From IMG/VR virus record IMGVR_UViG_2526164647_000009: a DNA stretch of 17,683 nt, one strand, 5' to 3'. The translations under genes were made by a program, and so were the position numbers. The DNA is from a virus (taxonomy: Duplodnaviria > Heunggongvirae > Uroviricota > Caudoviricetes). How positions within the stretch are numbered: position 1 is the first letter of the stretch; each line of letters starts with the position of its first letter. The notes beneath the pieces are model-generated. The model worked only from the letters and a program-made list of their open reading frames with translations. It was not told the DNA's origin and did not search any database. Shown in pieces: positions 1 to 17,683 of the stretch.

Positions 1-403
1 TTTCGGCGGGCGTGGGCCAGGCACCCGGCTTCCTTCACCCGGCCCGTTTCGTACAGTACGTTATAACCTGCATAGGCATCAGCCTGCAGTACGCCCTGAT
101 ACTTTGCCAGGTGGAGCTGCGGATGTTCTCCTTTGCGATCTGCCGAATACGCGAACCAGACGGCTGCCGGCAGGGATGAACCCGCATTACGATCATCCCT
201 GACGTATACCCACAGACGACCCGTTTTCGTCTTTCCGTTCCCCGGGGCCAGTACTTTCACCGGAGTGTCATCTGCGTGCACCTTTCCTGCCTCCAGAACA
301 TAGTCATTCAGCGCTATATACAGAGGACGGAGTTTGTCTGCCATTTCTGATACCCTGCGCACCATGGTATTACGGCTCAGCTCCACGCCCTGTCGCGCGT
401 ATA
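1..403 (-). pseudogene. IS66-family transposase (TnpC-like) internal fragment, cut by the window edge on one side and by the IS3-family insertion at 404/405 on the other
   Basis: My own minus-strand translation of 403->3 reads ...[134 protein letters not shown] with no stop. The motifs ([27 protein letters not shown]) are typical of the IS66 TnpC central region. The frame runs straight into the IS terminus at 404, so the gene is interrupted. It is not in the ORF track because it has no stop inside the window. Confidence 0.7.
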
Positions 404-447
404 TTGAGGTGTACTGGCAATAGCGGACACTACCATTTGTTCTTTTT

Positions 448-1266
448 TTAAGCAGCCATCTGATGATATTTTTCCCTGAAGGCTGCCGGGGAGATATTCC
501 CCAGACGAGAGTGACGACGCTGACGATTGTAGAAAATCTCAATGTATTCCCGTATTACTGAGATGGCTTCATCCCGGTTATTAAAACGATAGTGGCTCAG
601 GCTCTCATTTTTCAGCGTTCCCCAGAAGCTTTCCATCGGAGCGTTGTCGTAACAGTTACCTTTACGCGACATTGATGTTTTCAGACCAGACTGCTCCTGT
701 ATGACCCGGTAATCGTATGCGCAGTACTGTGAACCTCGATCAGAGTGGTGGATTAGCCCGGCAGGTGGGCGCTGGCTCCTGAGCGCCATAAACAGGGCTT
801 TACCTGTCAGCTCTTTTGTCATGCGCTCTCCCATGGCGTAGCCGACAATTTCGCACGTATAAACATCTTTGATGCCAGCGAGGTACAACCATCCCTCCTG
901 TGTGGCAACATACGTCAGGTCCGCCACCCAGACCTGATTTGGTGCTGTAGGAGCGAACGTCTGGTTCAGCAGATTTGGCGCAACTGGCAGATTGTGGTTC
1001 GGGTTCGTAGTCGCTCTGAACTTGCGTTTCTGCTTACAGCGTAGCCTCAGCTCCTTACGAAGACGTGCCAGTCGGTCACGACCAACGATGATGCCATTCT
1101 CTGCCAGCTCCGTCTGGAGCCGCCGGGTTCCATATGTTTCGCGAGTGCGGATATGTGCCACCTTAATCTCCAGTTTTAGCCGCTCATCACTTTGTTTTCT
1201 GTCTGAGGGTTCATGCTGTACCCAGTTGTAATAACCGCTCCTGGATACACCAAATACCTGACACAT
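448..1266 (-). CDS. IS3-family transposase OrfB (DDE catalytic domain), IS600-like, copy A
   Basis: The 272-aa ORF has the IS3-family integrase signature ([11 protein letters not shown]...EGWLYLA...HHSDRGSQY...[15 protein letters not shown]). It is in the -1 frame relative to the upstream orfA fragment. It differs from copy B at one residue (Leu32 versus Pro32, base 1172 versus 3113). Confidence 0.9.
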
Positions 1267-1301
1267 CGCTTCAATGGGAAATTGTTGTCGCCATTGTTCG
1301 A

Positions 1302-1482
1302 TTAACGCGTATTTTTCAGCGACTCCTGTGCAAAATACGCTGTTGATTTTTTTAATATATCGCGCTCAAGGCGAGCTTCATTTAACGCCTTACGCAGTTG
1401 CAGAATTTCAGATTCCAGTTCAGCCACCGTGCGGGAACCAGGAGTACCGAGCCCTTTTCTGGCGGCGGTAACCCATTGTCCT
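1302..1482 (-). pseudogene. IS3-family OrfA C-terminal fragment (leucine-zipper part only), IS600-like copy A; the N-terminal helix-turn-helix part is absent
   Basis: The translation ...GQWVTAARKGLGTPGSRTVAELESEILQLRKALNEARLERDILKKSTAYFAQESLKNTR shows a heptad Leu pattern and the YFA motif of IS3-family OrfA C-termini. An A7 run (1347-1353 on the minus strand) sits at the orfA/orfB overlap. The homology ends at about 1482, where the palindrome junction lies. Confidence 0.8.
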
Positions 1483-1487
1483 GAAGG

Positions 1488-1490
1488 CAC
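1488..1490. repeat. CAC, left copy of the 3-bp target-site duplication flanking IS629
   Basis: CAC lies immediately outside the IS629 terminus at 1491 and again at 2797-2799. Removing IS629 plus one CAC restores an open orfA reading frame (cct gaa ggc act tta gga caa tgg = PEGTLGQW). Confidence 0.8.
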
Positions 1491-1532
1491 TGAACCGCCC
1501 CGGGTTTCCTGGAGAGTGTTTTATCTGTGAAC

Positions 1533-2415
<883 letters not shown>

Positions 2416-2419
<4 letters not shown>

Positions 2420-2742
2420 TTTTTCCAGAGGCGGTCGAACTCCGCCTTCGCAAAATAAGCGGAAGCCTGGCGAAGGATATCGTTACTGCGGCGCAGTTCA
2501 CGATTTTCACGCTCCGGCTCTTTCAGACGCTGACGTTCAGCGGTGGTGAGCCCTCCATCACCGCCCCCGGTATCCCGCTCATGCTGGCGACCCCAGACAC
2601 GCAGAGTCTCCGGCGTACAGCCAATCTTTGGAGCAATGGAACAAATTGTCGCCCATTGTGAGTCATATTCGCCCTGACTTTCCAGAACCATACGGACTGC
2701 CCGTTGACGGACTTCGGGGGAAAAACGAGTATTTTTAGTCAT
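2416..2742 (-). CDS. IS629 transposase OrfA (helix-turn-helix and leucine zipper), 108 aa
   Basis: [108 protein letters not shown] matches my memory of IS629 OrfA. Its stop overlaps the orfB ATG (ATGA). It lies 40 bp inside the right-hand inverted repeat. Confidence 0.9.
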
Positions 2743-2796
2743 CCTGTTTACCTCTTTCTCAGGAAGTTTAGTCTCCAGGATTCCCGGGGCGGTTCA

Positions 2797-2799
2797 CAC
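2797..2799. repeat. CAC, right copy of the 3-bp target-site duplication flanking IS629
   Basis: Same trinucleotide as 1488-1490, directly abutting the other IS629 terminus. Confidence 0.8.
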
Positions 2800-2800
2800 T

Positions 2801-2983
2801 TTAGGACAATGGGTTACCGCCGCCAGAAAAGGGCTCGGTACTCCTGGTTCCCGCACGGTGGCTGAACTGGAATCTGAAATTCTGCAACTGCGTAAGGCGT
2901 TAAATGAAGCTCGCCTTGAGCGAGATATATTAAAAAAAGCAACAGCGTATTTTGCACAGGAGTCGCTGAAAAATACGCGTTAA
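2801..2983 (+). pseudogene. IS3-family OrfA C-terminal fragment, IS600-like copy B; the N-terminal part is absent from this window
   Basis: The frame reads LGQWVTAARKGLGTPGSRTVAELESEILQLRKALNEARLERDILKKATAYFAQESLKNTR and stops at 2981-2983. There is no upstream start, helix-turn-helix region or left inverted repeat. Confidence 0.8.
2932..2939 (+). promoter_or_regulatory. A7G (A AAA AAG type) -1 ribosomal frameshift motif at the orfA/orfB overlap of the IS600-like element
   Basis: The A7 run followed by G sits at the point where orfB is open in the -1 frame relative to orfA, which is the standard IS3-family OrfAB fusion mechanism. The mirror motif in copy A (1346-1353, minus strand) has T instead of G after the A7 run. 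Confidence 0.7.
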
Positions 2984-3018
2984 TCGAACAATGGCGACAA
3001 CAATTTCCCATTGAAGCG

Positions 3019-3837
3019 ATGTGTCAGGTATTTGGTGTATCCAGGAGCGGTTATTACAACTGGGTACAGCATGAACCCTCAGACAGAAAACAAAGTGATG
3101 AGCGGCTAAAACCGGAGATTAAGGTGGCACATATCCGCACTCGCGAAACATATGGAACCCGGCGGCTCCAGACGGAGCTGGCAGAGAATGGCATCATCGT
3201 TGGTCGTGACCGACTGGCACGTCTTCGTAAGGAGCTGAGGCTACGCTGTAAGCAGAAACGCAAGTTCAGAGCGACTACGAACCCGAACCACAATCTGCCA
3301 GTTGCGCCAAATCTGCTGAACCAGACGTTCGCTCCTACAGCACCAAATCAGGTCTGGGTGGCGGACCTGACGTATGTTGCCACACAGGAGGGATGGTTGT
3401 ACCTCGCTGGCATCAAAGATGTTTATACGTGTGAAATTGTCGGCTACGCCATGGGAGAGCGCATGACAAAAGAGCTGACAGGTAAAGCCCTGTTTATGGC
3501 GCTCAGGAGCCAGCGCCCACCTGCCGGGCTAATCCACCACTCTGATCGAGGTTCACAGTACTGCGCATACGATTACCGGGTCATACAGGAGCAGTCTGGT
3601 CTGAAAACATCAATGTCGCGTAAAGGTAACTGTTACGACAACGCTCCGATGGAAAGCTTCTGGGGAACGCTGAAAAATGAGAGCCTGAGCCACTATCGTT
3701 TTAATAACCGGGATGAAGCCATCTCAGTAATACGGGAATACATTGAGATTTTCTACAATCGTCAGCGTCGTCACTCTCGTCTGGGGAATATCTCCCCGGC
3801 AGCCTTCAGGGAAAAATATCATCAGATGGCTGCTTAA
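3019..3837 (+). CDS. IS3-family transposase OrfB (DDE domain), IS600-like, copy B
   Basis: The 272-aa ORF is identical to the copy A OrfB except for Pro32. Confidence 0.9.
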   Translation: MCQVFGVSRSGYYNWVQHEPSDRKQSDERLKPEIKVAHIRTRETYGTRRLQTELAENGIIVGRDRLARLRKELRLRCKQKRKFRATTNPNHNLPVAPNLLNQTFAPTAPNQVWVADLTYVATQEGWLYLAGIKDVYTCEIVGYAMGERMTKELTGKALFMALRSQRPPAGLIHHSDRGSQYCAYDYRVIQEQSGLKTSMSRKGNCYDNAPMESFWGTLKNESLSHYRFNNRDEAISVIREYIEIFYNRQRRHSRLGNISPAAFREKYHQMAA

Positions 3838-3882
3838 AAAAAGAACAAATGGTAGTGTCCGCTATTGCCAGTACACCTCAAA

Positions 3883-4188
3883 CTACTCATTGCCAGATGG
3901 GAACTGACCGCAGAACAGGCTGTCGCACAGCAGTTAAAAAATCAGGTGTCAAAAGGAAATCTTATCGATACCGGATTTTGTATTTTTGCCCTTAGTAAGC
4001 TGGCGATGGCTTTATCCAGTACGCTTGACTCCATTCCTTTGTCCATGCAACGACAGTTCCCGGATTTAACGCCGCGTCATATTGATCATCTGAAAATCCT
4101 TATTGCTAAGGGAGCGAATCAGTGCGCGCGTGCGGGGGATAAATTACCGGATTTACTCGATGAATATATCAGAACAACAACTGAGTAA
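3883..4188 (+). pseudogene. nu1: Terminase small subunit (lambda Nu1-like), C-terminal roughly 100 codons only; the 5' part of the gene is replaced by the IS600-like element
   Basis: The translation ...ARWELTAEQAVAQQLKNQVSKGNLIDTGFCIFALSKLAMALSSTLDSIPLSMQRQFPDLTPRHIDHLKILIAKGANQCARAGDKLPDLLDEYIRTTTE aligns with the lambda Nu1 C-terminal region (RHRLTRAQADAQELKN...ETAFCTFVLSRIA...LPLSVQRRFPEL...LSEYIEQSG, from memory). The homology starts exactly at the IS end. The 3' end overlaps the start of A as in lambda. Confidence 0.85.
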
Positions 4189-6088
4189 TATGATGGTGGC
4201 AGTCACTATCGCACTGCAGCCACTGGTCAGGGTATTGCCGGTGACGGCTGTAGAATGGGCCGATCAAAATTATTACCTGCCTAAAGAATCGTCATACGGT
4301 GAGGGGGAATGGAAAACGCTGCCGTTTCAGGTCGCCATCATGAACTGCATGGGCAATGACGAGATTCGTACAGTTAACCTGATTAAATCTGCCCGTGTTG
4401 GTTATACAAAAATGGTGCTTGGTGTGATCGGGTATTTTATTGAGCACAAATCCCGCAACACTCTTCTTTTTCAGCCGACGGACTCAGCTGCTGAAGATTT
4501 TATGAAGTCTCACGTGGAAGCAACAATTCGTGATGTTCCTTGCCTGAAAAAACTTTCTCCCTGGCTGGGCCGGAAACACCGGGATAATACGCTCACACTG
4601 AAGCGTTTTTCCTCTGGTGTGGGGTTCTGGTGTTTGGGTGGTGCTGCTGCCAAAAACTACCGTGAAAAATCTGTCGATGTGGTCTGCTATGACGAACTCT
4701 CCTCGTTTGAACCGGATGTGGAAAAAGAAGGTTCGCCAACACTGCTTGGCGATAAACGTATTGAAGGTTCGGTATGGCCAAAATCCATACGCGGTTCAAC
4801 GCCAAAAATTAAAGGCTCCTGTCAGATTGAAAAAGCTGCGAATGAATCTGCGCATTTCATGCGGTTTTATGTCCCTTGCCCTCATTGCGGGGAGGAGCAG
4901 TATCTGAAGTTTGGCGATGATGCGACGTCGTTTGGCCTGAAATGGGAGAAGGGTAAACCGGAAACGGTGTATTACCTGTGTGAACATAATGGCTGCGTGA
5001 TCCGTCAGTCTGAACTTGATCAGACCGGGGGGCGCTGGATTTGTGACAATACCGGGATGTGGACGCGTGACGGTCTGACGTTTTTCAGTGCTTCGGGTAA
5101 TGAAATTCCGCCGCCGCGCTCCATCACTTTCCATATATGGACGGCGTACAGTCCGTTCACCACCTGGGTACAGATAGTCTGTGACTGGCTGGATGCACTG
5201 AAAGATCCCAACGGCGTGAAAACTTTTGTGAACACCACGCTGGGCGAGACCTGGGAAGAGGCCGTGGGCGAAAAACTCGATCACCAGGTACTGATGGATA
5301 AGGTTGTGCCTTACACGGCAACGGTGCCTGTCCGGGTGGTTTATCTGACGGCGGGCATTGACTCGCAGCGAAACCGTTTTGAGATGTATGTCTGGGGGTG
5401 GGCTCCGGGAGAGGAAGCCTTTCTGGTGGATAAAATCATCATCATGGGACGTCCTGATGAGGAAGAGACGCTGTTACGTGTGGATGCGGCGATCAATAAA
5501 AAATACCGCCATGCAGACGGTACCGAAATGACCATTTCCCGTGTCTGCTGGGATATCGGGGGGATCGATGGCGAAATCGTGTATCAGAGGTCAAAAAAAC
5601 ACGGTGTTTTCCGGGTACTGCCGGTAAAAGGTGCCTCTGTCTATGGCAAGCCGGTGATCACCATGCCGAAAACCCGCAATCAGCGGGGTGTGTATCTGTG
5701 TGAGGTGGGGACGGATACCGCAAAAGAAATTCTCTATGCCCGAATGAAGGCCGATCCCACCCCTGTGAATGAGGCCACATCGTATGCCATCCGCTTTCCT
5801 GATAATCCGGAGATTTTTTCGCAGACAGAGGCACAACAACTGGTGGCGGAGGAACTGGTGGAAAAGTGGGAAAAAGGAAAGATGCGTCTGTTGTGGGATA
5901 ACAAAAAGCGGCGTAACGAAGCGCTGGACTGCCTGGTGTATGCCTATGCGGCATTACGTGTGTCCGTGCAACGCTGGCAACTTGATCTGGCTGTGCTGGC
6001 GGCATCCCGCAAGGATGCAACTGCACAACCGACCCTTGAAGAACTGGCAGCGAAGCTGTCCGGAGGAGTGAATGGTTACAGTCGCTGA
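4160..6088 (+). CDS. A: Terminase large subunit (lambda gpA-like)
   Basis: MNISEQQ...TAVEWADQNYYLPKESSYGEGEWKTLPFQ...SARVGYTKM...KRIEGSVWPKSIRGSTPKIKGSCQIE...CPHCGEEQYLKFGD...FHIWTAYSPFTTWVQIV...FVNTTLGETWEE...KKRRNEALDC is collinear with lambda gpA along its whole length. The start is taken at the ATG aligning with the lambda MNIS start, not the upstream in-frame ATG at 4103. Confidence 0.95.
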   Translation: MNISEQQLSNMMVAVTIALQPLVRVLPVTAVEWADQNYYLPKESSYGEGEWKTLPFQVAIMNCMGNDEIRTVNLIKSARVGYTKMVLGVIGYFIEHKSRNTLLFQPTDSAAEDFMKSHVEATIRDVPCLKKLSPWLGRKHRDNTLTLKRFSSGVGFWCLGGAAAKNYREKSVDVVCYDELSSFEPDVEKEGSPTLLGDKRIEGSVWPKSIRGSTPKIKGSCQIEKAANESAHFMRFYVPCPHCGEEQYLKFGDDATSFGLKWEKGKPETVYYLCEHNGCVIRQSELDQTGGRWICDNTGMWTRDGLTFFSASGNEIPPPRSITFHIWTAYSPFTTWVQIVCDWLDALKDPNGVKTFVNTTLGETWEEAVGEKLDHQVLMDKVVPYTATVPVRVVYLTAGIDSQRNRFEMYVWGWAPGEEAFLVDKIIIMGRPDEEETLLRVDAAINKKYRHADGTEMTISRVCWDIGGIDGEIVYQRSKKHGVFRVLPVKGASVYGKPVITMPKTRNQRGVYLCEVGTDTAKEILYARMKADPTPVNEATSYAIRFPDNPEIFSQTEAQQLVAEELVEKWEKGKMRLLWDNKKRRNEALDCLVYAYAALRVSVQRWQLDLAVLAASRKDATAQPTLEELAAKLSGGVNGYSR

Positions 6089-6275
6089 ACTGCAGGCGCT
6101 GCGTCAGGCGCGCCTTGATTTATTAACCGGTAAACGGGTTGTGTCGGTACAGAAAGACGGTCGCAGGATCGAATATACGGCAGCGTCCCTGAATGAGCTT
6201 AACCGTGCGATCAACGATGCGGAGTCGGTTCTGGGTACGACCCGACGCCGCCGACCGCTGGGAGTGAGGTTATGA
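6072..6275 (+). CDS. W: Head-tail joining / head completion protein (lambda gpW-like)
   Basis: The 67-aa product ...LTGKRVVSVQKDGRRIEYTAASLNEL...RRRRP resembles lambda W (...[20 protein letters not shown]...). There is a GGAGGA ribosome-binding site at 6062-6067, and the position between A and B is conserved. Confidence 0.9.
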   Translation: MVTVAELQALRQARLDLLTGKRVVSVQKDGRRIEYTAASLNELNRAINDAESVLGTTRRRRPLGVRL

Positions 6276-7865
6276 AACGAACGCCTGTCCTGATTGATGT
6301 GAACGGCGTTCCGCTTCGTGAGAGTCTCAGCTACAACGGAGGCGGCGCAGGATTTGGCGGGCAAATGGCAGAGTGGTTACCACCGGCGCAGAGTGCCGAT
6401 GCGGCCCTGTTGCCTGCATTGCGTCTGGGGAATGCCCGGGCAGATGATCTGGTGCGCAATAACGGTATCGCGGCTAATGCGGTGGCCCTGCATAAGGATC
6501 ATATCGTCGGGCACATGTTTCTTATCAGCTACCGTCTGAACTGGCGTTGGCTGGGGATGCGGGAGACCACGGCAAAAAGTTTTGTCGGGGAGGTGGAAGC
6601 AGCCTGGTCGGAATACGCAGAAGGAATGTTTGGCGAGATCGACGTGGAAGGGAAACGCACGTTTACGGAATTTATCCGTGAAGGGGTGGGCGTGCATGCC
6701 TTTAACGGCGAAATCTTTGTGCAGCCGGTCTGGGATACGGAAACCACGCAGTTATTCCGTACGCGTTTTAAAGCCGTGAGTCCGAAACGGGTGGACACGC
6801 CAGGACACGGTATGGGGAACCACTTTCTGCGGGCCGGGGTTGAGGTCGATCGGTATGGGCGGGCGATTGCGTACCATATCTGTGAGGATGATTTTCCGTT
6901 CTCTGGTGCCGGACGCTGGGAGCGGATCCCGCGTGAGCTTCCCACCGGGCGTCCGGCCATGCTGCATATTTTTGAGCCGGTGGAGGACGGGCAGACCCGT
7001 GGGGCCAATCAGTTTTACAGCGTAATGGAGCGGATGAAGATGCTGGACTCCCTGCAGGCCACGCAGCTTCAGTCGGCCATTGTGAAGGCGATGTATGCAG
7101 CCACAATCGAAAGTGAACTTGATACCGAAAAGGCATTTGAATATATCGCGGGGGCACCGCAAGGTCAGCAGGATAATCCGCTTATTAATATTCTGGAGAA
7201 GTTCACCCGCTGGTATGACACGAATAACGTGACGCTGGGCGGTGTTAAAATTCCGCACCTTTTTTCCTGGCGATGCGCTGAACCTGCAGACAGCGCAGGA
7301 TTCAGACAATGGATTTTCGGCGCTTGAACAGGCGCTGCTGCGGTATATTGCAGCCGGTCTTGGCGTTTCCTACGAACAGTTGTCCCGTGATTACTCGAAG
7401 GTCAGTTACTCAAGTGCCCGTGCCTCCGCCAATGAGTCGTGGCGCTATTTTATGGGGCGGCGAAAATTTATTGCGGCCCGGCTGGCCACGCAGATGTTTT
7501 CCTGCTGGCTGGAAGAGGCGCTTCTTCGGGGGATTATTCGTCCGCCACGGGCGCGTTTTGATTTTTACCAGGCGCGTTCAGCCTGGTCACGGGCAGAGTG
7601 GATTGGCTCCGGAAGAATGGCCATTGACGGGCTCAAGGAGGTCCAGGAATCGGTGATGCGCATTGAGGCCGGACTGAGCACGTATGAGAAAGAACTGGCA
7701 CTGATGGGCGAAGATTATCAGGACATTTTCCGCCAGCAGGTCAGGGAATCCGCAGAGCGCGAAAAAGCCGGACTCTCACGTCCGGTGTGGATAGCCCAGG
7801 CGTATCAGCAGCAGATAGCGGAGAGTCGCAGGCCGGAAGAGGAGACAACATCACGTGAGACGTAA
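6272..7865 (+). pseudogene. B: Portal protein (lambda gpB-like) with a +1 frameshift at the T6 run 7260-7265
   Basis: ORF 6272-7327 carries the N-terminal 330 or so residues (...GGGAGFGGQ...ARADDLVRNNG...IFEPVEDGQTRGANQFYSVME...SAIVKAMYAATIESELDT...GGVKIPHLF). ORF 7242-7865 carries the remainder (FPGDALNLQTAQDSDNGFS...LLRYIAAGLGVSYEQLSR...WIGSGRMAIDGLKEVQE...). Both align with lambda B. The total span is 3n+1. Confidence 0.9.
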
Positions 7866-9360
7866 TCTTTCACATATTATCGCTGCGGCATTCAATGAGC
7901 CGCTGCTTCTGGAGCCCGCCTATGCGCGGGTTTTCTTTTGCGCGCTCGGGCGTGAGATGGGCGCAGCAAGCCTTTCGGTACCGCAACAGCAGGTACAGCT
8001 TGACGCTCCCGGGATGCTGGCTGAAACGGACGAGTACATGGCCGGAGGCAAACGACCTGCCCGTGTTTACCGGGTGGTGAACGGTATTGCTGTACTGCCG
8101 GTGACCGGCACGCTGGTACACCGGCTGGGTGGCATGCGGCCATTTTCCGGAATGACTGGCTATGACGGCATTGTCGCCTGTCTTCAGCAGGCAATGGCGG
8201 ACACTCAGGTACGGGGCGTACTGCTGGACATTGACAGTCCTGGCGGGCAGGCCACCGGCGCGTTTGACTGCGCTGACATGATTTACCGTCTCCGGCAGCT
8301 GAAGCCTGTCTGGGCACTGTGCAATGACACGGCCTGTTCAGCCGCCATGTTACTGGCATCGGCCTGCTCCCGACGGCTGGTTACCCAGACATCCCGTATC
8401 GGCTCCATTGGGGTGATGATGGGCCATGTCAGCTATGCCGGTCATCTGGCACAGGCCGGTGTGGATATCACGCTGATTTACGCCGGATCGCACAAGGTGG
8501 ATGGCAATCAGTTTGAATCCCTGCCAGCAAAGGTTCGCCAGGACATGCAGCAGCGCATTGATGCGGCGCGCCGGATGTTTGCTGAAAAAGTGGCGATGTA
8601 TACCGGTTTATCTGTGGATGCGGTTATGGGAACAGAGGCCGCCGTTTTTGAAGGTCAGTCCGGTATTGAGGCCGAACTGGCGGATGAATTAATCAATGCG
8701 TCGGACGCCATCAGCGTGATGGCTGCGACGCTGAACACACACGATACAGGAGGCACTATGCCGCAATTAACTGCAACGGAGGCTGCCGCGCAGGAGAACC
8801 AGCGAGTGATGGGGATCCTGACGTGTCAGGAAGCGAAAGGACGTGAACAACTGGCCACGATGCTGGCAGGGCAACAGGGTATGAGCGTTGAGCAGGCCCG
8901 GGCGATTCTGGCCGTGGCGGCACCGCAACAATCTGGTGTATCTGCGCAGAGTGAAGCCGATCGCATTATGGCATGTGAAGAGGCGAAAGGACGTGAACAA
9001 CTGGCGGCAACGCTGGCGGCGATGCCGGAGATGACGGTGGAAAAAGCCCGTCCGATTCTGGCTGCTTCACCGCAGGCGAATGCCGGACCCTCACTTCGTG
9101 ATCAGATTATGGCCCTGGATGAGGCAAAAGGGGCAGAGGCGCAGGCTGAAAAACTGGCGGCCTGTCCGGGGATGACCGTGGAGAATGCCCGGGCTGTACT
9201 GGCGGCAGCCTCAGGCAGGGCAGAACCGGTTTCTGCATCCACAACCGCCATGTTTGAACATTTCATGGCGAACCATTCACCGGCAGCGGTACAGGGTGGC
9301 GTGCCACAGACGTCAGCAGACGGTGATGCGGACGTGAAAATGCTCATGGCCATGCCATGA
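7855..9360 (+). CDS. C: Head maturation protease / minor capsid protein C (lambda gpC-like, SppA/ClpP-type serine peptidase) with a C-terminal scaffold region
   Basis: ...AFNEPLLLEPAYARVFFCAL...NGIAVLPVTGTLV...SGMTGYDGI...LLDIDSPGGQATGAFDCADMI...KPVWALCNDTACSAAMLLASACSRRLVTQTSRIGSIGVMM...ITLIYAGSHKVDGN matches lambda C. A GTG start at 7855 overlaps the portal stop; the exact start is uncertain. Confidence 0.9.
   Translation: MRRNLSHIIAAAFNEPLLLEPAYARVFFCALGREMGAASLSVPQQQVQLDAPGMLAETDEYMAGGKRPARVYRVVNGIAVLPVTGTLVHRLGGMRPFSGMTGYDGIVACLQQAMADTQVRGVLLDIDSPGGQATGAFDCADMIYRLRQLKPVWALCNDTACSAAMLLASACSRRLVTQTSRIGSIGVMMGHVSYAGHLAQAGVDITLIYAGSHKVDGNQFESLPAKVRQDMQQRIDAARRMFAEKVAMYTGLSVDAVMGTEAAVFEGQSGIEAELADELINASDAISVMAATLNTHDTGGTMPQLTATEAAAQENQRVMGILTCQEAKGREQLATMLAGQQGMSVEQARAILAVAAPQQSGVSAQSEADRIMACEEAKGREQLAATLAAMPEMTVEKARPILAASPQANAGPSLRDQIMALDEAKGAEAQAEKLAACPGMTVENARAVLAAASGRAEPVSASTTAMFEHFMANHSPAAVQGGVPQTSADGDADVKMLMAMP
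8758..9360 (+). CDS. nu3: Scaffolding protein (lambda Nu3-like), in-frame internal start within C
   Basis: A strong ribosome-binding site (ACAGGAGG, 8746-8752) lies 5 nt upstream of an in-frame ATG at 8758. The product MPQLTATEAAAQENQRVMGILTCQEAKGREQ... corresponds to the lambda Nu3 region (...AAENSRIMGILNCEEAHGRE...). Confidence 0.7.
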   Translation: MPQLTATEAAAQENQRVMGILTCQEAKGREQLATMLAGQQGMSVEQARAILAVAAPQQSGVSAQSEADRIMACEEAKGREQLAATLAAMPEMTVEKARPILAASPQANAGPSLRDQIMALDEAKGAEAQAEKLAACPGMTVENARAVLAAASGRAEPVSASTTAMFEHFMANHSPAAVQGGVPQTSADGDADVKMLMAMP

Positions 9361-9396
9361 AGTCAGTGCTGACCATCAATATGAGGTTTTTACAAT

Positions 9397-9744
9397 ATGG
9401 TAACGAAAACCATCACTGAACAGCGTGCGGAAGTACGTATTTTTGCCGGTAATGATCCGGCCCATACCGCCACAGGCAGCAGCGGGATTTCCTCGGCAAC
9501 ACCGGCTCTGACGCCCCTGATGCTGGATGAGGATACCGGGAAACTGGTGGTCTGGGACGGACAGAAGGCAGGCCATGTGGTTGGCATACTGGTACTGCCG
9601 CTTGAAGGTACAGAGACGGTGCTGACGTATTACAAGTCGGGGACCTTTGCGACGGAGGCCATCCACTGGCCTGAGAGAGTGGATACACACAAAAAGGCGA
9701 ATGCCTTTGCCGGCAGTGCCCTGAGTCACGCAGCGCTGCCGTAA
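9397..9744 (+). CDS. D: Head decoration protein (lambda gpD-like)
   Basis: ...NDPAHTATGSSG...TPLMLDEDTGKLVVWDG...VGILVLP...YYKSGTFATEAIHWPE...ANAFAGSA resembles lambda D (...SDPAHTATAPGG...TPLMLDTSSRKLVAWDG...FYKSGTF...RTAFAGTA). Confidence 0.9.
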   Translation: MVTKTITEQRAEVRIFAGNDPAHTATGSSGISSATPALTPLMLDEDTGKLVVWDGQKAGHVVGILVLPLEGTETVLTYYKSGTFATEAIHWPERVDTHKKANAFAGSALSHAALP

Positions 9745-9801
9745 CATTTTATCAGGTCACTGCGGTAGCCTGACTGATTTCTGAATGAAAGGAACTGATT
9801 T

Positions 9802-10830
9802 ATGGGATTGTTTACGACCCGCCAGTTACTCGGTTATACCGAACAAAAAGTTAAATTTCGTGCGCTGTTTCTGGAGCTGTTTTTCCGCCGTACGGTGAAT
9901 TTCCATACCGAAGAGGTAATGCTGGACAAAATTACCGGAAAAACGCCGGTGGCGGCCTATGTCTCCCCGGTTGTTGAAGGAAAGGTGTTGCGTCACCGTG
10001 GCGGTGAAACTCGTGTACTGCGCCCGGGCTACGTTAAGCCGAAACACGAATTTAATTACCAGCAGGCGGTGGAGCGTCTTCCCGGTGAAGATCCGGCCCA
10101 GCTGAACGACCCGGCTTACCGTCGCCTGCGTATCATCACCGATAACCTCAAACAGGAAGAGCACGCCATTGTCCAGGTGGAAGAGATGCAGGCGGTGAAT
10201 GCCGTGCTGTATGGCAAATACACCATGGAAGGAGAGCAGTTTGAAACTGTTGAGGTCGATTTTGGCCGGTCGGTGGGAAATAACATTACGCAGGCAGGAG
10301 GGACGGAGTGGAGCGCTCAGGACCGCGATACCTTTGATCCGACGCATGATCTGGATGCGTACTGTGATTTTGCTTCCGGCACCATCAATATTGCCATTAT
10401 GGATGGTAAGGTCTGGCGTCTGCTGAATGGCTTTAAGCTGTTCCGCGAAAAACTGGATACCCGTCGTGGCTCAAATTCACAGCTGGAAACGGCAGTGAAA
10501 GACCTGGGGGCGGTGGTGTCCTTCAAAGGGTATTATGGTGATCTGGCAATCGTGGTGGCAAAAACGTCCTATGTGGCAGAGGACGGTACCGAAAAACGTT
10601 ATCTGCCGGACGGCACACTGGTACTGGGAAATACGGCCGCAGAGGGTATTCGTTGCTACGGTGCCATTCAGGATGCGCAGGCATTGTCTGAAGGCGTGGT
10701 GGCGTCTTCCCGTTATCCGAAACACTGGCTGACCGTGGGTGATCCGGCGCGTGAATTCACCATGACGCAGTCCGCGCCGCTGATGGTGCTGCCGGATCCG
10801 GATGAGTTTGTGGTGGTGCAGGTGAAATAA
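9802..10830 (+). CDS. E: Major capsid protein (lambda gpE-like)
   Basis: The 342-aa product ...YVSPVVEGKVLRHRGGE...PGYVKPKHE...DPAYRRLRII...AIVQVEEMQAV...LYGKYTMEGEQFE...EKLDTRRGSNSQLETAVKDLG...YPKHWLTVGDPAREFTMTQSAPLMVLPDPDEFV is collinear with lambda E. Confidence 0.95.
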   Translation: MGLFTTRQLLGYTEQKVKFRALFLELFFRRTVNFHTEEVMLDKITGKTPVAAYVSPVVEGKVLRHRGGETRVLRPGYVKPKHEFNYQQAVERLPGEDPAQLNDPAYRRLRIITDNLKQEEHAIVQVEEMQAVNAVLYGKYTMEGEQFETVEVDFGRSVGNNITQAGGTEWSAQDRDTFDPTHDLDAYCDFASGTINIAIMDGKVWRLLNGFKLFREKLDTRRGSNSQLETAVKDLGAVVSFKGYYGDLAIVVAKTSYVAEDGTEKRYLPDGTLVLGNTAAEGIRCYGAIQDAQALSEGVVASSRYPKHWLTVGDPAREFTMTQSAPLMVLPDPDEFVVVQVK

Positions 10831-10837
10831 TCCGTGA

Positions 10838-10862
10838 GCGGGAGCTAAATGCTCCCGTTTTT
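10838..10862 (+). terminator. Intrinsic-terminator-like hairpin between E and FI
   Basis: Stem gcgggagc (10838-10845), loop taaat, stem gctcccg (10851-10857), followed by TTTTT (10858-10862). It sits between the E stop and the FI ribosome-binding site. Confidence 0.55.
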
Positions 10863-10881
10863 CATTCAATCAGGAGCGGGT

Positions 10882-11268
10882 ATGGCTACGAAAGAAGAAA
10901 ACCTGAAACGTCTTTGTGAGCTGGCTGAGAGGCTGGGGCGTGAACCGGATGTCTCCGGTAGTGCGGCAGATATTGCGCAGCGAGTGGCGGAACTGGAGGA
11001 AGAGCTTGGAGATGCGGGGGAGGTCGCAGAGCCGGATACGTACTCACCATCGAAAGATGATCCGACCGCGCATAAAGGCGAGTCAGTTCCTGAACAGCCA
11101 GGCATTGTTACCGGAGACGAAACGGGGCAGGTTACGGTGGTGGCACTGGCGACACTGCATACAAAATGTAATGGTTCAGTGATATTTGTTTCACCGGGAA
11201 CGTCGTTTCGTGTTTCTGCTGAGGTGGCTGCCAGCATGGCGGCAGGTGGTCTGGCAAAAAGGCAGTAA
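10882..11268 (+). CDS. FI: DNA packaging protein FI (lambda gpFI-like)
   Basis: MATKEENLKRLCELAERLGREPDVSGSAADIAQRVAELEEELGD...VTVVALATLHT...VSPGTSFRVSAEVAASMAAGGLAKRQ resembles lambda FI (...ALRVAELKEELDD...VTVVALVKLHT...LPGTAFRVSAGVAAEM..GLARMQ). An AGGAG ribosome-binding site is at 10869-10873. Start chosen at 10882, not the upstream ATG at 10849. Confidence 0.85.
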   Translation: MATKEENLKRLCELAERLGREPDVSGSAADIAQRVAELEEELGDAGEVAEPDTYSPSKDDPTAHKGESVPEQPGIVTGDETGQVTVVALATLHTKCNGSVIFVSPGTSFRVSAEVAASMAAGGLAKRQ

Positions 11269-11279
11269 CAGGAGATGTC

Positions 11280-11657
11280 GTGGACGGTTTCGATAATCTG
11301 TTTGATGCTGCGCTTGCCGGTGTCAATGAAGTCATTCTCCGTGATATGGGGATCAGCGCCGTCATTACGTCCGGAGAACTTGAGGGGACACACCTGACAG
11401 GGGTTTTTGATGATCCCGAAAGTATTTCTTTTGTTGCCGGGGGGATCCGGCTTGAGGATTCCTCACCGTGCCTGTTTGTGAAAACGGCAGATATATCGCA
11501 GTTACGCCGTCAGGATACGTTAACTATCGGGGATGATTCTTTCTTTGTGGATCGTATTACTCCGGATGACGGGGGATGCTGTTATATCCGGTTAAGGCGG
11601 GGCAGTCCTGCCCCACAGAATAATGCCAGAATGAGGCGATATGATGAAGGGACTTGA
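11280..11657 (+). CDS. FII: Head-tail connector protein FII (lambda gpFII-like)
   Basis: (V)DGFDNLFDAALAGVNEVILRDMGISAVITSGE...GVFDDPESISF...SSPCLFVKTADISQLRRQDTLTIGDDSFFVDRITPDDGGC resembles lambda FII (MADFDNLFDAAI...GVFDDPENISY...SSPSLFVRT...LRRGDTLTIGEENFWVDRVSPDDGGS). GTG start with an AGGAG ribosome-binding site. Confidence 0.85.
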   Translation: MDGFDNLFDAALAGVNEVILRDMGISAVITSGELEGTHLTGVFDDPESISFVAGGIRLEDSSPCLFVKTADISQLRRQDTLTIGDDSFFVDRITPDDGGCCYIRLRRGSPAPQNNARMRRYDEGT

Positions 11658-12228
11658 GAATGCCATCCGCAATCTGAACAGCCTCGATACCCGCATGGTG
11701 CCACAGACCAGCGCATGGGCGGTAAACCGTGTGGCGGCAAAGATTGTTTCTGTCGCCACACGGCAGGTTGCGCAGAATACCGTTGCCGGGGATAACCAGG
11801 TGAAAGGTATTCCCCTGAAAACGGTCAGGGAGCGTGTCAGGCTGCTTAAAGCCAGCCCCTCAGGAAAAATGTATGCCCGCATGCGTGTTAACCGGGGTAA
11901 CCTGCCCGCCATTAAGCTGGGTACCGCACAGGTCAGACTGGCCCGCTCCCGGCATGGCAGCAACTCACGTCATCGTGGCAGCGTACTGAAAGTGGGGAAA
12001 TACCTTTTCCGGGATGCGTTTATTCAGCAACTGGCGAATGGTCGCTGGCATGTGATGCGGCGTATTGACGGCAAAAATCGTTACCCCATTGATGTGGTGA
12101 AAATCCCGATGTCCGGACCGCTGACACAGGCATTTGAAGATGCCCGCGACCGCATCATTGCTGCGGAAATGCCGAAACAGCTGGGGTATGCCCTGAAACA
12201 ACAACTGAGGTTACATCTGAGTAAATGA
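11641..12228 (+). CDS. Z: Tail assembly protein Z (lambda gpZ-like)
   Basis: MMKGLENAIRNL...WAVNRVAAK...VNRGNLPAIKLGTAQV...FIQQLANGRWHVMRRIDGKNRYPIDVVKIPMSGPLTQAF...QLGYALKQQLR resembles lambda Z (MAIKGLEQAVENL...INRVASS...VNRGDLPVIKLGNARV...FIQQLKNGRWHVMQRVAGKNRYPIDVVKIPMAVPLTTAF). Confidence 0.9.
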   Translation: MMKGLENAIRNLNSLDTRMVPQTSAWAVNRVAAKIVSVATRQVAQNTVAGDNQVKGIPLKTVRERVRLLKASPSGKMYARMRVNRGNLPAIKLGTAQVRLARSRHGSNSRHRGSVLKVGKYLFRDAFIQQLANGRWHVMRRIDGKNRYPIDVVKIPMSGPLTQAFEDARDRIIAAEMPKQLGYALKQQLRLHLSK

Positions 12229-12626
12229 ACCGACACACACAAATCCGTCAGAGCGTGCTGGCACGCCTTCGGGAACAGTGTGGAGACAGCGCCACGTTTT
12301 TTGACGGGCTTCCGGCATTTATTGATGCGCAGGAACTGCCTGCCGTGGCGGTGTGGCTGAGTGATGCTCAGTACACCGGAAAAATGACGGATGAAGATGA
12401 CTGGCAGGCTGTTCTGCATATTGCCGTCTTCATCCGGGCACAGGCACCGGATTCAGAGCTGGATATGTGGATGGAGAGCACCATTTTCCCGGCCCTGAAT
12501 GATGTACCGGCACTTTCCGGACTCATCGACACCCTGAACCCACTCGGTTTTAACTATCAACGTGATAATGAGATGGCTACCTGGGCGATGGCGGAAATCA
12601 CGTACCAGATCACGTACACGAATTAA
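12225..12626 (+). CDS. U: Tail terminator protein U (lambda gpU-like)
   Basis: ...ATFFDGLPAFIDAQELPAVAVWLSDAQYTG...WQAVLHIAVFIRAQAPDSELDMWMES...PALSGLI...YQITY resembles lambda U (...ATFFDGRPAVFDEADFPAVAVYLTGAEYTG...PDSELDAWMES...ITYEM). The ATGA overlap with the Z stop is present. Confidence 0.9.
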   Translation: MNRHTQIRQSVLARLREQCGDSATFFDGLPAFIDAQELPAVAVWLSDAQYTGKMTDEDDWQAVLHIAVFIRAQAPDSELDMWMESTIFPALNDVPALSGLIDTLNPLGFNYQRDNEMATWAMAEITYQITYTN

Positions 12627-12636
12627 GGAGGTGGTA

Positions 12637-13377
12637 ATGACCACACCAAATCCACTGGCAAAGACGAAAGGTGCGGGGACGACGTTCTGGATGTATACCG
12701 GCAACGGCGATGCGTTTGCGAACCCTTTGTCGGACACTGACTGGCTGCGTCTTGCGATGGTGAAGGATCTGCAACCTGGCGAAATGACCGCTGATGCAGA
12801 AGATGACACTTATCTCGATGATGAAGATGCAGACTGGAAAACGACAACCCAGGGGCAGAAATCCGTTGGTGATACTTCGGCGACGCTGGCCTGGCGTCCG
12901 GGTGACAGCGGGCAGAAAAAACTGGTTCAGTTGTTCGACTCCGGTGAAGTCTGCGCGTTTCGTATCAAATATCCCAACGGCACTGTTGATGTTTTCCGCG
13001 GCTGGCTGAGCTCACTGGGTAAAACCATTGCCTCAAAAGACGTGATGACCCGCACTGTGAAAATCAGCGGTGTGGGGCGTCCGTATCTGGCAGAGGAAGG
13101 CACTGAAACCGTGGGTGTTACCGGACTGACGGTGGCACCGGCATCTGTCAGTGTCAAAGCGGGAGCAACCACCACACTGACCTTTACAGTAAAACCTGAC
13201 GGGGCCAGTGACAAAGCGATCAGTGTGCATTCGTCAGATCCTCAGACTGCTTCGGTGACCCTGAGCGGGCTTGTGGCCACGGTGAAAGGCGTGAAGCAGG
13301 GCAGTGTCAGCATCGTGGGCATGACCTCTGACGGAGAGTTTGTGGCAGTGGCTGCGGTGACCGTCAGCGCACCATAA
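12637..13377 (+). CDS. V: Major tail tube protein V (lambda gpV-like) with a C-terminal Ig-like domain
   Basis: MTTPNPLAKTKGAGTTFWMYTGNGDAFANPLSDTDW...DDTYLDDEDADW...GQKSVGDTS.TLAW.PG...YPNGTVDVFRGWLSS...TRTVKISGVGRP plus a C-terminal T/S/V-rich beta-strand domain, collinear with lambda V. An AGGAGG ribosome-binding site at 12625-12630 precedes the ATG at 12637. Confidence 0.95.
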   Translation: MTTPNPLAKTKGAGTTFWMYTGNGDAFANPLSDTDWLRLAMVKDLQPGEMTADAEDDTYLDDEDADWKTTTQGQKSVGDTSATLAWRPGDSGQKKLVQLFDSGEVCAFRIKYPNGTVDVFRGWLSSLGKTIASKDVMTRTVKISGVGRPYLAEEGTETVGVTGLTVAPASVSVKAGATTTLTFTVKPDGASDKAISVHSSDPQTASVTLSGLVATVKGVKQGSVSIVGMTSDGEFVAVAAVTVSAP

Positions 13378-13396
13378 CAGGACGATACTCATCATT

Positions 13397-13419
13397 GCCC
13401 CGGTTATCCGGGGCTTTTT
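13397..13419 (+). terminator. Intrinsic-terminator-like hairpin downstream of V
   Basis: Stem gccccgg (13397-13403), loop ttat, stem ccggggc (13408-13414), followed by TTTTT (13415-13419). It sits between the V stop and the G start. Confidence 0.6.
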
Positions 13420-13435
13420 GCATCCGGAGAACATG

Positions 13436-13822
13436 ATGTTTCTGAAACAGGATACGTTTAATTATGAAAAACAGTCCGTGGTGCTCAGTGAGCTGTCCGG
13501 GCTGCAGAGAATTGAATATCTGACGTTTGTTCAGCAGCGAACGGCAAAGTTTGATGCACAGGAGGGAGAACTGCCGGAGGCTGAACGACAGATTGCTTTT
13601 CTGCGTATGGGAATGGATATCAATGCCTGGCTGGTTTCCCGCTCACTGTGGAATGCTGAGCAGTCTCAGGATGTTGAGACGCTTTGCGCATCCATTATGA
13701 CAACATGGTCGTATGATGCGCTGGGCGCGGGGGCGGAGAGGGTTCTGTCGCTGAGCGGTATGGGGACCATTGAGAATGCCGGGGATGATGATCATGAGGC
13801 GCTGACGCCGGAAAAGTCCTGA
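13436..13822 (+). CDS. G: Tail assembly chaperone G (lambda gpG-like)
   Basis: MFLKQDTFNYEKQSVVLSELSGLQRIEYL... resembles lambda G (MFLKTESFEHNGVTVTLSELSALQRIEHL...). The acidic C-terminus and the position before the overlapping T frame are conserved. Confidence 0.9.
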   Translation: MFLKQDTFNYEKQSVVLSELSGLQRIEYLTFVQQRTAKFDAQEGELPEAERQIAFLRMGMDINAWLVSRSLWNAEQSQDVETLCASIMTTWSYDALGAGAERVLSLSGMGTIENAGDDDHEALTPEKS

Positions 13823-14160
13823 CGCGGGAAATGCAGTTTGTCATGCGGCTTGCCCGGGAGTTCCGGCGGGCAGACTGGCGGCGGATGCTGTCGGATATGT
13901 CGGCCACTGAGCTTGGTGAGTGGGGCGATTATTTCCGGATGCAGAGCTTCAGTGATGTGTGGATGGATGCGCAGTTTGCCTCGCTGAAGGCATTGATCGT
14001 GAGAATGGTGTCCGGCAGCAGCGATGCTGCGGTGGCTGATTTCAGCCTTTTACCGGAAGAGAACGGGATACCGGAGCGAACGGACGAAGAACTGATGCAT
14101 CTTGGGGAAGGTATTTCCGGAGGTGTGCGTTATGGACCAGATAGCCAACCTGGTCATTGA
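13798..14160 (+). CDS. T: T portion of the tail assembly chaperone G-T fusion (lambda gpT-like), in the -1 frame relative to G; expected to be expressed only as a G-T fusion by ribosomal frameshifting
   Basis: The -1 frame is open from 13798, directly after its own stop at 13795-13797, and overlaps the last 22 nt of G. It reads ...GKVLTREMQFVMRLAREFRRADWRRM.... The G/T arrangement matches lambda. The only slip candidate in the overlap is GGAAAAG at 13810-13816. Confidence 0.8.
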   Translation, partial: GADAGKVLTREMQFVMRLAREFRRADWRRMLSDMSATELGEWGDYFRMQSFSDVWMDAQFASLKALIVRMVSGSSDAAVADFSLLPEENGIPERTDEELMHLGEGISGGVRYGPDSQPGH

Positions 14161-16872
14161 TTTGGGGATTGATGCGGCAGAGTTTAAAAATGAAATTCCC
14201 CGTATCAAAAACCTTCTGAATGGTGCAGCCAGCGATGCAGAACGGTCTTCTGCCCGTATGCAGCGTTTTATGGAGCGTCAGACTCAGGCGGCCCGGCAGA
14301 CAATGCAGGCGGCTTCTTCGGCTGCAACAGCAGCATCAGCCCATGCGCAGACGGTGGAGAAGAATGCACGGGCTCATGAACGCATGGCCCGTGAGGTGGA
14401 ACAAACCCGTCTGCGCGTGGATGCCCTGAATCAGAAAATGCGCGAGGAACAGGCGCAGGCCAGGGCGGCTCAGCTGGGGGTAAGCAGTGCTGCAGAAGTG
14501 TATATCCGCAAAATGGAGCGGGCAGGAAAAGCCACACATTCGCTGGGGCTGAAAAGTGCGGCAGCCCGGCGGGAGCTGGGGGTGTTAATCAGTCAGATGG
14601 CGCGCGGCAATTTTGGTGCGCTGAGGGGATCCGGGATAACGCTGGCTAACCGTGCCGGATGGACTGGCGCACTGATGTCGCCGAAAGGCATGATGACTGG
14701 CGGCGTTATTGGCGGACTTGTCGCGGCGGTCCTGGGTCTGGGTAAAGCCTGGCATGACGGCCGGAAGGAGGGCGAGAAATTTAACCGTCAGCTGGCGCTG
14801 ACGGGACATTATGCCGGTGTCACTGTCGGGCAGTTGTGGAAACTCAGCCGGGCCATATCCGGGAATGGTATCACGCAACATGCGGCAGCCGGTGCGCTGG
14901 CACAGGTGGTGGGCAGTGGGGCATTTCATGGAAACGATATTGGTATGGTGGCGAAAGCTGCCGCACAGATGGAGCGATCGGTTGGCCAGTCGGTCAGCGA
15001 TACCATAAATCAGTTTAAGCGGCTGAAGGATGATCCTGTAAATGCCGCGAAGGCGCTGGACAATGCGCTGCATTTTTTGAATGCCACTCAGCTTGAGCAG
15101 ATACGCGTCCTTGGGGAGCAAGGGGCGGTCCAGTGATGCGGCCCGGATCGCCATGTCTGCGCTGGCAGAGGAAACCGGTAAACGCACATCTGATATTGAT
15201 AATAATCTCAATGCGCTGGGTAGTACGCTGCAAACCTTGTCTGACTGGTGGAAGCAGTTCTGGGATGCGGCCATGAATATTGGTCGTGAAGACTCGCTGG
15301 ATGCGCAGATCGATGCGTTACAGGAAAAAATTCAGCGCGCGAAAAAATATCCGTGGACAAACGCCTCCACACAGGTGGAGTACGATCAGCAGCGTCTTAA
15401 CGATCTTCAGGAGAAAAAACGCCGGAAGGATTTGCAGGATGCAAAAGCGCAGGCAGAACGGAATTACCAGGAGCAACAGAAACGCCGGAATGCTGAAAAT
15501 GCCGCGCTGAACCGGATGAATGAAACGGAAGCTGCACGACATCAGCGGGAAATTGCGCGTATTAATGCCATGCAGTACGCCGACCAGGCTGTCAGGGATG
15601 CGGCGATACAGCGTGAAAATGAACGTTACGAAAAAGCCATTAAGAAAAATACACGGGCAACCCGTAATGATGAGGCCACCCGGTTATTGCTGCAGTACAG
15701 TCAGCAGCAGGCACAGGTGGAAGGGCAGATTGCTGCTGCCAGACAGTCAGCAGGCATTGCCACTGAAAGGATGACTGAAGCGCATAAACAGCTTCTGGCC
15801 CTGCAGCAGCGCATCAGCGACCTGGACGGGAAAAAGCTGACGGCAGATGAAAAGAGTGTGCTGGCCCGTAAGAATGAGCTGATTCAGGCGCTGACGCTGC
15901 TGGATGTGAAACAGCAGGAGCTGCAGAAACAGACAGCGCTTAACGACCTGAGAAAAGAAAACGGTTCAGCTGACCAGCCAGCTGGCAGACAAAGAACGTG
16001 CACTGCGTGAGCAGCACAATCTGGATATTGCCACTGCAGGTATGGGGGATAAGCAGCGGCAGCGCTACCAGGCACCGTTGCGCATCCGGCAGGAATACCG
16101 GCAACAGTTGCAACAGCTTGAGAATGACAGTCGCCAGAAAGGCACTTACGGGACGGAGGACTACCGGAGGGCTGAGGAGGTGCTGAAGGGGAGCCTGAAG
16201 CGACAACTGAATGAAAACAAACGCTACTGGCAGGAACTGGAAGTGGCGCAGGGCGACTGGAAAAACGGTGCCATGCGGGCGTTTCAGAATTTTACGGCGG
16301 ATGCGGATAATGCGGCGGGAACGGCAGAACAGATGTTTACAGTGGCATTCAGCAGTGCCGGTAATGCACTGGCGACATTCTGTACCACCGGTAAGCTGAA
16401 TTTTAAATCCTTCACCTCTTCCCTGTTGTCAGATATGGCCAGAATTATGGCACAGATGGCCATGATGCAGGCGGTAAAGGGCGTCGGTTCTTTATTCGGC
16501 TTCACGACTAATGCTGATGGCGGTGTTTACCAGTCTGCTGATTTGAGTCGCTACAGTGGCACGGTGGTTAACCGTCCGACGTTTTTTGCTTTTGCAAAAG
16601 GCGCGGGTGTGATGGGGGAAGCGGGACCTGAAGCCATTCTGCCACTGCGTCGCGGTGCTGATGGTAAGCTGGGGGTTGTGGCGGATACTGGTGGTTCAGG
16701 CATGGTGATGTTTGCCCCGCAGTACAACATTGAGATCAATAACGACGGCACGAACGGGCAGATAGGTCCGGCTGCCCTGAAGGTGGTTTATGACCTCGGG
16801 AAAAAAGCGGCCGCGGACTTTATGCAACAGCAGGCCCGTGATGGTGGCCGGTTAAGTGGAGCATACCGGTAA
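14132..16872 (+). pseudogene. H: Tail tape measure protein (lambda gpH-like) broken by two +1 frameshifts, within 15081-15134 and within 15952-16010
   Basis: Three consecutive ORFs in frames 2, 0 and 1 together align with lambda H from N-terminus to C-terminus (MDQIANLVIDLGIDAAEF... to ...INNDGTNGQIGPAALKVVYDLGKKAAADFMQQQARDGG, compared with lambda ...VINNDGTNGQIGPAALKAVYDMARKGARDEIQTQMRDGG). The total span is 2741 nt (3n+2). A GGAGG ribosome-binding site lies 8 nt before the ATG at 14132. Confidence 0.9.
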
Positions 16873-17201
16873 TGGAGACGTTTCACTGGAAAGTGCGCCC
16901 GGATATGAATGTGGTATCAGAGCCGAAAGTGGTGACAGTGAAGCTGGGCGATGGTTATGAACAGCGTCGTGCGGCGGGACTGAATAACCAGTTGTCGACT
17001 TACAGCGTGACGATACGTGTTCGTAAAGGTGAACACCCATCTTTAAAAGCCTTTCTGGAACGGCACGGTGGCGTCCGCGCATTTCAGTGGACGCCACCTT
17101 ATGACTGGAAACTGATCAGGGTGGTTTGTCGTAAATGGTCGGCAAGCGTGGGGGCGTTATGGGTGACTGTAACGGCCGATTTTGAACAGGTGGTGAACTG
17201 A
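16872..17201 (+). CDS. M: Minor tail protein M (lambda gpM-like)
   Basis: METFHWKVRPDMNVVSEPKVVTVKLGDGYEQRRAAGLN...TYSVTI...FLERHGGVRAFQWTPPYDWKLIRVVCRKWSA...ADFEQVVN resembles lambda M (MKTFRWKVKPGMDVASVPSVRKVRFGDGYSQRAPAGLN...FLEEHGGWKSFLWTPPYEW...AEFEQVVN). A TAATG overlap joins it to the H stop. Confidence 0.95.
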   Translation: METFHWKVRPDMNVVSEPKVVTVKLGDGYEQRRAAGLNNQLSTYSVTIRVRKGEHPSLKAFLERHGGVRAFQWTPPYDWKLIRVVCRKWSASVGALWVTVTADFEQVVN

Positions 17202-17683
17202 TGCAGGATATCCGGCAGGAAACACTGAATGAATGCACCCGTGCGGAGCAGTCAGCCCGGGTGGAGCTCTGGGAAATCGATCTGACAGAGGTCGGTGGTG
17301 AGCGTTATTTTTTCTGTAATGAGCAGAACGAAAAAGGTGAGCCGGTCACCTGGCAGGGGCGGCAGTATCAGGCATACCCCATTCAGGGGTCGGGGTTTGA
17401 ACTGAACGGCAGGGGCTGTGCTGCCCGTCCGACACTGACGGTCTCTAACCTGCACGGCATGGTCACCGGGATGGCGGAAGATCTGCAGAGTCTGGTCGGC
17501 GGAACGGTGGTCCGGCGTAAGGTTTACGCCCGTTTTCTGGATGCGGTGAACTTCGTCAACGGAAACAGCGACGCCGATCCGGAACAGGAGGTGATCAGCC
17601 GCTGGCGCATCGAGCAGTGCAGCGAACTGAGCGCGGTCAGTGCCTCTTTTGTGCTGGCCACACCAACGGAGACGGATGGCGCG
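17201..17683 (+). CDS. L: Minor tail protein L (lambda gpL-like), 5' partial; runs off the window end
   Basis: My own translation from the ATG at 17201 (overlapping the M stop, TGATG) gives MQDIRQETLNECTRAEQSARVELWEIDLTEVGGERYFFCNEQNEKGEPVTWQGRQYQAYPIQGSGFELNG...VVRRKVYARFLDAVNFVNGNS.ADPEQEVISRWRIEQCSELSAVSASFVL.TPTETDGA, open to the last base. It is not in the ORF track because there is no stop in the window. Confidence 0.9.
   Translation, partial: MQDIRQETLNECTRAEQSARVELWEIDLTEVGGERYFFCNEQNEKGEPVTWQGRQYQAYPIQGSGFELNGRGCAARPTLTVSNLHGMVTGMAEDLQSLVGGTVVRRKVYARFLDAVNFVNGNSDADPEQEVISRWRIEQCSELSAVSASFVLATPTETDGA

Follow-up and report, generated by a model that had tools for sequence, protein, structure and literature searches.

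A truncated nu1-type terminase gene and an absent cos region beside IS600 in a lambda-like prophage of Shigella flexneri

Insertion sequences and head genes of the locus

The window, meaning the whole stretch of DNA that was analysed (17,683 bp), is the entire draft contig AFGV01000031.1 of assembly GCA_000213675.2, which is given as Shigella flexneri K-218 in a published strain table (PMC6397287). Two of its tape-measure ORFs (334 and 276 aa) are on record for this contig and no other, while a third, of 309 aa, had no match. The contig carries the head gene block of a lambda-like prophage, preceded by several insertion sequences. The present layout is that of a non-working element: the right part of an inverted IS600, an IS629-like element, the right part of a second IS600, codons 69-169 of a nu1-type terminase small-subunit gene and then gpA.

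The left-hand IS600 copy (positions 405-1482, minus strand; here R') was delimited by BLAST and runs from IS600 position 1264 down to 187, with its right inverted repeat (IRR) ending at 405 and orfB at 448-1266; the left inverted repeat (IRL) and the 5' part of orfA are lacking. The right-hand copy (2797-3880, plus strand; here R) corresponds to IS600 positions 181-1264 with 99.4% identity to a complete 1,264-bp element, which was taken as reference from an E. coli chromosome that has it annotated as IS600. Its orfB lies at 3019-3837, its IRR ends at 3880 with the terminal sequence CACCTCA, and it too possesses no IRL. Both are thus fragments holding approximately positions 181/187-1264 and the IRR, not complete elements with two ends. 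In each of them orfB (272 aa) is open while orfA is without its first ~39 codons, and therefore no complete OrfAB could be produced from either. Copy R occupies the identical site in the sibling loci L005-L007, L010, L011, L013, L014 and L021-L030.

Between the two IS600 fragments lies an IS3-family element of 1,306 bp (1491-2796, minus strand) bounded by 25-bp inverted repeats (1491-1515 and 2772-2796), with 99.5% identity to elements annotated 'IS3 family transposase'. Its ends suggest a putative IS629, and it is called IS629-like here; no paper quoting the end sequence of IS629 was found in the literature. It is nested in IS600, with CAC present on both sides, the CAC at 2797-2799 repeating IS600 positions 181-183, and is therefore a normal insertion into IS600 with duplication of CAC. 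The orfB of this element (1533-2419, minus strand) appears to be broken into two ORFs that overlap each other (2063-2419 and 1533-2201), and this copy probably cannot make its own transposase. Immediately to its left, the 12 nt TCCTGAAGGCAC (1479-1490, plus strand) equal forward IS600 positions 172-183 and are all that survives of the left portion of the IS600 borne by nu1.

The contig opens with a fragment of a transposase gene of ISSfl3, an IS66-like element (1-404, minus strand), positions 1-405 being 99.8% identical to a sequence annotated 'IS66-like element ISSfl3 family transposase'. Extensions of 11-12 nt of IS600 matches into the ISSfl3 flank were considered as a sign of target preference; inspection of the flanks showed these to be a ranking effect among thousands of copies, and the idea was discarded.

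Downstream of the insertion sequences, the terminase large-subunit gene gpA is intact (4160-6088, plus strand; 642 aa; Pfam GpA_ATPase and GpA_nuclease). Its start at 4160 and the nu1 stop codon at 4186-4188 give an overlap of 29 nt, placing the small-subunit gene directly upstream of A. An identical gpA protein is encoded in the intact prophages L008, L009 and L012, as well as in many S. flexneri chromosomes. The portal gene (6272-7865, plus strand) is frameshifted by an extra T at 7260 (7255-7260, T6 versus T5 in intact relatives), leaving a 351-aa fragment in all S. flexneri copies seen, compared with 530 aa in L008, L009 and L012. The tape-measure gene (14132-16872) has a 303-bp in-frame deletion relative to L005 and L008, located at 14459-14466 between 8-bp repeats and common to L006, L007 and L013. 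Unique to the contig are two single-nucleotide insertions in this gene, an A at 15120 and a G at 15957, together with three substitutions, all of them possibly draft sequencing errors.

The nu1 remnant and the cos region

Past the IS600 boundary at 3880/3881, the window runs colinear with intact lambda-like E. coli prophages. In a comparison with E. coli FDAARGOS_943 (L001), the first 521 nt are 100% identical, and 6.5 kb align at 98.8% identity. In L001, positions 5800-6309 hold a gene of 510 nt and 169 codons, annotated 'terminase small subunit' and located upstream of the large-subunit gene. With this gene as reference, window position 3881 is nu1 nucleotide 203; the remnant (3881-4188, plus strand) consists of nucleotides 203-510, that is codons 69-169 and the stop codon, and opens with the AAC target duplication of IS600. 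Nucleotides 1-202 are absent, and with them codons 1-67 and one base of codon 68. A TTG-initiated ORF of 107 aa (3865-4188, plus strand) joins five IS-encoded residues to Nu1 residues 68-169; an earlier note on this DNA had described an ORF that starts in the IS end and reads into the nu1 remnant, and this ORF does exist.

Pfam analysis of the 107-aa product gave a match to Phage_Nu1 (PF07471; E = 5.6e-19), with ORF residues 10-88 covering profile positions 85-163 of 164, and the C-terminal 95 residues of the remnant align with residues 86-180 of lambda Nu1 at 45% identity. The conserved C-terminal region of the family, which serves self-association and gpA binding, is thus kept in the window copy. 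The N-terminal helix-turn-helix DNA-binding domain, which recognizes cosB, is not found, codons 1-67 being absent from the window. As judged from these comparisons, the window copy is a remnant and represents no working member of the Phage_Nu1 family.

The earlier note had taken the start of Nu1 homology at the IS600 end as the mark of the break. Homology starting there is by itself no proof of truncation, because that of the intact 169-aa protein starts at about the same place: its similarity to Nu1 of Pfam, lambda and phi80 sets in no earlier than about residue 64-73 (about 71-73 for the Pfam and lambda-type homology), and the coincidence with the IS end is partly one of domain boundaries. 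The truncation is proven because intact 169-aa homologues exist for comparison; such homologues also occur in isolated phages of the PhiR12 series, at 94% identity. The loss of all but some 100 C-terminal codons at the IS600 end is accordingly upheld, codons 69-169 of a 169-codon gene being kept. The alignment to lambda nu1 that had been proposed for locating the break does match residues 86-180, but the break point is set by the intact 169-aa gene instead. The same homologues rule out that 3883-4188 is a full-length small subunit of another family.

The N-terminal 67 codons of the reference gene (L001, 5800-6000) are unlike the Pfam Nu1 profile and the Nu1 proteins of lambda and phi80, whereas the rest of the gene matches them, the protein being a domain mosaic. 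The IS600 insertion point nearly coincides with the N-terminal domain boundary of the small subunit in this phage group. When PDB sequences were searched by phmmer with the intact 169-aa protein, the matches were chance ones only and included no structure of a Nu1 DNA-binding domain; the fold of the N-terminal part is therefore a putative one.

Upstream of the intact gene, 230 nt of L001 align with lambda cos. A cosN-like equivalent of the 12-nt cohesive end, GGGCGGGAGCGG, is located at L001 5575-5586, about 225 nt upstream of nu1, and is followed by the conserved CTATTTATGAAAATTTT block shared with lambda cos and then by three CCGGACAT-type repeats. This cos site upstream of nu1 is present in L001, L008, L012 and L013 and not in the window. 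BLAST of 651 nt comprising the L001 cos region and the nu1 5' part gave only chance matches to the window, and a pattern search of the window for a cosN-like site with up to three mismatches found none. The expected cos region is thus missing upstream of nu1, as the earlier note had proposed.

That note had also concluded that the prophage cannot start packaging unless cos and an intact nu1 exist elsewhere. For this gene block, the absence of both the cis-acting site and the specificity domain bears this out. Since cosN, cosB and the DNA-binding domain of the small subunit are absent and the portal gene is frameshifted, the block can neither start nor complete packaging. The defect in packaging initiation is supported in itself, but it is not the only lesion, with the portal gene frameshifted too.

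Sibling alleles and the origin of the deletion

The history of the locus was examined through a component map of ten sibling loci and a table of diagnostic junction strings over 30 loci. Three classes of allele were distinguished. In the intact class (L001, L008, L009 and L012) the order is lysis genes, cos, nu1 and A. In the split-but-complete class (L013 and L021-L030) the lysis region is followed by a complete, inverted IS600 with a GTC duplication, 917 bp, cos, nu1 nucleotides 1-205, IS600 positions 1-183, the IS629-like element, IS600 positions 181-1264 and nu1 nucleotides 203-510; L005, L014 and L010 have the same arrangement with one extra nested IS. In the deleted class (L006, L007 and the window) both left IS600 parts and all DNA between them are absent.

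The split class is that of a simple IS600 insertion into nu1: AAC flanks the insertion in L013, with the nu1 5' part and cos directly on the other side of IS600, and L001 provides the empty site. Only the right-hand copy of this 3-bp target duplication is left in the window. The ancestral junction string was defined as CTCTTCCTGAAGGCACTGAACCGCC, and among the 30 loci all those possessing it also carry the nu1 5'/IS600 junction and the cosN-like site, L011 excepted. The deletion junction string CCATTGTCCTGAAGGCAC is found, over the same loci, only in the window, L006 and L007. At this junction CCATTGTCCT is followed by GAAGGCAC, inverted IS600 position 187 being joined to forward position 172 at TCCT, a 4-nt direct repeat that supplies microhomology at the deletion endpoints (1479-1482 in the window). 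The marker base A at 1346 in R' is also present in the upstream prophage IS600 of L013 and in R' of L006, and R' of the window is therefore tied to the prophage allele series.

These alleles show the following series of events. One IS600 inserted in codon 68 of the 169-codon nu1-type gene, duplicating AAC, and a second, in the opposite orientation, inserted about 1.5 kb upstream, following the lysis genes, and duplicated GTC. The IS629-like element then entered the nu1-borne IS600 at positions 181-183 with duplication of CAC. Finally, a deletion of 1,866 bp brought position 187 of the inverted upstream copy next to position 172 of the IS600 in nu1. The order of these steps (IS600 insertions, nesting of the IS629-like element, deletion) is established by the alleles of the sibling genomes. 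A scheme of two IS629 insertions at the same site followed by recombination was dropped, as the real precursor is seen in L013. The deleted segment comprised the left ends of the two IS600 copies, 917 bp of phage sequence, the cos region (383 bp) and nu1 nucleotides 1-205. The earlier note had attributed the loss of the nu1 5' part to the IS insertion: the 5' part is indeed gone, but the insertion itself cost nothing, and it was the later 1,866-bp deletion that removed it.

In the precursor, the IS600 left ends form inverted repeats of 183 bp with one mismatch, separated by a spacer of 1,505 bp (L013, 5644-7148) that holds cos and the nu1 5' part, and each TCCT repeat is only a few nucleotides away from the foot of the potential hairpin stem. 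This position suggests replication slippage across the IS600 left-end hairpin as the likely mechanism of the deletion, as judged from the geometry.

Two further rearrangements were observed among the siblings. L011 (UAUS01000007.1, 7100-7180), from another S. flexneri genome, has lost the same cos-nu1 5' region independently and shows another junction, TGAGG joined to TGAGGTAGCC; there the 5 nt TGAGG, left over from the end of the upstream IS600, come after the lysis region, and the nu1-borne IS600 begins right behind them with its left end. The complete chromosomes L006 and L007 share a 27-bp deletion in R' at 6746-6747 (equivalent to window positions 880-904), which the window does not have.

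The left end of the contig calls for caution, as it may fuse plasmid and chromosome sequence through the IS600 repeat. The ISSfl3/IS600 junction was found in 49 plasmids, nearly all of them S. flexneri virulence-plasmid-type replicons, in which IS600 splits ISSfl3 close to ospI, and beside the prophage in none of the chromosomes examined. Window positions 1-1171 are 100% identical to plasmid NZ_CP026791.1, and both lack 129 bp of ISSfl3 that are found next to the IS600 end in typical plasmids. Positions 1-404 are linked to the prophage through at least 770 bp of IS600 that are identical in both contexts. The link may be an assembly chimera formed via this repeat or a real IS600-mediated recombination with a plasmid. 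The deletion model must assume at least one further event or an assembly misjoin here, since the left flank of R' is ISSfl3 in the window and the lysis region in L006 and L007. The finding on nu1 and cos is unaffected by this question.

That all or some of the arrangement in the window stems from wrong assembly of a draft contig rich in repeats is unlikely. Such an origin would fit a contig that begins inside an ISSfl3 repeat and crosses three more IS copies, its plasmid-like first 1,171 positions and the two single-nucleotide insertions that set its tape-measure gene apart; however, the IS600/nu1 junction, the deletion junction and the portal frameshift are identical in complete chromosomes of other strains. 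As the key junctions are confirmed elsewhere, any artefact is limited to the link between ISSfl3 and R' (roughly 1-1171) and perhaps the tape-measure indels.

Even less probable is that the nu1 5' half and cos were moved elsewhere in the K-218 genome by inversion or translocation between IS600 copies, the prophage being merely split. The two inverted IS600 copies of the window could have mediated such an event, and the ISSfl3 flank, foreign to the prophage, indicates that some rearrangement or misjoin occurred. Against it, an inversion between inverted IS600 copies restores complete copies and cannot yield two facing right parts with a 12-nt left-part remnant between them, and the junction is also found in the complete chromosomes L006 and L007 with the lysis region directly adjoining R'. 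The exact 70-aa 5' fragment of nu1 was identified in 135 index blocks and on 74 contigs; 1,526 blocks contain the identical gpA, and at least 343 contigs carry the 107-aa 3' remnant. At each of the ten places listed, the 3' remnant comes immediately after the 5' fragment within one prophage, and none of these ten is one of the deletion-type chromosomes CP097828.1 and LR213452.1. A simple inversion bounded by the IS copies, which the earlier note had given as an example of what would overturn its reading, was rejected as the source of the junction on geometry, and in the ten places listed the 5' fragment occurs only in the adjacent, ancestral arrangement. The sequences thus point to a nu1 5' half that is deleted and not displaced, its absence from K-218 being read from the deletion junction of the contig.

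The 70-aa 5' fragment is annotated 'protein convertase' in S. flexneri (L013, 6944-7156, and equivalents; P0018), a misleading name. The public 'terminase small subunit' CDS of 107 aa and the 'protein convertase' CDS of 70 aa are two halves of one broken gene.

Fate of the remnant and comparison with known systems

Many S. flexneri records (at least 343 contigs) list the TTG ORF as a CDS, and the earlier note had suggested that a truncated Nu1 could be expressed from IS-borne signals. A consensus scan of positions 1-4400 on both strands found no sigma-70-like promoter, compared with about four in shuffled sequence; the scan is a simple one, and weak or non-sigma-70 transcription lies beyond its reach. 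No Shine-Dalgarno sequence is present in the 20 nt before the TTG (acaaatggtagtgtccgcta). Both IS600 copies of the window are without the left end, which is the end carrying the element's own promoter, the transposase genes of the IS629-like element face away from the nu1 remnant, and the head genes of the contig are no longer preceded by the phage late promoter and lysis region. The suggestion finds no support, the sigma-70-like site, the Shine-Dalgarno sequence and the IS600 left ends all being missing, and the 107-aa ORF is best read as a pseudogene remnant that is presumably not expressed.

A functional role for the truncated protein is extremely improbable. It would require the Nu1 C-terminal remnant, without its DNA-binding domain, to be made at a low level by read-through or gpA-coupled translation and to act, for example, as a decoy binding the large terminase of related superinfecting cos phages; the host would then gain a small degree of phage interference. 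Such a role would be in keeping with an open ORF that overlaps an intact gpA and that hundreds of records list as a CDS, and with the retention of the region aligning with residues 86-180 of lambda Nu1, which includes the gpA-binding end. The lack of expression signals and of the IS600 promoter end speaks against it, as does independent further decay at the locus in L011, L005 and L010; the identity of the remnant among strains reflects clonal descent and gives no signal of selection.

The locus is thus very probably a genetic scar in a defective lambda-like S. flexneri prophage, formed by successive IS600 and IS629-like insertions and then a deletion. IS-driven prophage decay is ordinary and already known, the damage seen here is shared by many sequenced strains, and hundreds of public records already include an annotation of the broken gene. 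A literature search for IS600 together with terminase in S. flexneri found nothing relevant. The importance of the locus beyond annotation is small. Tools that score a prophage as intact from its terminase, portal and capsid genes would be misled by this S. flexneri block, which is unable to package DNA. The locus is also a tidy worked case of stepwise IS-driven decay, because intermediate alleles persist in other strains.

Compared with phage lambda, intact relatives of this prophage share the gene order cos, nu1 and A, with nu1 overlapping A, and their cos region aligns with that of lambda, the conserved CTATTTATGAAAATTTT block included. The 169-aa protein of this phage group differs from lambda Nu1 in its N-terminal ~70 residues, and in the window both the N-terminal part and cos are gone altogether. 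Cryptic prophages of Shigella and E. coli K-12 are known to carry remnants of Nu1 homologues, such as nohA/nohD. The present locus resembles IS-decayed lambdoid prophages of these hosts in that IS insertions, deletions and frameshifts have disabled a morphogenesis block, with the genes next to it still nearly identical to those of intact phages; there is no fundamental difference, except that here the steps can be ordered via intermediate alleles in other strains.

The proposed slippage mechanism has its counterpart in the 'nearly precise excision' of composite transposons of the Tn10/Tn5 type, a hairpin-promoted deletion between inverted IS copies. Common to both are inverted IS arms flanking a unique segment, short direct repeats at the endpoints, brought together by the stem, and the loss of the loop and most of the arms. 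At this locus, in contrast, each arm is only the left end (183 bp) of an IS600 that inserted independently of the other, limited to that length because the IS629-like element interrupts one of the two copies, and the product retains two long right parts.

What the first reader, a model, noticed from the sequence alone, without database searches (positions are those of the whole stretch)
7242..7327. Portal gene B is split by a single extra T in a T6 run (7260-7265)
Reading frame 2 gives ...GGVKIPHLF then SWRCAEPADSAGFRQWIFGA and a stop. The adjacent frame gives FFPGDALNLQTAQDSDNGFS..., which continues the lambda B alignment (lambda ...GGAKVPHLMPGDSLNLQTAQDTDNGYS...). Five T would restore HLFPGDALNLQ. 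The gene span is 3n+1. A portal truncated at about residue 330 cannot form a functional connector.
Basis: seen in the sequence. Interest (0 to 1): 0.4.

Follow-up and report, generated by a model that had tools for sequence, protein, structure and literature searches.

The report
Frameshifted portal gene, defective Shigella prophage
A lambda/phage-21-type prophage portal gene is broken by one extra T in a run of T's; the break is real and shared by every Shigella flexneri copy checked, making it an ordinary dead gene in an already crippled prophage, not a sequencing error.

Summary
Window 7260-7265 is a T6 run. The portal gene (6272-7865, 1594 nt = 3n+1) is split into a 351-aa ORF and a +1-frame remainder. 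Deleting one T gives a 530-aa protein that aligns end to end with lambda gpB (E 6e-214). That protein is 100% identical to an intact E. coli prophage portal.

The T6 is not an assembly error. The exact 351-aa truncated product is indexed in 2587 collection blocks and on at least 1000 contigs. These include independent complete S. flexneri genomes (301, AE014073, CP012735, CP007037, LR213452 and others). All 10 S. flexneri loci fetched have T6. Every E. coli and phage relative checked has T5. In four S. flexneri loci the extra T is the only difference from the live E. coli allele.

The break falls in the clip domain (lambda residue about 334). It removes the second stem helix, half of the wing and the crown. 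All copies also carry IS600 inside the small-terminase gene Nu1. Different sublineages carry further lesions.

Verdict: a fixed, ancestral slippage pseudogene in a defective prophage. Ordinary, and already visible in public annotation.

The parts
6272..7865 (+). Portal (lambda B / phage 21 portal homologue) pseudogene, 1594 nt = 3n+1
   Evidence: With one T removed, the 530-aa product aligns with lambda gpB residues 7-530 (E 6e-214) and is identical to an intact E. coli prophage portal.
7260..7265 (+). T6 homopolymer run. It is T5 in every intact relative. The extra T is the frameshifting insertion.
   Evidence: T6 in L003-L012 (S. flexneri). T5 in L001, L002, L013 (E. coli) by run count; L014-L023 carry the intact 1593-nt gene.
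6272..7327 (+). 5' ORF: 331 native portal residues (first wing part, stem helix 1, most of the clip) plus a 20-residue out-of-frame tail SWRCAEPADSAGFRQWIFGA and a stop
   Evidence: The exact product is on record in 2587 blocks, annotated 'Head-tail preconnector gp5 [Shigella flexneri]'.
7266..7865 (+). 3' portion of the portal in the +1 frame (199 codons plus stop): end of clip, stem helix 2, second wing part, crown. The mechanical ORF starts at GTG 7242.
   Evidence: Gene callers pick inconsistent starts for it in other genomes (69, 137 or 207 aa).
2797..3880 (-). Partial IS600 copy whose insertion truncates the small-terminase gene Nu1. This second inactivating lesion is shared by all S. 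flexneri copies. The transposase ORF B at 3019-3837 reads on the + strand, so the strand given here is the orientation relative to the L013 reference segment.
   Evidence: 99.5% to IS600 of L013. The Nu1 match starts at nt 202 of 510 in the window and in all 10 loci.
3880..4188 (+). 3' remnant of Nu1 (small terminase), lacking about the first 67 codons. cos and the Nu1 N-terminus are absent from the window.
   Evidence: Pfam Phage_Nu1 on the 107-aa product in sister loci.
4160..6088 (+). Large terminase subunit A, intact here (642 aa). It is frameshifted (-1 at nt 1838) in a subset of other S. flexneri strains.
6072..6275 (+). gpW head-tail joining protein, intact. Its end overlaps the portal start.
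7855..9360 (+). C/Nu3-type S49 protease-scaffold gene, intact. Its start overlaps the end of the portal gene by 11 nt, so it has probably lost any translational coupling to the portal reading frame (inference).

Best explanation
The window is a whole draft contig (AFGV01000031.1). It carries the late region of a defective lambdoid prophage with phage-21-type head genes, and the allele matches only Shigella flexneri records.

In an ancestor of the S. flexneri copies examined, replication slippage on a T5 run (CAC CTT TTT CCT, coding H-L-F-P) added one T. Translation now leaves the portal frame after residue F331, which corresponds to lambda gpB M334 inside the clip domain. It then reads 20 aberrant residues and stops at 7325-7327.

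The 351-aa product lacks the end of the clip, the second stem helix, wing residues 368-452 and the crown. By inference it cannot build the dodecameric connector. No proheads able to package DNA or join tails can therefore form.

The mutation was inherited vertically as a fixed pseudogene. The prophage was also disabled by IS600 insertion into Nu1, so nothing selects for repair. Further lesions have since accumulated independently in different strains.

Shown: the insertion, its exact position, its presence in all S. flexneri copies examined, its absence from relatives, and the co-occurring lesions. Inferred: the slippage mechanism, the loss of portal function, and the neutrality.
For: The gene and the break:
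- T6 run and frames.
- Nearest intact alleles differ by the T plus 2 synonymous substitutions. In L004, L009, L011 and L012 the T is the only difference from the intact E. coli allele.
- The repaired protein equals an intact E. coli portal found on 106 contigs in 187 blocks. All 10 contexts shown have complete Nu1 (169 aa) and A (642 aa).
- The break maps to the gpB clip domain. Pfam is split at profile position 288.

The T6 is real and shared:
- The exact truncated product is in 2587 blocks and on at least 1000 contigs. Accessions include AAN42336.1 (S. flexneri 2a 301), AAP16213.1, ABF04804.1 and ADA73063.1. Complete genomes include AE014073.1, CP012735.1, CP007037.1, CP026765.1, CP026792.1, LR213452.1 and CP178302.1.
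- All 10 S. flexneri loci have T6.
- No T6 allele occurs in 5426 complete E. coli genomes. All 12 listed of the 20 phage matches, including phage 21, span 1593 nt.

The prophage is otherwise defective:
- The IS600 interruption of Nu1 is shared by all 11 copies.
- Lineage-specific lesions are A -1@1838 in 5 strains, further A indels in L008, a 303-nt deletion in H in 2 copies, and M -1 in L011.
- Within-species polymorphism in the late genes is 10 nonsynonymous against 6 synonymous codons. This does not look like purifying selection, but the sample is small.
Against: No read-level data and no expression or particle data were available. Loss of function is inferred from the lambda structure, not tested. 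Most other head and tail genes are still intact in most strains, which could be read as retention for some use; the low divergence (0.1-0.4%) explains it equally well. A CUU UUU U context could in principle allow rare +1 slippage that would yield the exact wild-type protein.
Confidence: 0.93

Rival explanations
1. Homopolymer sequencing or assembly error in this draft contig: the true sequence is T5 and the portal gene is intact.
For: The window is a 2011-era draft contig. It carries two private 1-nt insertions in the tape-measure gene that occur on no other contig on record, so it may contain base-calling errors elsewhere.
Against: The identical T6 allele and the exact 351-aa product are present in all 10 independently assembled S. 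flexneri genomes fetched. They are also indexed in 2587 blocks and on at least 1000 contigs from NCBI, ENA and Logan. An error cannot recur identically across that many projects.
Confidence: 0.01
2. Recoding: the T6 run is a functional +1 ribosomal frameshift or transcriptional-slippage site that still yields useful amounts of full-length portal.
For: On CAC CUU UUU UCC, a P-site Leu or Phe tRNA could re-pair in the +1 frame, and the product would be exactly the wild-type protein (read from the sequence). From my own knowledge, CUU-to-UUU slippage is the prfB mechanism, and S. flexneri uses transcriptional slippage at long A/T runs in mxiE and the spa genes.
Against: Every intact relative has T5 and reads in frame, so the shift site is not a conserved feature. 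No Shine-Dalgarno-like stimulator lies upstream, and the next codon is UCC rather than a stop. The downstream RNA fold is unremarkable (z = -1.6). A run of 6 is well below the 8-9 or more needed for efficient RNA polymerase slippage (own knowledge). The prophage also lacks an intact Nu1, so a restored portal would serve nothing.
Confidence: 0.03
3. The truncated N-terminal portal fragment, or the split pair, is retained because it does something. One example would be poisoning portal-ring assembly of superinfecting phage-21/lambda-type phages.
For: The allele is fixed in every S. flexneri copy examined. No amino-acid change has accumulated in the 331 native residues of the 5' ORF in the 11 copies examined.
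Against: Fixation is expected for any neutral mutation in a clonal ancestor. Divergence is too low overall for the lack of substitutions to mean anything: there are only 3 variable sites in 1594 nt. The fragment ends in 20 nonsense residues. The late operon is separated from its promoter region by a nest of IS elements. No defence-related signal was seen, and none was specifically searched for.
Confidence: 0.03

Closest known systems
Bacteriophage lambda portal protein gpB (PDB 8k38/8k39; Pfam PF05136 Phage_portal_2)
   Same: The repaired 530-aa product aligns over lambda residues 7-530 (E 6e-214). Gene order is the same: Nu1-A-W-B-C-D-E-FI-FII-Z-U-V-G-T-H-M.
   Different: Here the gene carries a +1-nt insertion, so only residues 1-331 are made in frame. 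Lambda has CAT CTG ATG CCG-type HLMPGD at this place rather than the HLFPGD T-run (for the protein; the lambda DNA is from my own knowledge).
Phage 21 head-gene cluster (OL657228.1, M81255.1) and intact E. coli prophage portals such as WP_046880246.1
   Same: 93.3-93.5% nucleotide identity to phage 21 and relatives. 99.8% nucleotide and 100% amino-acid identity (after repair) to E. coli CFSAN029787 prophage portals. The GenBank name 'head-tail preconnector gp5' matches the wording used in the phage 21 record M81255.1.
   Different: Every hit listed in those searches spans 1593 nt, and the intact alleles fetched carry T5 or a complete 530-aa portal gene. Only the S. flexneri copies have T6.
Defective (cryptic) lambdoid prophages of Shigella and E. 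coli decayed by IS insertion and point frameshifts
   Same: IS600 and other IS3-family elements interrupt Nu1 and the lysis/cos region. There are scattered lineage-specific frameshifts and deletions.
   Different: Nothing in kind. This is one specific, well-dated example: the portal frameshift and the Nu1::IS600 lesion are shared by all the S. flexneri copies compared.

Membership tests
Lambda-family phage portal protein (PF05136) | Significant match to the family profile over its full length | tested here: met
   Repaired protein: PF05136 at 326.5 bits against a cutoff of 32.9, profile positions 2-354 of 354. Lambda gpB E 6e-214.
Lambda-family phage portal protein (PF05136) | Single uninterrupted reading frame encoding wing, stem, clip and crown | tested here: not met
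   The frame is broken after residue 331. The profile is split 2-288 and 288-354 between two ORFs. It is therefore a pseudogene of the family, not a functional member.
Lambda-family phage portal protein (PF05136) | Genomic context between gpW and the C/Nu3 protease-scaffold gene in a terminase-head-tail operon | tested here: met
Programmed frameshift / recoding site | The frameshift requirement is conserved among homologues | tested here: not met
   All intact relatives read through in frame with T5.
Programmed frameshift / recoding site | Stimulatory elements: upstream SD-like sequence, slow or stop A-site codon, or downstream structure | tested here: not met
   No SD-like motif upstream, and the A-site codon is UCC. 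Downstream fold z = -1.62.
Programmed frameshift / recoding site | Measurable trans-frame protein product | not testable with these tools
   Needs a reporter assay or proteomics.
Sequencing/assembly artefact | The difference is confined to one assembly or one sequencing technology | tested here: not met
   The T6 allele is in 10 of 10 independent S. flexneri genomes, 2587 blocks and at least 1000 contigs. By contrast, the window's tape-measure indels are on this one contig only.
Defective prophage (multiple inactivating lesions) | At least one further essential morphogenesis or packaging gene is disrupted | tested here: met
   Nu1 is truncated by IS600 in all copies. cos and the Nu1 N-terminus are missing from the window. 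A, H and M carry lesions in some strains.

The most novel reading that the evidence does not exclude
The fixed 351-aa N-terminal portal fragment (first wing part, stem helix 1, clip) is expressed and acts as a dominant-negative subunit. It would poison portal-ring assembly of superinfecting phage-21/lambda-type phages, making the pseudogene an accidental anti-phage decoy. Alternatively, rare +1 slippage on CUU UUU U supplies a trickle of full-length portal.
Probability: 0.03. Interest if true: 0.45.

Novelty: already known. Interest (0 to 1): 0.08.

Why it matters
It matters little beyond correct annotation. The two ORFs should be merged and flagged as one frameshifted portal pseudogene, and the prophage should be called defective. 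The T6 allele, together with Nu1::IS600, is a clean, vertically inherited marker for this S. flexneri prophage. In four strains it differs from a live E. coli prophage allele by that single base. It also gives a useful contrast within one contig: the portal frameshift is reproducible across thousands of assemblies, whereas the tape-measure frameshifts are private to this draft contig and cannot be trusted without reads.

Tried and rejected
- Assembly error. I looked up the exact truncated product. It is ubiquitous in S. flexneri, so this is rejected.
- T6 in E. coli. A 76-nt probe against 5426 complete genomes gave no perfect match.
- Programmed frameshift. I checked conservation, context and downstream structure (z = -1.6). 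Rejected.
- Window-specific substitutions at 7006 and 7421 as part of the lesion. Both are synonymous and limited to the window/L006 sublineage. Irrelevant.
- Literature. Two searches for a description of this pseudogene found nothing specific.
- Look-up of the window's second tape-measure fragment (15081-16010). No record, probably because gene callers chose a different start. The first fragment (14132-15136) did identify the contig.
- Lambda G-T slippery heptamer GGGAAAG. Absent from the window. The end of G reads CCG GAA AAG TCC TGA. Not pursued.
- The expensive homology and structure searches were not used. The question was settled without them.

Full report
**Observation**

The sequence at 7250-7270 reads ATTCCGCACC TTTTTT CCTGGCG. 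The T-run occupies exactly 7260-7265.

ORF 6272-7327 (351 aa) ends ...GGVKIPHLF-SWRCAEPADSAGFRQWIFGA-stop. The +1 frame, whose mechanical ORF is 7242-7865, reads ...FFPGDALNLQTAQDSDNGFS... to a stop at 7865.

The span 6272-7865 is 1594 nt (3n+1). Deleting one T gives a 1593-nt ORF of 530 codons with no stops.

**What the gene is**

The repaired protein matches lambda Portal protein B (PDB 8k38 and related entries). Residues 5-527 align with gpB 7-530 at E = 6e-214.

Pfam PF05136 (Phage_portal_2) covers profile positions 2-288 in the first ORF, 288-354 in the second, and 2-354 in the repaired protein.

At nucleotide level the closest sequenced phages are phage 21 and relatives, at 93.3-93.5% (20 records matched). 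Each listed match spans 1593 nt.

Gene order around the portal is Nu1'-A-W-B-C-D-E-FI-FII-Z-U-V-G-T-H-M.

**Is the extra T real?**

The window is the whole of contig AFGV01000031.1 (17,683 bp) from draft assembly GCA_000213675.2. An error was therefore a fair worry. Four results rule it out.

- The exact 351-aa truncated product is indexed in 2587 blocks of the assembly collection and on at least 1000 contigs. Accessions include AAN42336.1 (named S. flexneri 2a str. 301), AAP16213.1, ABF04804.1 and ADA73063.1. Complete chromosomes include AE014073.1, CP012735.1, CP007037.1, CP026765.1, CP026792.1, LR213452.1 and CP178302.1.
- All 10 loci fetched have T6 at the homologous position. The E. coli loci have T5.
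- A 76-nt probe centred on the run finds no perfect match in 5426 complete E. coli genomes. The best matches are 98.7%, which is the one-base gap.
- All 40 listed E. coli hits to the whole gene span 1593 nt.

The T6 is therefore a real allele. It is shared by every S. flexneri copy examined, and it matched only S. flexneri records plus one "Shigella sp." record.

**How small the lesion is**

Relative to the nearest intact alleles (E. coli CFSAN029787 and others), the window differs by the inserted T and two substitutions, at 7006 and 7421. Both substitutions are synonymous, because the repaired protein is byte-identical to the intact E. coli protein. That protein is on record on 106 contigs in 187 blocks.

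The two substitutions are private to the window/LR213452.1 sublineage. In L004, L009, L011 and L012 the extra T is the only difference from the live E. coli allele across 1594 nt.

All 10 contexts shown for the intact allele have complete Nu1 (169 aa) and A (642 aa). The ancestor therefore looked like a working phage-21-type head module.

**Consequence for the protein**

The last in-frame residue, F331, aligns with lambda M334. The lambda in-situ structure paper (PMC10721106) gives these domains:

| Domain | Lambda gpB residues |
|---|---|
| Wing | 24-249 and 368-452 |
| Stem | 250-279 and 343-367 |
| Clip | 280-342 |
| Crown | 453-511 |

The product therefore stops within the clip. It lacks the second stem helix, the second half of the wing and the crown, in total 199 of 530 residues. 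It carries 20 nonsense residues instead.

That such a fragment cannot form the dodecameric channel is an inference from the structure. It is a safe one, but it was not tested.

The C gene start (7855) overlaps the portal stop by 11 nt. Ribosomes now terminate about 530 nt upstream, so any coupling is probably lost (inference).

**Context: a defective prophage**

In the window and in all 10 S. flexneri loci, the Nu1 match begins at nt 202 of 510, directly after an IS600 copy (window 2797-3880). The cos-Nu1 N-terminal segment survives about 4 kb upstream in only three loci (L004, L009, L011). It is absent from the window.

Other lesions are lineage-specific:

- A -1 frameshift at nt 1838 of terminase A in five strains.
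- Extra indels in A in L008.
- A 303-nt deletion in the tape-measure gene in the window and L006.
- A -1 frameshift in M in L011.

Within-species variation in the late genes, excluding a recombinant tract in U, is 10 nonsynonymous against 6 synonymous codons. This does not look like purifying selection, though the numbers are small.

The picture is an ancestral inactivation followed by slow neutral decay. Both Nu1::IS600 and the portal T6 are shared by all copies, and their order cannot be resolved.

**Mechanism**

The most likely origin is replication slippage on a C-flanked T5 run, which is the classic route to plus- or minus-one indels. This is inferred. The allele then spread by descent.

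**Rivals**

- Sequencing error is excluded, as shown above.
- Programmed recoding fails its defining tests. Homologues read in frame with T5. There is no SD-like stimulator or slow A-site codon. The downstream fold is ordinary (z = -1.62).
- Rare spontaneous +1 slippage on CUU UUU U would produce the exact wild-type protein. It cannot be excluded at trace level. It would be pointless in a prophage without a functional small terminase or cos.
- A retained function for the fragment, such as dominant-negative exclusion of related phages, is conceivable. Nothing supports it beyond fixation, and fixation is expected anyway in a clonal lineage.

**Comparison with what is known, and novelty**

This is a pseudogene of the lambda-family portal (PF05136) in a decayed lambdoid prophage of the kind long described in Shigella genomes. 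The split ORFs have been in GenBank under the name "head-tail preconnector gp5" in several S. flexneri records. No paper specifically discussing the pseudogene was found.

Nothing here is new in kind, so I rate it "already known" with low interest. The practical value is for annotation: merge the two ORFs and flag them as one pseudogene. The allele also serves as a lineage marker.

The result carries one caution for this contig. The portal frameshift is reproducible everywhere. The two tape-measure frameshifts (15120, 15957) occur on no other contig on record and need read support before they are believed.

Noticed in passing
window 14132-17173 (insertions at 15120 and 15957; deletion junction near 14460): The tape-measure gene H is broken into three ORFs by two 1-nt insertions private to this contig: an A at 15120, and a G at 15957 that interrupts an A8 run. 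The first fragment's exact product is on record on this contig only. A 303-nt in-frame deletion is shared with LR213452.1 (L006). The private insertions may be draft-assembly errors or real strain-specific mutations.
   Followed up: partly
window 405-3880: A nest of IS elements. Two inverted partial IS600 copies (405-1486 and 2797-3880) are both cut at the same internal position (about nt 1084 of the reference segment). They flank fragments of another IS3-family element (ORFs 1533-2201, 2063-2419, 2416-2742). The nest replaces cos and the Nu1 N-terminus. The layout differs among S. flexneri strains, which suggests IS-mediated deletions and inversions.
   Followed up: partly
L003, L005, L007, L008, L010 (terminase A, nt 1838 of the gene; homologous to window ~5997): A subset of S. 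flexneri strains, including AE014073.1, carries a -1 frameshift near the 3' end of the large terminase gene. The window lacks it. L008 has further indels. These are independent, later decay events.
   Followed up: partly
window 12225-12626 (gene U) versus L003, L005, L007, L008: Gene U is 98.3% identical to the E. coli reference in some S. flexneri strains but 93.3% in others (20 variable codons). This points to a recombination or gene-conversion tract with another lambdoid prophage inside an otherwise near-identical region.
   Followed up: no
window 13800-13835 (end of G, start of T): The lambda G-T slippery heptamer GGGAAAG is absent from the whole window. The end of G reads CCG GAA AAG TCC TGA, and T lies in the -1 frame. 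The site used for the expected G-T frameshift in this phage type was not identified.
   Followed up: no
L002 and L013 (E. coli FDAARGOS_943, NZ_CP065615.1): This E. coli genome carries two near-identical copies of the same phage-21-type late region. Both have intact T5 portals, but both are peppered with IS600, ISEc60, IS1A and IS66 insertions and other pseudogenes. It is a Shigella-like pattern of prophage decay in a genome labelled E. coli.
   Followed up: no

Follow-up and report, generated by a model that had tools for sequence, protein, structure and literature searches.

The stretch of viral DNA analyzed here (17,683 nucleotides, hereafter referred to as the window) contains an open reading frame at 7855–9360 on the plus strand, which begins with GTG and encodes a gpC/gp5-type prohead protease of 501 aa. 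Residues 147–292 of the product match the S49 peptidase domain (Pfam PF01343, E = 3.2e-33), the product is matched by the head maturation protease family PHROG 53 (E = 3e-222), and an alignment covering the protease domain and the first of the repeat units described below showed 52% identity to gpC of phage lambda. A lambda-family portal gene (PF05136) is located on the 5' side, and gpD-like and gpE-like genes (domains HDPD, PF02924, and Phage_cap_E, PF03864) follow on the 3' side; the major capsid protein gene lies at 9802–10830. The same order of portal, C/Nu3, D, and E is found in lambda, in which, as in the window, an S49 protease and a scaffold region share one reading frame. As judged by its domain content, its neighbors, and its similarity to gpC, the reading frame at 7855–9360 is a lambda gpC-type S49 prohead protease, and at 501 aa compared to 439 aa it exceeds its lambda counterpart by the ~60 residues that had been estimated in the original prediction.

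The final 200 aa of this product form a C-terminal scaffold region, which is probably also made separately as a nested scaffold from a putative internal start. An in-frame ATG at 8758, corresponding to residue 302, coincides with the putative annotated start of the scaffold gene 6 of phage 21, and the nested gene (8758–9360, plus strand, 200 aa) is placed by homology to the annotations in M81255.1 and OL657228.1. It is preceded by an AGGAGG Shine-Dalgarno motif on the same strand, read from the sequence at 8748–8753, the site of the putative ribosome-binding site of phage 21 gene 6. Furthermore, the PHROG scaffold/Nu3 profiles 8399 and 8940 match the nested scaffold, with the repeat unit being matched three times. 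It should be noted, as a qualification to the original prediction, that the nested start is not equivalent to that of lambda: Nu3 begins within the protease domain, at gpC residue 239, whereas the start in the window, itself a putative annotation, is residue 302. The two nested scaffolds are nearly equal in length (201 aa in lambda and 200 aa in the window) and are built from different segments. A strict length compensation, which these lengths could suggest, is weakened, given that the start of lambda Nu3 lies in the protease domain, 63 residues farther toward the N-terminus.

Within the scaffold region, three units of 47–51 aa are arranged in tandem on the plus strand: unit 1 (aa 311–361, 8785–8937), unit 2 (aa 364–411, 8944–9087), and unit 3 (aa 412–458, 9088–9228), which were recognized by the unit HMM with 89, 92, and 87 bits, respectively. 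The three peptides from which the repeat had been proposed are present verbatim in the translation of 7855–9360, and all units are downstream of the ATG at 8758, so that, given this putative start, the repeat lies wholly within the nested scaffold frame, as claimed. Sixteen columns are invariant among the three units, and the module consensus reads ER.RI..IL.C.EAKGRE.LA..LA..PGMTVE.AK.ILAAAP. Unit 1 is the copy with an N-terminal flank that matches the flank of lambda's single unit, while unit 3 is the most diverged copy, in agreement with the original prediction, and shares 19–23 of 42 residues with the other units. The array is followed by a C-terminal tail (aa 459–501, 9229–9357, plus strand), for which low-confidence AF2 models indicate two short helices, TTAMFEHFMANH and DADVKMLMA, and which aligns with the lambda tail DTALDRLM...DAVNDLLNTPV.

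Pairwise local BLOSUM62 scores between the units ranged from 82 to 106, compared to a mean of ~25 for shuffled sequences (z = 12–16), and the observed scores were reached by 0 of 2000 composition-preserving shuffles. This bears on the possibility that the repeat merely reflects chance similarity in a segment that is indeed Ala-rich, or that it is an artefact of assembly or sequencing, as two records of a 551-aa protein with four units do appear to be (see below). However, the three units differ from one another and can thus not represent collapsed or duplicated reads; the same three-unit length is found in the independently sequenced phage 21 (twice), ev017, 4A7, and the PhiR series; and the scaffold region was identified at a coverage of at least 80%, mostly with 90–95% identity, in 1865 of 5426 complete E. 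coli genomes, i.e., in about a third of them. With this many independent records, an artefact is excluded. At the DNA level, the identity between units amounts to only 53–65%, which is why Tandem Repeats Finder, applied to the window, did not report the array. A gap-free repeat search paired 8819–8912 with 8969–9062 (94 nt, 73% identity, spacing 150) and also revealed a three-member family at 8877–8912, 9027–9062, and 9168–9203 (spacings 150 and 141).

The triple repeat is already known. A megablast search with the full 1506 nt showed 92% nucleotide identity, without any change in length, to gene 5 of phage 21 and ~18 other isolated phages, and the GenBank record M81255.1 ("Bacteriophage 21 head gene operon") contains three repeat_region features in gene 6, which are labeled "Tri1 box", "Tri box", and "Tri3 box" and each noted as "function unknown; putative". 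The paper behind this record is presumably that of Smith and Feiss (Gene, 1993). Transferred to window coordinates, the boxes correspond to 8825–8928 (Tri1), 8965–9075 (Tri), and 9106–9219 (Tri3), i.e., they lie inside units 1, 2, and 3, respectively, and the window thus has three tandem in-frame units at the annotated gene 6 positions of the phage 21 Tri-box repeat. Genes 5 and 6 of phage 21 encode the head-tail preconnector/protease gp5 and the nested scaffold gp6; gp5 is likewise 501 aa long, the internal start is the same, and only few amino-acid differences distinguish phage 21 from the window. Shigella flexneri and E. coli each have a near-identical protein in the database records (scored as 100%, with two visible substitutions in unit 3). 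The repeat is not only annotated in phage 21 but is also common in E. coli prophages, a second qualification to the original prediction. What is added here is the age of the triplication, the selection on each copy, the predicted fold, the spread of the module as a single copy, and natural copy-number variants together with their junctions.

Unlike phage 21, the prophage in the window is defective and decaying. Three IS3-family elements occupy 399–3886, the small terminase has been truncated by an insertion sequence to its C-terminal half (3895–4173), a 1-nt insertion near 7260 splits the portal gene into two reading frames, and the tape-measure region matches a distant homolog (28% identity) in three frames. 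The C/scaffold reading frame is intact.

As stated in the original prediction, units 1 and 2 share an exact 23-nt repeat with a period of 150 (GCGAAAGGACGTGAACAACTGGC), and both copies were found on the plus strand at 8833–8855, where the codons specify AKGREQLA in unit 1, and at 8983–9005 in unit 2. The 23-mer occurs exactly twice, with none expected from 200 shuffles. In phage 21, the two copies of this block have 4 differences. The exact identity is therefore lineage-specific, which suggests short-tract gene conversion in the lineage of the window. From the sequence comparisons that follow, there is no general concerted evolution among the units, and the 23-nt block represents a local exception.

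Another of the closest known systems is the prohead protease STM2605 of the Salmonella prophage Gifsy-1, which has three units in the same order, shares 57% identity with the window in the scaffold part, and differs in its C-terminal tail. Each of its units is nearest to its positional counterpart in the window, with 29, 33, and 25 of 42 residues identical for units 1, 2, and 3, respectively, compared to 17–25 of 42 for non-equivalent units and 21–23 of 42 for the comparison with lambda's unit. Synonymous divergence between the units is saturated (dS of at least 1.4). Positional orthology together with this saturation implies that the triplication is old and preceded the split between phage 21-like and Gifsy-1-like phages. 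Furthermore, dN/dS per unit ranges from 0.06 to 0.24 in comparisons with phage 21 and Gifsy-1, and the corresponding values for the protease domain are 0.10–0.16. By this measure, all three copies are under purifying selection as protein.

These values also allow the evaluation of a different explanation, according to which the repeat is kept for a function of the DNA or RNA, such as protein-binding sites, an internal regulatory element, or a recombination site, with the protein similarity being secondary. An exact 23-nt repeat inside units that are otherwise 65% identical would fit such a function, "CII binding sites" are annotated on the minus strand of the repeat region in one phage 21 record, and the deletions in the natural variants described below end in short direct repeats. 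However, the CII sites are pattern-based and match a loose pattern only, the 23-nt identity is not conserved in phage 21 with its four differences, and the module is kept as a protein in very distant phages with unrelated DNA. Moreover, conservation is seen at the amino-acid level while synonymous sites between units are saturated and DNA identity is only 53–65%, which makes a DNA-level function very unlikely.

The comparison with lambda confirmed that its 439-aa gpC contains one clear copy of the unit (CEEAHGREEQARVLAETPGMTVKTARRILAAAPQ, a single match of the unit HMM), which is followed by a C-terminal tail similar to that in the window. In lambda, N15, and phi80, the single unit is preceded by a low-complexity spacer of ~55 residues that is rich in Ser, Thr, Ala, and Gln, and it is at this place that the window has its extra units. 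Copy number thus varies across lambdoid phages, as the original prediction had proposed to examine, with three units by the unit HMM in the window, phage 21, and Gifsy-1 and one in lambda, N15, and phi80.

To place these numbers in a wider context, 1.84 billion representative proteins were screened with a unit profile, which yielded 426 matches at E ≤ 1e-3. Among the 150 best of these 426 matches, taken as 50%-identity representatives, 52 proteins are full-length (at least 380 aa), and 50 of them harbor a single unit; in these full-length proteins, the single unit is located 31–70 residues before the C-terminus, with one outlier at 174. The S49 domain was present in all 10 diverse module-bearing examples that were tested. 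No model for the unit was found in Pfam and NCBIfam. When the 200-aa scaffold alone served as the query of a homolog search, most of the proteins retrieved were incomplete and hardly suited to counting copies. According to the profile search, S49 protease/scaffold proteins widely carry the unit as a C-terminal module in single copy, which is newly recognized here. One copy is the common state and, as its distribution suggests, probably the ancestral one, so that three units are not what lambda and its relatives normally carry, an outcome that had been named as evidence against a multiplied motif. Together with the S49 domain, the gene order, and the 52% identity to lambda gpC, this supports the interpretation in the original prediction of a threefold multiplied motif in the scaffold part of a C/Nu3-type gene. 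A two-unit array is also found in a distant 198-aa protein and is an independent duplication.

Structure prediction, which had likewise been suggested, was carried out for the scaffold and for the unit. For the whole 200-aa scaffold with 13 close homologs, AF2 gave a pLDDT of 52, with helices joined by low-confidence linkers, and this model was left out of the fold search. In contrast, a single unit 1, predicted from an alignment of 50 unit sequences of diverse proteins, reached a pLDDT of 87.9 and a pTM of 0.69, with helices at residues 3–18, 27–34, and 41–50 of the 61-residue query. The unit is thus confidently predicted to be a small three-helix domain. The same fold recurs independently in predicted viral structures of other S49 prohead proteases (TM 0.77–0.84), while a Foldseek search of the unit model against the PDB returned nothing specific, and no PDB sequence matched the scaffold even at E ≤ 10.

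Although the three-unit length was found in all isolated phages of the collection with a match to the full gene (18 of 19 records at a coverage of at least 80%), several natural variants with other copy numbers were identified. A 451-aa form, located in a head module that looks intact, has two units, one of which is a hybrid of units 1 and 2. It lacks 150 nt, and the deletion junction falls within the 23-nt repeat, in the CGTGAACA block common to both units. A 482-aa form with ~2.4 units has lost 57 nt of unit 2 between direct repeats of CTGGCGGC. This form, for which both the head and the tail module look intact, is very common (3592 index blocks list the protein), and its junction was detected with a 50-nt junction query in at least 56 complete E. 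coli genomes; 120-nt junction queries were unusable for counting variants, since the alignment halves were joined across the extra 57–150 nt. A third form, of 452 aa, has two units and lacks unit 2, and the one locus that was examined is a visibly degraded O157:H7 prophage. Unit 2 is therefore the copy that is wholly or partly missing in the 451-, 452-, and 482-aa variants.

At the other end of the range, a separate E. coli lineage carries four units, which by eye are visibly more similar to one another. It was found at full length in 104 of 5426 complete genomes, and the baseplate-type genes that come after its head module suggest a contractile tail. Two 551-aa proteins with four units (P0242 and P0243) were rejected as real forms: each record contains an exact 150-nt duplication with an N in either copy, the assembly accessions of the two records are near-consecutive, and they are probably assembly artefacts. 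For annotation, this means that length variants of proteins recorded as "S49 family peptidase" (451, 452, 482, and 501 aa as well as the four-unit lineage) differ by whole or partial units and that some apparent four-unit forms (551 aa) are likely to be assembly artefacts.

Scaffolds of tailed phages are described as flexible proteins in which helical elements at the C-terminus contact the coat protein (PMC11565965), and interactions of lambda Nu3 with E, C, B, and itself have been reported (PMC3224144). The scaffold in the window resembles those of P22 with its helix-turn-helix, phi29, SPP1, and 80alpha in having a small helical element near the C-terminus of a flexible protein (PMC11565965). 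[quoted passage not shown] The nearest known systems also include tandem three-helix binding modules, namely the domains of staphylococcal protein A, GA albumin-binding modules, and UBA/CUE domains.

In the scaffold region common to the protease and the scaffold, no other element is both strongly conserved and foldable, and the unit is therefore the best candidate for a contact module, be it for self-association, binding to the shell, or both. We consider the best explanation to be a tandem triplication of a ~45-residue three-helix module that is a probable protein-binding unit of the scaffold and is multivalent in this phage, a reading to which we assign a probability of about 0.6. In lambda-type S49 prohead proteases, the C-terminal scaffolding region has this module as its conserved core; the array would have arisen by two old in-frame duplications in the phage 21/Gifsy-1 lineage, after which each copy has been kept by selection at the protein level. 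Through the module, the scaffold, together with the protease that has the same C-terminus, would associate with itself and/or with the major capsid protein on its inner face. With three copies, connected by flexible linkers rich in Pro, Gln, and Ala in the place of lambda's ~55-residue spacer, the scaffold would be multivalent, and the protease would be directed into the prohead as well. Both the binding partner of the module and the importance of valency are points that we infer.

The main rival to this explanation is that the extra units are a largely dispensable structured spacer that sets the length or reach of the scaffold, with the real contacts being made by the C-terminal tail. The low-complexity segment that takes the place of the extra units in lambda, N15, and phi80, the near equality of 200 and 201 aa reached with different segments, and the occurrence of two, ~2.4, and four units in otherwise intact head modules can all be read in this way. 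However, a mere spacer would be expected to drift toward low complexity, as that of lambda has done, whereas the same 16 residues are kept in each unit, dN/dS per unit is as low as in the protease domain, and the positional orthologs are conserved between E. coli and Salmonella phages. We therefore regard a spacer role as rather unlikely, although it is the strongest competitor of the contact module. Two observations that run against the contact module should be mentioned as well. The 451-aa and 482-aa variants sit in head modules that look intact, and three copies are thus not obviously required; and the extreme C-terminal tail, rather than the unit, could be the element that binds the coat protein.

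Returning to the triplicated contact module, a broader and more speculative extension, which we regard as doubtful, is that the unit is a general module of S49 protease/scaffold proteins for capsid-interior targeting and assembly and that its copy number (1, 2, ~2.4, 3, or 4 among natural prophages of E. coli and Salmonella) acts as an evolvable valency dial for scaffold-shell avidity or assembly kinetics. A discrete, conserved, and foldable module would provide a concrete handle on the contacts of the lambda-type scaffold Nu3 with the capsid protein, the portal, and itself, as it could be deleted, multiplied, swapped, or used as bait. If the extension holds true, phage 21 and lambda would represent a natural pair for testing scaffold valency in T=7 assembly, and lambda-like shells could be loaded with cargo by means of one to four copies of the module.

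Four visibly similar copies of the repeat unit were found in the S49 protease/scaffold gene of a separate E. coli prophage lineage (locus L014, 1-1043), which is present in full length in 104 of 5426 complete E. coli genomes. Downstream of its lambda-like head module, this lineage carries genes for baseplate proteins (GPW_gp25 and Baseplate_J), which suggests that it represents a contractile-tail phage. A 551-aa protein with an apparent fourth unit is additionally encoded in 2 publicly available assemblies of E. coli, GCA_900537015.1 and GCA_900536945.1. Its additional 150 nt duplicate the neighbouring sequence exactly, and each of the two copies contains an N at the equivalent position (7323 and 7473 in locus L009, 2596 and 2746 in locus L013; gene positions 1323 and 1473). 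This form probably arose as an artefact of assembly across the repeat and from there found its way into protein databases. P0160 from the representative library, a Gifsy-1-like scaffold sequence of 258 aa, carries Val, Ile, Leu, or Phe in place of most Ala, Thr, and Pro residues. Such changes would be expected if the underlying DNA had undergone wholesale C-to-T changes, and P0160 looks less like a genuine variant than like the product of reads that were damaged or converted.

In one phage 21 record (OL657228.1), the scaffold gene carries annotated minus-strand "CII binding sites", defined by the pattern ttgynnnnnnttgy; the one at 5548-5561 is equivalent to a putative site within unit 2 in the window (8997-9010, minus strand). 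Conservation of these putative sites past that imposed by the coding sequence was not found, and they are pattern matches only.

Several genes of the prophage itself appear to be disrupted. The tail tape-measure region (window 14102-16872) is split over three ORFs (14102-15136, 15081-16010, and 16042-16872), and a distant tape-measure homolog aligns to it in three separate frames; frameshifts in this region are likely, although the comparison was made at only 28% identity. In the portal gene (6272-7865), a single additional T near 7260 relative to gene 4 of phage 21 breaks the reading frame, leaving one ORF at 6272-7327 that overlaps a second at 7242-7865; the gene is a frameshifted pseudogene, or else the extra base is a sequencing error.

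Further upstream, two 1088-nt copies of an IS3-family element (399-1486 and 2799-3886), which share 99% identity, lie in opposite orientation, each with a 272-aa rve transposase ORF (448-1266 on the minus strand and 3019-3837 on the plus strand, respectively). A third IS3-family element is located between them (ORFs 1533-2201 and 2416-2742, both on the minus strand), and the whole cluster (399-3886) stops immediately 5' of the terminase genes. Directly past the IS end at 3886 begins the remnant of a Nu1-type small terminase (3895-4173), of which the C-terminal half alone is left (aa 86-178 of 182). The IS insertion is the cause of this truncation, and since the small terminase gene is truncated in this way, the prophage should be incapable of packaging its DNA.

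Follow-up and report, generated by a model that had tools for sequence, protein, structure and literature searches.

An extra A at one site splits the tape-measure gene of a defective lambdoid prophage in the Shigella flexneri K-218 draft: probable consensus error or private mutation

Why is the tape-measure gene of this prophage recorded in pieces, and which base is responsible for the first break? A preliminary description had placed a +1 frameshift between positions 15081 and 15134, probably in a run of four G. Three kinds of answer are conceivable: the shift may be programmed, it may be a mutation in a decaying prophage, or it may have entered the record during sequencing. To choose among them, one has to know where the extra base lies, who else carries it, and in what state the gene and its prophage are.

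By exact-protein look-ups, the window, that is the whole stretch of 17,683 nucleotides analysed here, is contig AFGV01000031.1 of the draft genome GCA_000213675.2 of S. flexneri K-218. This strain is of serotype 1b and was isolated in Bangladesh (PMC4924310). The window holds the late region of a lambdoid prophage, with the gene order Nu1, terminase, W, portal, protease, D-like, capsid, FI, Z, U, V, G, T, tape measure, M and L. The broken gene has Phage_TAC_2 and Phage_tail_T on its 5' side and Phage_min_tail and Phage_tail_L on its 3' side, which puts it between the chaperones G/T and the tail-tip genes M/L. As recorded it is not a single ORF, the form expected of a gpH gene, and consists of three ORFs in three frames, over which the Pfam domains TMP_2, TMP_4 and Tape_meas_lam_C follow one another from N to C terminus (Table 1). 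The repaired protein is colinear with lambda gpH from end to end, including across the shift site, at 25% identity (E = 9e-46), and LSDWWKQFWDAAMNIGRED pairs with lambda ...ARAFKSMWDAVLDIGRPD. From its domains, the order G-T-H-M-L and this colinear alignment, the gene is a tape-measure gene of the lambda family. Both this assignment and the lambda motif comparison that the preliminary description had offered for it hold up.

The relatives of the gene provide the standard against which its breaks can be read. Lambda and the group of lambdoid phages mEp460, cdtI and Ayreon share with the window the order G, T, H, M, L and the same three Pfam domains. Within that group, DNA identity to the window over the tape-measure region is 87%, and the tape-measure genes of mEp460 and cdtI are intact. 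The window differs from all of these in having its gene in three frames, by two one-base insertions, and in missing 101 codons. Much closer are prophages of enteroinvasive E. coli such as CFSAN029787, to which the tape-measure region is 99.6% identical in DNA and in which the gene is an intact CDS of 1013 aa (WP_046881168.1). The finished genome of S. flexneri 2003036 (CP004057) carries the same prophage as the window and shares its portal frameshift and its IS600 junction by Nu1. Compared with the window, CFSAN029787 and CP004057 both have one A at the first site, A8 at the second and an additional 303 bp. Upstream, at the G/T chaperone junction of the window (13808-13833), GGAAAAG stands just before the stop codon of G (13820-13822), and T is read in the -1 frame with respect to G. 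Here the conserved G-T programmed -1 frameshift would be expected, but the heptamer differs from the GGGAAAG of lambda.

What do the reading frames look like around the first break? Direct reading gives ATG at 15081-15083, GGGG at 15113-15116, AA at 15120-15121, a further GGGG at 15122-15125 and TGA at 15134-15136. The upstream ORF (14102..15136) terminates with ...LEQIRVLGEQGAVQ and a stop, while the ORF in the +1 frame (15081..16010) reads ...GRSSDAARIAMSALAEETGKRTSD...LSDWWKQFWDAAMNIGRED, its continuation being given also as WWKQFWDAAMNIGRED. This agrees with the earlier reading, in which the H frame stops at 15134 and the +1 frame, open from 15081, continues the protein. The public annotation already shows the split, since GenBank enters the gene as three separate CDSs: EGK26703.1, EGK26698.1 (15153-16010, 285 aa) and EGK26695.1. 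Against the intact E. coli orthologue, three length differences are found in the gene: the in-frame deletion of 303 bp at 14459, an A at 15120 and a G at 15957. The shift within 15081-15134 is thus the first of two, as had been supposed. If bases 15120 and 15957 are taken out, one ORF of 912 aa results, which apart from a gap of 101 residues is identical to the intact 1013-aa orthologue at 907 of 912 positions. Since deletion of one base restores such identity, this is a real split gene and not a chance pair of ORFs. With only the first site repaired, the ORF stops at aa 625. For the insertion allele at the second site, the complete genomes of E. coli gave no exact match. The A8 run in which it lies (15953-15961) differs a good deal in length between records, from A8 in the intact gene to A7 in CP034060 as well as in several other drafts, and to A5 in a single contig of the viral collection. 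Such variation may be due either to slippage or to miscalls.

The frame by itself does not tell which base is extra, for any one-base deletion between 15081 and 15133 restores it, and a G gained in one of the two G4 runs (15113-15116 or 15122-15125) would account for it, as the preliminary description proposed. Alignment with intact relatives does discriminate. They read GGGGAGCAGGGGCGG where the window reads GGGGAGCAAGGGGCGG; in codons, GAG CAG GGG CGG (E Q G R) has its CAG changed to CAAG. In more than 120 comparators both runs are G4 and only one A stands between GC and GGGG; a few of them have GAACAG or GAGCTG at the site, and no orthologue with GCAAGGGC (A2, G3) was found among them. The 117 loci that were fetched read CCTTGGGGAGCAGGGGCGG, and the extra A appears only in the K-218 contig, which has GCAAGGGGC for the single-A form GCAGGGGC. 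Because the flanking bases are identical, the alignment is unambiguous, and the only indel is A to AA at 15120/15121. Hence the one-base shift within the interval stands, and the proposed G does not: both G4 runs have the same length in the window and in all intact relatives, so that a location of the extra base in either of them is scarcely credible. The intact relatives place the shift elsewhere in the interval, an outcome that the preliminary description had itself named as one that would speak against its placement. Either A of 15120/15121 may be counted as the extra one, the two being indistinguishable on alignment. In short, the ORF is almost certainly broken by one extra A, a non-programmed insertion without function.

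Table 1. Lesions, insertion sequences and tape-measure fragments in the window
Feature	Position	Strand	Basis or remark
Inverted IS600 pair (405-1486, 2797-3880) around another IS3-family element (ORFs 1533-2742)	405..3880	.	adjoins Nu1
T6 run in portal gene, T5 in intact E. coli orthologue; frameshift	7255..7260	+	comparison with orthologue
N-terminal tape-measure fragment, 334 aa, ending in GAVQ and a stop through the shift	14132..15136	+	GenBank EGK26703.1; Pfam TMP_2, E = 1e-46
Junction of 303-bp (101-codon) in-frame deletion at 8-bp direct repeat GCCAGGGC	14451..14466	+	comparison with 1013-aa orthologue
Frameshifting lesion, A to AA	15120..15121	+	pairwise and multiple comparisons with loci L001-L020 and L125-L128
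Middle fragment, +1 frame, ended by the second private insertion	15135..16010	+	Pfam TMP_4, E = 4.9e-17
Second private +1 insertion, G within A8 run (AAAAAAAA to AAAAGAAAA)	15957	+	comparison with intact relatives
C-terminal fragment, 276 aa	16042..16872	+	GenBank EGK26695.1; Pfam Tape_meas_lam_C, E = 1.9e-25

In what kind of prophage does this gene lie? The portal frameshift gives a truncated portal of 320 aa, which was found on nine contigs. These include the finished genome CP004057 and contigs from four further S. flexneri drafts, besides others from ENA and Logan assemblies. The portal frameshift is ancestral and genuine, and it had inactivated the prophage before the tape-measure lesion arose. 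In addition, a nest of insertion sequences occupies the place of the early and lysis genes beside Nu1. An IS66-family fragment at 1-281 forms the upstream end of this nest (1-3880). Because the portal frameshift and the IS600 insertions already block particle formation, the tape-measure gene is under no selection. The first break thus has what is expected of a pseudogene in that an intact orthologue exists, the disabling change is discrete, and other, independent inactivating lesions are present in the element. The 303-bp deletion occurs also in the complete genome CP034060 and in several short-read S. flexneri assemblies; as other records of the species share it, it is a real allele. Since the length of the tail follows that of gpH, this deletion would be expected to shorten the tail in a working phage.

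Is the extra A shared in the same way? Among the 581 E. coli complete-genome records that hold the segment, none has the extra-A allele; the best match is 59/60 and none reaches 99%. A scan of species-representative genomes (GTDB) with a variable-gap pattern gave five copies, two of them in S. flexneri SFBU1023, and all five have the single A, the extra-A form being absent. An exact 36-mer with AA had no matches in JGI metagenomes or IMG/VR, and the single-A 35-mer, used as a positive control, matched 32 times in the former and 70 times in the latter. The two products of the lesion, of 334 and 285 aa, were found by exact-protein look-up on one contig only, that of K-218; such look-ups are weak evidence alone, for NCBI's current pipeline emits no proteins for frameshifted genes, and the DNA scans are stronger. 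The closest S. flexneri relatives run through the site in one frame, with ...LGEQGRSSDA.... Among them are the proteins P0004 and P0006, in which the 303-bp deletion is also present, and the sister strain 6603-63, which is without the extra A and over 9.7 kb of the same prophage is separated from K-218 by 6 substitutions and no gap. Neither in an independent assembly nor in a related strain was a second record of the lesion found, which for a pseudogene would have been the corroborating sign. Over the collections scanned, the extra-A allele is confined to one draft record.

How do the early drafts compare with a finished genome? CP004057 has an unbroken tape-measure gene (1013 aa), whereas each of the drafts of 2747-71, 6603-63, AKMZ01 and K-218 has it split in a different way. 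Over 13.5 kb, these drafts have 17 one-base indels relative to CP004057 (6, 3, 6 and 2, respectively). Most of them are unique to one draft and nearly all, or at any rate the greater part, lie in A, T or G runs. Private substitutions in five drafts, the four and AFGZ01, number about 22, so that the ratio of indels to substitutions is about 0.6-0.8. In mutation-accumulation work on E. coli this ratio is roughly 0.1. The ratio found in the drafts is several times that of real mutation. The indels are also clustered: the tape-measure gene, 3 kb long, has 12 of the 17 (binomial P = 3e-5). Others in the drafts (loci L015, L016, L018 and L019) lie in the terminase and G/T genes; these genes are intact in CP004057 (L017). 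Homopolymer density was considered as the cause of the clustering and found insufficient alone, runs of at least 5 being about 1.2-fold and runs of at least 6 about 2.3-fold enriched, against an 8-fold enrichment of indels. The tape-measure gene is present at 3 places in CFSAN029787, in up to 5 copies per E. coli genome and in 2 copies in S. flexneri SFBU1023. It is also a point at which many short-read assemblies end, so that pieces of the protein are left on contigs of 200-400 bp. Taken together, these features point to systematic consensus problems with a repeated gene in the early S. flexneri drafts, or else to some unusual local process, and the one-base indels in their tape-measure genes are probably artefacts.

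For K-218 itself, the private substitutions are at 7006 and 7421 in the portal gene and at 14665, 15311 and 16076 in the tape-measure gene, and are absent from 10-40 comparators. None was seen in the remaining ~9 kb, where the prophage genes look intact; few as they are, these substitutions are not spread uniformly. No private indel was found in the other 10.7 kb of the prophage, and both IS600 copies are gap-free against a reference.

Could the ribosome correct the break? A programmed +1 frameshift like that of prfB, taking place at CAG-UGA with AAGGGG as an internal Shine-Dalgarno sequence, would yield a near-normal product reading ...EQGAVQ-DAARIAMS.... The sequence has some likeness to such a site: the CAG before UGA is preceded, at a distance of 5 nt, by a G-rich stretch resembling a Shine-Dalgarno sequence, and the +1 frame continues the protein. 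But the two-frame arrangement is found in no relative, every other record being single-frame. In CAG UGA U, moreover, the step from CAG to AGU allows no re-pairing, and a heptamer of the form X XXY YYZ was looked for in 15081-15134 and not found. The product would still be truncated, at aa 625, by the unrelated second frameshift 837 nt downstream, and with no functional portal there is nothing to select for recoding. On these grounds programmed frameshifting is ruled out; whatever chance we would leave it is negligible. Then did the extra A arise in the cell or in the record? A sequencing or assembly consensus error in the 2011 draft of K-218, in a gene present in several near-identical prophage copies per genome, is the reading we favour, with moderate confidence. 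It is favoured because the allele is unique, the same prophage is intact in CP004057, indels are in excess in the sister drafts, and the gene is multi-copy. The closest relatives and the finished genome agree on the other allele, as they should if the draft is in error. Some observations speak against an error. The change from A1 to A2 is directly 5' of an unchanged G4, beside the run and without any change of run length, so it is no classic homopolymer-length miscall. Nor is the K-218 assembly generally poor, since it has no private indel in the rest of the prophage and its IS600 copies are gap-free. The three private substitutions in the same gene fit a genuinely diverged copy. A particular route to an error, in which flow-space signals or collapsed paralogues were mixed (CAG-GGGG and CAA-GGG giving AAGGGG), had no support: in the 120+ loci, and likewise in more distant tape-measure genes of E. 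coli, the only variants at the site are GAGCAGGGG, GAACAGGGG and GAGCTGGGG. At the second site, where an origin by mixing was looked for likewise, no AAAGAAAA variant was found.

The main competitor is a genuine mutation private to K-218, in which a single A was duplicated during replication in an unselected gene of a dead prophage, leaving a pseudogene with two frameshifts. We hold it to be a serious possibility, though a less probable one than a consensus error. The prophage is demonstrably dead and decaying, as the shared T5-to-T6 change in the portal gene and the insertion sequences that replace the early region indicate. Other S. flexneri lineages seem to have real tape-measure lesions as well, and a C-terminal ORF of 451 aa on 16 contigs implies an upstream break. 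The three private substitutions of K-218 lie in the same 1.4 kb. Spontaneous +1 events outside runs are usually duplications of a neighbouring base. Yet two insertions and three substitutions in 1.4 kb, against 2 substitutions and 0 indels in the remaining 11.8 kb, are far from the uniform spread of neutral decay. The ratio of indels to substitutions is much above expectation, and it is so in the sister drafts and not in the finished genome, and no second record supports the allele. One might also suppose that it is real biology which makes one-base indels (12 of 17) and private substitutions gather in the tape-measure gene, with the A insertion as one such event. If so, there may have been, for example, gene conversion among decaying paralogous prophage copies, or the gene may be locally hypermutable; this we consider improbable. 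From the position of the base, its privacy, the intact copy elsewhere and the indel excess of the sister drafts, all of which were observed, we infer that the extra A probably came from base-calling or assembly and not from the cell, and a consensus error in the draft is thus preferred to a strain-private mutation.

The lesion is of a familiar kind and nothing about it is novel: one inserted base interrupts a long structural gene, in a cryptic prophage of Shigella. It resembles both the frameshifts known from such prophages and the indel errors known from early drafts, in that a one-base indel splits a long structural gene in a defective prophage ridden with insertion sequences. As with the homopolymer indel errors of early drafts, the sister drafts have strain-specific indels of their own, mostly in A, T or G runs. 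Unlike the textbook form of either process, the insertion in the window is at a single A beside G4 and not inside a run.

What does the finding mean? Its biological weight is little, for the prophage makes no particles with or without the extra A. Being private to one draft, the extra A should serve neither to mark a lineage nor to argue for recoding. Its value is rather for curation: the shift has been pinned to one base, an A and not a G, which occurs in a single draft and may be absent from the bacterium itself. It also serves as a warning that in early S. flexneri drafts the tape-measure genes have unusually many one-base indels, most likely artefacts.

Follow-up and report, generated by a model that had tools for sequence, protein, structure and literature searches.

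The lambda H-type tape-measure gene of a Shigella flexneri K-218 prophage carries, at 15953–15961 on the plus strand, a second +1 frameshift site, where the window reads A4-G-A4 and its relatives read A8, and the aligned extra base is G15957. With moderate confidence, the feature is regarded as a genuine single-base (+1) shift of frame in H, carried by a lambda-like prophage that is decaying. The window, meaning the whole stretch of 17,683 nt that was analyzed, is the complete contig AFGV01000031.1 of the draft assembly GCA_000213675.2 of S. flexneri K-218 (multi-contig WGS), an assembly listed under this strain name in a published strain table (PMC6397287).

The gene occupies 14132–16872 on the plus strand, and its 2741 nt (3n + 2) form a pseudogene in three frames that is collinear with intact H genes of 1013 aa. 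Fragment 1 (14132–15136, plus strand, 334 aa) matches Pfam TMP_2 (E = 1e-46) and ends at a stop created by the first +1 insertion; fragment 2 (15153–16010, plus strand, 285 aa as called, with the ORF open from 15081) matches TMP_4 (E = 5e-17) and is out of frame over its final 17 codons, ENGSADQPAGRQRTCTA; fragment 3 (15952–16872, plus strand, frame 1) matches Tape_meas_lam_C (E = 2e-25) and is called as 276 aa from the ATG at 16042 to the stop at 16870–16872. The region 14100–16900 has as its counterpart in other genomes one gene of 3042 nt (1013 aa), annotated as "phage tail tape measure protein", with identities of 99.4–99.6% in EIEC-like E. coli and 99.8% in S. flexneri SFBU1023, and the single-ORF tape-measure genes collinear with the three fragments encode 1013–1021 aa. 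Base-by-base comparison with the intact orthologues gives four differences, namely an extra A at 15120/15121, G15957, a 303-nt deletion, and a few substitutions; the single-base insertions number exactly two. Without these two extra bases, the gene becomes a single ORF of 912 aa with no internal stop, and the repaired protein is 99.5% identical over 807 residues to the intact 1013-aa H of SFBU1023 and 85% identical to the H of mEp460, while its residues 176–912 align with residues 113–853 of lambda H (E = 9e-46). The preliminary description had read the 3n + 2 span as two single-base insertions and the three ORFs as one gene collinear with lambda H, and both readings are confirmed by the alignments. 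Its length of about 912 residues holds for the repaired ORF but not for the ancestral gene, which encodes 1013 aa; the shorter length is due to a private 303-nt deletion that had been missed. The domain order, the position between G/T and M/L, and the collinearity with lambda H place the gene in the lambda gpH family; since it runs through three frames instead of one uninterrupted ORF, it is, as recorded, a pseudogene of that family and not a functional member.

At the second site, the sequence of 15940–16010 is ttaacgacct gagaaaagaa aacggttcag ... gcactgcgtg a, with AAAA runs at 15953–15956 and 15958–15961 and G15957 between them. Frame 1 is closed upstream by the TGA at 15949–15951 and is open from 15952, reading EKKTVQLTSQLADKERALREQHNLD..., while frame 0 (ORF 15081–16010) ends in ...TALNDLRKENGSADQPAGRQRTCTA with the stop TGA at 16008–16010, and the tape-measure homology changes frame at 15953–15961. 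With the domains of the three fragments in order and the fragments collinear with single genes, this switch is no accident of overlapping ORFs. The end of the frame 0 stop, the opening of frame 1, and the two AAAA runs had all been placed correctly in the preliminary description, and the +1 frameshift that it took to be the second of two single-base insertions is recovered by alignment to intact orthologues. All seven relatives that were aligned read GAG AAAAAAAA CGG at the site, and A4-G-A4 occurs in the window alone; in the relatives' frame, the codons are AGA AAA AAA ACG (R K K T), against AGA AAA GAA AAC GG... in the window. The relatives have A8 in place of the A4-G-A4 of the window, whose two A4 runs are halves of the ancestral A8, so that the extra base by alignment is G15957 and not an A in one of the A4 runs, as had earlier been proposed. 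The removal of an A from the first A4 run does restore the wild-type protein as well (AAG = Lys), but G is found at this place in no relative, and for that removal to be the true repair, a prior synonymous A-to-G change would be needed, which no relative shows.

The absence of the extra base from relatives extends over several collections. Among the fetched loci with the same flanks, comprising 36 close loci besides the window, the run is A8 in 31, A7 in three, A5 in one, and A9 in one, and A4GA4 is the form of the window only; in the comparison with orthologues that had been recommended earlier, every relative examined lacks the G, and most read A8. Patterns of the form GACCTGAGAAAA N{0,1} AAAACGGTTCAG, scanned in GTDB representatives, JGI metagenomes, and IMG/VR, yielded no second A4-N-A4, and the matches, which lie on 23 IMG/VR prophage contigs, at 4 GTDB places, and on 1 metagenome contig, are all of the 24-nt A8 form. 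Similarly, a 116-nt segment around the site has 26 matches in complete E. coli genomes, spread over 11 genomes; in 9 of these, the best match differs from the window solely by this one gap, and none of the complete E. coli genomes matching the segment has the extra base.

The other lesions in the gene are likewise private to the window. The first +1 insertion is an extra A at 15120–15121 on the plus strand, where relatives read GCA-GGGG and the window reads GCAAGGGG; it occurs in 0 of 70 IMG/VR matches. The in-frame deletion of 303 nt (101 codons) has its junction at 14459–14466 on the plus strand, where the 8-nt direct repeat GCCAGGGC survives as a single copy; the 303 nt are retained in all relatives, and a scan of IMG/VR for the deletion junction gave zero matches. 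Three private substitutions were found, at 14665 (0/28 relatives), 15311 (0/32), and 16076 (0/35); the first two are synonymous, and the third changes Q to P. Two technical origins were considered and rejected. Tandem-repeat collapse during assembly does not explain the 303-nt gap, for the intact gene contains no long direct repeat and only the 8-nt microhomology; a chimeric consensus, with the substitutions coming from the paralogous copy of this gene in SFBU1023, is contradicted by the private substitutions, which match no other fetched copy.

The host element of the H pseudogene is a decayed, defective lambda-like prophage of S. flexneri K-218. According to Pfam matches on the called genes, the neighbors of H are, in order, Phage_TAC_2, Phage_tail_T, [H], Phage_min_tail, and Phage_tail_L; upstream synteny is given by the tail-assembly chaperone genes G (13436–13822, plus strand, Phage_TAC_2) and T (13831–14160, plus strand, Phage_tail_T), and downstream synteny by gene M (16872–17201, plus strand, 109 aa, Phage_min_tail). 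The G/T chaperone overlap at 13808–13833 reads CCGGAAAAGTCCTGA and contains GGAAAAG, whereas the slippery heptamer of lambda is GGGAAAG. The portal gene of the lambda family is split into ORFs at 6272–7327 and 7242–7865, both of which match Phage_portal_2, and the split corresponds to T5 becoming T6 at 7255–7260 relative to the intact orthologue in E. coli FDAARGOS_943. The early and lysis region of the prophage is absent, and in place of the early region stands a nest of insertion sequences in the left 3.9 kb (1–3886), which meets the terminase region directly at about 3880. This nest consists of an ISSfl3 (IS66-like) fragment at 1–398, two inverted partial IS600 arms of 1088 nt at 399–1486 and 2799–3886, and between the arms, an IS3-family element of 1312 nt whose transposase orfB is apparently split (1533–2201 and 2063–2419). 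The palindromic IS600 arrangement could be genuine or could be a repeat mis-join in the draft. In addition, 22 substitutions in 240 nt are clustered at 12341–12578, at the U/V gene boundary, relative to the otherwise near-identical SFBU1023 prophage, and the cluster resembles a small patch of recombination.

A8 is the longest homopolymer of the intact H gene, and it is a place where indels recur. Its length differs in 5 of 36 close relatives, which is the behavior of a slippage hot spot, with sequencing error as the alternative for those assemblies. The run makes up 0.26% of the gene, yet of the roughly 31 indel events of one base (or 3 nt) among close relatives, 5 fall within it. The chance that a random insertion hits it is about 0.3% (about 9 slots in 3042 nt), and this low likelihood implies that the run itself is causally involved. 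With the shifted tail as a protein query, an E. coli assembly (GCA_901482675.2, contig CABEFB020000002.1; L012/P0001) was detected that bears an A9 allele, its product ending in ...RKKNGSADQPAGRQRTCTA, one residue different from the tail of the window; the other products matching the shifted tail correspond to A7 and A6. In that assembly, the tape-measure gene is in five called pieces with four 1-nt indels, including the A9, and the L and K genes are apparently fused; it is probably noisy, and because its H gene is so broken up, the A9 length may itself be noise. Several of the assemblies with A5, A7, or A9 at the run also bear other 1-nt indels in the gene, scattered over homopolymers, and these accompanying indels look like technical noise. 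For curators, the A8 run is best treated with suspicion as a recurrent indel site.

The most likely origin of the lesion, and the simplest biological route, would be replication slippage at the run, turning A8 into A9, and then an A-to-G transition in an already dead gene. In a one-step alternative, a G may have been inserted directly, with the same sequence outcome. Against the two-step origin, the substitution must fall within the 9-nt run, and at the observed rate of private substitutions, the chance of this is about 1%. In either case, the shifted frame runs to a stop 17 codons on (16008–16010), and the C-terminal third with Tape_meas_lam_C continues in the next frame. As the second lesion lies downstream of the earlier +1 frameshift at 15120/15121, it is best read as a sign that decay went on under relaxed selection. 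We infer both that the lesion is present in the DNA, rather than in the assembly alone, and the order of events.

Several findings argue for a real mutation. A G within an A run is unlike a homopolymer-length miscall. The three private substitutions and the microhomology deletion are not typical read errors, and the gene copy therefore has a history of its own, long enough for indels to accumulate. Elsewhere, too, the prophage is defective, with the portal gene split and the IS nest in place of the early region, and finished genomes hold real lesions in the same gene, such as a 46-nt deletion in E. coli O121. Against a real mutation, every lesion is confined to a single draft WGS contig; when the three H fragment proteins were looked up in an index of 153 billion genes, each was found on contig AFGV01000031.1 alone. 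Moreover, the three 1-nt lesions of the contig are all insertions, and two of them lie in homopolymers (T5 to T6, and A8).

These last points lend weight to a base-calling or consensus error in the draft, an explanation that is less probable than a genuine mutation and still a serious competitor. On this account, the true K-218 gene is in frame at the site, reading A8 or A3-G-A4 with a synonymous AAG, and the extra base arose at a long homopolymer when bases were called or the consensus was built; the other H lesion would be either real or an error too. The contig does belong to a draft assembly, and 2011-era Shigella drafts of this kind were presumably pyrosequenced. The lesion is unique to the K-218 contig among all the collections searched, the site is the longest homopolymer of H, the other two 1-nt differences of the contig are also +1 insertions, and the A5, A7, and A9 lengths of other assemblies come together with scattered homopolymer indels. 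However, homopolymer miscalls alter the length of a run and do not insert a different base in its middle, and an in-frame truth that contains the G would need a private substitution in the run and, in addition, an overcalled short run (A3 or A4). The three private substitutions and the clean microhomology deletion also point to a genuinely diverged, unconstrained copy and not to a noisy consensus.

It is very improbable that the A run is a site of programmed slippage, ribosomal or transcriptional, or a contingency locus, controlling the full-length tape-measure protein, and that the window would represent one state of such a switch. What suggests this is that in the relatives the reading frame divides the run as A AAA AAA, which fits the X XXY YYZ rule for a slippery heptamer, and that its length differs among relatives (A5, A7, A8, A9). 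Equally improbable is the corresponding view of the A8 run as a reversible on/off switch or a source of truncated isoforms, with the G of the window locking one state. The run of the window is broken by the G (AAAAGAAAA), which destroys its slipperiness, and a single frame runs through the site both in intact relatives and in viable phages such as mEp460. In a clade with 87% identity, the site is AAG AAA AAA ACA, and its length is constant in 41/41 loci; the shifted frames end in short junk tails, the length variants come from assemblies with several other indels, and AAA is the usual Lys codon. As for programmed frameshifting, the change of frame is not conserved in relatives, the slippery sequence is interrupted, and the sequence of the window is present in none of them. 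Finally, that the three ORFs are separate genuine genes, as the three products of 334, 285, and 276 aa in the gene calls of the record would have it, is hardly credible and was rejected, because single 1013-aa genes match them over their whole length (99.5–99.8% identity), with two 1-nt insertions and one in-frame deletion as the differences, and because their Pfam domains follow the tape-measure order.

For the genuine frameshift, the consequences are modest. Translation from the H start already ends at 15136, at the first lesion, and the second lesion thus adds no further functional loss; the earlier statement that truncation here abolishes tail assembly is accordingly weak for this lesion, and the prophage is defective anyway, given the portal frameshift and the IS nest. 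In lambda, tail length is proportional to the length of the tape-measure protein gpH, and in-frame deletions shorten the tails. By analogy, the 101-codon deletion alone would be expected to give a shorter tail, while the frameshifts would remove the C-terminal domain of H altogether. The feature is of an already known, ordinary kind: either the tape-measure gene of a cryptic Shigella prophage has become a pseudogene through frameshifts, or, possibly, the draft assembly is in error. It matters for annotation alone, in that the ORFs at 14132–16872 should be recorded under a single entry, a tape-measure pseudogene in a defective lambdoid prophage, and not as three genes; it fits the familiar decay of Shigella prophages through IS nests, frameshifts, and microhomology deletions, and raises no new question.

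Compared with known systems, the window has the same gene order, G, T, H, M, L, as that around lambda gpH, mEp460 gp13, and the H of phage cdtI, and lambda gpH and its lambdoid orthologues share TMP_2, TMP_4, and Tape_meas_lam_C with the H of the window. The repaired protein is collinear with lambda H at 25% identity. In contrast to the lambdoid orthologues, the H of the window has two +1 frameshifts, and it is 101 codons shorter than the nearest intact orthologues. These include the intact H genes of S. flexneri SFBU1023 (CP182556.1) and of EIEC-like E. coli such as RMDEC364 (WP_490187552.1), which show 99.6–99.8% nucleotide identity over the aligned gene; the neighboring genes are nearly identical as well, and the 667 nt upstream match SFBU1023 at 100% and RMDEC364 at 99.4%. 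In these genes, A8 and the 303 nt are present, the A inserted at 15120/15121 is absent, and a single ORF encodes 1013 aa. Tape-measure pseudogenes of this family, frameshifted or partly deleted through small indels between or within short repeats, also occur in cryptic prophages of Shigella and E. coli. One of them, in E. coli O121 201805972 (PWR57_RS13040), is recorded as "frameshifted" in RefSeq; its lesion is a 46-nt deletion between CAGTCAGCAG repeats, compared with two 1-nt insertions and a 303-nt in-frame deletion in the window. The same 46-nt deletion is common to E. coli O121 and a second fetched locus (L027), and four IMG/VR contigs from four genomes (L020, L021, L026, L035) have in common a 43-nt deletion and a mosaic segment in the tape-measure gene. 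The decay of this tape-measure gene in prophages is recurrent.
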